36,020 nucleotides of DNA, from the IMG/VR virus record IMGVR_UViG_3300045988_117755, positions 1 to 36,020 of that record; one strand, 5' to 3'. The translations under genes were made by a program, and so were the position numbers. This stretch comes from a virus. The notes under the pieces were generated by a model. That model worked only from the letters and a program-made list of their open reading frames with translations. It was not told the DNA's origin and did not search any database. Below, one piece after another: positions 1 through 36,020 of this stretch (position 1 is its first letter; every line of letters starts with the position of its first letter).

Positions 1-75
1 CCGTTTCTGGGTTTCGGAAACCCCCCGTTTCTGGGTTTCGGAAACCCCCCGTTTCCAGTTGTCGGAAACCTTGGG
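1..75. repeat. Tandem 24-bp direct repeats (unit CCGTTTCTGGGTTTCGGAAACCCC; copies at 1-24 and 25-48, degenerate copy 49-72). Each unit contains the dyad GAAAC-C5-GTTTC. The repeats lie inside a CDS and encode KRGVSETQ peptide repeats; they look like iterons.
   Basis: Direct reading of the sequence; the same unit occurs at 35978-36001 and 36002-36020. Confidence 0.9.
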
Positions 76-291
76 ACGGCCCCCCTTGGAACCGGATTTG
101 CGGGCGCTCTTCGAGTTGTCCACGTCGTCCTTCACGGAGGCGAACAGGGCGTCTAGGGGATACGGTAGGTCGACCTCCTCGCCGTACATCCCGTACATGG
201 CGATGGCGTAGACGAACTCCTTGCGGTCCTCGTCCGAGAGCTTGGCGCACACGTCGCCGTATTTCTCGAACCATGTGAACGAATCGGCCAT
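1..291 (-). CDS. Putative replication initiator / replisome organiser, N-terminal part (MADSFTWFEKYGDVCAKLSDEDRKEFVYAIAMYGMYGEEV...). The ORF remains open to window position 1 and continues in frame at the window end.
   Basis: ATG at 291 is preceded by GGAGGTGA. There is no stop in frame down to nt 1, and the frame matches ORF 35582..35896 through the repeat region. The N-terminus resembles phage replisome-organiser N-terminal domains (recalled, not searched). Confidence 0.55.
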   Translation of the reverse strand, partial: MADSFTWFEKYGDVCAKLSDEDRKEFVYAIAMYGMYGEEVDLPYPLDALFASVKDDVDNSKSARKSGSKGGRPKVSDNWKRGVSETQKRGVSETQKR

Positions 292-406
292 CTACATCAC
301 CTCCAGAATGAAAGGGCCGTACGCGATCGCGAGCACCGCGATGGAGGCGGCGAGGAGCGCTATCAGCACCCAGTCGACCGCCTCCATGCGCGGGAACAAG
401 TCGGGT

Positions 407-859
407 CTACTCCGCCTCCTCATGCTTCTTCTTCCTGTGCTCGTGGCGAAGGTAGTCGTTGAACATCGCGAGCCTCAGCTCGGCGTCGTCCTTGTAGTTG
501 GAGCGCGCGCGCGCCTCCCTGAGCACGTCGTTGAATTTGGAGCCGCCGAATAGCTTCTTCAATATGCAGAGCGCGATGCCCTTCTCGGGGTCGAACGGCC
601 CATCGTCTTGCTGCATGCGGACCGTCACCGCGCCCCCGTCGGGGAAGATGCACTTGGTGGTGTAGTTGAAGAAGATGACCTTCTCGGGGACGAGTGGGTT
701 GGTGAGGTTAAAGTACGGTCCAAACTCGATGATGCACTCCATTGAGTTCTCGAGGAACTTGTACTGGCACGACCTGTAGCGCCCACACAACAGTGCTTCA
801 CCGTTCCTCAAGATGAAGACATCGTCCCCGTAGATGAACGGTTCGTTAAATCTAGACAT
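407..859 (-). CDS. Hypothetical protein, 150 aa; the gene has distinctly low GC (~50%) and looks like a moron.
   Basis: ORF with AGGAGA RBS 6 nt upstream of ATG 859. GC is far below the genome mean. No recognisable motif. Confidence 0.6.
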   Translation of the reverse strand: MSRFNEPFIYGDDVFILRNGEALLCGRYRSCQYKFLENSMECIIEFGPYFNLTNPLVPEKVIFFNYTTKCIFPDGGAVTVRMQQDDGPFDPEKGIALCILKKLFGGSKFNDVLREARARSNYKDDAELRLAMFNDYLRHEHRKKKHEEAE

Positions 860-871
860 TCGCTTCTCCTA

Positions 872-1291
872 TCAAAACGGGATATCGTCTTCGTAGATGC
901 CCTCGGTGGGCTGCTCGGGCGGTGCCTGAACACGCGCCTGCGGGGCCGCCGTTCGGGCCACATCCCCGTCGCGGGAAAGGAACTCTATCTCCTCCGCGAT
1001 GACCTCGAGCTTGCTGCGCTTCTGCCCGTCGCGCTCCCACGATGAGTATCGGAGCTTGCCGGACAGGGCCACCTTCGTACCCTTTGAGAGGTAGCGGCTC
1101 AGCGCCTCTGCTCGCGCGCCGAAAACGGTCACGTCCACGAAGTTGGGCCTGTCGACCCAGCTCCCGTCACGGTCCTTCATGCGGTCGTTGACGGCCACCC
1201 CGAAACTAAGGATCGCCGTCCCGCTGTTCGTGTGGCGCAGCTCCGGGTCACGCGTCAGGTTTCCGCTTATGACTACTACGTTGATGCTCAT
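872..1291 (-). CDS. ssb: Single-stranded DNA-binding protein (OB fold) with acidic C-terminal tail ending DDIPF.
   Basis: N-terminus VVISGNLTRDPELR... and C-terminal acidic DDIPF tail are SSB hallmarks. Confidence 0.9.
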   Translation of the reverse strand: MSINVVVISGNLTRDPELRHTNSGTAILSFGVAVNDRMKDRDGSWVDRPNFVDVTVFGARAEALSRYLSKGTKVALSGKLRYSSWERDGQKRSKLEVIAEEIEFLSRDGDVARTAAPQARVQAPPEQPTEGIYEDDIPF

Positions 1292-1458
1292 TCATACCCC
1301 TTCCCCGGCTCGAAGCCGAGCTGGTTGCATATATGCTTGTAGAGGCCGTTTATCGGACGGTCGCCCATGTGCTTGCACGGCAGGCACGTCGTGACCTCGC
1401 CGTTTGTGTAGATGTAGCGGCTCCCCTTGGATGGGCGCTTGGTGAAGCCTCGCCGCAT
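1288..1458 (-). CDS. Small (56 aa) CxxC-containing protein (MRRGFTKRPSKGSRYIYTNGEVTTCLPCKHMGDRPINGLYKHICNQLGFEPGKGYE).
   Basis: Protein-like C-terminus of track ORF 1288..1818. The upstream part of that ORF is antisense junk, so the start is taken as ATG 1458. Confidence 0.45.
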   Translation of the reverse strand: MRRGFTKRPSKGSRYIYTNGEVTTCLPCKHMGDRPINGLYKHICNQLGFEPGKGYE

Positions 1459-1493
1459 GAGGTCGCGGTCGATCTCGCGGTATGTCGGGATGA

Positions 1494-3980
1494 TCACGAG
1501 ACCTCCCCCAAGTCGAAGAGCGTCGGCATGGATATGCGCTGCTCCTCGGCCTTGAGGTAGGCCACCCCGTCCGCCCAGTAGCCGGAGTTGAGCTCGGTCC
1601 CCATGCCCTTGCGTCCAGCCCTTATCGCCCTCACGGGAACCGTCATGAGCCCTCCGAATGGGTCGTACACGAGCTCCCCGGGGTTGCTGTAGCGCTCTAT
1701 CAGGCGGTCCACTATGTCGAACTGAAGCGGGCACACGTGCTTCACGCGGCCCTTCTGCGCCTGGGAGGTGTTGAGCGTGAGCATGCGGTTCACGTCGGTC
1801 CAGACGTCCGGTGCCCACGATGCCGGTGCTATGGCCATGAACGTGGCGGGGAGGTGGCCTCTACCGTCAAGCTCCTCGCCGATGCGGACATTCGACTCGT
1901 AATCGTAGACGCTTCGCAGGCTATCCTCGGCGAAGAGCTTCCCGATCTCGTCAACAGGAACGCCCGCCCACTCCTCTGCGGTCATGTGGCGGTTGCCCGA
2001 AGAGCGCCAGAACGCGTGGGCGTCTATCTGCCAGCGCGCGCGGCTGTACTCGTCCTTAGATTTGGCGACCGGGGTGTCAGCGTATCCCCTCGTCCGGTCG
2101 GTCTGCGGCTTGTGGAATATCAGGACGTACTCCGGAGAGCCGACGCCCATCTTCGTGCCGTCCTTGCACTGCTCGGTCCATCCCAAGCGGTACGTCTGAT
2201 TGTTCTCCCGGACGACGTCGGTTACGACGGTGATCATGCCGAGGTAGTCGAATCCGTGCCTGATGCAGTGCATGATGGTCTCGACGTGGAACGGCTGAAC
2301 CGTGGGAACTCCGGCACCGGTGACGTTGCCGAAGTTGATGCGATCCTTCACATGGCAGCAGTAGATCCGACCGGGCTTGAGCACGCGCAGCAGCTCGGGC
2401 GTCAGGAAGTCCATCTGCTCGAAGAAATGCTCGTCGTCCTCGGTGTGCCCGAAATCGTTATAGCTCGGCGTGTACTCGTAGTGATTGCTGAAGGGTATCG
2501 ACGTGACGATGAGGTCGACGGAATCGCTCTCCATGCGGGCCGTCTCGTCCACGGTGTCGTTGTTGACGGCCAGCCACCCCTCTCCGGACGCCTCCATGCG
2601 CTCGACGCCTATCGAGCGCTCCATGGCTCCGGCTATCTTCGCGTCGGCGAGGCCGTACTCTTTGATGATCTCTTCCATCTTCCTAGCAAGCTCCTCGTAT
2701 TCCTCCCACTTGCGCTTGAGGGTGCGCACGACGTTCTCCTCGCCTTCTGCGTAGATGATGTCGATGCGCACAGGGTGCCTCTGCTGGAAGCGCTGCACGC
2801 GGTGGATTGCCTGTATGAAGTCGTTGAACTTGAAGCCGACGCCCATGAATATCTCGTGATGGCAATGGCGCTGGAAGTTGCATCCTGAGCCGGATAGGAT
2901 GGGCTTGGTCGCCAGGATGCGGAACTCTCCGTCTGAGAACCCGACGACGCGGCGCTCGCGCTCGTCGAGGTCCTGCGAGCCGTACACCTCTACGGCCTCC
3001 GGTATGGCCCTCTTGATAGCGTGGCGCTCGTCCTCGAGGTCGTGCCAGATGATGAAGTGCTCGTCCTTCGGCCATGCGCCGACCAGTTCCTTGGCTTTTG
3101 CGACGCGCGCATCCATGCTCTCGCGCTTCACCGCCGCAGCGTCTGAAAGGCTCGTTGCGGCGTCGCGGAACAGCCGGACCTGCCCGTCGCGGTCCACCGG
3201 GGCCTCCGAGCGCCCCGTATGGACCTTGTGCCACACGACATCCAGCGGAGGGAGGTCGTAACCATCGTCGCTGTACCCGAGGTCGCTCGGCTTCTGGACG
3301 AACACGGCCCACGTTGCGAGCCATAGCCAGAACTCCCGCTCCTTGTGCGGGTAGAGCGTAAGATTGTTGGCCTTGGTGGAATCGCGCTGGAAGAACCGGG
3401 TGAGGGCCTGCCCCGTGTCCATGATGCCTAGGTAACCGGCGTAGTGGATCAACTCCTTGTAGCGGTTCGGGGCGGGGGTCGCGGTGGCCACGAAGCGGTA
3501 CGGAACCTGCTCGAACAGAGACAGGAACGTCTGATAGGTCTTGGAGCCGTAGCTCCTGAGTACGCTCGCTTCGTCGAGGGTCGTGCACGTGAAGTGCGAC
3601 GGGGAGAGTTTGCCGTCACGGACGCTCTCGTAGTTGGTGAGGTATAGGCCGTCACCGGCGACCTCATCGTCGGTTCGGATGAACACGGGGTCGAGGCCTA
3701 GCAGCGCGGCGTCTCTCTTGAACTCCTGGCGCACGCCGAGAGGGCACACGATGAGGGCCCGCCCTCCCTCGCGCTCCATGACGAGGCGGCATATCTCCAG
3801 CTGCATAAGCGACTTGCCGAGGCCGAACGCTGCGAATATCGCCCGCCGGCCGCCGCTCACCGCCCATCTGACGATGTCCCTCTGGAACGGGAACAGGACG
3901 CTTGAGACCGAGTCGCCTGGGTCGAATCCGGAAGAAGGAGCCAGCGCCCTCTTAGACTCCAGGAAATCGACGTAGCTCAT
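1494..3980 (-). CDS. Fusion of an SNF2/DEAD-like SF2 helicase (N-terminal) with a beta-class N6-adenine/N4-cytosine DNA methyltransferase (C-terminal), 828 aa.
   Basis: Helicase motif I AAFGLGKS, motif II DEAS, motif VI-like QAIHRVQRFQQ. Methyltransferase motif IV DLIVTSIPF (an SPPY variant) precedes motif I VYDPFGGLMT. True start is ATG 3980 (MSYVDF...) overlapping the upstream stop; the first 45 aa of the track ORF are rejected. Confidence 0.8.
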   Translation of the reverse strand: MSYVDFLESKRALAPSSGFDPGDSVSSVLFPFQRDIVRWAVSGGRRAIFAAFGLGKSLMQLEICRLVMEREGGRALIVCPLGVRQEFKRDAALLGLDPVFIRTDDEVAGDGLYLTNYESVRDGKLSPSHFTCTTLDEASVLRSYGSKTYQTFLSLFEQVPYRFVATATPAPNRYKELIHYAGYLGIMDTGQALTRFFQRDSTKANNLTLYPHKEREFWLWLATWAVFVQKPSDLGYSDDGYDLPPLDVVWHKVHTGRSEAPVDRDGQVRLFRDAATSLSDAAAVKRESMDARVAKAKELVGAWPKDEHFIIWHDLEDERHAIKRAIPEAVEVYGSQDLDERERRVVGFSDGEFRILATKPILSGSGCNFQRHCHHEIFMGVGFKFNDFIQAIHRVQRFQQRHPVRIDIIYAEGEENVVRTLKRKWEEYEELARKMEEIIKEYGLADAKIAGAMERSIGVERMEASGEGWLAVNNDTVDETARMESDSVDLIVTSIPFSNHYEYTPSYNDFGHTEDDEHFFEQMDFLTPELLRVLKPGRIYCCHVKDRINFGNVTGAGVPTVQPFHVETIMHCIRHGFDYLGMITVVTDVVRENNQTYRLGWTEQCKDGTKMGVGSPEYVLIFHKPQTDRTRGYADTPVAKSKDEYSRARWQIDAHAFWRSSGNRHMTAEEWAGVPVDEIGKLFAEDSLRSVYDYESNVRIGEELDGRGHLPATFMAIAPASWAPDVWTDVNRMLTLNTSQAQKGRVKHVCPLQFDIVDRLIERYSNPGELVYDPFGGLMTVPVRAIRAGRKGMGTELNSGYWADGVAYLKAEEQRISMPTLFDLGEVS

Positions 3981-4444
3981 TGCCCGATCAGGCCGCGCAC
4001 GGCCTCTCCCAAGACCCCGGATCCCATGATTCGGGCGATGTTCGCCTTGGCCTCCTTGTCGAAGCGGCAGGAGATGCCCTTGAAGGCCCCGCCCTTCTTG
4101 TGCTCCACGCGGCACCCGTCCGGGACCTCCCCGGTCTGCTCGAAATTCTCCTTGATGCGGCCCATGTCGACGGACACGGCGGTGTAGCCGTTATCAAGCG
4201 CCCACTGGTAGAAAGCGGCGCGGTCGGTCACGGCGATTTCGTCGGAGGGCTTGGTGGACGTGATCGAGATCGTGCCGACCTTCGCGCCGTCCACCTCTGC
4301 GGTCACCTGCTTGGTGCCCACGTCCTCGTACAGCTGGCGGCACGCGTCGTTTATGTCCGCGCCGAGCAGCTTGTTCTCGTCGCTCAGCACCTTGAGGACG
4401 TGCTTCTGTAGCGCGTAGCGCGCCACGTCATCCTTGAATGCCAT
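3977..4444 (-). CDS. Hypothetical protein of the recombination module, 155 aa (possibly Gp157-like).
   Basis: Position immediately downstream of RecT; family assignment is from weak recall only. Confidence 0.4.
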   Translation of the reverse strand: MAFKDDVARYALQKHVLKVLSDENKLLGADINDACRQLYEDVGTKQVTAEVDGAKVGTISITSTKPSDEIAVTDRAAFYQWALDNGYTAVSVDMGRIKENFEQTGEVPDGCRVEHKKGGAFKGISCRFDKEAKANIARIMGSGVLGEAVRGLIGQ

Positions 4445-5228
4445 CGGGGATAGCCTCCATCTCTATGATTCCGTCCATGTACTCGACGGCTTTATCTATG
4501 TCTTCGTCTGTCAGCTGGTCCATGCTCTTGCACCCCGCGTATTCGAGGATGCGCGCCGTGGCCTCCGCCATGTCGTAGCCGAACTTCTCAGCGAACGGCT
4601 TCATGCGCTCGCGTATGGGGTTCAGGCGCGGGTCGCGCTGCGGCTTGGGTGCCTCGTAGACGGCCTCCTCGGCGGGCTCCCGCGCTTCGACATGCTCGAC
4701 AGGAACCTCGATGGGGTCCATGTCGTGCATCTCGTCCGGCGTGTAGGCCACGCCGTAGAGGGCTTCCGGGCACGCCTCCCTAGCCACCGCCGTGATGGCG
4801 CGCCACGTGAGCATGGTCATGGGCTGCTTCTGGTAATTGTCCTTGTCGATGAGCCCCATCTGCTGAGCCCACTTGCGGTCGCGGGTCACGCTGAACGGGG
4901 CCTCCGGATCATCAGCCCGGATGATGGTGGCCGTTACGCTCTGGCGCTGCTCGTCCTTGCTGATGCGCAGCTTGTGCCCAGCCTTGCGCACCTGCGCGGC
5001 TATCAGCTCCGCAGAGGCGGTGGGCTTGCCCTGTATAACGTTGATGCGGTAGATGCTCTCCATAGGCGAGAGGCCCATGGACTGGCCCAGCCCCATCGCC
5101 ACGATGATGTCGGAGGGTCGATTCTGATACTGCTTGGGAAGGAGCCCCGCCTTGCTCACGGCGTTGGCGTACTGCACCTGCTCCGAGAGGCTTATGGGCT
5201 GGGGCTCGTACTTCTGGATCTCACTCAT
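4428..5228 (-). CDS. recT: RecT-family single-strand annealing recombinase.
   Basis: ...LLPKQYQNRPSDIIVAMGLGQSMGLSPMESIYRINVIQGKP... is typical of RecT/Bet. Start ATG 5228 (MSEIQKYEP); the upstream 29 aa of the track ORF are rejected. Confidence 0.8.
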   Translation of the reverse strand: MSEIQKYEPQPISLSEQVQYANAVSKAGLLPKQYQNRPSDIIVAMGLGQSMGLSPMESIYRINVIQGKPTASAELIAAQVRKAGHKLRISKDEQRQSVTATIIRADDPEAPFSVTRDRKWAQQMGLIDKDNYQKQPMTMLTWRAITAVAREACPEALYGVAYTPDEMHDMDPIEVPVEHVEAREPAEEAVYEAPKPQRDPRLNPIRERMKPFAEKFGYDMAEATARILEYAGCKSMDQLTDEDIDKAVEYMDGIIEMEAIPDGIQG

Positions 5229-5481
5229 CGCACACCTCGCTGGCGTACGCCTCGGCGCGCTCTCGGTCCCCGGCACCGCTCTCCAGCGCGGCGTAGCGCT
5301 TGAGGACGTCCTCATTTAAGAGACTCTTACTCACATCGTCCAGGAGGTCGGCCGCCTCATCGTCCTTCCCGTTGTAAACGAGCAGCTCGAGAATGACGAA
5401 CTTCAACTCGATTTGCGCTATGAGCGAGCATGCGTCCTTGGCGATCTTCACGTAGCTATCGTTCTCCATCTTCTTCTCCAA
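5221..5481 (-). CDS. Hypothetical small acidic protein, 86 aa.
   Basis: ORF with coding-like composition inside the operon. Confidence 0.45.
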   Translation of the reverse strand: MEKKMENDSYVKIAKDACSLIAQIELKFVILELLVYNGKDDEAADLLDDVSKSLLNEDVLKRYAALESGAGDRERAEAYASEVCDE

Positions 5482-5848
5482 ACATCAGCTCATGGCCCCC
5501 GCAGCACATGGCGGCGAAGGTCTCAGCGGTCATGGTCACGTACTGCTCGGCGGGGTCCCGGGTGCCCTTGCGCTTCCAGATGACGACGGCGTACTCGGAG
5601 TCCGCGTTCCCGCACTCGGCCTCGGCCTCTTCGAGCCATTCAGGTAGCCTGTGCCTGCCGCCGTATTCCTTGCATTCGATGGTCACGCGCTTGCCGTGCA
5701 GGAATACGCCGCGTATATCTCCGACGTCCCTGGAGCCCATCTTCACCTGACGGTCTATCTCTGAGTCGCCGAGGGCGCTCGACAGGTAGTCGGCCATGAT
5801 GCGCTCGAAACTCGTCCCGGCGTTGCGGGCGCTCCTATTCGTCCTCAT
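5456..5848 (-). CDS. PD-(D/E)xK nuclease, putative Holliday-junction resolvase (Hjc/RecU-like).
   Basis: GTSFE...D...DIRGV...VTIECK arrangement (E, D, ExK) in a protein of about 130 aa, next to RecT. Confidence 0.55.
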   Translation of the reverse strand: MRTNRSARNAGTSFERIMADYLSSALGDSEIDRQVKMGSRDVGDIRGVFLHGKRVTIECKEYGGRHRLPEWLEEAEAECGNADSEYAVVIWKRKGTRDPAEQYVTMTAETFAAMCCGGHELMFGEEDGER

Positions 5849-6020
5849 GCATCCCCCTCACTGCCCTCTCGGCCTCCTCGCGGCTCGCGCCCCTCGGGAC
5901 CGCCACCGGCATCCTCTTCCGCACGTCGTGGGTGGTCTCGTACAGCCCGCAGGGGACAGGTACGGCCACCCACCACCTGCCCGTGTGGTCGCGTATCAGC
6001 TCCGGCTCTATGTGCTTCAT
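5835..6020 (-). CDS. Hypothetical protein, 61 aa.
   Basis: ORF only. Confidence 0.3.
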   Translation of the reverse strand: MKHIEPELIRDHTGRWWVAVPVPCGLYETTHDVRKRMPVAVPRGASREEAERAVRGMHEDE

Positions 6021-6024
6021 GGCG

Positions 6025-6219
6025 TCACCCCCACAGCCCCCACGAGATCGCTATCGCGACGCGCCAGAGCGCCGCGAGGCCCGCGAGCATGAGCGCGTAC
6101 CGCGCCGCCTTGCCTCGTACTCCGCCATTGCCGCCGCGTCCCCCATCGCGTCCCTGCACGCCATGAGCAGCGCGATGGCGGCGCCGTCCGGGACGCACTG
6201 CTTCGTCTGGTACAATCAA
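6025..6219 (-). CDS. Small protein with a C-terminal transmembrane helix (…ARYALMLAGLAALWRVAIAISWGLWG).
   Basis: TTG start 6219 preceded by AAAGGAGG at ideal spacing; hydrophobic C-terminus. The N-terminal half is Gly/Arg-rich. Confidence 0.35.
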   Translation of the reverse strand: MIVPDEAVRPGRRRHRAAHGVQGRDGGRGGNGGVRGKAARYALMLAGLAALWRVAIAISWGLWG

Positions 6220-6279
6220 ATCGGACCTCCTTTGGTCGGGCCGCTGCTCCGTTTCCAGGCTTCGCAGCGGCTTTTTCGT

Positions 6280-6939
6280 TTAAAACAGCGTCCTCTGGAC
6301 GTGGCTGCGCTCGCATATGTCGACAACGTGCTCGCACAGCTCGCGCGGGATCACTCCGCGCATGCGCTTTCCGTCCACCGCTTGCAGGCCCGACTTAGAC
6401 CCGCGCGGCGCGGGCTCATGGCACGGATCGCCGTTCCTGCACGGCGGCTTGAACTGCGGGTCGGGATGGTTCGTCCAGATGTCGGTCGGCTTCATGTACG
6501 GGAAGCCGTACTGGCAGTAGGTCACCGTGTAGCGCGGCAGCCCCCCCATCCACGGCATGCGGCGCATGGCCGCGCGCGGGTTCTCGACGAACCAGAACTC
6601 CGGGTCGAGCCGGAGGATCAGGCGCATGAGGTGCTGGTTCACCGCGTCGCAGACCTTCGCGTACTCGGTGACCGGCATCAGCCACCCGGTCTCGGGATCA
6701 GCCCTCCTGTGCCTGCCGAGCGCGGCGACGCTGTAGGTCGTGCAGTCCGGCGACGCCCAGATAACGTCGGGGACTCCCCCGCACAGGTCCAGCGCGTCGC
6801 GGACCCCGAAGCACCCTATGTCGGCGTGGCTCGACGCCTCGAACTTCTCGTCGTAGTCCACGCTGTATACCTCGTGGCCGCGCCGCTCGAACGCTTTCCC
6901 GATCGAGCGCGTTCCGCTGAACAGCTCCAGAACCTTCAC
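6280..6939 (-). CDS. Compact DNA (cytosine-5)-methyltransferase, 219 aa.
   Basis: Motif I LELFSGTRS, motif IV SPDCTTYS (PC), motif VI FVENP, motif VIII-like QYGFPYMKPTDIW. GTG start 6939 is preceded by AGGTGG. The upstream 220 aa of the track ORF are Arg-rich junk. Confidence 0.7.
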   Translation of the reverse strand: MKVLELFSGTRSIGKAFERRGHEVYSVDYDEKFEASSHADIGCFGVRDALDLCGGVPDVIWASPDCTTYSVAALGRHRRADPETGWLMPVTEYAKVCDAVNQHLMRLILRLDPEFWFVENPRAAMRRMPWMGGLPRYTVTYCQYGFPYMKPTDIWTNHPDPQFKPPCRNGDPCHEPAPRGSKSGLQAVDGKRMRGVIPRELCEHVVDICERSHVQRTLF

Positions 6940-6941
6940 GG

Positions 6942-7298
6942 CTACCACCTGGGCTCGTACTTGTCGCAGGCGGGGTCGCTCGCGCTCACCTGCTCCAGCT
7001 CGTCGCACCCGCCGTCGCACACGAGGATGCGCGACCAGTCGGCCATGGCGACCTCGCGGGATAGGTTGCACCCAGAGCACGCGCGCCCGCCGTCGGCGTC
7101 CACGATGTCGACGGCGTAGAAGTTGTCCTCGTCGTACTCCACCTTGTAGCCGAGCACCGTCAGTGCGGCCTCGACCTCGTCGACGCGGCGCTCGTAGTGC
7201 GCGGAGAGCGAGCCGGATGTGCGCCCGGCGCTGTCGATCAAACCGTTGATGTTCTTGATGACCTCGTCTTTGCTGAACATGCGGCCACCTCCCGTCAT
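6942..7298 (-). CDS. Hypothetical Cys-rich protein, 118 aa (C-terminal CSGC...CDGGCDE...C).
   Basis: ORF with coding-like composition; Cys cluster. Confidence 0.5.
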   Translation of the reverse strand: MTGGGRMFSKDEVIKNINGLIDSAGRTSGSLSAHYERRVDEVEAALTVLGYKVEYDEDNFYAVDIVDADGGRACSGCNLSREVAMADWSRILVCDGGCDELEQVSASDPACDKYEPRW

Positions 7299-7836
7299 GT
7301 CGTGTCTTGAAGTTATCGGGCAACCCGCCCCGGACCGGTGCGGTGAGAGAGGTGAGGGTCAGTCTGGAGCCACGAGGACGCATGCAGGGGTTGCACATAT
7401 GAGAGGAAGGAATGCACGTGCCCGCACCGGCCCGGGCCGGGTTGCCGCTTGAGAGACGAGCCGCAAGGCCGCATGGGCGAGGTGCCACAATGACCGCCAG
7501 CTTCGCGGTGTGCGCGCACGCACCATCACGGCCTGCACGTCTGCTTCCGCTTGTTGTTCCCATACGACCTTGCGGCCCGTCTCGAATCGGGAGGCCTCGC
7601 ACCTCCCCGTGGCGCTTACTCTCGGCGAGCGCCCTGCGCCTCCGCCCGGCCGTTGCCCACCCCGCAGGTCTGAGAATTTGCCTGCGACATGGGGCGGCGG
7701 GACGGATATCCGGTTCTAAAGGTACTCGGCGGGTCTCCCCGCCCGGGGCGCTCGCTGCCGAGTCCTCCGGCGCGAACAGCAGCTCGCGGTAACGACGAGC
7801 GCCCCGGGCGAGGGGCTGGCGAACCAGCCGCCGCGC
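7299..7836 (-). other. 540-nt GC-rich non-coding region inside the early operon, full of stable hairpins (for example GGCUGG-UUCG-CCAGCC and GGCGGG-tctc-CCCGCC). Possible structured RNA, leader or cis element.
   Basis: Only Arg/Pro-rich junk ORFs occur in all six frames; several hairpins are visible by eye. Confidence 0.5.
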
Positions 7837-7950
7837 CTAGCCGAGGAAACCGCCGACGAGCCCCGCCACGGCGATGACCAGCACCACGGCCGCGAACACG
7901 CCGAGCGTGCAGGCGAACCCGGCGGAGAATGCGAGCAGGAAGTCTTGCAT
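7837..7950 (-). CDS. 37-aa hydrophobic single-transmembrane peptide (MQDFLLAFSAGFACTLGVFAAVVLVIAVAGLVGGFLG), translationally coupled to the HTH gene.
   Basis: ATG 7950 overlaps the HTH gene's TGA stop (ATGA). Translated manually; ends at TAG 7837-7839. Confidence 0.5.
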   Translation of the reverse strand: MQDFLLAFSAGFACTLGVFAAVVLVIAVAGLVGGFLG

Positions 7951-8168
7951 CAGTTGCTCGCCGCCTTTCGCCCTGCCAGCTCATCGAGGCTCACGCCGTA
8001 GTGGTTGGCGAGCTTCCAGGCATCGTCGAGGCCGATACCGCCGCGATTCTCCCACGCGCACAGGGTCGATTCATGGACGCCGATGGCGTCTGCCACCTCG
8101 CGCTGCGTCTCCCCCTTGCGTGCGCGGTGGGCGCGAAGCTCAGCCGCGATGATCTCGGATTTATTCAA
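7950..8168 (-). CDS. XRE-family HTH transcriptional regulator (Cro/CI-like), 72 aa.
   Basis: ...KGETQREVADAIGVHESTLCAWENRGG... is an HTH_3 motif. TTG start 8168 with AAGGAGGTG RBS. First gene downstream of the operator region. Confidence 0.8.
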   Translation of the reverse strand: MNKSEIIAAELRAHRARKGETQREVADAIGVHESTLCAWENRGGIGLDDAWKLANHYGVSLDELAGRKAASN

Positions 8169-8190
8169 GTGGGCACCTCCTTTACCATCT

Positions 8191-8300
8191 GCTGGGTAAT
8201 TACGGTTTCTATATTACCCATTTGCCGGTAATGGGCAATACATTTTCCCATATTTGATTGTTTTTTTTCTAGCTGCTGGTAATAACTGGTGCAGGGGACC
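8191..8300 (-). promoter_or_regulatory. Promoter and operator for the HTH gene. Minus-strand -35 TTGCCC, 17-nt spacer, -10 TAATAT. Contains the palindrome GTAATTAC (8198-8205) and a 25-bp near-palindrome TTACCCATT-tgccggt-AATGGGCAA (8213-8241), plus repeated GGTAAT/ATTACC motifs.
   Basis: AT-rich island between the late-operon terminator and the HTH gene; motifs read directly from the sequence. Confidence 0.6.
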
Positions 8301-8330
8301 GGATACCACGGGGTAAAACCGCTCAAACGC

Positions 8331-8364
8331 AAAAATCCCCCTCCCCGCCGAAGCGGAGAGGGGT
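8331..8364 (-). terminator. Intrinsic terminator at the end of the late/lysis operon: an 11-bp stem CCCCUCUCCGC with UUCG tetraloop, followed by GAUUUUU.
   Basis: Hand-folded; the U tract follows on the minus-strand RNA. Confidence 0.8.
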
Positions 8365-8372
8365 GCGTCGTC

Positions 8373-9248
8373 CTATACGGTCAGCTTGCCGAGGTTCATC
8401 TGGTGCTGGAGCGCCTTGACGCTCTTCGACGGGTAGTCGACCTTGCCGTCGATTTTCGTGGCACCTGAGACGGGCTTGTAGTACTCGATGAAGTGGTCCC
8501 ACGTGTCGGGGCCGCAGAGCTTGTCGACCTTCGCCCCCCACAGCTCCTGCAGGTAGCCGATAAGCGGCGAGCCATCCTTGTAACCGGATTCGAGCCATTC
8601 CCAGCCCGTTGTGCATCCCTTGGAGATGCCCTTCCAGTCGGCGTTCTGGCGGCTCACCTTGCCGTCCTTGTATTTCATGCCCGCGAGCTCCTGGGCCCTC
8701 AGCGTGGTGGCCTCGCCCCATTTGCCGTCCTCTGCGAGCTTGGTCGGCAAGGTCGAGGTCTGCTGGGCGCTGTAGGAGGGCCGGATGACGCAGTAAACGT
8801 CATCCCACGAGCGCACCTTTCGCGCGACGCTGCCAGAGCGCCCGTCGGGGCCGGTGGTGTTGCCCTCGATGGTCTGGACGCTTGAGCCTCGGTTGATTTC
8901 GCAGAATCCAGTGTGATCCCAGCTCCAACCAGTATTGTCCCAATCGAAGATAAGCACGTCGCCGGGCTTGGCGTCCCTCTTGTCCGATAGGACCGCGCCC
9001 TTCGGTTTCGCCGCGTTGTAGGCTGCGGAGCACGACGCGGTGGGGAACCCGGAGCACGACGCCCCGGCTTGATCTAGGCACCAGCTCACGAACATGGCGC
9101 AGAACGCCACGCCGTTCTGGCCGAAGTAGCTCGAACCGGTCTTCTGGGCATACCACCGACCATACTTCGTCCCCGCCTGCGGGTCATCCCAACGGCAATA
9201 TCCAATTTCCGCTGCGGCGATGCGCAGCACGTCCTGTGCGGTAGCCAT
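8373..9248 (-). CDS. Endolysin with an N-terminal CHAP domain (Cys/His amidase-peptidase) and a C-terminal cell-wall-binding region.
   Basis: ...AFCAMFVSWCL (catalytic Cys) ... DVLIFDW...DHTGF (His). Last gene before the terminator. Confidence 0.75.
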   Translation of the reverse strand: MATAQDVLRIAAAEIGYCRWDDPQAGTKYGRWYAQKTGSSYFGQNGVAFCAMFVSWCLDQAGASCSGFPTASCSAAYNAAKPKGAVLSDKRDAKPGDVLIFDWDNTGWSWDHTGFCEINRGSSVQTIEGNTTGPDGRSGSVARKVRSWDDVYCVIRPSYSAQQTSTLPTKLAEDGKWGEATTLRAQELAGMKYKDGKVSRQNADWKGISKGCTTGWEWLESGYKDGSPLIGYLQELWGAKVDKLCGPDTWDHFIEYYKPVSGATKIDGKVDYPSKSVKALQHQMNLGKLTV

Positions 9249-9347
9249 CTACTCGGCCTCCTCGTAGCCGACCTCGATGGGCTCTTCAACATTCGGCTTA
9301 TCGGCTCCCTTGCTCTGGGAGTCGGTCAACTCGATTTCTTCAGCCAT
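9249..9347 (-). CDS. 32-aa acidic micro-protein (MAEEIELTDSQSKGADKPNVEEPIEVGYEEAE), abutting the endolysin start (TAG-ATG).
   Basis: GGAAGGAG RBS 5 nt upstream; translational coupling to the endolysin. Confidence 0.4.
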   Translation of the reverse strand: MAEEIELTDSQSKGADKPNVEEPIEVGYEEAE

Positions 9348-9412
9348 ATGAGCTCCTTCCATACGGGAAAGGGCCCCGCAGGGCCCTCCGTTCGCTTCAA
9401 TTCGTTTTTCGG

Positions 9413-9490
9413 TTACTGCTGCTCGTCGTCGCCCCGGTCGAAGAGGCGGAAGAGAGCGGTGTCAGCGAGGTCGTTCTCGCAATCGGCCAT
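9413..9490 (-). CDS. 25-aa micro-ORF (MADCENDLADTALFRLFDRGDDEQQ) coupled to the holin stop (TGATG).
   Basis: ATG 9490 overlaps the holin TGA. Followed by hairpin GGGCCC-CGCA-GGGCCC (9371-9386). Confidence 0.3.
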   Translation of the reverse strand: MADCENDLADTALFRLFDRGDDEQQ

Positions 9491-9732
9491 CACTGCTCAC
9501 CGCCCTTCTTGATGGCGTCCAGGTACGCCTGCGCGTCCTGCGCCGCCTTGGTGACGTTCGCGTTCTTCCACCAGCTGTAGACGGCTACAACCGCCGCAGC
9601 GACGACGAGGAGCACCGTCGACAGCGCCTCGGGGTCCGTGGTGAGGCCGAAGCCGCCCAGCGCGCCGCATGCGAGCATCGCAGCCAAGCGGATGAGCGCG
9701 ATGATGCGCTCGGAGTTCCAACCGGATTCCAT
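9490..9732 (-). CDS. Holin, 80 aa, with two transmembrane segments and the motif ...VYSWWKNANVTKAAQ.
   Basis: ATG 9732 with AGGAAGGA RBS; two hydrophobic helices and a charged C-terminus; adjacent to the endolysin. Confidence 0.65.
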   Translation of the reverse strand: MESGWNSERIIALIRLAAMLACGALGGFGLTTDPEALSTVLLVVAAAVVAVYSWWKNANVTKAAQDAQAYLDAIKKGGEQ

Positions 9733-9733
9733 G

Positions 9734-10162
9734 TCAATCCTTCCTACTAAGCCCGCCGTCGGCGAGCATGTGCCTGTGTATGTCGGAGACGAGGGAGTCG
9801 GTGTGCCTCGCGAGCTCCTTCGTCTCCGAGACGTCCGCGCCCATCTCACGGGAGTGCGTAGCCGATTCATCGAGCCTCGCGAGCATCGCCGCGTTGGTGT
9901 TCGACAGCGTGTCGTTCGACTCGCGCAGGCCCCTCATGTTCTCGGCGAGCGCCGTGTTGGCCTTGATTCGGTCGGCGTCGTTCTGGGCCTCCCGCTCGCG
10001 TATGTCGAGCTCGCGCATCCTCAGCTCCTTGTGGCCCGGGTAGATGTAGCGGGCCACGACGAAGAGCACGCCTATGACGAGCACGGCACCGAGCAGCGCC
10101 CACCACGGGGACTCGCCTATACCGTGGCCCACCCCGTCCCAGAAGCTCTCAGATGGATTCAT
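9734..10162 (-). CDS. Lysis-cassette membrane protein: N-terminal transmembrane helix followed by a long coiled coil (holin-like or lysis regulator).
   Basis: WWALLGAVLVIGVLFVVARYIY transmembrane segment, then heptad-rich sequence; GGAGGTGA RBS. Confidence 0.5.
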   Translation of the reverse strand: MNPSESFWDGVGHGIGESPWWALLGAVLVIGVLFVVARYIYPGHKELRMRELDIREREAQNDADRIKANTALAENMRGLRESNDTLSNTNAAMLARLDESATHSREMGADVSETKELARHTDSLVSDIHRHMLADGGLSRKD

Positions 10163-10277
10163 GGATCACCTCCCCCCGGTCTACATATCGAGCGTCTCGC
10201 CCGGATGTAACGTTTTCGAGCCTTTTTGAGCGTTGCCAGGCAGTAGGAACTGCGGAATCATCAGGTGGCCAATGCGG

Positions 10278-10877
10278 CTATAGCAGGCCGTACACGGCGG
10301 CCAAGTTAGCTCCTCTATCGTATGACGTATCGCCCCACGACGCGCCCCAAATGGACAGTCCGCCATCTTCTAGCAGTGTAAACGTTGTTCCCGACGCGGT
10401 GGCCCTTGCTGCCTGGATGCGGAACGACCCGTTGTTGTCAGCGTAGCCGCCAACACCGCTTATGTATCTCCCTGCCCTGAAAGCGAAGACAACGCTGTCA
10501 GCTGCGCCGCCGAAGCAGAGGACGAACGCGTCGTATCCGGGCAGCCCGTCGATCTCAGCGCTCTCGCCGTAGGGCAGCTCTCCTTGCCAAAGCAATTTTC
10601 CATAATGGGAATTATCGTGGGCTATGACCCCCGTGACGGTCGATAGGTGCCCGTACGTCTGCACGATCACCCTGTCCCCAACGGCCACGCCCTTGCAGGC
10701 GGTGGTCATGGGCAGGCCGTACAGGGTGCCGCCGTGGAGGTCCACGTCGAGGCGCACGTCGGCCTCCGTCTCGTTCACCGCCTTGACGGTGCCGTACGAG
10801 ACCGTCACGAGGTCCGAGCGCCTCGGTGCCAGCGCCTCGGCGAGCTGCGTGCCGAGCTGCTGGATTCCGTCCGGCAT
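10278..10877 (-). CDS. Hypothetical tail-associated protein, 199 aa.
   Basis: Position between the tail genes and the lysis cassette; GGGAGG RBS. Confidence 0.4.
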   Translation of the reverse strand: MPDGIQQLGTQLAEALAPRRSDLVTVSYGTVKAVNETEADVRLDVDLHGGTLYGLPMTTACKGVAVGDRVIVQTYGHLSTVTGVIAHDNSHYGKLLWQGELPYGESAEIDGLPGYDAFVLCFGGAADSVVFAFRAGRYISGVGGYADNNGSFRIQAARATASGTTFTLLEDGGLSIWGASWGDTSYDRGANLAAVYGLL

Positions 10878-10878
10878 A

Positions 10879-11997
10879 TCATCGCCTCCCCTCGAAGGAC
10901 CGCGCCTCGCACGTCGTGCGCAGGCCGCCGCCCGACAGCTCCATGTCCTGCGTGCGCACCGCGAAGCTCCCTGACACCGAGCCGGACGGGAAGTCCATGC
11001 GCACCACGTCCCCCGGAGACACCGGGGCGTACACGTGCGAGAAGCGCACCCTGCGCACGGGGGCCTGCTCCGTCTCGAGCAGCTGCGCCGCCTTGGCGTC
11101 CGCGTAGCGCTGCGCCTCGTCCCCGTCCACGCCCTCGGGGAGGTCGCTGTAGGAGTAGGAGGCGACGATGCGCCTGCCGCGAGCCACGGTCGACCACGGC
11201 GACAGCGGGTCGTCGTCCACGGCCACGCCGACGTACTCGGCCTCCTGCGTGGAGTAGACCGCGACGACCACGTTGGCCACCTTGGAGGTGTCGCGCTCGT
11301 CGGTCATGGAGCGCTCGAATCGGGCCGTCGGCCCCTCGGCGAAGCTCCACGACGGCGACTTCGCGGAGGGCTCCACGTAGCGCCTGAGCTGCACTGCGCC
11401 CATGCCGTCCGTGGTCGCGGAGGCGAAGCCCGCGATGGAGAGGAGCGCGTTCACCGCGTCGAGCTTGCTCCCGCCGTCCTCCGAGTCGGTGGCGAGCCCG
11501 AAGGTCCACGGGGCGGACAGCCGGTAATCCGATTCGTCGGCCTCGCAGCCGAGCCCGCACGACCGCACGATGTCCGCCGCGACCTCCACCGGGCTCTCCC
11601 CCGCCGCGATGGTGAGCGGGGACTCGAATGCGTCGTCCGACAGCTCCTGGAGCCTGCCGGAGCACGATACGGTGGAGGACTCCGAGAGCCCGTCCACCTC
11701 CCTGCTCGGCACGTTGGGGAGCCACGTCCCCACGGGCACGTCGGCCTCGTAGCCGTCCGCCCACCTCGGGCAGAAGTAGCAGCGCACGAGGCCCGTCCCG
11801 GCGTCGAAGCCGCCCGCGCACGCGATGGAGGCCGACTCCTTTATCTGGGTGTCCTGGTTTCTCGCGATCGTGGAGCCCTCGGCGCGTAGCGTCCGCAGCT
11901 CGGCCGTCTCAAGCCCCGTGGAGCGGTCCACGAGCATGAAGCGGTAGGCGGTCGTGTAGCGCATGGCCCAGCGGGACGCGGGCACCTCGTCAGCCAT
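10879..11997 (-). CDS. Minor tail protein, 372 aa.
   Basis: Position downstream of the tail fibre; Cys pairs; no enzymatic motif. Confidence 0.4.
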   Translation of the reverse strand: MADEVPASRWAMRYTTAYRFMLVDRSTGLETAELRTLRAEGSTIARNQDTQIKESASIACAGGFDAGTGLVRCYFCPRWADGYEADVPVGTWLPNVPSREVDGLSESSTVSCSGRLQELSDDAFESPLTIAAGESPVEVAADIVRSCGLGCEADESDYRLSAPWTFGLATDSEDGGSKLDAVNALLSIAGFASATTDGMGAVQLRRYVEPSAKSPSWSFAEGPTARFERSMTDERDTSKVANVVVAVYSTQEAEYVGVAVDDDPLSPWSTVARGRRIVASYSYSDLPEGVDGDEAQRYADAKAAQLLETEQAPVRRVRFSHVYAPVSPGDVVRMDFPSGSVSGSFAVRTQDMELSGGGLRTTCEARSFEGRR

Positions 11998-14900
11998 TCG
12001 AAGCCTCCTCGAAAGCGCATTCGTCCATGGTCACGTCGATTGTGCGCACGTCCCTAGAGCCCTGCACGAGCGAGATGCTGAAGGAGGCCCTGCAGAGCAT
12101 CCTGTTTCCGTCGAAGTCGCGGAACCAGGCCTCCGGGTACTCGCGCGACAGCGCGCGCACGCGGTTCGCATGCTCCCTGCTAGTCACGGCGTACGACCGC
12201 GACGCGGAGCCCGTGATGGCCCCGGTCGGGTAGAAGAGCGGGAGCGAGCCGTCCCCGGTGGCGAAGTCGTAGAGCGTCCCGCCGTGGTCCGCCGACTCGC
12301 TGCCCGAGGCGTTGTAGCCCATGAGCAGCGCGACAGACGCGCCCTGCCCGAAGTTGAAAGCCTCCATGCCGCCCGAGTCCACATGCGCCGGGAGCTCCTG
12401 CGTGCTGGAGACCCCCGTCCCGGCGTAGGCCGTGACGAGGTACGTGAAGTCCACGTTGAGCGGCGGCAGCGGGTCGATGGCCTGCTGGCCCTCCGTGAGC
12501 CCCGTGGCTATGGTGTGCCTGGAGCCGTCTGGGAGCGCCCTCTGCACGGTGAATGACTCCGTTTCCGGGTAGTCCCCGCGCACATCGCATGGCACGTTCG
12601 AGGCGCGGAAGACCTGCGTCTCGGCTGCCGGGAAGGCGGGCATGGCGATGCCGGGGAGGTCCACCTCCTGCGGGGTGGCGAGCTTGTAGAGCAGCGTCTT
12701 GCCGCCGCAGACGTTGGCGATGTCCTGCGCGGTCTCGCCTGAGCCGATTGATGCGTAGGCGTAGTCCCGTGCCGCGACGATGGACGTCGAGCGATACGGA
12801 TCGTCGGTGGCGGCTCTCGGCGGCAGCGCGTCGCTCATGACCGTTCCGGGCACGTAGCTACGGACCGCATCAGGTGAGATGCCCGTCACATACCGGGCGT
12901 CCGAGCCGCCCGGTTCCCGCTTCCACGACGCCGCGTCACCGGGCAGCTCCTTCACCCCCACCCTCTGAATCAGCGTCACCGCGCCCGTGCCGTCGATGCG
13001 CAGCTCGTCGCGCGTGCCGTCGGGCAGGGAGTTGAGGGCGTGGCCGTCGAGGTCGACGGGGGTGGTGGTGATCTGAGGAGGCTCGTAGGCGGTGGCGGTG
13101 GAGCCGAGTTCGAGCTGCGGGTAGATTGTCACGTTGTCGAACTTACTGCCCGCCGAAGCCGAGATGACGAAGCGGAAGTAGTGAGGACCGCCGTCTTTCA
13201 CGGTCCCGACAGGGTTAGTAAGCCTCATAAGCAATCCGACATTACCACCCTGAGGCTCATACACACTTTCGATACGTACGTAGGCGCGCCTCGACTCCGG
13301 CCATTCATCGAACCCGCTCAGCGTGTACGTTCCGTTGGGAAGATAGAAGTCTAATGCTGTGTCGTAGAAACAAAAGACGCCTGTAGCGGTGCCGTTGAAG
13401 GTGATTGACCCGTCATCGTGCTTGACCACTGACACCCCGACATCAGTAGTGCTGTTAGATGGTGTTTTCAGCAGGTTCTTCCCCGCCGTCACGATAGACA
13501 GCTCGTCCACCCCGTTCAGCCCCGGCGGGCACCACGGCTGGGCCTCGCTGCCCTCGTTGAGCATGATGCGGTAGGTGCCGGAGATTGCGGTGCCGACGGG
13601 GGCGACGCTGTAGAATAGACAGTTGACAAAGGCGGTGTTGCTGGGCAGTGTCGCGGTAGCCGTCTTCTTGTTATTGAGCACCTCTAGGAGGAACCCAGCG
13701 ATTACAACATTGTCCGCGTCTCTCGGCTCGAGCCTGAACACCAAGCCAGACGGGAGCGTATTGTCCACCGACAGCGTGTAGGTCGAGCCGGGTCGAAGAA
13801 TATATCTCCGCGTATAACCGATCCAGACGTTGCTGGAGGTCGAGGTGCCCGATACGGTCAGCGAACCATTATCGTTACTCTTTACGGTCACGCCGCTCAC
13901 TGTGCCCGACGGGTTCACCCACAGGTTCTGCCTCGTGTTGCCGAACACCGTGAAGCCCGGTACCAGCGTGCCCGGTGTGGCCGTGACCTCGATGACCTCG
14001 CCCGTCTCGGAGCTGGGACTCCCCGCGTACACGGTGACGGCGGCGGAGAGGTCGGAGGGGTCCACGGACAGCCCCGCGTCGGGCCGCGCGGGCTCCGCGA
14101 AGCTCGTGGAGAACGAGCGGGTGGCGGTGGTCGTGAGCGACGAGCCGCCGCGCATGGTGAGTCGCAGGCTGTAATTGGTCGCGTTGCTGAGCTGGTATGT
14201 GCTCGCGTCGAAGGTGTATTGCCGCGTGCCTTTTGACGGCGTGGCGGAGTGCAGCACCTTTCCGGACTCGTCCATGAGCTGCAAGCTCTGCGACGCCACG
14301 CCGGTCGAGTCGGTGATGCTCCATTCAGCGACGAGCGGGAGGTCGCCGATCTTCGCCCCGTCGATGGCTGGCGTGGTGAAGTGCGCCTCGGGAGGTACGG
14401 CCACGGCGAACGAATAGTAGCTAGCCCACGCGCCCCAGTCGGGGTCGAGGCCGTGGGTTCGCACGCGCACCTTGACGGTGCCCGCCGACGCTGTGGCCGA
14501 CGATGGGAGCCGGTACGTGGTTACCGAGCCCTGCACCGTGGCCGTCTGCGCGGCGGCGGAGCCAATCTGGTACTCCACCTGCGCCTGCGTCTGGGCCGAG
14601 CCGTCCGGGTGGTTCGGGGTCCACGAGATGACGACGGACGAGCCCACGGCGATGACCGATGCGGGCTTGGCGGTGATGGTCGGCGCGTTCGGGGCTACGA
14701 TCGTCGTGATGGTCGCCGATTCCGTCCAGCCAGACAGCAGGCTGTCGCGCTTCGAGCGGGCGCGCAGCTTCGCGGTACCTCCGCCCACGTCGACGGTCTG
14801 CGGGAACGTCGTGTAATTCCCGACATCCTTCCACTCGCCGCCGTTGAGAGATTTTTGCACGTCCCAGCTCGTGGCATATGGGGCGTTGGAGCCATCGACG

Positions 14901-15622
14901 TCGACCCGTACCGACGTGCCGCTCGTCTTTGTCATGGTCACCGAAGCAGGGGCCGCAGGCGTCGTGTAGAGCGCCGCAGCGGTCGCGTGGTCCGAGGTGC
15001 CTCCCGGGCCGTAGGAGCACACGCGGTACTCGTATTTGTGATTCGCCGATGTGGTCCTGTCCGAGTAATTGATCGCATCCCATGACAGGTTCGCGATGTT
15101 GACCCAGCTGCCATCGTCGACGCGGCGGTCCACGTAGACCCCTGACCACGGATAGCCGCCGTCCATGCCGGTGTAATCGCCCTGCCACGTCAAATCCATC
15201 TGGGTGTCGCTCGTGCGCTTCGCGGCGAAGTTCTTCGGAGGATGGGGCTTGTAGTAGGTGCGCGCCGGGATGGACACAGTTGCGTATGCAGTGGATGTGC
15301 CGTTGTGGAAACCGCCCGTGAGCTGCACGCGACCGGATACCGAGACGTTCCTAGCGCTAGACCCCTTGCTGACCGTGACCGTGTGGGTTACTGCCAGCTG
15401 ATTGACGGTCTGGCCCGTCCCGGAAGTGGCCGAGAAGTTAGCGGTCGCTGAGGTGTTGCCGTCGATGGTGCCGCTTGCGTTAGCGCGTACTTTATAACCG
15501 TACCCGATGGAGTGGAAGTAGACATTAAGCGTGATGGTCGCGGTCGTGTCCGTCTGCGAGGTTATTGAGGCCTCGATATACGACTGCCACCGGTTGACAA
15601 CGTTTCCGTAGGCTGATGCCAT
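11990..15622 (-). CDS. Large tail fibre / receptor-binding minor tail protein with fibronectin type III repeats, 1210 aa.
   Basis: FN3 signatures (…DLTWQ…YEYRVCSYGPGG…); Ser/Thr/Gly-rich beta-rich composition; immediately after the tape measure protein. Confidence 0.65.
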   Translation of the reverse strand: MASAYGNVVNRWQSYIEASITSQTDTTATITLNVYFHSIGYGYKVRANASGTIDGNTSATANFSATSGTGQTVNQLAVTHTVTVSKGSSARNVSVSGRVQLTGGFHNGTSTAYATVSIPARTYYKPHPPKNFAAKRTSDTQMDLTWQGDYTGMDGGYPWSGVYVDRRVDDGSWVNIANLSWDAINYSDRTTSANHKYEYRVCSYGPGGTSDHATAAALYTTPAAPASVTMTKTSGTSVRVDVDGSNAPYATSWDVQKSLNGGEWKDVGNYTTFPQTVDVGGGTAKLRARSKRDSLLSGWTESATITTIVAPNAPTITAKPASVIAVGSSVVISWTPNHPDGSAQTQAQVEYQIGSAAAQTATVQGSVTTYRLPSSATASAGTVKVRVRTHGLDPDWGAWASYYSFAVAVPPEAHFTTPAIDGAKIGDLPLVAEWSITDSTGVASQSLQLMDESGKVLHSATPSKGTRQYTFDASTYQLSNATNYSLRLTMRGGSSLTTTATRSFSTSFAEPARPDAGLSVDPSDLSAAVTVYAGSPSSETGEVIEVTATPGTLVPGFTVFGNTRQNLWVNPSGTVSGVTVKSNDNGSLTVSGTSTSSNVWIGYTRRYILRPGSTYTLSVDNTLPSGLVFRLEPRDADNVVIAGFLLEVLNNKKTATATLPSNTAFVNCLFYSVAPVGTAISGTYRIMLNEGSEAQPWCPPGLNGVDELSIVTAGKNLLKTPSNSTTDVGVSVVKHDDGSITFNGTATGVFCFYDTALDFYLPNGTYTLSGFDEWPESRRAYVRIESVYEPQGGNVGLLMRLTNPVGTVKDGGPHYFRFVISASAGSKFDNVTIYPQLELGSTATAYEPPQITTTPVDLDGHALNSLPDGTRDELRIDGTGAVTLIQRVGVKELPGDAASWKREPGGSDARYVTGISPDAVRSYVPGTVMSDALPPRAATDDPYRSTSIVAARDYAYASIGSGETAQDIANVCGGKTLLYKLATPQEVDLPGIAMPAFPAAETQVFRASNVPCDVRGDYPETESFTVQRALPDGSRHTIATGLTEGQQAIDPLPPLNVDFTYLVTAYAGTGVSSTQELPAHVDSGGMEAFNFGQGASVALLMGYNASGSESADHGGTLYDFATGDGSLPLFYPTGAITGSASRSYAVTSREHANRVRALSREYPEAWFRDFDGNRMLCRASFSISLVQGSRDVRTIDVTMDECAFEEASNG

Positions 15623-15623
15623 G

Positions 15624-18600
15624 CTATGCCCTCCCCATCGCGGCGGTTCCGACGGTCGCGCCCACGAGCCTGCGCACGAGGTCCTCGGCCTCCGAGCTCG
15701 CGGCGAGGCGCGCGCCGTCGATGTAGACGTTGATCACCTGCGACGCCCCGGCTCCCCCCGGTCTGGGGGCCGTCGCGGCAGGCCTGTACGAATCGGGTCG
15801 GGCGGCCTCGGCCAGCGCATCCGATGCTGAGCGCACGCCCGGCACGGCGGCCATCATGCCCGCCGCGAAGTTCTCGCCGAGGTGGAGACCGGAGGTGTAT
15901 CCGCCCTTCTCGGAGCCGCTCCACGGGCCGTCGTCCGGCGTGGAGAAGCCGAGGATGCTCTTAGCTGTGGAGGCGATGAGGCTCGCCGCGCCGCTCACGA
16001 GACCGGAGGCGGCCCTGATGCCAGCCGCGAAATTGCCGCCGAGGTGGTTGCCCCATTGCCACGAGTTCCCGTTGCCCATGGTCGACGCGGCACTCGAAAG
16101 TCTCCCGGCACTCGAGCGCGTCGCACCCTCGCCCGAGCCGATGCCCGAGGCGAAGCCGGACGACGCCGCCGCGCCAGTTCCGGACATGTCGGACGGGAGC
16201 GGGGCCACGCCCGCGTTCGCAGCGTCGGCCAGCGAGGCCGCCGATGCCCCGGTGGACGGCACCCCTGCGACCAGCGCGTCTGAAAGCGACTGGCTGGATG
16301 ATGCGCCCATGCCGCCGAAATCGAAGGGCATGGATTGGAGGGCCGCCGAAGCCGCTGCGGAGAGGTCGCCCGCGCCGGAGCCGACGAGCGCGCTGTTGAG
16401 GGACATGGACGAGCCGAGCGCCTGAGCGGCCGCCTCGCCGTACGGGGCGAGCTCTGCGGGAAGCGACGAGATGTCGCCGTTGACGGCCGCGCTGAGCACC
16501 GCTGCGGCCTGCTCCACGCTGATCTCACCGGATGCGACGGCATCGGCGAGCGACTGCGCCGCCTGCATGCCCGCGTCCTGCATCGTCGGCGGGAGCGATG
16601 CCACGGTGCCCGCCACGGAGTCGTTGAGGAAGCGCATGGCGTCCTCTGCCGACACGGTTCCGGCCTCGATGCCCGACGACAGGCTCGACGCGATGTCGAC
16701 GCCCGCCATCTGCATGCTCTCCGGGAGGTCGGACAGGGCCGACTTCATGTCCTCGCTGAGGTTGCTCGCGGCTATGGCCGCGCTCGCGGAGAAGGCCTCG
16801 TACTTGTCGGCTGCCTCGTTGGCGGCGGTGCCGAACTCCTTGATTGATTCGGTGTACTGCTCGACCTCCGCTGCCGCCGCCAGCTGGTCGTACTGGTCCC
16901 CGCTCTCTTGCGCCTGCTTCAAGCGCTCCTGAGCTGCCGCAAGCTTCTCCCGGGCGTCGGCGAGGCTCTGCTCGGCTTCGAGCTGCTCCTGCAGGTACTG
17001 CGTGGCGAGGTTCTGGTACGCCTGCGCGCGGGCGTTCCGCTCCCACGCGTCGGCGTTCTCGTTGATCTCGTCCGTGCTCTTCGACAGCTCCCCGGTGGCG
17101 GCGTTCGTCACCTCCACCGAGTCGCCGGTGATGGAGTTGTAGCCCTCCACCGCCTGCTTCAGCCGCTCCTGCTCGGATGCTGTGAGCTCGGACTGCCCCG
17201 CGAGCTCGTTGATTGTCTCCACGTAGGTATCGAGCATCGCGCTCTGTGTGCCGAGCTCTGAGAGGGTGTCGACGGCGCTCTGGTTGAGGTCGGCTATATC
17301 CTGCAGGGCCTGCTGCGACTCCTCGGCGGCGCGGCTCATGGAGTCGGCTATCGCCTTGCCGCTCGTATCCGCTGTCTCCCCCGCCTGCGCGAGTATGTCG
17401 TCGAAGTCCATGGTCGCGTCGGCGAGCAGCCGCTCCTTCTGCTGAGCCTCCATGAAGTCGGAGACGAGCGAGCCGATGGCGAGGCCCGCGACGGCGGTCC
17501 CGATGCCGAGGAGGCCGCCGCTGAAGAGCGACGCGGCGCTCGTCGCGCCCTTCATGGCGCTGCCCACGGTCCTGATGACGGGGCCGAGCACCTTGAGCGC
17601 CGGGCCGAGAAGGGCGACCTGCGTCACGAGCCCGATTATCTGTCCCTGCCCCTGCTCGCTCATGCCCGCGAACGCCTCCATGGCGTCGGCGGCCATGCCG
17701 AGCACGCCAGATACGGCGTCGATGCCCTTCTCCATGTGAGGGAGGAGGGACTCCACGAAGGGGCCTGCGGCGTCCACGAGGTCCGACAGGGTGTCGGCGA
17801 AGCGCTCGTACGCATCGGAGTCGCGCAGGGCCATGAGCGGCTGCTCGATGGCGTCGGTGAGGTTCGACATGAGGCCGGCGACCGTGGTCGACTGCTTCTC
17901 CATCATGCCGCCGAAATCGTTCTCCATGCCGGACACGATGGCTTGGATGCCCTCGGACGCGCTGACCGCTCCGTCGCTCACGGCCTCCATCGCCCCGGCG
18001 GCGTCGGTGCCGATGGCCTCGGCCAGATACTCCCACGCCGGGATGCCCGCCTCGGTGAGCTGGAGCATCTCCTCGGCGGAGACCTTGCCGCGCGTCTGCA
18101 TCTGGCCGAGCGCGCGGGTGACGGCCTCGATGCCCTGCTGGCCCGTCCCAAGGGCGGCGGTAGCGTCGCCGACGGCGGTGAGCATCGGGATGACGTCACC
18201 GGCCGTGAAGCCGTAGGCTAGGAGCTGCTGGGTGGCGGTCGTGAGGCCGGACAGCTCGAAAGGAGTATGGGCGGCGAAGCTCGCCAGCTCGTCCAGCATG
18301 TCCCGCGCCGCCTCAGCCGAGCCGAGCATGGTGGTGAAAGCCATCTCGGAGGTCTCTGCGGCCGAGGCGGTGGAGATGGCGAACGCCCCGGCCCCGGCCG
18401 CCGCCGCTGCCAGCGGCACGGTGAAGTGCGAGGTGAGCGCGTCTCCGGCATCCGCGAGCTTCCCGCCGAAATCCTCAAGCTTCGAGCCTGCTGAGCGGAG
18501 GTCGAGGCTGTCTCCGATGCCCTGCCCTAGGCCCGAGCCGATCTTCTTCGCTGCCGCCGTCGTGTCCACTCCGCCGAGCTGCGACTCTATCTGCTTCGTC

Positions 18601-18659
18601 GCGCCCCTGAGGGAAGGGATGAGCGTGAGATACGCGGTGGCGAGCTCGGTACCCGGCAT
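15624..18659 (-). CDS. Tail tape measure protein, 1011 aa.
   Basis: Size, Ala/Gly/Ser/Glu-rich coiled-coil composition, and location after the G/G-T chaperones. Confidence 0.8.
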   Translation of the reverse strand: MPGTELATAYLTLIPSLRGATKQIESQLGGVDTTAAAKKIGSGLGQGIGDSLDLRSAGSKLEDFGGKLADAGDALTSHFTVPLAAAAAGAGAFAISTASAAETSEMAFTTMLGSAEAARDMLDELASFAAHTPFELSGLTTATQQLLAYGFTAGDVIPMLTAVGDATAALGTGQQGIEAVTRALGQMQTRGKVSAEEMLQLTEAGIPAWEYLAEAIGTDAAGAMEAVSDGAVSASEGIQAIVSGMENDFGGMMEKQSTTVAGLMSNLTDAIEQPLMALRDSDAYERFADTLSDLVDAAGPFVESLLPHMEKGIDAVSGVLGMAADAMEAFAGMSEQGQGQIIGLVTQVALLGPALKVLGPVIRTVGSAMKGATSAASLFSGGLLGIGTAVAGLAIGSLVSDFMEAQQKERLLADATMDFDDILAQAGETADTSGKAIADSMSRAAEESQQALQDIADLNQSAVDTLSELGTQSAMLDTYVETINELAGQSELTASEQERLKQAVEGYNSITGDSVEVTNAATGELSKSTDEINENADAWERNARAQAYQNLATQYLQEQLEAEQSLADAREKLAAAQERLKQAQESGDQYDQLAAAAEVEQYTESIKEFGTAANEAADKYEAFSASAAIAASNLSEDMKSALSDLPESMQMAGVDIASSLSSGIEAGTVSAEDAMRFLNDSVAGTVASLPPTMQDAGMQAAQSLADAVASGEISVEQAAAVLSAAVNGDISSLPAELAPYGEAAAQALGSSMSLNSALVGSGAGDLSAAASAALQSMPFDFGGMGASSSQSLSDALVAGVPSTGASAASLADAANAGVAPLPSDMSGTGAAASSGFASGIGSGEGATRSSAGRLSSAASTMGNGNSWQWGNHLGGNFAAGIRAASGLVSGAASLIASTAKSILGFSTPDDGPWSGSEKGGYTSGLHLGENFAAGMMAAVPGVRSASDALAEAARPDSYRPAATAPRPGGAGASQVINVYIDGARLAASSEAEDLVRRLVGATVGTAAMGRA

Positions 18660-18661
18660 GC

Positions 18662-18967
18662 CTACCTCCTATCGGGCGCGATGCCGAGCTTCTCGGCAAC
18701 GTCGTCCATATACGTCTTGGTGTATTTGGCCCGGTCGTCGGCCTCGCGCGCCCTCTTCGCGGGCGATTCGACCAGCTTGGGGGCATTCCGGCCCTTCTGG
18801 CCGTCCTTGGTGTTGCGCCAGTCGGCGACGCTCCCCCATCGCTCGATGAGGGCGAGGAGCCTCTCGGATTCGCTCCACCCGTCGCCCTCGGCGCGCCGCA
18901 CGGCGCTCTCGGACGGCAGGCAGGCTGCGAGGCAGGAGGCATGGGCGCATGAGTAGCCCGCGCCCAT
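18662..18967 (-). CDS. gpT-like extension of the tail assembly chaperone, expressed as a G-T fusion (18662..19356) by -1 frameshifting.
   Basis: The -1 frame read from the slippery site runs ...ELTADFRRFYGLDLEDMGAGYSCAH... straight into this ORF. Confidence 0.6.
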   Translation of the reverse strand: MGAGYSCAHASCLAACLPSESAVRRAEGDGWSESERLLALIERWGSVADWRNTKDGQKGRNAPKLVESPAKRAREADDRAKYTKTYMDDVAEKLGIAPDRR

Positions 18968-19014
18968 GTCCTCAAGGTCGAGCCCGTAGAAGCGCCGGAA
19001 GTCGGCCGTGAGCT

Positions 19015-19356
19015 CTACTCGGTACCTTCCGAGGAGGCATCCGAGCCTGCGGAGTTTTTTAGCTTCGCCACCTCGTTCATGACGGTCGTCGCGAAGTCGC
19101 TCATGACCGCCACGGGGAGCCGTCCGCCGTTCTTGCGGCGCAGCTCGTCCTTGACGCGCTTGTAGTCCCTGCCGAAGATGGCCTTGTACACGCGCACCAT
19201 GGCGCTGATGCGCTCGGCGGCGGTGGAGTCGGGGTCGGCGTTGACGGCGATCTGCTCCACCACCTCGAAGTCGTCGGCGGCGTCCATGAGCACTTCGACC
19301 GTGATGCCGGAGACGGTGACCGTCACGCCTTTCTCGGCGCTCTTCTTCGCCTCCAT
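19015..19356 (-). CDS. Tail assembly chaperone gpG-like, 113 aa.
   Basis: Real start is ATG 19356 (MEAKKSAEKG...); the upstream 56 aa of the track ORF are junk. Lies between the major tail protein and the tape measure. Confidence 0.65.
   Translation of the reverse strand: MEAKKSAEKGVTVTVSGITVEVLMDAADDFEVVEQIAVNADPDSTAAERISAMVRVYKAIFGRDYKRVKDELRRKNGGRLPVAVMSDFATTVMNEVAKLKNSAGSDASSEGTE
19054..19060 (-). other. Programmed -1 ribosomal frameshift slippery heptamer A_AAA_AAC (plus strand GTTTTTT).
   Basis: In the G frame the codons are CTA AAA AAC, 12 codons before the G stop. The -1 frame continues into the T ORF. Confidence 0.65.
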
Positions 19357-19358
19357 CT

Positions 19359-19934
19359 CTACGCCGCCTCGGTCTCGGTGGAGTCGTAGTAGTCGATATA
19401 GTAGTCGCCAGTGGTAGCGTCGAGGAGGGCGGTCATGGTGATCTCGCGGCCAACGAGCTCGCTGTAGACTACGGTCATGTCGCCGAGCTCGCCCACCTTG
19501 CACTGCGGCACCACGCGGCGCCACTTGCGGCCGTTCTTGAGCAGGAACTCGAACACGCCGACGTAGGTGGCGTCGTTCGGGCCCTTGTCGTGGACTGTGA
19601 GCTTGCCCGTCGCATCGGAGACGTTCGCGGTGCCGTTGATGACGGCGAGCGAGTCCTTCTTGATCTCGCGGAAGGTCACGGTGAACGTCTTCTCGATCTC
19701 GCCGTTCGAGGTCTCGATGGCATCGCCGTTGAGGTCGTAGTAGGTGTCGACCGAGGACGAGTCGCTGAACACCGCTCCGTCGTCGCCGAGGAAGCCCATG
19801 TTGATGAACTTGGCGTCGAGCGGCTTGGAGTTGTCGGTCGGCAGCGTGGTGCCGGTCGGGGCGAGGAAGAAGTAACCGCCCGACTTGCCCTTGCCCACGG
19901 ACACGTTGGCGGTGTTGTTGGCGGTAGAAGCCAT
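19359..19934 (-). CDS. Major tail protein, 191 aa.
   Basis: Position upstream of G/G-T; size and composition. Confidence 0.6.
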   Translation of the reverse strand: MASTANNTANVSVGKGKSGGYFFLAPTGTTLPTDNSKPLDAKFINMGFLGDDGAVFSDSSSVDTYYDLNGDAIETSNGEIEKTFTVTFREIKKDSLAVINGTANVSDATGKLTVHDKGPNDATYVGVFEFLLKNGRKWRRVVPQCKVGELGDMTVVYSELVGREITMTALLDATTGDYYIDYYDSTETEAA

Positions 19935-19971
19935 TGTGTGCCTCCTAAAGGAAAAGGCCGCGCGCGGCGGC

Positions 19972-20322
19972 CTATCGGTTGAAAATTATCTCTGTCACTA
20001 CGTGGTACCGGGGCGTGCCCGAGTCGAGGTCGTAATCCCGGAAGGTGGAGGTGAGGTCGGCGTAGAAGCAGTCCTCCAACTCGTACGGCATCGAGCGCAG
20101 CGCGCCCTTAACGGCGTCCGCGAGGAGCGCGGCATCGCGGCGCGAGCCCGCCCAGCACTGGATGTCGAGCATAGGGCGCTCTATCACGAGATCTCCGTCC
20201 GCCCCGCCCGTGCGCTCCACGACGATGAAGGTCGCGGGGCGCTTCGACGGCACGTCGTAGTAGGCGGTCGCTCCGAGCCCCTTCGCGTTGAGGTAGTCCA
20301 CGACCTCGCGTTCGGCGTCCAT
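19972..20322 (-). CDS. Tail terminator / tail completion protein, 116 aa.
   Basis: Position and size. Confidence 0.4.
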   Translation of the reverse strand: MDAEREVVDYLNAKGLGATAYYDVPSKRPATFIVVERTGGADGDLVIERPMLDIQCWAGSRRDAALLADAVKGALRSMPYELEDCFYADLTSTFRDYDLDSGTPRYHVVTEIIFNR

Positions 20323-20325
20323 GTG

Positions 20326-20604
20326 CTACCTCCCCGCATCGAGCGATTTGAGCAGCGTGTTGTGCTTGTTGTTGTTTCGGATGCCGTGCGGGCTGGCGGT
20401 CCACACGCGCGCATGGGCGCGGTTGCCGGACGAATCGACCTCGGACATGTACGCGTCGTTGCGCATATCGTCAGGCGACGTCTTTGCGTTCGCGCTCGCG
20501 GCGATGGCCGACGCCATATCCCCGAGCTTCCCGGCGACGCCTGCGGACGTGAGCACGGCGCGCGCCCCGGCGCCGTTGATGCGCACCCTCGCTCCCCTAG
20601 CCAT
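20326..20604 (-). CDS. Head-tail joining protein, 92 aa (start ATG 20604).
   Basis: Position; the upstream part of the track ORF is rejected. Confidence 0.35.
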   Translation of the reverse strand: MARGARVRINGAGARAVLTSAGVAGKLGDMASAIAASANAKTSPDDMRNDAYMSEVDSSGNRAHARVWTASPHGIRNNNKHNTLLKSLDAGR

Positions 20605-20956
20605 CGACTGCCTCCACCTCCGCCGTGTAATTCCACGGACCCGGCGTGTTGTCAGCCGTGTACGGCTGCGGGTCGCCGATGATGGCGCACTCGATGCCGC
20701 GCACGGTGACGCGACAGCCACGCAGCGAAGCGGTGAAGGTCTTCGGGAAGCCGAGCGTGAATGCCACGCGCGTGCCGTCCGGTCGCGTCGAGTCGAGCAC
20801 GTCGGAGGTCGCGCCGGGGGTAACGATCACGTTCTGCACGGTGGCCTCGTCCCACGTCGTGACCTCCTCCATGTGCTCGTCGTACGAGACGGTCGGCGTG
20901 CGCACGGTGACGGCCTCGCCCGCTATCAGGCCGAAGTCGGGCAGCGGCGCGATCAT
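20597..20956 (-). CDS. Head-tail adaptor / head closure protein, 119 aa.
   Basis: Position and size. Confidence 0.4.
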   Translation of the reverse strand: MIAPLPDFGLIAGEAVTVRTPTVSYDEHMEEVTTWDEATVQNVIVTPGATSDVLDSTRPDGTRVAFTLGFPKTFTASLRGCRVTVRGIECAIIGDPQPYTADNTPGPWNYTAEVEAVDG

Positions 20957-21351
20957 GTGGCATCACCCGCGTTCGAGCCGTACCATCCGTCGATGACGGG
21001 TGCCACGGAGCCGATGCGCGCCCCTCCGATGCCGAGCGCCCTCTTCTCGTTGCGCGTGAGGTACAGGTCGCCGCCGGGGTTGTAGACCGCGACGGAGGCC
21101 GTGTAGCCGCCCGCGCCCTGCGAGACGTTGGACAGGCCCGCATAGCTCCCGGCCATCATCGAGCGGTGGACCATCGAGCAGGTGACCGTCTCAAGCACGC
21201 CCTGCCACGTCTCGTCGCCCTCGCGCATGGCGAAGCCGGACTGGCTCGCGATGATGTTGGTGGCGTCCTGAAGGAGCGCGGTCACGCGCGCCTCGTCCTC
21301 CACCTCGCCGTAGCGGTCGGTGTAATCGTCGACGGTCGCGAATGGTTCCAT
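20953..21351 (-). CDS. Head-tail connector (gp6-like), 132 aa.
   Basis: Position after the capsid genes. Confidence 0.4.
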   Translation of the reverse strand: MEPFATVDDYTDRYGEVEDEARVTALLQDATNIIASQSGFAMREGDETWQGVLETVTCSMVHRSMMAGSYAGLSNVSQGAGGYTASVAVYNPGGDLYLTRNEKRALGIGGARIGSVAPVIDGWYGSNAGDAT

Positions 21352-21353
21352 CG

Positions 21354-21689
21354 CTACGCCCCGGCCATGATTCCGGCTGCTACGAGCGCGGACACGATGG
21401 CGGCCCCATCCGCGCCGTCGACGTGCGCGGCCTGCTTCACGAGGCCCGGGGTCGCCGTGGTAGCGTTTCCGGGAGCAGCCGGGATGACCCCGGACGCGAG
21501 CTTCGCAGCCTGGATGGTTTCGTCAGCGATCTTGTCGTTCGTCACGGCGTTAGCCTGGAGCATCTCCGTTGTGATGGTGTTGGCGCCGGGAGTTGAGCCT
21601 CCGCTCGGCAGGCCCTCGATGTGCACCTCCTCGACGTGCTGCCCCTTAGATGGCTCGTCCTCGGTGTACTTCATGCTGCGGATGGTCAT
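21354..21689 (-). CDS. Hypothetical virion protein, 111 aa.
   Basis: ORF with Ala/Thr-rich composition. Confidence 0.35.
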   Translation of the reverse strand: MTIRSMKYTEDEPSKGQHVEEVHIEGLPSGGSTPGANTITTEMLQANAVTNDKIADETIQAAKLASGVIPAAPGNATTATPGLVKQAAHVDGADGAAIVSALVAAGIMAGA

Positions 21690-21988
21690 GCCATCGCCTC
21701 CTTAAGAGCCGCGAGCATCGCGGCCTTGTTCGCCTTCTTAGGGAGCGAGACGCCGTGCGCCTCCGCATACGCGCGAATCTCGGTGATGGTGGAGTCGGAG
21801 TCGGGGAGCTCGGCCCCCTCTTCTCCTTCATCGGCATGGCCATCGTCGGCCTGCTCGCATGCGGCCTCGTCGGCATCCACCTGCTCGGTCTCATCGACGG
21901 CGATGAAGCCGCGGGCGAGCCAGCGCTCCACGCTCCCGCTGGGTACGTCGACCTCAGCGCCCGTGTAGGGCGCGATCATGCGGGCCAT
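21686..21988 (-). CDS. Acidic protein with a C-terminal Rho_N/HeH-like motif (ITEIRAYAEAHGVSLPKKANKAAMLAALKEA).
   Basis: C-terminal motif resembles Rho-N/SAP-like domains common in phage head-region proteins. Start taken as ATG 21988. Confidence 0.4.
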   Translation of the reverse strand: MARMIAPYTGAEVDVPSGSVERWLARGFIAVDETEQVDADEAACEQADDGHADEGEEGAELPDSDSTITEIRAYAEAHGVSLPKKANKAAMLAALKEAMA

Positions 21989-21990
21989 GG

Positions 21991-22896
21991 CTAGGCCTTC
22001 GGATAGGTGTCGGTGAGGCGCACGAAGCAATCCTCGTCCATGACGGCGAAGCCGACCTCAATCTCGCAGCGGAGCGCGAACATGTTGCGCTGCCAGAGGT
22101 TGATCTGCTTGTTTCCGTCGTTGATGGTGGCCTGATTGGAGTACTCCACCGTGATGTCCTCGACGATGCCGTACACGGCCTTGTTCCAATCGCCGACGAA
22201 GCCGATGGTGTTCGCGGCGCTCGAGCCCGCGTTGTACGCGGCCTGGCGGTAGTACGCGGGGAGCGAGAGCACGCGGCCCACGCCGCCCTGGTCGGTCGGG
22301 GAGTCGATGAAGATGGGACGGCCCGAGGAGTCCTTGGCCATGAGCAGGATGCTCTCGGCCTGCGGCGCGAAGACCCACGCGGTCGCGGAGCCGCCGGCGG
22401 TGGAGACCGTCGTCTTCGCGGTCACGAGGTTGTCGTAGGTGTCGGCCTCGATGTCGACGGCGGTCGCTCCGGAGAGCGTGTCGAAGTTGGAGCCGGGCGC
22501 GGACTGGAAGCCGAAGGCCGTGGCGTCGAACAGCGCGGCGAGGGTTCCGGGAACGCGCTCGATGACGGCGTTGTAGAGGGTGTCCTTGTCGCGGCGGAAC
22601 TGGTTGCTGAACGGTACGATGACCGCCATCTTGTACGGCACGATCTTCTTCGAGCCGAAGGTCGGGGTGCTGACCGTCTTCTCGGCGGTCTCGTCCACCC
22701 ACGCGGGCTTGGGGTCGGTCTCGATCACGTCGAGCGTGATGCCGGGGCCGGGGATTACCATGCGGCGGGCGTTGGCCATGACGAAGGAGGATTCCTGCGT
22801 CTTAGCGATGACCTCAGAGCTGATCTCGCTCGGGAGGACGATGCCGGTGGTCGTGCGGTTTACATCCACCTTGGTGGTGTCGAGTGCCATTTGCAT
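21991..22896 (-). CDS. Major capsid protein (HK97 fold), 301 aa.
   Basis: Size and position after the scaffold gene; typical capsid-protein composition. Confidence 0.7.
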   Translation of the reverse strand: MQMALDTTKVDVNRTTTGIVLPSEISSEVIAKTQESSFVMANARRMVIPGPGITLDVIETDPKPAWVDETAEKTVSTPTFGSKKIVPYKMAVIVPFSNQFRRDKDTLYNAVIERVPGTLAALFDATAFGFQSAPGSNFDTLSGATAVDIEADTYDNLVTAKTTVSTAGGSATAWVFAPQAESILLMAKDSSGRPIFIDSPTDQGGVGRVLSLPAYYRQAAYNAGSSAANTIGFVGDWNKAVYGIVEDITVEYSNQATINDGNKQINLWQRNMFALRCEIEVGFAVMDEDCFVRLTDTYPKA

Positions 22897-22902
22897 TCTC
22901 CT

Positions 22903-23406
22903 TTACATCTGTGATTCGATGAAGTCGAAGAAGATGTCCTTCTTGTCCTTCGGTGCTGGGCCGGGCCGCTTCCCGTCGCCCTTGAACACGGTCGCGACTG
23001 GCTGCCCCTGCGCGAACGCGAGGATGGATGCGGCCTGCGCCTCCATCGCCTTGCGGTCGGTTTCGGTGAGCAGCGATGCCGGGATGCCGGTCGCCTCTGC
23101 GACCTCTGCCGCGTCCTTGGCGCGCTGCGCCTCGGCCTCGTAGGCGGCGAGCTTCGCCTCGGCCGCCTCCATGCGCTTCGTGGCATCATCCAGCTTCTCG
23201 GCGTCGGTCTTGGATGCATCCTCGAGCTCCGCCAGGCGCTTCGCGGCATCCTTGTTCTCCTTGGCGCGCGACTCCCACTTGCGCGACTCCGCGAGCAGCT
23301 TGTCGTACTCCGCCCTGCTGACCGTCTGATCCGCCGGGTCGGTGCCGTGCGGCTCCCGAGCTGCCGGGTCGGTCCTCGTGGGATCGGTGTCCTGTACGTC
23401 GGCCAT
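22903..23406 (-). CDS. Scaffolding protein, 167 aa (start ATG 23406).
   Basis: Highly charged coiled coil (AEKLDDATKRMEAAEAKLAAYEAEAQRAKDAAE) immediately upstream of the capsid gene. Confidence 0.65.
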   Translation of the reverse strand: MADVQDTDPTRTDPAAREPHGTDPADQTVSRAEYDKLLAESRKWESRAKENKDAAKRLAELEDASKTDAEKLDDATKRMEAAEAKLAAYEAEAQRAKDAAEVAEATGIPASLLTETDRKAMEAQAASILAFAQGQPVATVFKGDGKRPGPAPKDKKDIFFDFIESQM

Positions 23407-23419
23407 ATGGCCCCCTTTC

Positions 23420-23456
23420 CGCCCGTGCGGGCGTCTGTCTGACCCCGTGCGGGGTC
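23420..23456 (-). promoter_or_regulatory. Two stem-loops with the same core CCCGTGCGGG (CGCCC-GTGC-GGGCG at 23420-23433; GACCCC-GTGC-GGGGTC at 23441-23456), upstream of the scaffold gene.
   Basis: Read directly; a third copy forms the terminator stem at 23503-23518. Confidence 0.5.
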
Positions 23457-23489
23457 GCGGCATGGATAAGGCCGCCCCGGTAGGACGGC

Positions 23490-23518
23490 TAGATATGAAA
23501 AGAGCCCCGTGCGGGGCT
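23490..23518 (-). terminator. Intrinsic terminator after the zincin gene: stem AGCCCC-GCAC-GGGGCU followed by CUUUUCAU on the minus RNA.
   Basis: Hand-folded; a U tract follows. Confidence 0.65.
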
Positions 23519-23538
23519 GATTTCGCGTTGGGATGGTG

Positions 23539-23910
23539 CTAGGCGGTCGGGTGTCCGCTCGCCCAGCGGCGCTGCATGTCGAGCAGCGCGTAGGTGACGT
23601 TCTGGACGAGGTACGCCCTCGTCTCCTCGTCCGGCTCGTCCTCGCCGAAGTGGTCGAGGATGATTTGCGAGACGTGCACGGCCTCGTGCGCCATGAGCGC
23701 GGCCAGCTGGTCGGCGTCGCGCACCTCGGCCTCGAGAAGGACGAAGCAGACGAGGTCGTCGCCGCTGTCGAAGCCGTTGGTCTGGGCGTGGACGCTCTCG
23801 ACAAAGGTCACCGACGCCCCGAGCCTCCGGGCGAGCCGGAGAGCCCTATCGCGCCTGTGATAGAGATGCAGCTCCACCTCGCCGAACGTTGTTTGCACGT
23901 ATGCTTTCAT
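23539..23910 (-). CDS. Small HExxH zincin-like metallopeptidase-domain protein (DUF4157-like), 123 aa.
   Basis: ...TFGEVELHLYH...ARRLGASVTF... followed by LMAHEAVHVSQ matches the DUF4157 pattern (fG.dfs.vr.H..LLAHELTHVvQQ) from memory. Confidence 0.5.
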   Translation of the reverse strand: MKAYVQTTFGEVELHLYHRRDRALRLARRLGASVTFVESVHAQTNGFDSGDDLVCFVLLEAEVRDADQLAALMAHEAVHVSQIILDHFGEDEPDEETRAYLVQNVTYALLDMQRRWASGHPTA

Positions 23911-24000
23911 GTGTCTCCCAAGCGGGCGGGGTTGCGTGTCTCCCGCCCCTCACGGTCTTTGCGGCGACCGTCGGCCACGCCTGCCCACGGGCTGCGTGGG

Positions 24001-24798
24001 CTAGGCCGTGGATTTGCCAGCTTGCATCTTTGCGAGCCTCTTGGCGTGCTTCGCGCTGTTGGCGTAGCCTCGGAAAATCTTGTCGCGCTCCTCCTCGACC
24101 GTGGTGCCGCGCTTCTCCGCGCGTTCCTCGGCGAGGGCGTCGACGGCGCTCTGCCAGCGGTCGTAAATGGCCTGCGTGTCGTATCCCTCCACCCCGCCGC
24201 CGTCCCACTGGCACACCACGCGGCAGTCGTCGCCGCTGTGGTAGTGGTCGAGCTTGATTGCTCCGGCGGTGGCTTCGGACGTGTACACGAAGCCGCGCGA
24301 CGCCAGCATGAGGCAGAAGTCGCACGTCTCTGCTCCGGTCGGCACGCGCGCGAACTTGGGTTTGCGCTTGTCGCGCCGACCGTTGGCGAACATGGACTCG
24401 CCAGCGCTGCGCTTCATCTCGTAGTCGATGCGCTGGAGCACCTGGTCGTTGAAGGTCTCCACGCGCCCGTCGAGGACGAAGCGGACGAAGCCGCGCACCG
24501 CGCCCTCGGTCTTGCGCGGGTCGTAGCCGCTGATGGCGGTCGCGCCCATCTTCTCGCCCACGGCCAGCTCGCGCGCCGCGTCGTAGAAGTCGGCGGACGC
24601 CTGCGCGGCCATGGTGGTGTAGGTGGGCATGACGGCGGCGAGGGCTTGGAGCACAAGCTCCCGGCACTCGGCGACGTTCTCCGGCGTCCACTTGATGCCC
24701 CGCAGCACCTTCAGCACGCGGGCCTGCGCGTCGGCGCTGATGCCGTTGATTTCCTCGGTCAGGAAGTCCACAGCCGCGCGCGGTATCATCGCGGCCAC
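24001..24798 (-). CDS. Head morphogenesis protein, phage Mu gpF-like / SPP1 gp7-like minor capsid protein.
   Basis: VPTGAETCDFCLMLASRGFVY motif; position after the portal gene. Confidence 0.7.
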   Translation of the reverse strand: MAAMIPRAAVDFLTEEINGISADAQARVLKVLRGIKWTPENVAECRELVLQALAAVMPTYTTMAAQASADFYDAARELAVGEKMGATAISGYDPRKTEGAVRGFVRFVLDGRVETFNDQVLQRIDYEMKRSAGESMFANGRRDKRKPKFARVPTGAETCDFCLMLASRGFVYTSEATAGAIKLDHYHSGDDCRVVCQWDGGGVEGYDTQAIYDRWQSAVDALAEERAEKRGTTVEEERDKIFRGYANSAKHAKRLAKMQAGKSTA

Positions 24799-26232
24799 TT
24801 ACTCCACCGCCTGAGCGCCGCCGCCCATGAGCGACAGGATGGCGCGCTGATTCGCGTTCGCGCCCATCTGCTGCACGACCTTCTGCCGCATGTCCTCCCC
24901 GAAGCCAAGCTGCTCCCAGAAGACCTCGGTTGCGGCGAACTCGGGCACGACGGAGGCGATCTTGACCATGGCGTCGGCCTGAGACGCGATGGACGGCATG
25001 AGCGGGTTCTTGAAGTTCGCGGCGATCTGCACGCCGTCGTAAGCGTCGAGCGTCGCGTCGTTGGCGATTGCGAGCGCCATCCTCGCGATGGTCACGAGTG
25101 CCTCTCCGTTGCCCTCGTTGAGGTCGGTGACCTCCATGATGAGCGGCTCGTTCGCCTGCGTGATGGCCTCGGCGCTCGACGGGTTGTCGTGGATGACGCC
25201 GAGCTGAGACACGGGGACGTTCGTCTCGCCGGAAAAACGCGCCGCGAGCGCCCGCATGTAGTCGGTGTGCGGCTGCATGGAGCCTTGGCTGAGCTGGCCG
25301 AACTTCGGCGTGGTGCCGTCCTCGGTCTGCGACACGGTGAAGATGTTCCCGATGTAGGCCTCCCAGCGCGTCTTGTTCGCGAAGGGGTCGGAATCCACGC
25401 CGAGCAGGTACTTCTGCGGACTGGTGAAGAACTCCGCGCTGATCTCCGTTCGCAGCGCCTCTCGCACGCCGCTGTCCGTGATGAAGCGCACGGCGCGGGT
25501 GATGCGCGACTGACCGAGCGGGCACGCCTCGGTGGGGTTGTAGGCCAGCGCCTCCATGAGCGGTCTGCCCATGCGGTGCGCCATGCGCTCCACGGAGAGG
25601 GCGTCGCGCCCGTCGACGTGATAGGTGGCCTCGTCGGTGTAGAGCGCCAGCTCGTCCGGCGCGCCGGAGGCGTCGTAGTGCATGATGACGAGGCCGGACG
25701 AGATGCGCCCGAGGCGCTCGCTCCACTTCGCCGCGCCGTCCTCCGCGCTGTGCGTGACCACGATGACGGACGGCTCGCCAGCCGCGCCCTTTGAGAGGGT
25801 CACGAAGTCGCAGCCGGCTATCAGCTCGCTCTCGCACGCCTGCTTGTACTTGCGCTTGAGGTTGCAGCGGCGCACGAGCTGGTCGACCTGGGATGCCAGT
25901 GCCTCGTCACCCACGGTGAAGCCGTCGAAGCGGCTGCGCGAGGCCATGGCGGACACGGCCTTCTTGGGCCAGCCCACGACGGTCTCGATGTTCCGCAGCG
26001 ACGGCGGGATGGAGATGCCGAGGTCCTTCAGCACGTTCTCGCCGTCGTAGTAGCGGCGGCGGAGCTGGTTCTTCGCGAGGTGGCTCGCCCAGATGGCCAG
26101 CAGCTCGTCCACCTCGTCGGCGATGCCGTACTCGTCTCCGCCGAGCGTCAGAGCCGACACGATCGCGCGGCTGTCGTGCTTCAAGCGATGCGACGGCGGC
26201 GCGCCGCGATGCCATGTGTTCGGTTGCTCCAC
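24799..26232 (-). CDS. Portal protein (SPP1 gp6-like), 477 aa.
   Basis: Size and position after TerL; GTG start overlapping the TerL stop (TAGTG). Confidence 0.7.
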   Translation of the reverse strand: MEQPNTWHRGAPPSHRLKHDSRAIVSALTLGGDEYGIADEVDELLAIWASHLAKNQLRRRYYDGENVLKDLGISIPPSLRNIETVVGWPKKAVSAMASRSRFDGFTVGDEALASQVDQLVRRCNLKRKYKQACESELIAGCDFVTLSKGAAGEPSVIVVTHSAEDGAAKWSERLGRISSGLVIMHYDASGAPDELALYTDEATYHVDGRDALSVERMAHRMGRPLMEALAYNPTEACPLGQSRITRAVRFITDSGVREALRTEISAEFFTSPQKYLLGVDSDPFANKTRWEAYIGNIFTVSQTEDGTTPKFGQLSQGSMQPHTDYMRALAARFSGETNVPVSQLGVIHDNPSSAEAITQANEPLIMEVTDLNEGNGEALVTIARMALAIANDATLDAYDGVQIAANFKNPLMPSIASQADAMVKIASVVPEFAATEVFWEQLGFGEDMRQKVVQQMGANANQRAILSLMGGGAQAVE

Positions 26233-27656
26233 TAGTAGACCACCGCCTTACGTCCGGGTCGTCTCTTCGTCGTCTTGGCCTGCCACAGCGCGAGCGCGCA
26301 GGCCTCTATGAGGGTGGAGTCCGCGCCGCCCGCGTCCTCGAACCCCACGCCGTCGCTGCCGATGCGGCGGCGGGCGGTGAGGGTCGCGGAGGCGGTCAGC
26401 TCGTCCTGCCCGTAGTGCGCGAGGTCGCGCTCGGCAACGGCGTTGGTCAGCATCGACACGGCCTTGGCCATGTCGCGCGGGCCCGCCGTAACCACGGCGC
26501 GCTTGGGGAAGCCCATGTCCGCAAGCCTCGTGGTGAGCGCCGCCGTGCTGCCGCCGTCGATGGCGACGGACGCCACCTTGTCGCGGCGCGCATCCAGCCA
26601 CGCGGCCACCCAGCCCACGCCCTCGGAGAGCGGGCGGGTGTCCACCCACTCGACGTAGGCCGCGCCCTCGGCGGGGCGCAGGCAGTAGGCCAGCGTCGCT
26701 CGGTCGGGGCCGAACTTCACGCCGGCGCATGTGACGCGCGGCTCGGGCGGCTCGTCGGTCTCGCAGAGCGCCCACGCCTTCTCCGAAATGACATGCTCCA
26801 CCGCAGCGGTGGATGCGTCCCACCAGCCCAGGTACTCGCGGGCGAAGCTGTCCGGCTCGCGCACGAGCGACTGCGCCGCCGAGCGCATGGAGCGCTCCTT
26901 GATGCGGTAGCCCATCATCGGGTTGCATTCGTACCAGCGGTCGACGTCGAGCGGGTCGCCGACCTCTTCCGCCGCCCACTCAAGCCACCAGTCCTCGCCC
27001 AGCTCGCCCGCGTGGGCGCGGTCGTGCATGTCGCGGAACACGGTGCCGGGGCACTTGTGGTTCGGCGGCGTTCCGATGTAGATGGTCTGGGGGTCGCCGG
27101 AATCGCCGGCGATCGTGGTGGGCATGAGCGCGTCGCGCTGCTCGGCGGTGAGCTCCTGCGCCTCGTCAACGACGATGACGTCGTACGTCCCGCCGCGCGC
27201 CCCGCTGTTGGTGCGCGTTGAGAACTCGATGGCGTGGCCGTCGGCGAGGTATATGCCCTCCGCGCCCTGCGCCTTGTAGATTCCGCCGTGCGGCTTCAGC
27301 TTGGTGGAGAAGTCGCGGTTGGCGGCGATGAAGTCGCACATGAACTTGAACATCTTGCGGACGGTGCCCGCGTGGTGCGCCGAGTAGAGCACGTCGCGCC
27401 CCTCGATGAACGCCGCCCACAGCGCGTAGTACCGCGCCGCGAAGCTCTTGCCGTTCTGGCGCGGTCGCGACAGGCCGATGTTGATGGCCTCGGCCTCGCC
27501 CAGCTCGTTCTTGGCGAGGTACAGCTCCATCTCGTAGCGCTGAGCCGGGATGAACGTCACGCCGTAGCTCGAGAACAGCTCCACGGCCTCAGCGCCGTCG
27601 CTGCGGTCGTACGCGCCGACGCGTTCGAAGGTCGGCTCCTGCCGCCCGCGCCTCAC
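26232..27656 (-). CDS. terL: Terminase large subunit.
   Basis: Walker A GLSRPRQNGKS and Walker B DVIVVDEAQE; C-terminal nuclease-like domain; size 474 aa. Confidence 0.85.
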   Translation of the reverse strand: MRRGRQEPTFERVGAYDRSDGAEAVELFSSYGVTFIPAQRYEMELYLAKNELGEAEAINIGLSRPRQNGKSFAARYYALWAAFIEGRDVLYSAHHAGTVRKMFKFMCDFIAANRDFSTKLKPHGGIYKAQGAEGIYLADGHAIEFSTRTNSGARGGTYDVIVVDEAQELTAEQRDALMPTTIAGDSGDPQTIYIGTPPNHKCPGTVFRDMHDRAHAGELGEDWWLEWAAEEVGDPLDVDRWYECNPMMGYRIKERSMRSAAQSLVREPDSFAREYLGWWDASTAAVEHVISEKAWALCETDEPPEPRVTCAGVKFGPDRATLAYCLRPAEGAAYVEWVDTRPLSEGVGWVAAWLDARRDKVASVAIDGGSTAALTTRLADMGFPKRAVVTAGPRDMAKAVSMLTNAVAERDLAHYGQDELTASATLTARRRIGSDGVGFEDAGGADSTLIEACALALWQAKTTKRRPGRKAVVY

Positions 27657-27868
27657 GAACGGCGCTTCCGGGCGGCCTCCACCGGGTCGGCCTCGGCCTC
27701 GGGGTCGGGCAGCGCGTCTATCTCCGCCATGACCTCCATGAGGCGCTTCGACAGCGCGGCGATGTCGCGGGCGCTGTCCTTGGCGTCGATGGTCTCGGCC
27801 ACGGCGTCGCGCAGTGCGACGAGCGCGGCGCGGCGGTCGCCGGTGCGCACGGCTTCGAGCACGGTCAT
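27653..27868 (-). CDS. Putative terminase small subunit / DNA-binding protein, 71 aa.
   Basis: Small helical protein immediately upstream of TerL with GGAGGT RBS. Start ATG 27868; the upstream part of the track ORF is rejected. Confidence 0.4.
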   Translation of the reverse strand: MTVLEAVRTGDRRAALVALRDAVAETIDAKDSARDIAALSKRLMEVMAEIDALPDPEAEADPVEAARKRRS

Positions 27869-28009
27869 GTGGGTACCTCCACGTCTTCTGCCTGTGGAAA
27901 CGGGAAAGGCCGCGCTCGGCGGCCTGTGGAATCGGAGTCCCCCTGTTTTCTTGCTATGCCGCCGGGGTACGGAGCGACCACACGGTAGGGGATGCCCCCC
28001 CACGGCCTC

Positions 28010-28462
28010 TCAGAGCGCACCAGAGCGCCGTTTGGGATGGCGCACGGGTACTTGGGCCGACTTGCCCTTTAGGCCCCGTGAAACGGCCCTCGCGGCCTCG
28101 CAGAACGCGAGCGCGGACGGCCACGGGCCGAAGCGTCGGCGAACCTCGGCGCGGACGGACTCGACGGCCGCCATGCTTCGGTCGCTCCTCCACTGGTTGC
28201 AGCAGCGGTGCGCCGGGAGGCAGTTGGCGAGCGACGCCGGGTCTCCGCCCTTGGAGACTGGCACGACCTCGTCGAGCTCGTACGACAGCGGGTGCCGCGC
28301 GGGCAGCGAGTAATCGATGGGCAGGCCGCATATGTGGCACGGCATGCCCATCGCCTTGACGCGCTTCCAGAGGACGTCGCGCTTATAGCTGCGACGGGGA
28401 TTTCGTTGTGGCAACTCGCTGCCCTCCACGGCGTGATGGGAGAAGCACGAAGGCCCCGGCAT
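28010..28462 (-). CDS. HNH endonuclease (terminase-associated).
   Basis: ...WKRVKAMGMPCHICGLPID...H...DE.VPVSKGG...NCLPAHRCCN. Start is ambiguous: ATG at 28462, 28516 or 28351. Confidence 0.7.
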   Translation of the reverse strand: MPGPSCFSHHAVEGSELPQRNPRRSYKRDVLWKRVKAMGMPCHICGLPIDYSLPARHPLSYELDEVVPVSKGGDPASLANCLPAHRCCNQWRSDRSMAAVESVRAEVRRRFGPWPSALAFCEAARAVSRGLKGKSAQVPVRHPKRRSGAL

Positions 28463-28555
28463 ATCCGGGGCCCGCGTTCGTGATGGCGCGTGCGCGTGGA
28501 GGTGGCGTCCGCGCATCGCGCTGACCTTACTATGGCACAGATCGCGCCGCAAATG

Positions 28556-28605
28556 GGTGGTAATAGGTGGTAACTGGTGGTAACGGGTGGTAAAAGGTGG
28601 TAATC
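28556..28605. repeat. Five perfect tandem 10-bp direct repeats GGTGGTAANN (…AATA, AACT, AACG, AAAA, AATC), one copy per helical turn.
   Basis: Read directly; lies between the upstream terminator and the HNH/terminase genes. Confidence 0.9.
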
Positions 28606-28625
28606 GGGAGCCGAATCGCGGCATG

Positions 28626-28660
28626 AGAAAAGCCCCCTGCGGCGAACCGCAGAGGGCGCA
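28626..28660 (-). terminator. Intrinsic terminator after the XRE gene: 11-bp stem, UUCG tetraloop, then UUUUCUC.
   Basis: Hand-folded: GCCCUCUGCGG-UUCG-CCGCAGGGGGC then a U tract. Confidence 0.75.
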
Positions 28661-28662
28661 GA

Positions 28663-29079
28663 TCATATCTCGCCGTCGTATATGCGCTCCTCTTCTGGGT
28701 AGCTGAACGACACGCGGTACCCCATCGCCACCAGCCTCTCGGCGGTCGAGCGCGTCACCGCGTTGAGGAGGCCGTACGGCCCTGCCTGCTCCGGGTAGGC
28801 CTCGGCATCGGCCTGATCCTGCGTCCGGTAGTAGGTCAAGCACGCCTCGCCGTCGGCCGGGAGCGCCGCGAGTAGACGGCCAAGGTTCTCGGCCACTCCG
28901 GCATCGTGCTCCTCGACGCACCCCATGAGCCACTCCATGGCGTCGCCGGGGATGGGCGTCTCGCCCTTCTCCCACCGCTTCACGGTGAGCGCGCGCACCC
29001 CGAGCGCGTCGGCGGCCTGCTGCTGCGTCACCCCGCACAGCTCCCGGAGAGCGCGGAAGTTCGCCGTCGTTTTAGCCAT
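28663..29079 (-). CDS. XRE-family HTH DNA-binding protein with a C-terminal domain, 138 aa; last gene of a three-gene mini-operon.
   Basis: ...LRELCGVTQQQAADALGVRALTVKRWEKGE... is an HTH; GGAGG RBS; TAG-ATG coupling to the upstream gene. Confidence 0.75.
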   Translation of the reverse strand: MAKTTANFRALRELCGVTQQQAADALGVRALTVKRWEKGETPIPGDAMEWLMGCVEEHDAGVAENLGRLLAALPADGEACLTYYRTQDQADAEAYPEQAGPYGLLNAVTRSTAERLVAMGYRVSFSYPEEERIYDGEI

Positions 29080-29436
29080 CTACGCCTCCGATGCCGTGCG
29101 CGTGCAGCGCAGCATCTCGTCCTTGCCGACGGTTGCCACGACGGTCTGGCGGCTCTTGCCGGTCTGCACGCGATATACATCGCCGAACGCTGAACCTTTG
29201 ATCTTCGTGAACCAGAAGACGCGCCCGACGGCGGTTCCTCCCATGAACGAGCTATCGACCACGATGCGCTGCCCCGGCATGCCGTCCCTGCGGAATCGCT
29301 CGAACGCCTTGGAGCGCTCTGCTTCGCGTCCGGCCGCGTACGCCTCCATCGCGGCCTCGTACTCCTCATCCGACAGGATGCGTCCGGGCGCGTATCCGGC
29401 CTTGCGGAGGACTGATCTGGAGGTGACGATCTTCAT
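29080..29436 (-). CDS. Hypothetical protein, 118 aa.
   Basis: ATG 29436 with purine-rich RBS; the upstream 28 aa of the track ORF are rejected. Confidence 0.5.
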   Translation of the reverse strand: MKIVTSRSVLRKAGYAPGRILSDEEYEAAMEAYAAGREAERSKAFERFRRDGMPGQRIVVDSSFMGGTAVGRVFWFTKIKGSAFGDVYRVQTGKSRQTVVATVGKDEMLRCTRTASEA

Positions 29437-29452
29437 CTCTCTCCCCTTTCCC

Positions 29453-29707
29453 TTAGCAGTTGGCGGCGAAGTTGTCGAGCGATGCCTGGGCGGTCGCGAG
29501 GTCGCCCGCGAAGACTGCATCCACCGCGTTGCGGATGGCGTAGGCGAGCTTCTCGACGACCGCGAGGCTGCTGGTGCTTGAGACGAACGCTCCGCCGGCG
29601 TAATCGTACATGGCGCTGATCGCGGACTTCTCCATGCTCAGGGTGCCGCGCTTGACGTTGCTGTAGATGACGCCCGCCTGCTTGCGGCTGTAGGTCTTGA
29701 CTTCCAT
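29453..29707 (-). CDS. Hypothetical protein, 84 aa; first gene of the mini-operon.
   Basis: AAGGGGG RBS 7 nt upstream of ATG 29707. Confidence 0.5.
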   Translation of the reverse strand: MEVKTYSRKQAGVIYSNVKRGTLSMEKSAISAMYDYAGGAFVSSTSSLAVVEKLAYAIRNAVDAVFAGDLATAQASLDNFAANC

Positions 29708-29744
29708 CGTACGCCCCCTTGGCTCGGTGTCCCGGAAGCCCTGC

Positions 29745-29790
29745 GCTTCCTTTTGACAACTTCATTATATGATACTTTTGGTATCAGCGC
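29745..29790 (-). promoter_or_regulatory. Promoter of the mini-operon: perfect -10 TATAAT on the minus strand (plus 29764-29769), flanked by the inverted repeat TGATAC-N5-GTATCA (29770-29786) and direct CTTTTG repeats.
   Basis: AT-rich island; motifs read directly. Confidence 0.5.
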
Positions 29791-29925
29791 ACTGGTAAAG
29801 CAGGCTTCTCCACGAACGGCACATATTCGGCGGCGAACGGCTCGGCATGGAAAAAGCCCCCGGCGACGCATCGCCGAGGGCCACCGGTCGGCCGAAGCCT
29901 TCCCGGGCAATCCGATGAGAGCATA

Positions 29926-30402
29926 TCAGAACAGCGCCGCCTGCCCGCATCCTTCTCGCGCGGCGGCGATGCCCACCATGTCGACCCAGTCCAGCGCGGC
30001 GTACGCGGCGCGGCGCACGGCCTCCCCGGTGCAGCCGAGGTAGCGGCCTATCTCCGCCCATCCCATGAGCTCGACGTAGTGCAGCTCGATGGCATCGCCC
30101 CACAGCGGGTGCGAGGGGTTCGCCGCGCGGATTCCACGGCACACGGCGCGGGCGTCCTCCACCTCGCGCTCCAGCGCGCCGAGCTCCGCCCGGATGCGCG
30201 ACTCGGCGTCGATGCGCTCGTCCGTGGCGCGCGTGGGGTCCGATGCGCCAGTCCCGCGCCCTATGGCCTCGTACGTCTGGCCCCTCACGCCCTCGCGGGC
30301 GCGCATGGACCTCAGCGCCGTGAGCCTGCCGTCTATGAGGCGCTGCGCGGCCCGCGCCGCCTCGAAGTACTCGCGTGAAGTTATCTCTACCACCTCCGGC
30401 AT
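29926..30402 (-). CDS. Putative late-gene transcriptional activator (ArpU/RinA-like, sigma-70 region-4-like HTH), 158 aa.
   Basis: C-terminal ...ELHYVELMGWAEIGRYLGCTGEAVRRAAYAALDWV resembles sigma region 4; located upstream of the packaging genes. Confidence 0.45.
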   Translation of the reverse strand: MPEVVEITSREYFEAARAAQRLIDGRLTALRSMRAREGVRGQTYEAIGRGTGASDPTRATDERIDAESRIRAELGALEREVEDARAVCRGIRAANPSHPLWGDAIELHYVELMGWAEIGRYLGCTGEAVRRAAYAALDWVDMVGIAAAREGCGQAALF

Positions 30403-30421
30403 TGAAGCGCTTCAATTATAC
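30403..30421 (-). promoter_or_regulatory. Perfect 12-bp palindrome TGAAGCGCTTCA abutting the ATG, with TATAAT immediately upstream. Likely a leaderless transcript with an operator at the transcription start.
   Basis: Read directly from 30403-30421. Confidence 0.45.
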
Positions 30422-30484
30422 GGCAAGATAAACGCCCCGCAGGCCGGAGCCCACGGGGCGGCTACCATGCTCACCGGTGGCAGC

Positions 30485-30865
30485 TCATCGCTCCACCCCG
30501 CAGGCCTCGCGGATGCGGCGGCTCCATCTCCATATATCGCCCTTTTCAACCGTCATCTCGTCCGCCAGCTCCAGCAGCGCGTCGCGGTCGCAAGTGGGCT
30601 GCGGCACGAACTCGACGTCGGCAGCCCTGAACCGAAGCACCTCCGTCTCGTCTATCCCGCAGCAGATGGCGAGGATGCAGTCCTCTATGCTGTCGTGCCG
30701 CACCTCCTTCGAGGCGGTCTTATATGGCACCTCGCACCAGCAGTTCGAGCGCAGGGAGCCCACGACTTTGTAGAGGAACATCTCGTTGGGGACGCCGTAC
30801 CTCAGCTGCTCGATGCGGCAGTACCTCCCGAACACGTCGCTTCCGGTCAAGACGAACTCGCTCAC
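30485..30865 (-). CDS. Hypothetical protein, 126 aa.
   Basis: ORF; ATGA overlap with the upstream gene. Confidence 0.45.
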   Translation of the reverse strand: MSEFVLTGSDVFGRYCRIEQLRYGVPNEMFLYKVVGSLRSNCWCEVPYKTASKEVRHDSIEDCILAICCGIDETEVLRFRAADVEFVPQPTCDRDALLELADEMTVEKGDIWRWSRRIREACGVER

Positions 30866-31272
30866 GATTCCACCCCCAGAATCTCTCGGATGCTTCGCGC
30901 CACGGCCTCAAGCCGTGCCGCTGCGTACCATGCCGGGACCGTATCGCCGCATATCTCCATATCTTGACGCGCGGTTCTGGCTATCCTGTCCTCCAATACC
31001 AGCAGGTCAACGTATCCTTTCGGCTTGAAGCTGTAACCGTCCTGATCGCTGCACTTCGGAAGGTCGCAATAGTCGCAGTACTCGCAATGCACGCACAGCT
31101 CGCCGTTCCTGTCGCTCGGCTCTACGAGGTCGGCGATCGTGTCAGCTAAACCGCCCGCGCTCCAGGAGCACTTGCGCCCGAACACGCATTCCGCAAGCTC
31201 GCCCATCGTCGCTAGGTCTGGCAGCGCCCGCAGCCTCTCGGCCACCTCGCGGCGCTCGTCGTCAGTCGCCAT
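30862..31272 (-). CDS. Hypothetical Cys-rich protein, 136 aa (CVHCEYCDYCD).
   Basis: ORF with a Cys cluster. Confidence 0.45.
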   Translation of the reverse strand: MATDDERREVAERLRALPDLATMGELAECVFGRKCSWSAGGLADTIADLVEPSDRNGELCVHCEYCDYCDLPKCSDQDGYSFKPKGYVDLLVLEDRIARTARQDMEICGDTVPAWYAAARLEAVARSIREILGVES

Positions 31273-31957
31273 CCTCGTCTCCCTTCTCCCCGGCTATCGG
31301 CACCCGGATCTCGGTGTGCCCGACCTCGATCCCGAGCCGCCTCAGGCGCTCCACGAGCGCCACGGCCCTCTCGATCTCCTCCACCGTGCCCTCGACCTCG
31401 TGCTCCCCGCACCGCAGCCACAGCTCGCCGGACATGCGCTCCACGCGGATCGACAGGGTGCTGTGGCCCCTGTCCTGCCTGGTGTTGCCCAGCCAGTCTC
31501 TGTACTGCCTGCCGACCTTCACGTCTAGGCAGGTGCTGGGGCCGTAGCCGATCCACTGCGGCTCCCCGTCCGCGATCTCCTCACCGTCCAGCTCGACCGA
31601 GCGAAGCCACGACGCGTCGGCGTCCCCTCCGGCGAGCTTCTCCATGGTCAGATCCCACCACTCGCTGGCGCGGAAGTCCTCCATGGATCGGTACTCGGCC
31701 ACGGTCTCGCCCTCGACCCGGCAGGAGAACGAGCAGCTCCCGCGCACCTCGCAGATCACGTGGGTGTTCCTGTACACCCGCACGCAGTCCGAGAACGGGA
31801 TCACGTGCCAGCTCATGCTGTCCACCATCCCGACCTCCGGGTCGGCACCATTGCGAACGTTCTCGTACCTTACCTGCCCGTCAAACCACTCCTTCGAGGT
31901 ATCGCGCATCAGCCACAGGTCCTCGAACGTCCTGGGCTCCATGGTCTCCTCGCTCAT
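31262..31957 (-). CDS. Hypothetical protein, 231 aa.
   Basis: ORF with coding-like composition. Confidence 0.45.
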   Translation of the reverse strand: MSEETMEPRTFEDLWLMRDTSKEWFDGQVRYENVRNGADPEVGMVDSMSWHVIPFSDCVRVYRNTHVICEVRGSCSFSCRVEGETVAEYRSMEDFRASEWWDLTMEKLAGGDADASWLRSVELDGEEIADGEPQWIGYGPSTCLDVKVGRQYRDWLGNTRQDRGHSTLSIRVERMSGELWLRCGEHEVEGTVEEIERAVALVERLRRLGIEVGHTEIRVPIAGEKGDEDGD

Positions 31958-32103
31958 TCGGCCTCTTTTCTCGACTTATGCCAGCTTTCCATCTTGATGC
32001 CGTCCATCACGCCCTCGTAATACGCCCAGCTGACCTCACCCGAGCGGAGGAAGCTGCGGCAGACGTAGCCGATGGCGGTTCCGATGACGAATGCGATCAC
32101 CAT
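31954..32103 (-). CDS. 49-aa small membrane protein (MVIAFVIGTAIGYVCRSFLRSGEVSWAYYEGV...).
   Basis: ATG 32103 overlaps the upstream stop (ATGA); hydrophobic N-terminus. Confidence 0.4.
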   Translation of the reverse strand: MVIAFVIGTAIGYVCRSFLRSGEVSWAYYEGVMDGIKMESWHKSRKEAE

Positions 32104-32447
32104 CACTCCGCCCCCTCCCTGTCCATCAGGGCCTGCGCACGGCATATGAGCGACTTCATCGGGCCGTATATCTGGAAGCCCGCGCCCTGCGCCTCCTCTA
32201 TGCGGGCCAGGTCGGCTCCTATCCGCTCCCACGAGTCCGGCTGGGGCTCGTGCGTCACGGCCTCGGGCCTCATGTAATGGACCTTCATCCCGTCGTACAC
32301 ATAGTGACCGCCCGCGTACCGCCCGATGTAGTCGATGATGTCGACGGCGATGGGCTCCGGCTTCCCCAGCAGGTAAACGGTCTCAAGCGGCTCGATGGGC
32401 CTGCCGTCCGCGCCGATGAGGTCGGGCGCTCCATCGTATCTACTCAT
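32103..32447 (-). CDS. Hypothetical protein, 114 aa.
   Basis: ORF only. Confidence 0.45.
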   Translation of the reverse strand: MSRYDGAPDLIGADGRPIEPLETVYLLGKPEPIAVDIIDYIGRYAGGHYVYDGMKVHYMRPEAVTHEPQPDSWERIGADLARIEEAQGAGFQIYGPMKSLICRAQALMDREGAE

Positions 32448-32715
32448 TTGTTTTCTCCTCTCCCCACGCGCAGAAGCCGTCGGGCGATACCAGCGTCGCC
32501 TCCATCACCAGCGGCCCCGCGCATCTGGGCAGACCGTCTCGATAGCTCGTAATCGCGTGCTTGCAGTCCCGGCACCGCACGATGCGCTCGCGGCGGTAGG
32601 CTCTCTGCTCGGTCGCGAAGATGCCTCCGGTCTTGTCGCTCGGAGGCAGGATGCGATCGACCCCGTACTCGAAGATGAACTCCTTGCCGACGAGGTCGCT
32701 GGTGTTATCGGCCAT
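32440..32715 (-). CDS. Cys4 zinc-ribbon protein, 91 aa (…RCRDCKH…RCAG…FCAWG).
   Basis: ATG 32715 overlaps the upstream stop; the upstream Arg-rich part of the track ORF is rejected. Confidence 0.45.
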   Translation of the reverse strand: MADNTSDLVGKEFIFEYGVDRILPPSDKTGGIFATEQRAYRRERIVRCRDCKHAITSYRDGLPRCAGPLVMEATLVSPDGFCAWGEEKTNE

Positions 32716-33320
32716 CACTGCCCCCTCTCCGCCAGCGCGCCCCACTGCTCGGCCATGGCCCGCGCGACGCCGGGGTACGTCTTGCTTCTCAGCATCCCGC
32801 GCTGCGGCGACGGCGGGAGATAGTGAAGCCTCTCCCGCTGGTTCTTCGGAAGCGCGAGCATCTGCTCCCTCACATTGTCGGTTTCTTCGAGCGGCGGGAG
32901 ACCTTTTAGCCACAGGCACGTCGCCTTCTGCTCTGGGTGGCCGAACATCCACGGCTGGATGATCTGGTCGGGCTTGCGGTAGAGCGTGGACATGATGCCC
33001 ACGGGGTTCTCTATCGCAATCTTGGGCACGTGGTCGAGCGCCGTGAAGGCGAGGAAGAACCCGATGCCCATCTGCTGGCGTCCGTCGCGTCGCTTCTGCT
33101 CGAACCACGCCGCTCCGCTCGACGCGAGATTTGTGCACGGAGGGAAGGCGAGGACCATGTCCCACGCCATCTTGCAGACCTCCAGCGCGTCCGCCTGGAT
33201 GTGCCACTCGGGGTGTCCCCCAGAGCACGGCAGGAGGTCGCAGCTGTACGCTTCATGGCCGAGCCTGCGCAGCTCGGACGTGACGGCCTGCGACTCCTCG
33301 CAGGCGCAGAGCACCCTCAT
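32715..33320 (-). CDS. C5-cytosine-MTase-fold protein with a degenerate motif I, 201 aa.
   Basis: MRVLCACEESQ stands where FxGxG is expected. Motif IV AFPPCTNLASSG (PC) and motif VI IAIENP are retained. Confidence 0.5.
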   Translation of the reverse strand: MRVLCACEESQAVTSELRRLGHEAYSCDLLPCSGGHPEWHIQADALEVCKMAWDMVLAFPPCTNLASSGAAWFEQKRRDGRQQMGIGFFLAFTALDHVPKIAIENPVGIMSTLYRKPDQIIQPWMFGHPEQKATCLWLKGLPPLEETDNVREQMLALPKNQRERLHYLPPSPQRGMLRSKTYPGVARAMAEQWGALAERGQ

Positions 33321-34258
33321 GACGCATCCCTCCCCGCCAGCGCCCTCGCGCGGCGAACAAGGTCGCGGATATCCGCGCTCGCGTCGGAATCGAAGGCGTC
33401 GAAGAGGCTCGCCGTTCTATCCGCGTCCTCCTCCAGCCGCTCCCAGCTGTCGGGACGCTCGTGGGTGAGCAGGCCGGGACTCCACATCCCGCGCACTGGG
33501 AGGGCGTCCGCGTCGGTCATCCTGTGCTCGCACCACACGCGGCCATCCTCGAAGCCGGTGACGATAAGCTCCTCGCCCGTGTTCTTGTCGAACACCGTTT
33601 CCTTGACGCGAATCTCCGCCCCGTCAGCGTCGAGCACCTTGGGCGCGGGGCGCTTGACTCGCTCGCCGTTTTCGAGCGTGACGGCGCACGCGCCCTTGCC
33701 GAGCTTCCAGAAGACAGCGCCGCCGAGCGCATCCCGGCAGTCCTCGATGGCGATGGTGCGGAGCGTCGAGGCGTTGCCCTTTGCGTTGATGAACTCGTCC
33801 CCGAACATCACCAGCTCGCCCGACTCGTATCGCGGCCACTCGCAGCCCTCGGTCATGAGGCGGAGGCGCATGGCGGCCATCGCCTCGCTCCACCCCTTGT
33901 CGATGTCGATGCCGAGCGCGCCGCACAGCTCGACGCGGCGAATGTCGGCATCCTGGAACATGCGGCGCAGCGCCTCGATGCCGCCCTGCCCGCGCACCCA
34001 CTCGGCCGCCTCGCGGTCCTCTTCGCGCACGGTGCGGCGCTCGAGCGCGGCGTTCTCCAGCCTCTTGATGTGCTCCCTGCGCTTGCGCAGCGCGGCCTCG
34101 CACTCGCGGATTTGGCGCAGCCACGCGGCGCGCTTGCGCTCGTACGCCTCTCGCGGCACTGAGTCCCGAAGCCTCGCCCGCAGGCGCTCGCACTCCTGCC
34201 GCGCTAGGTCGCGCTCTGCCCTGAACTTGGCAGCGCTCAGCTGCTCGTCGTATCCCAT
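33317..34258 (-). CDS. Hypothetical protein, 313 aa, with an N-terminal coiled coil.
   Basis: Start at ATG 34258 (GGAGGT upstream); the upstream Arg/Gly-rich extension of the track ORF is rejected. Confidence 0.4.
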   Translation of the reverse strand: MGYDEQLSAAKFRAERDLARQECERLRARLRDSVPREAYERKRAAWLRQIRECEAALRKRREHIKRLENAALERRTVREEDREAAEWVRGQGGIEALRRMFQDADIRRVELCGALGIDIDKGWSEAMAAMRLRLMTEGCEWPRYESGELVMFGDEFINAKGNASTLRTIAIEDCRDALGGAVFWKLGKGACAVTLENGERVKRPAPKVLDADGAEIRVKETVFDKNTGEELIVTGFEDGRVWCEHRMTDADALPVRGMWSPGLLTHERPDSWERLEEDADRTASLFDAFDSDASADIRDLVRRARALAGRDAS

Positions 34259-34416
34259 GCGTACCTCCATCTGTACCCGTAGGCCGTGCGCTTTGGCTTC
34301 CTGCACGCCCTGCTGATGTTCGTCTGGTCCCCGATTACGTCCCTCGCGGCATCCGACTCGCTCTCGTAGCGCTTGCCGTCGGAGCGCACCACGGGCCTCT
34401 TCCTGCGGTCTGTCAT
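34237..34416 (-). CDS. Small basic DNA-binding protein (59 aa) resembling the C-terminal NUMOD-like module of phage homing endonucleases (…QTNISRACRKPKRTAYGYRWRYAWD).
   Basis: The NIS..C.GKRKTAGGY.W.Y pattern is recalled from HNH/GIY-YIG homing-endonuclease C-termini. GGAGG RBS; ATGA overlap. Confidence 0.4.
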   Translation of the reverse strand: MTDRRKRPVVRSDGKRYESESDAARDVIGDQTNISRACRKPKRTAYGYRWRYAWDTTSS

Positions 34417-34601
34417 GCGTAAAGCCTCCAGAGATCGCACGTATCATCCCTGCTCACCCATTCATCCGTGAGCTCGCAGTACCCTAGCTCGCCGCACATG
34501 CCGTTCCTGAATCGCAGGCACTCGCAGCAACGGCCGCTCTCGCCCTCGCCCCATTGGCTCCACTCGGGGAATTCGATAAGGTCAAGATCGTGCTCGGTCA
34601 T
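34413..34601 (-). CDS. Cys-rich small protein, 62 aa.
   Basis: ORF; CCEC…C…C…C. Confidence 0.4.
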   Translation of the reverse strand: MTEHDLDLIEFPEWSQWGEGESGRCCECLRFRNGMCGELGYCELTDEWVSRDDTCDLWRLYA

Positions 34602-34968
34602 CTTGCATCCTCCTCATCAGCTCCGCGCACTCACCGAAGCCGGACGCCTCGCCATCGGCGAACCCGTCGGCGTACGCCTTGCCGTTTCGACTGCGCTCCT
34701 CGGCCAGCTCGCACCTCAGCCTCGCTATCTCGCCGTCCTTGCGCTCGACCGCCTCGCGCGCCCTCTTGGCGCTGTCGCTCGCGGAGGACTCCGCGCGACG
34801 TCTCCTGGTGCCCTGCCTCTTCGCCTCGGAGAGCCTGCACTCGCACCGCTCGTACAGGCGGTCGAGGTCGGCTGATAGGCGTTCGAGCTTGGCCTTGGTC
34901 TCCTCGACGCGCGTACGGTCCCTGAGCCCCGTGAGGAATGCGCTCAGGCGCTTGTACTCACCGGGCAT
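34582..34968 (-). CDS. Coiled-coil protein, 128 aa (start ATG 34968).
   Basis: Upstream 61 aa of the track ORF rejected; charged heptad sequence. Confidence 0.4.
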   Translation of the reverse strand: MPGEYKRLSAFLTGLRDRTRVEETKAKLERLSADLDRLYERCECRLSEAKRQGTRRRRAESSASDSAKRAREAVERKDGEIARLRCELAEERSRNGKAYADGFADGEASGFGECAELMRRMQDDRARS

Positions 34969-35347
34969 CGAGCGGCCTCCATCCGTCCATCTTGAGCGCG
35001 TCGAGGTAGCTCTCCGGCTCGTCGGTGAGAAGGTACTCGAGGTGACCTCCCTTGACGTGCGTGAGGTACCATCCCTCTCGGCCCGCGTCGGCCTCGACCC
35101 AGCGGAAGTGCAGCCTGCCCTGATGGGCGAGCCCGTGGCACCCTGAGGCATTCCCGCTCCCGCACAAGGTGATCGTCGGCTTGGGGATGACCACGCCGCC
35201 GCGCACGAGCTGCCCTGCGGACCTCTTCACGATGTGGTGCTGGTTGAGCGGCCACGGCCTGCCGCACACCGCGCAGCGGTCGAGCCTGATGGTGGGGCAC
35301 TCCATGAGGGGCCACCACATGGGGGCCATCGTCGTCACCCTAGCCAT
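34958..35347 (-). CDS. HNH endonuclease (the second one), 129 aa.
   Basis: CAVCGRPWPLNQHHIVKRSAG…LCGSGNASGCHGLAH. Confidence 0.6.
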   Translation of the reverse strand: MARVTTMAPMWWPLMECPTIRLDRCAVCGRPWPLNQHHIVKRSAGQLVRGGVVIPKPTITLCGSGNASGCHGLAHQGRLHFRWVEADAGREGWYLTHVKGGHLEYLLTDEPESYLDALKMDGWRPLDAR

Positions 35348-35585
35348 GCATCGCCTCCCATTCCTCGGCCATCTCGTCGTGCCTGCGGTCGCTCAGCTCG
35401 CTCGCCCAGTTGCGGGCGCTCTGGATGCGCATGTCGTATCGCTCGCGCTCGAGCTGCGATCGGGTGCGCATGTTCGCGAGCTCGATGATCGGCCTCGGGA
35501 CGGGAACGCCGTACTCGCGGATGCCCTTGCCGAGCGTCCACGGCGCGCCGTCCGGCGCGAGCTCCGGATATCCCTTGTAGCTCAT
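35340..35585 (-). CDS. Hypothetical protein, 81 aa.
   Basis: ORF only. Confidence 0.4.
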   Translation of the reverse strand: MSYKGYPELAPDGAPWTLGKGIREYGVPVPRPIIELANMRTRSQLERERYDMRIQSARNWASELSDRRHDEMAEEWEAMHG

Positions 35586-36020
35586 GGCTCCTCCCCGAAT
35601 TTTTCGCGGTACTCGCGCTCCAGGCGCTCAAGCTCCTCGTCCGGGTCGACGGCGTTGACGGGCTTGGGTATCGGCTTGGGAGCGTCGGATGCGGAGAACG
35701 CGGGCATGTTGCGCTTCCAGTTGCGCATGGCCGCGTTCCAGTCCCGCATGGGGGCCTTGCCCGAGACCTTCCACCCGTTCGCGGTGAAGTGGTCGAAGAA
35801 TTTCTCCGATTCACCGCGCGGCATCTTGATGGAATCGCCGAACTCGATGCACTCCTCGCGCGTGGGCGGGGAAAAGCGCTTGCGCTTTTCCCTCACACCC
35901 TCTGTATTGGATTGGTTTGTATTGGCTTGTATTGTATTGTATTGGGTTTCCGTTTTTCCCGAATCTTCGGAAACCCCCCGTTTCTGGGTTTCGGAAACCC
36001 CCCGTTTCTGGGTTTCGGAA
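35582..36020 (-). CDS. C-terminal part of the same junction-spanning gene. It ends ...KFFDHFTANGWKVSGKAPMRDWNAAMRNWKRN..., a motif resembling the conserved C-terminus of Gram-positive phage replication-initiator / DnaD-like organiser proteins.
   Basis: There is no stop and no start codon between 35896 and the window end in this frame. The GWKV-GK-PM-DW-AA-RNW motif is recalled from phage replication proteins. ATGA overlap with the downstream gene at 35582-35585. Confidence 0.5.
   Translation of the reverse strand, partial: SETQKRGVSETQKRGVSEDSGKTETQYNTIQANTNQSNTEGVREKRKRFSPPTREECIEFGDSIKMPRGESEKFFDHFTANGWKVSGKAPMRDWNAAMRNWKRNMPAFSASDAPKPIPKPVNAVDPDEELERLEREYREKFGEEP
35902..35945. repeat. AT-rich tract of about six degenerate GTATTG(G) tandem repeats (tgtattgg attgg tttgtattgg cttgtattg tattg tattggg) next to the iterons. 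It is a candidate DNA-unwinding element and encodes a low-complexity T/Q/N linker.
   Basis: Direct reading; local GC is far below the genome average. Confidence 0.7.
35954..36020. repeat. Same 24-bp iteron-like units at the window end; 35978-36020 is identical to 1-43 (terminal redundancy or circular junction).
   Basis: Exact 43-nt identity between the two window termini, seen directly. Confidence 0.9.

Follow-up and report, generated by a model that had tools for sequence, protein, structure and literature searches.

A single gene in the analysed stretch of DNA (the window, a phage genome of 36,020 nucleotides) codes for an 828-aa protein in which a Swi2/Snf2-type ATPase is fused to a β-class DNA methyltransferase (MTase). 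The fusion gene is real; it is, however, a member of a very large, already annotated family of phage and prophage proteins and, thus, largely ordinary. With confidence slightly better than even, we lean towards motor-assisted self-methylation, in which an autonomous two-domain enzyme of the early region would protect phage DNA from host restriction.

The gene is complete, runs from an ATG start to its stop codon on the minus strand and occupies positions 1494..3980; this open reading frame of 828 aa, as given in the preliminary description, is confirmed by the ORF listing and by contig gene calls. That it is encoded on the minus strand had not been mentioned there; all feature coordinates given below refer to this strand. 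While an alternative in-frame GTG at position 4115 would yield 873 aa according to the ORF listing, an identical protein with an 828-aa gene call is found on four independent metagenome contigs. The ATG overlaps the stop codon of an upstream 155-aa gene (caATGAgc), and the TGA overlaps the GTG start of a downstream 69-aa gene, which is preceded by a GGAGG Shine-Dalgarno sequence 6 nt 5' of its GTG. The operon comprises, in this order, a PD-(D/E)XK/RusA-like gene, RecT, the 155-aa ORF, the fusion, a HicA-like ORF and SSB, with the fusion being translationally coupled. The proposed early-region setting with RecT and SSB is borne out by the gene annotation of the window, which also includes endolysin, tape measure, portal, terminase, head, tail and lysis genes, a resolvase-like gene and a second methylase-like gene 2.3 kb upstream of the fusion (phrog_757, E=9e-33).

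The N-terminal half of the protein (residues 28-410; 2751..3899) is predicted to form a Swi2/Snf2-type ATPase core of two RecA-like lobes, modelled by AF2 with a pLDDT of mostly 83-95 and with an insert of ~130 aa separating motif III from lobe 2. All helicase motifs that had been read from the sequence are at their places, i.e., motif I/Walker A GLGKS (residues 53-57; 3810..3824), motif II/Walker B DEAS (residues 136-139; 3564..3575) and motif VI QAIHRVQRF with the arginine fingers (residues 390-398; 2787..2813); motif III is represented by TATP (residues 166-169; 3474..3485). In a Foldseek search of the PDB, ranks 1-32 are all Snf2-family ATPases (probability 1.0, E 3.5e-16 to 7e-14), including Chd1, BRG1/BAF, PBAF, Sth1, CHD4, ISWI, Mot1, RapA, SMARCAD1, Rad26 and CSB, and the first match outside this family, XPB, appears at rank 33. 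The earlier SNF2-type designation of this half is therefore upheld by the fold, although both SNF2-rel_dom (17.5 bits vs. a cut-off of 24.9) and Helicase_C (15.2 bits vs. 23.5) stay below the Pfam gathering threshold, so that the assignment is established only through the predicted structure. In some homologs of 72-76% identity, a precomputed PF00176 match is present. The ATPase core is followed by an inter-domain linker (residues 411-459; 2604..2750), which is modelled as containing a long helix (residues 412-442) and coincides with the point at which the protein is split in some phages.

The C-terminal half (residues 460-828; 1497..2603) is a β-class exocyclic-amino DNA MTase domain, in accordance with the initial proposal of an N6A/N4C enzyme. 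Here, the Pfam family PF01555 (N6_N4_Mtase) scores above its cut-off (55.5 bits vs. 26.7, E=1e-14, residues 488-801), and structure prediction reveals the expected fold: the domain-only AF2 model has a pTM of 0.80 and its top 46 Foldseek PDB matches are all β-class DNA MTases, led by TTHA0409 (3e-15) and followed by M.BceJIV, M.PvuII, CcrM, the rotifer N4CMT, M.RsrI and M.MboIIA. Taken together with the folds of both halves, the match to phrog_16 supports the view that one polypeptide joins a helicase-type ATPase and a methyltransferase. Scores as high as those of PF01555 and phrog_16 lie far outside what chance would produce. The catalytic motif IV SIPF (residues 494-497; 2490..2501), which aligns to SPPY of TTHA0409, precedes the AdoMet-binding motif I FGGLMT (residues 775-780; 1641..1658), as is the order in β-class enzymes. 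Between the MTase core and motif X lies a variable region (residues 626-745; 1746..2105), placed where a target-recognition domain would be expected; most family members have less sequence here, the family consensus being much shorter. Model confidence is low at residues 661-746, with a pLDDT of 34-55 in the putative target-recognition region, and among close homologs entropy is highest at residues 661-690. The HVCPLQ stretch (residues 748-753; 1722..1739) aligns to DHPAPFP of TTHA0409 and corresponds to the HPxxxP AdoMet-side motif of β-class MTases.

By alignment, SIPF is a non-canonical motif IV, in which one clade departs from the family consensus SPPF. In 57 aligned sequences, S494, P496 and F497 are each kept in 55, while position 495 is occupied by proline in 37, isoleucine in 12 and valine in three; of 270 fetched proteins, 156 carry SIPF, 55 SPPF and 13 SVPF. 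Serine at the first position of motif IV is the usual signature of N4-cytosine enzymes, but is not decisive, and the ranked structural matches of the domain are a mixture of N4C and N6A enzymes. The motif thus favours N4-cytosine over N6-adenine as the putative target, without deciding the base.

Conservation extends over both halves. The ATPase motifs and the AdoMet/catalytic motifs are kept in 56 representatives at about 30-58% identity, and GxGK[TS], DE[SA]S, TATP, Q..R..R, S-x-P-F, HxCPLQ and PFxG show little or no variation among 56-59 members. All residues that are invariant in an alignment of 59 sequences (G53, G55, K56, D136, E137, T168, P169, Q390, R394, R397, H748, F775 and G777) are present in the query; that alignment also lists S494 and F497 as invariant. 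Conservation reaches at least 90% for P774, C750, P751 and Q753. In 119 close homologs, the ATPase lobes have a mean entropy of 0.51-0.66 and the MTase core one of 0.57-0.79, suggesting that the two halves are under about equal constraint.

The family is widespread. The protein matches phrog_16 end to end (E=2e-138, residues 28-827) and is 64.8% identical, over 100% of its length, to gp64 of the Mycobacterium phage Girr (Cheoctovirus), annotated as “DNA helicase/methylase”. At least 304 phage records match over at least 80% of the length; at least 1030 clusters at 50% identity carry the protein, with at least 5876 such clusters for the family itself, more than 8000 clusters at 90% identity are found at E≤1e-10, and IMG/VR contigs contain at least 600 matching stretches. 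Its range covers phages of Actinobacteria, Pseudomonas, Flavobacterium and cyanobacteria, and, among named cellular sequences, prophage proteins of Gordonibacter come closest (77%). A helicase-only relative occurs in the Corynebacterium phage StAB (22% identity over residues 47-441). The novelty initially ascribed to the gene was, hence, overrated, given that hundreds of phage genomes contain an annotated gene of this architecture and that the protein class is listed in the literature as the intein host DNMT-1 (Kelley et al. 2016, PMC5050341).

Further indications of function come from gene organization in relatives. The Mycobacterium phage Ramsey encodes the two activities as adjacent genes in unchanged order with a 2-nt gap, gp65 (“DNA helicase”) aligning to query residues 1-440 (35% identity) and gp66 (“site-specific DNA-methyltransferase”) to residues 463-823 (28%); according to their annotation, CaptainTrips, Maravista, Gordonia GMA1 and Synechococcus S-H1 have this split as well. 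Such adjacent pairs of constant order suggest that the two activities form a functional unit. In gp63 of Veteran, an intein with Hint and LAGLIDADG domains is inserted between V749 and C750, inside the HxCPLQ motif, and a match of equal length is seen in Clifton and Squirty. Mycobacteriophage inteins are reported to sit in active centres (Kelley et al., PMC5050341), and an intein inside an invariant motif of relatives points to an MTase under selection. Across 80 IMG/VR loci, the commonest neighbour family is the C5-cytosine methylase PF00145, which is found in 18 loci (17 of 68 dereplicated groups) and directly adjoins the fusion in nine; PAPS-reductase-like genes recur in six loci of this set and also in Girr. 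The second methylase-like gene of the window (phrog_757) belongs to this modification context, too. The split gene pairs, the intein in the MTase active-site region of relatives and the C5-methylase neighbour together point to a working methylation module. In the same 80 loci, neither a gene conserved at position -1 or +1 of the fusion nor an obligate nuclease was found, and neither the 155-aa ORF nor the HicA-like ORF adjoins the fusion there.

In the proposed mechanism, the enzyme would be made early in infection and its N-terminal motor would, by analogy with the Snf2 family, track along duplex DNA without unwinding it. The C-terminal SAM-dependent amino-methyltransferase would modify the phage's own DNA during replication, enabling it to escape cutting by host restriction enzymes, and the fused motor might either carry the methylase along the DNA or clear bound proteins, with fast and complete modification of the genome as the outcome. 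Since the protein contains no nuclease domain and has no conserved partner gene, it is probably an orphan motor enzyme of a “modification-only” kind rather than a restriction system. For the coupling of Snf2 ATPases with MTases in phages, plasmids and conjugative elements, a counter-restriction role has been proposed (PMC5512222). In the literature searched, no biochemical or genetic experiment on any member of the family was found. Ordinary phage methylases work without a motor, which counts against a motor-assisted enzyme, as do the missing first proline of motif IV and the poorly predicted structure of the putative target-recognition region. We consider it distinctly doubtful that the Snf2 motor is mechanistically required for methylation, which would make these proteins a separate class of ATP-driven, translocating “scanning” methyltransferases.

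The consistent placement among recombination and replication genes fits a role in replication equally well. The fusion could primarily be a replication or recombination motor, i.e., a fork remodeler or an annealing or branch-migration ATPase working with RecT, SSB and the resolvase, with a secondary methylase that marks new DNA. Its translational coupling in an operon with the PD-(D/E)XK/RusA-like gene, RecT and SSB speaks for this, as do similar contexts elsewhere, namely SSAP and HNH genes upstream in Ramsey and Veteran, a PD-(D/E)XK nuclease and RecT in phi297, and a Gordonibacter-type prophage with RusA, DUF1351 and Lin1244_N upstream of the fusion and a β clamp directly downstream. Furthermore, the records for this phage (contigs L005 and L006) list no second helicase domain among its genes and neither a primase nor a polymerase domain, and the StAB protein shows that the helicase part can occur without the MTase. 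On the other hand, ATPases of the Snf2 family move along duplex DNA but do not separate its strands (PMC5512222), and a DnaB-like helicase (seven of 80 loci) or a ResIII/DEAD helicase (eight of 80) within 5 kb of the fusion implies that it is not the only helicase of those phages. Any single recombination or replication family occurs in only 5-10 of the 80 loci, compared with 18 for the C5 methylase, and the catalytic residues of the MTase are as conserved as those of the ATPase. Co-location itself discriminates weakly, because in temperate siphoviruses most genes of DNA metabolism lie in the early operon in any case. On balance, a primary replication motor is unlikely. That the SIPF-clade methylase domain has lost catalysis and is now only a DNA- or AdoMet-binding module by which the Snf2 motor is targeted or regulated is, in turn, very unlikely. 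Motif IV deviates here from the canonical (S/D/N)-P-P-(F/Y/W), and the literature searched yielded neither activity data for any family member nor biochemical data for the S-I-P-F variant; yet, the flanking S494, P496 and F497 as well as the AdoMet-side H748, P774, F775 and G777 are retained, SIPF is stably kept in more than half of the fetched proteins instead of decaying, Veteran and other phages of the SIPF clade keep an intein in their MTase, and MTase core and ATPase are equal in entropy. The second position of motif IV in amino-MTases contributes mainly via its backbone carbonyl, which, applied to this enzyme, would also argue against a dead domain.

Two further readings concern known defence-related systems. 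Type III enzymes are built from a β-class methylase and an SF2 ATPase, the Mod subunits of EcoP15I and Mbo45V are among the structural matches (E about 6e-6 to 3e-5), and an HNH endonuclease gene lies directly upstream of the fusion in Girr, Ramsey and Veteran, so that the protein might be imagined as providing modification and motor to a restriction-like system of the phage (Type III or Type ISP-like), with a separately encoded nuclease that would cut unmodified DNA of the host or of competitors. Free-standing HNH genes are, however, common homing elements in mycobacteriophages; the protein has neither a nuclease domain nor a ResIII match, its ATPase being Snf2-like, no nuclease is conserved at -1/+1 in the 80 loci, and its neighbours in the window are the 155-aa ORF of unknown function and the HicA-like ORF. 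This makes a restriction system highly improbable. The preliminary description had likened the protein to P1 DarB and to the DISARM pair DrmD and DrmMI. True homology or functional equivalence to DarB, i.e., a virion-packaged, injected protein acting in cis against Type I restriction, or an origin as a stray DISARM module is almost certainly not the case, despite the superficial likeness of an Snf2-like ATPase and an MTase in one polypeptide. Homology to DarB was rejected, with a best BLASTP E of 0.13, opposite domain order and a different MTase family. DrmD was rejected likewise: NCBIfam NF038317 (DISARM_DrmD) reaches 20.8 bits against a cut-off of 610, and the PADLOC DrmD match (E=3e-7, 27 bits) is confined to residues 332-463 and reflects no more than generic similarity to the second RecA lobe. 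A multi-gene DISARM locus (DrmA, DrmB DUF1998, DrmC) was not found around the gene, and the head, tail and lysis genes of the window mark it as a phage genome rather than a defence island.

Returning to motor-assisted self-methylation, knowledge of whether the motor is needed, of the modified base and sequence, and of the defences evaded would explain a common phage counter-defence. If scanning MTases were indeed a class of their own, they could modify processively and with relaxed specificity, conferring a broad protection beyond the reach of ordinary orphan methylases, and the motor could strip host nucleoid, restriction or defence proteins off phage DNA, as Mot1 and RapA do with their own targets; the S-[I/V]-P-F clade, in addition, might differ from SPPF enzymes in chemistry or substrate (e.g., ssDNA at forks). 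A processive DNA-methylating tool enzyme is a possible yield, and for phages of gut Eggerthellaceae, methylation would be flagged as a barrier-crossing strategy. A single catalogue entry adds little to this; it is the family itself that is very abundant.

In comparison with known systems, DarB is alike in being a phage protein that couples an MTase to an Snf2-like ATPase, for which a counter-restriction role has been proposed (PMC5512222), and its motif IV, N-V-P-F, also lacks proline at the second position. The DarB dyad has been described as an EcoKI/TaqI-like MTase followed by an Snf2 ATPase, with LPD36 at the N-terminus (Iyer et al. 2017, PMC5512222). The domain assignment of DarB agrees with this description: in its 2255 aa, a γ-type N6_Mtase/Eco57I domain (PF02384/PF07669) at residues 145-290 precedes SNF2 (849-911) and Helicase_C (1455-1517), whereas in the query the ATPase comes first and PF01555 last. 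DarB is a component of the virion head (PMC5512222), and darB adjoins the P1 portal gene (prt) and the late promoter LPpro, while the query gene is part of an early operon, a location which argues against virion packaging of the fusion protein. The likeness to DISARM is limited to the association of an Snf2-like ATPase (DrmD) with a DNA methylase (DrmMI). Type III systems (EcoP15I Mod and Res) share the PF01555-type methylase and an SF2 ATPase moving over long range, with Mod matching at E about 6e-6; the query is, in contrast, a single nuclease-free chain with an Snf2-like instead of a ResIII ATPase, and TTHA0409, M.BceJIV, M.PvuII and CcrM are, in the Foldseek search, much closer to its MTase than Mod. 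These stand-alone β-class enzymes (TTHA0409 from T. thermophilus, the N4C enzyme M.PvuII, M.BceJIV, CcrM and the N6A enzyme M.RsrI) match the C-terminal domain best, both in sequence and in structure, and share its fold and the motif order IV, X, I, but are devoid of a motor, contain canonical SPPY, SPPF or DPPY motifs and differ in the region between the core and motif X. The Ramsey pair consists of two polypeptides with a canonical SPPF, as opposed to one chain with SIPF in the query. The closest counterparts are gp64 of Girr and GUmbie and gp67 of RockyHorror (Cheoctovirus) as well as gp73 of the Arthrobacter phage Auxilium, which have the same full-length architecture, SIPF and early-region position. 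Compared with such actinobacteriophage “DNA helicase/methylase” proteins, the query comes from a different host lineage and contains no intein, it has 828 aa instead of the 839 aa of the Cheoctovirus type, and its gene is flanked by RecT, SSB and the HicA-like ORF, where Girr has HNH and PAPS-reductase-like genes.

The helicase-methylase fusion lies on the minus strand, which the preliminary description had left unstated. In the ORF listing of the window, its frame spans 1494..4115 and yields 828 aa when read from the ATG at 3980; a gene call with an identical protein is found on four independent metagenome contigs. In the string caATGAgc, the ATG shares bases with the stop of the 155-aa gene that lies upstream (3977–4444, minus strand; a weak match to phrog_11955, of unknown function, and no Pfam match). 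At the other end, a 69-aa ORF (1288–1497, minus strand) starts with a GTG that shares bases with the TGA (GTGA overlap), and a GGAGG Shine-Dalgarno sequence lies 6 nt 5' of that GTG. Given both overlaps, the fusion is one cistron in a tightly coupled operon. An alternative GTG start at 4115 (873 aa) was rejected on the basis of the 828-aa calls on the four contigs, the conservation of Y3, F6 and K10 counted from the ATG, and the overlap of the ATG with the upstream stop. Two ORFs inside the gene, of 383 aa (1737..2888, plus strand) and 301 aa (2683..3588, minus strand), are taken as high-GC artefacts, since the 828-aa frame holds all of the homology. The first 30 residues (window 3891–3980, minus strand) precede the ATPase core; there, Y3 is invariant, F6, K10 and G18 are at least 90% conserved, and a helix is predicted at residues 3–9. 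This N-terminal signature may serve as a docking peptide or contribute to ATPase regulation.

This early phage protein joins two conserved units, a Snf2-type ATPase and a beta-class methyltransferase. For the methyltransferase, Pfam assigns N6_N4_Mtase (PF01555) to residues 488–801 with 55.5 bits against a cut-off of 26.7. Matches of the N-terminal half to SNF2-rel_dom (17.5 versus 24.9 bits) and Helicase_C (15.2 versus 23.5 bits) are both sub-threshold and, therefore, "SNF2-type" is not established from sequence alone. The assignment comes from a full-length AlphaFold2 model built from a 59-sequence alignment (mean pLDDT 80.7, pTM 0.66), for which ranks 1–32 of the Foldseek search against the PDB are all Swi2/Snf2-family ATPases (E 3.5e-16 to 7e-14, probability 1.0), including Chd1, BAF/PBAF BRG1, Sth1, CHD4, ISWI, Mot1, RapA, SMARCAD1 and Rad26; XPB enters at rank 33. 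A separate model of residues 455–828 (pTM 0.80) matches beta-class DNA amino-methyltransferases only, with TTHA0409 at the top (3e-15), followed by M.BceJIV, M.PvuII, CcrM, rotifer N4CMT, M.RsrI, M.MboIIA and M1.HpyAVI, and with Type III Mod subunits more distant. N4-cytosine and N6-adenine enzymes are interleaved in this ranking and, hence, the fold does not give the target base. The fusion proposed in the preliminary description is thus real, and the predicted folds bear out both of its class assignments, including the presence of a methyltransferase fold.

All motifs listed there were also recovered, namely GLGKS (residues 53–57), DEAS (136–139), the motif VI segment QAIHRVQRF (390–398), SIPF (motif IV, 494–497) and FGGLMT (775–780); TATP is present at residues 166–169. 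Across 56 full-length cluster representatives (clusters at 50% identity), which share about 30–58% identity with the query, the ATPase motifs GxGK[TS], DE[SA]S, TATP and Q..R..R vary hardly or not at all. Likewise conserved are S494, P496 and F497 of motif IV and, on the AdoMet side, H748 of H-x-C-P-L-Q, P774, F775 and G777. In the alignment of 57 sequences, counting the query, 37 have P at the second position of motif IV, 12 have I and 3 have V, and all 270 fetched proteins comprise 156 with SIPF, 55 with SPPF and 13 with SVPF; from these counts, SIPF is a stable clade variant of SPPF rather than a decayed site. Serine at the first position is the usual N4-cytosine signature of amino-methyltransferases, and the RefSeq name of the mycobacteriophage homologs is "DNA methylase N-4". 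Among 119 close homologs, both halves are under about equal constraint, with mean column entropies of 0.51–0.66 in the ATPase lobes and 0.57–0.79 in the methyltransferase core. Variability peaks at residues 241–300 and 661–690, the latter occupying the position of a putative target-recognition region.

The same ATPase/methyltransferase pair exists both fused and split. In Mycobacterium phage Ramsey (2950–5243 of its locus), helicase and methylase are annotated as two adjacent genes in the same order, in different frames and with a 2-nt gap; gp65 ("DNA helicase") aligns with query residues 1–440 and gp66 ("site-specific DNA-methyltransferase", with the canonical SPPF) with residues 463–823. In the predicted structure, the gp65/gp66 break maps to the linker helix of the fusion. 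Comparable two-gene annotations are found in CaptainTrips, Maravista, Gordonia GMA1, Synechococcus S-H1 and one Flavobacterium phage. The homolog in Mycobacterium phage Veteran (NC_051716; 1489–5001 of its locus) carries a 331-aa insert that separates V749 from C750 in the invariant H-x-C-P-L-Q; this insert begins with Cys, ends with Asn followed by Cys+1, and matches Hint and LAGLIDADG domains; the matches in Clifton and Squirty have the same length of 3.5 kb. The Veteran insert is an active-site-proximal intein, a placement that is usual for inteins (PMC5050341). In RefSeq, the Veteran, Clifton and Squirty genes are labelled 'anaerobic ribonucleoside reductase large subunit', an evident annotation error due to the intein.

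The family is large and routinely annotated. In PHROG, phrog_16 ("DNA helicase") covers residues 28–827 (E=2e-138), and tblastn against 50,697 phage records matched 323, of which 304 align over 80% or more of the fusion. The best phage matches, with 64.8% identity and 100% length coverage, are gp64-type proteins of the Cheoctovirus mycobacteriophages Girr, GUmbie and RockyHorror, annotated as "DNA helicase/methylase", "DNA helicase" or "DNA methylase N-4"; other carriers are Arthrobacter phages (62–65%), Pseudomonas phi297 and D14I (56%) and Flavobacterium columnare phages (31–48% identity). An exhaustive search returned 5876 clusters (50% identity) at E<=1e-3, of which 1030 reach E<=1e-30, a word-indexed protein search gave at least 8000 candidates, with Gordonibacter proteins (77% identity) the nearest named ones among the matches listed, and the matching stretches in IMG/VR number at least 600. 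An N6_N4_Mtase called "DNMT-1" is among the intein hosts that Kelley et al. (2016) give for F1 and F3 mycobacteriophages, and the domains DEXDc, HELICc and N6_N4_Mtase appear in the legend of the corresponding figure (PMC5050341). Taken together, these counts, annotations and the DNMT-1 listing make the architecture a known one. The literature searched yielded intein surveys (PMC5050341, PMC9957025), a polyvalent-protein analysis (PMC5512222) and general reviews only, and no experimental work on the fusion family; the methylase family in one of the surveys is apparently a different, non-helicase one (PMC9957025). The fusion is, thus, an added member of a phage family that is abundantly annotated and biochemically uncharacterised. 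Of the preliminary description as a whole, the domains and a plausible role stand, while homology with DarB or DISARM does not and novelty was overstated.

The window represents a genome of siphovirus type with the minus-strand order HNH, large terminase, portal, major head protein, tape measure, tail proteins and CHAP endolysin, followed by an early operon of HTH regulator, C5-methylase-like gene, PD-(D/E)XK/RusA-like resolvase, RecT, 155-aa ORF, fusion, HicA-like ORF and SSB; the early context with RecT and SSB described from the sequence is, hence, present. The HicA_toxin match of the 69-aa ORF is sub-threshold (24.6 bits; cut-off 27), and no HicB-like partner is evident, the next gene being SSB, downstream of which lies a weak match to DUF6291 (replication-organiser-like). 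For the genes of this ~36-kb phage, in the window and on two further contigs carrying them, no integrase, replicative helicase, primase or polymerase domain was recorded. Several window ORFs of 200–376 aa (e.g., 33317–34447 and 31262–31957) gave no PHROG or Pfam match. In a megablast of 25 kb of the window against deposited phages, the fusion gene was the sole match (~77% nucleotide identity); apart from it, this phage is otherwise unrepresented among them.

For 80 IMG/VR loci, co-directional ORFs up to 5 kb from the fusion were clustered. The fusion associates with other DNA-modification genes, and an obligate nuclease partner is absent. The top neighbour family is a C5-cytosine methylase (PF00145, E=9e-35), present in 18 of the 80 loci (17 of 68 dereplicated groups) and directly adjoining in nine; PAPS-reductase-like genes occur in six. 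In the window, a ~209-aa methyltransferase-like gene (6280–6909, minus strand, within ORF 6280..7602) lies 2.3 kb upstream in the early operon. It matches phrog_757 ('DNA methyltransferase', E=9e-33) and contains the C5-methyltransferase-like motifs LFSGTRS, SPDCTTYS and FVENP, with no Pfam match at E<=0.01; thus, the phage has two candidate methylases. In the 80 loci, no partner gene and no nuclease is conserved at −1 or +1, and homologs of the window's own flanking genes were not found beside the fusion. As a module, the fusion is autonomous and travels from one phage genome to another.

The split pair, the intein and the modification-gene neighbours are evidence that both halves cooperate and that the methylase matters. 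We infer, with moderate confidence, that the fusion methylates the phage's own replicating DNA, which would allow escape from host restriction, and that the Snf2 motor would carry the methyltransferase along duplex DNA or remove bound proteins, making modification fast and complete. That the motor is mechanistically required for methylation is doubtful; if true, it would define a distinct class of translocating methyltransferases. The main rival, a primary role in replication or recombination, is possible, if on balance unlikely. It is kept alive by neighbouring genes such as SSAP and HNH in Ramsey and Veteran, PD-(D/E)XK nuclease and RecT in phi297, and RusA, DUF1351 and Lin1244_N upstream of the fusion in a Gordonibacter-type prophage, in which a DNA polymerase III beta-clamp gene (12484–13551 of its locus) overlaps the fusion directly downstream; beta-clamp genes lie within 5 kb in five of the 80 loci and are adjacent in three. 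However, each recombination or replication family occurs in only 5–10 of the 80 loci, and this context discriminates weakly because early operons hold most DNA-metabolism genes anyway. A DnaB-like helicase (7/80) or a ResIII/DEAD helicase (8/80) nearby further implies that the fusion is not the sole helicase of those phages. A catalytically dead methyltransferase serving as a binding module would fit a departure from SPPF, but is highly improbable in view of the stability of SIPF in its clade.

With Type III restriction-modification systems, the fusion shares the combination of a beta-class methyltransferase and an SF2 ATPase; yet it comes without a nuclease and its ATPase is Snf2-like, so that we give very little credence to its being the modification arm of a restriction-like system. 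True membership of DarB or DISARM, both named as analogies in the preliminary description, is least credible of all. As to DISARM and BREX, PADLOC and NCBIfam matches are sub-threshold and confined to lobe 2 (NCBIfam DrmD 20.8 bits against a 610-bit cut-off; PADLOC DrmD at residues 332–463 only), and the locus is a phage rather than a defence island. The darB product of phage P1, compared directly, shows no significant similarity, the best BLASTP segment (E=0.13) covering the motif IV neighbourhood only. There, DarB reads N-V-P-F (within residues ~171–232) and resembles the S-I-P-F of the query in having a hydrophobic residue in place of Pro at the second position. DarB has 2255 aa, with N6_Mtase/Eco57I (gamma type) at 145–290, SNF2 at 849–911 and Helicase_C at 1455–1517, in agreement with the dyad defined by Iyer et al. 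(2017) as LPD36, an EcoKI/TaqI-like adenine methyltransferase and a C-terminal Snf2 module (PMC5512222); according to the same authors, it belongs to the virion head and acts in cis to protect DNA (PMC5512222). In contrast, the fusion has the reversed domain order, another methyltransferase family, about a third of the size and an early gene position and, therefore, its likeness to DarB is convergent at most.

Follow-up and report, generated by a model that had tools for sequence, protein, structure and literature searches.

The five tandem 10-bp repeats at positions 28556-28605 of the viral DNA stretch analyzed here (the window, 36,020 nucleotides) are very probably where a late regulator resembling sigma region 4, encoded by the phage itself, docks at the promoter that serves the DNA-packaging and head genes. 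The repeat, its position, its conserved architecture, and the co-variation of its core with the recognition helix of the regulator are established here.

From these sequences we infer how the regulator binds the array, which promoter and start site are used, and how activation is achieved. A 158-aa regulator (30402-29926, minus strand) would be made from an early or middle transcript, and several copies of it would bind head-to-tail, with each turn of the helix offering one of the five TTACCACC units and all copies therefore on the same side of the DNA, perhaps held together by the long N-terminal helical hairpin of the protein. Covering about -88 to -39, this assembly would turn on the weak promoter next to it, TTGCGG-17-TAAGGT, and the activated promoter would then drive HNH-TerS-TerL-portal and the remaining late operon. 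The likeliest mode of action would be recruitment or stabilization of host RNA polymerase; an alternative, also possible mode would be to help the polymerase through leader hairpins.

Read on the plus strand, 28556-28605 consists of GGTGGTAATA GGTGGTAACT GGTGGTAACG GGTGGTAAAA GGTGGTAATC, i.e., five exact GGTGGTAA octamers with two variable bases after each. Because essentially all genes of the window lie on the minus strand, as judged by third-position GC content, we read the array in the sense of transcription, as TTACCACCNN five times over, in units of nnTTACCACC with a strict 10-bp spacing. The first-pass annotation had described five perfect tandem 10-bp repeats at this site, and the repeat is exact as claimed by direct reading of the sequence, by Tandem Repeats Finder (period 10, 5.3 copies), and by shuffling: 6 exact copies of the octamer were counted across the window versus 0.24 expected, with a maximum of 1 copy in any of 100 shuffles. 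All 8 core bases are invariant across the five units, while the 2-bp spacers all differ, which indicates that the units are sites under selection on the core and not recent duplications. The location given for the array, between a mini-operon terminator and the HNH-TerS-TerL genes, was likewise borne out, as a terminator scan found an intrinsic terminator of the mini-operon at 28657-28632 (minus strand), immediately upstream of the array, and a promoter-like element lies on its other side, upstream of HNH-TerS-TerL. Along the direction of transcription, the order is thus regulator, terminator, mini-operon, terminator, array, promoter-like element, GC hairpin, HNH, spacer, TerS, TerL, and portal. 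An Rfam scan of 27600-30000 returned nothing meaningful, the sole match being Spot_42 with an E value of 0.86, and when the 4.3-kb region was compared by blastn with 50,697 phage records, just three short matches came up, with 2-4% coverage.

The gene of the proposed regulator (29926-30402, minus strand) was assigned by Pfam, PHROG, and AF2 analyses to a 158-aa sigma-region-4-like, Ltr-like late regulator, here called SigL. In the AlphaFold (AF2) model, with a pLDDT of 88, the protein has a long two-helix hairpin at its N terminus and a helix-turn-helix (HTH) at its C terminus, with GEAVRRAAYAAL as the recognition helix. Pfam gave a weak match to Sigma70_r4_2 that fell below threshold for the regulator itself, and 11 of 50 regulator homologues match this family. 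Its best PHROG match is phrog_79 (E=1.2e-7), labelled 'anti-termination protein Q-like', and it also matches phrog_36 (E=7e-4), a family that contains the characterized LtrA of staphylococcal phage 37 (E 6e-19) and that is matched by relatives of the window regulator with E values down to 5e-9. In the fold search, sigma region 4 domains rank highest for the C-terminal domain but all fall short of significance; Foldseek of the regulator against PDB gave no significant match, and a PDB sequence-profile search returned just SigF region 4 (E=0.39). With the regulator as query, neither NCBIfam nor tblastn against 50,697 cultured phages yielded a match, and hhalign against LtrA of phage 37 gave a probability of 2.5%, with the HTH alone aligned. 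A total of 137 regulator homologues were collected, and their C-terminal HTHs form discrete classes.

Relatives of the phage were found by TerL searches among Coriobacteriia prophages and gut viral contigs, with Collinsella sp. An7, C. tanakaei, and Olsenella and Thermophilibacter MAGs among their sources; 39 viral contigs collected through the regulator provided an extra independent sample. A common layout is present in at least 14 non-redundant relatives and in 35 of the 39 sampled contigs, running from the regulator gene through a terminator, 2-14 units phased at 10 bp, a TAnnGT element, and a leader hairpin to the packaging genes, with the arrays of the relatives beginning 45-105 bp past the regulator stop codon. 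No array was seen in two of the sampled contigs, L063 and L082, and L037/L038 were set aside as uninformative, as the regulator there sits on the margin of a decayed prophage that lacks a late operon. In L009 (identical to L011), whose TerL is 94% identical to that of the window, six 10-bp units with a different core, ATAGACA, occupy the same place, directly after the sigma-4-like gene and its terminator and without an intervening cassette. The units of further relatives read TGAGCAC (two to three copies), CGGnACC (four copies), ATGTCACT (two copies), and AACACACC (two copies). Since different cores thus stand at the same place, the comparison indicates that the architecture of the array is conserved between lineages and its repeat sequence is not. 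Conservation of the array in related phages, which the first-pass annotation had named as a check, holds for the phased layout, whereas the core differs between lineages.

We then compared the repeat cores with the recognition helices, using the genomic contexts of several helix classes together with the 39-contig sample. In this computational comparison, six helix classes correspond to six cores. The helix G(E/G)xxR(R/K)AxYAAL goes with the core TACCA(C/G) in the window, L023, L026, L032, and L033; among these, the regulator of L023 is 99% identical to that of the window and is followed by imperfect units with the same core, while that of L026 is 72% identical. GSGxRQAxxxAL is paired with AGAC(A/G) in L009, L035, and L041, SERQAHADHxAAL with CTGCAG, SERQAQxDxSxAL with T(T/G)CGC, and SESYAKLCCSAAL with TAGTACGGA; the helix SVRSVHSDMSSAL is paired with TTGCAGAC, present as 6-14 units whose copy number varies between contigs.

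The most informative pairs are those in which packaging genes and array part company. L039 and L040 are 96% identical in HNH, 97% in TerS, 93% in TerL, and 88% in the leader DNA, and their regulators are 89.5% identical in the N-terminal part and 83% in the C-terminal tail but only 55% in the HTH; their arrays share 47% identity, with unrelated cores that accompany different helices. Conversely, L039 and L042 have TerS proteins only 67% identical, yet the same helix and the same core. In L026 and L033, which carry a TerS of a different family (Terminase_4), and in L035 and L041, which have other packaging modules, the core still matches the helix. This double dissociation indicates that the repeat core tracks the helix of the sigma-4-like regulator and not TerS, HNH, or TerL. 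Because the regulator gene and the array are neighbors, part of the co-variation could come from co-inheritance. The HTH and the array are two variable patches with the conserved C-terminal tail of the regulator between them, which argues that simple linkage does not explain their coupling.

A candidate promoter adjoins the array in a fixed register. The -35-like hexamer TTGCGG (28547-28552, minus strand), placed by an anchored comparison of six loci, sits within a sixth, degenerate unit position, CATTTGCGGC (28555-28546), and L026 has TTGCCA at the corresponding position. The candidate -10 hexamer TAAGGT (28524-28529, minus strand), of the form TAnnGT, begins 17 nt after TTGCGG and is followed by the conserved CAGCGCGATGCGCGG. 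When the six loci were anchored on the conserved GTCAGCG, the last good unit ended exactly 30 nt upstream of it in five of them, and in the sixth, L035, a degenerate unit occupies one further turn; TA(A/T/C)(G/T/A)GT was found at a fixed place, 17 nt after TTGCGG or TTGCCA. In other lineages the proximal unit itself takes the -35 position, 17 nt before TAnnGT, and the distance from TAnnGT to the last repeat unit is fixed in all lineages. We take TTGCGG-17-TAAGGT as a consensus-level candidate for the late promoter, which would put the five units (28556-28605, minus strand), where the regulator is proposed to bind, between about -88 and -39 relative to the predicted start site. A generic promoter scan called no sigma-70 promoter in the region adjacent to the array. 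An extended -10 reading of TGCCATAGT, or TGATAT, was dropped, as only TAnnGT keeps a constant distance in all lineages. An activator array had been among the options first listed for the repeat, and it is the one that gains from both the fixed register with the promoter-like element and the co-variation of core and recognition helix. Several cores (TTACCA, TAGACA, and TTGCAG) resemble the -35 consensus TTGACA, a likeness that fits a putative sigma-4-like reader.

Direct repeats in helical phase that lie close to terminase genes are a usual mark of sites recognized by small terminase subunits, as in lambda cosB and SPP1 pac, and the array lies about 150 bp upstream of the HNH-TerS-TerL cluster. 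That the array is such a pac or cosB site and marks the packaging start is nevertheless very improbable. The almost identical TerS proteins of L039 and L040 accompany unrelated cores, the TACCA core occurs both with the phrog_1459-type TerS of the window and with the Terminase_4 proteins of L026 and L033, and the array keeps its register to the -10-like element. Moreover, there is a candidate for the genome end in a separate region within the packaging cluster. The first late gene encodes an HNH endonuclease (28010-28414, minus strand; weak Pfam HNH match, phrog_338 with E=3e-23), which likely starts at the TTG at 28414, preceded by GGAGGG. It is followed by a non-coding HNH-TerS spacer of 140 nt (27869-28009, minus strand), which third-position GC, conservation, and contig starts mark as a candidate cos region. 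Conserved in it are the blocks GGGGGGCAYCCCC and CCCGsGGGCATAGC..AAAACAG, along with two TTCCACAG boxes (27931-27924 and 27899-27892) that flank a hairpin with a T-run, and the spacer is conserved together with TerS across phages with wholly different arrays (alignment A2).

Four independent contigs (L007, L019, L084, and L086) all begin at one homologous base of this spacer, 24 nt upstream of TTCCACA, the equivalent of which in the window falls between 27956 and 27955. Two others, L050 and L054, end 40-100 nt past their HNH gene, and the closest HNH relative in culture, mycobacteriophage MacnCheese, has its HNH gene in last place, at the genome end. These starts and ends agree with the arrangement expected of HNH-cos-TerS, and we regard the spacer as a better packaging (cos) candidate than the array, with a putative genome end at 27956/27955, about 600 bp from the array. 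The packaging start that the first-pass annotation had suggested at the array is thus not supported, given a core that is independent of TerS and four contigs that begin some 600 bp away.

The terminase genes themselves follow directly. The small terminase is 71 aa long when read from the ATG at 27868 (27653-27868, minus strand), and phrog_1459 matches this part alone with an E value of 7e-15. In the annotated 116-aa ORF, the first 45 codons have a third-position GC of 0.60 versus 0.93 in the rest, and the family match is confined to residues 43-107. A variable DNA-binding domain in TerS residues 1-45 was considered and ruled out, as the codon-position GC shows this part to be noncoding. The large terminase (26232-27656, minus strand) matches Pfam Terminase_6N and is 61-94% identical to those of the relatives.

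In the window, the regulator gene and the array are separated by inserted DNA. The intrinsic terminator of the regulator gene, GGCCCTCGGCGATGCGTCGCCGGGGGC followed by TTTTT (29851-29883, minus strand, read from the sequence), stands directly before the array in L023 and L009, relatives without the insertion. The insertion is a three-gene mini-operon, or moron (28663-29798, minus strand), that is not part of the late switch and has its own promoter, TTACCA-18-TATCAT (29798-29769), with the palindrome TGATACcaaaaGTATCA (TGATAC-N5-GTATCA). Its last gene (28663-29079) encodes a 138-aa HTH_3/Aca2-like protein. The moron is missing in L023, L009, and L033, and other cassettes take its place in L026 and L039.

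The first-pass annotation had suggested a recognition code shared among the HTH regulators of the phage, with this XRE/Aca2-like protein and a Cro-like one among those named for binding tests, and had noted further copies of a GGTAAT-type motif at regulatory sites elsewhere. The XRE-type gene stops 58 bp short of the array, on its upstream side, and isolated strong units do occur near the early promoter and at the -35 of the mini-operon promoter: a weight matrix built from the arrays of the relatives alone and then run on the window found single units on the coding strand in these promoter regions at 8284-8275 (TATTACCAGC) and 29800-29791 (CTTTACCAGT), with two more strong units on the plus strand, and sites of at least 13 bits numbered 3 versus 0.6+/-0.7 in shuffles. 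The two coding-strand units coincide with two of the four examples given for the claimed recurrence and so uphold part of it. The other two, GGGTAATTACGG and TTACCCATT..AATGGGCAA, belong to an unrelated inverted repeat at the early promoter, and outside the array the octamer, with up to one mismatch allowed, shows no enrichment (12 sites versus about 9.8 expected in total). The isolated units could be secondary sites of low strength, or they could reflect the AT-rich composition of intergenic DNA. The XRE protein is argued against as the binder because relatives that lack its cassette, L023 and L033, keep a TACCA array; in addition, the mini-operon promoter has its own palindrome, and the operator at the early promoter is an inverted repeat of different sequence. 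We therefore hold binding by either protein, and with it a shared HTH code, to be most improbable.

The same degree of doubt applies to the array as a set of replication-origin iterons, another of the functions first considered. A search of viral contigs with the array pattern found a sole group, L001-L006 (50% GC), in which copies of the octamer with 10-bp phasing surround an AT-rich spacer in both orientations and make up a cluster that resembles an origin, flanked by ORFs of 519 and 733 aa that, judged by eye from their sequences, are putatively helicase-like and primase-like. As the octamer of this unrelated group looks like an origin iteron, we rejected L001-L006 as relatives of the array; the match is one by coincidence and not by homology. 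The units of the window, in contrast, are all in one orientation, with a local GC of about 0.68 and no AT-rich unwinding region; the neighbors of the array are the late regulator and the packaging genes, with no replication genes nearby, and its core co-varies with a sigma-4-like HTH. Iterons at this position are accordingly hardly credible.

Between the candidate promoter and HNH lies a GC-rich leader hairpin, GGGCCCCGG-AUAUG-CCGGGGCCU (28451-28473, minus strand; folding z of about -3), which in the window lacks a U-run. Most or nearly all relatives have a strong GC hairpin in the corresponding leader, and L009, L013, L014, L041, and L042 have a canonical hairpin with a T-run at this position. 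These leaders bear on an alternative in which the regulator binds the same sites but acts as a processive antiterminator similar to lambda Q. On this view it would be loaded at the late promoter through the array, and RNA polymerase modified in this way would pass the leader hairpin or terminator and also the HNH-TerS terminator. Besides the leader hairpins, this model draws on the second hairpin with a T-run between HNH and TerS and on the 'Q-like' label of phrog_79, the best PHROG match of the regulator. Its layout is also that of lambda, in which Q is encoded directly upstream of a single late promoter with a DNA site at the promoter and a terminator in the leader (pR', tR').

The antitermination model nevertheless appears unlikely, on several counts. 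The leader hairpin of the window, without its U-run, was not called by the terminator scan, and folding of the L039 and L040 leaders gave no obvious terminator. The PHROG name is merely a label, and the regulator has no Q-family match in Pfam or NCBIfam. The Q-binding element of lambda is located between -35 and -10, whereas the array is multi-copy and lies upstream of -35, in activator territory. Finally, characterized Ltr proteins are described as activators (PMC3753634). It is similarly doubtful that in these phages the Ltr proteins of the sigma-4-like kind load at the promoter as processive antiterminators, functionally analogous to lambda Q, with the 10-bp array as the place where they load and with the late operon silenced by intrinsic terminators of the leader and of the HNH-TerS interval. 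If this were so, the Gram-positive 'late activator' superfamily would be tied mechanistically to Q, and the binding of RinA far from its mapped start could be accounted for.

Returning to the activator model, a conspicuous repeat gains a proposed function, as the late-gene switch of uncultured gut phages of Coriobacteriia (Collinsella/Olsenella), and the late promoter is set apart from the packaging signal, for which a testable genome-end position is given. With a distinct 8-bp core for every one of at least six recognition-helix classes, the family makes up natural matched pairs, a ready data set for a recognition code of the sigma-region-4 type and a possible source of orthogonal activator/promoter parts to be used in high-GC Gram-positive hosts. 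As the kind of system is already known, its general interest is modest.

The arrangement of the array is one already familiar from Gram-positive phages. Phased repeats that abut a weak -35 have parallels outside phages as well: PhoB/OmpR and the SARPs of Streptomyces bind head-to-tail repeats of about one helical turn that abut or replace the -35 of promoters in which this element is weak. The likeness is one of analogy, as these are host winged-helix proteins with an 11-bp period and not sigma-4-like phage proteins.

The closest counterpart is the Ltr superfamily of Gram-positive phages, which comprises RinA, ArpU, LtrA (equivalent to Sigma70_r4), LtrB (DUF1492), and LtrC (Quiles-Puchalt et al. 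2013, PMC3753634). There, the ltr gene lies just upstream of terS, with its terminator and the terS promoter in the intergenic region. Activation depends on two to four direct repeats that come right after the ltr gene; the Ltr protein binds these repeats in EMSA, and the repeats correspond to its C-terminal region (PMC3753634). In Phi13 the Ltr repeats are located at -107 to -42 (PMC13123087; PMC3152322). The published start site of RinA, however, is more than 155 bp from its binding region (Ferrer et al. 2011, PMC3152322). In lactococcal phage TP901-1, the activator Alt is reported to bind ahead of the late (terS) promoter, on four direct repeats that are imperfect and span -76 to -32 (PMC3152322; PMC13123087), a stretch that resembles the predicted -88 to -39 of the window. 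Alt differs in belonging to a narrowly distributed, unrelated family (PMC3753634).

Several features set the array and its regulator apart from the published Ltr examples. The hosts are high-GC Coriobacteriia and not Firmicutes, and tblastn with the regulator of the window gave no match among cultured phages. The cores are 8 bp long with a strict 10-bp period and 2-14 copies, compared to two to four repeats of 7 nt in the published examples and 18-bp repeats in Phi13. Past the promoter comes a leader that is structured and often resembles a terminator, and HNH, instead of terS, opens the late genes. The likenesses concern the architecture. The regulator gene lies at the end of the early/replication region, just upstream of the packaging module, an order kept in the relatives; intergenic terminators (29883-29851 and 28657-28632) and a putative late promoter follow it; direct repeats stand distal to the gene (five here, 2-14 in relatives); and the C-terminal specificity of Ltr proteins, seen in Ltr pairs as an absence of cross-reaction, has its counterpart in the co-variation of helix and core. 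The protein is also sigma-region-4-like and has phrog_36 in common with LtrA of phage 37. Altogether, we would file the array and its regulator as a high-GC representative of the known Ltr-type system, with homology weakly supported and membership at the level of function supported by four architectural criteria, namely gene order, intergenic terminators with a candidate late promoter, distal direct repeats, and C-terminal specificity.

The spacer between the HNH and TerS genes (27869-28009, minus strand) is non-coding and conserved, and one homologous base within it is the start of four independent contigs (L007, L019, L084, and L086). This base corresponds to 27955/27956 of the window, between GGCAT and AGCAAG, and lies 24 nt ahead of the first of two TTCCACAG boxes. 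Altogether, the spacer is probably a cos site, with the TTCCACAG boxes as putative TerS-binding boxes. The TerS gene, which starts at 27868, encodes 71 aa; a length of 116 aa is incorrect.

GC-rich hairpins were found on the minus strand at two places near the start of the late operon: in the late leader (28451-28473), which separates the late promoter from the HNH gene, and in the HNH-TerS gap (27907-27924). In many relatives T-runs follow these hairpins, with further hairpin loci at 5178-5207 of L009 and 6031-6056 of L013. Termination signals so early in this operon may point to regulation by read-through.

In some relatives, additional sequence lies between the packaging genes. Between HNH and TerS, an extra gene encoding an HNH_5/HTH protein of 253-419 aa is accompanied by a conserved segment with the motif TTGACC-17-TAAAAT (L023 5170-5320, L031 6300-6470, and L032 4700-4870); in these three loci, a structured region with GGTGGTAG paired to CTACCACC comes next. 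The extra DNA may be a mobile (homing-endonuclease) insertion that brings a promoter or RNA structure of its own. The TerS and TerL genes overlap as a rule; they are separated in L007 by approximately 1.7 kb (286-1961), including an ORF judged by eye from its sequence to be N6-adenine-methyltransferase-like.

The array itself varies among relatives. In the commonest lineage, represented by viral contigs L058-L083, a TTGCAGAC array lies ~74-83 bp past the stop codon of the regulator gene and comprises 6 to ~14 units. Since unit number differs between contigs that are otherwise near-identical, copy number must change rapidly, probably by slippage or unequal recombination. Directly upstream of its TGCAG array, L042 carries a second 10-bp-phased array with a different core (GTTATCGAGA, three to four copies; 4084-4123), which may be left over from another specificity or may bind a second protein. 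Within the window, lone units (TATTACCAGC and CTTTACCAGT) with scores equal to those of array units are present on the minus strand, one ahead of the early cro-like promoter (8275-8284), the other at the -35 element of the cassette promoter (29791-29800); these may be secondary sites for the late regulator or chance matches. The octamer of the window array, GGTGGTAA, was also detected in unrelated viral contigs of 50% GC (L001-L006; e.g., L005 7164-7400), where three copies phased at 10 bp, together with inverted ones, surround an AT-rich spacer; the cluster is flanked by ORFs of 519 and 733 aa judged by eye only to be helicase-like and primase-like. This organization resembles that of a replication origin.

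A 24-bp tandem repeat, CCGTTTCTGGGTTTCGGAAACCCC, which includes the palindrome GGGTTTC/GAAACCC, is present at both window ends (1-70 and 35966-36020), and the window probably spans an entire phage genome of 36 kb, assembled in circularly closed or terminally redundant form. Adjoining this repeat, in the region upstream of the early genes, is another simple repeat, TGTAT/TGTATTGGATTGGAT, with a period of 5 or 15 (35903-35945).

The gap between the regulator terminator and the array is an insertion hot spot for morons. Cassettes recur there in the window (28663-29798, minus strand), L026 (4586-5440), L039 (4041-4713), and L032 (2946-4017), each with its own promoter and a terminator at its end. 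The L026 cassette contains two uncharacterized genes; that of L039 encodes a HicA-like toxin and an HTH_17 protein; only the fused ends of the latter cassette seem to remain in L042. The window and L032 cassettes each combine two small ORFs with an HTH_3/Aca2-like protein and a palindrome, TGATAC-N5-GTATCA, over the -10 element, a layout that looks like the acr-aca type.
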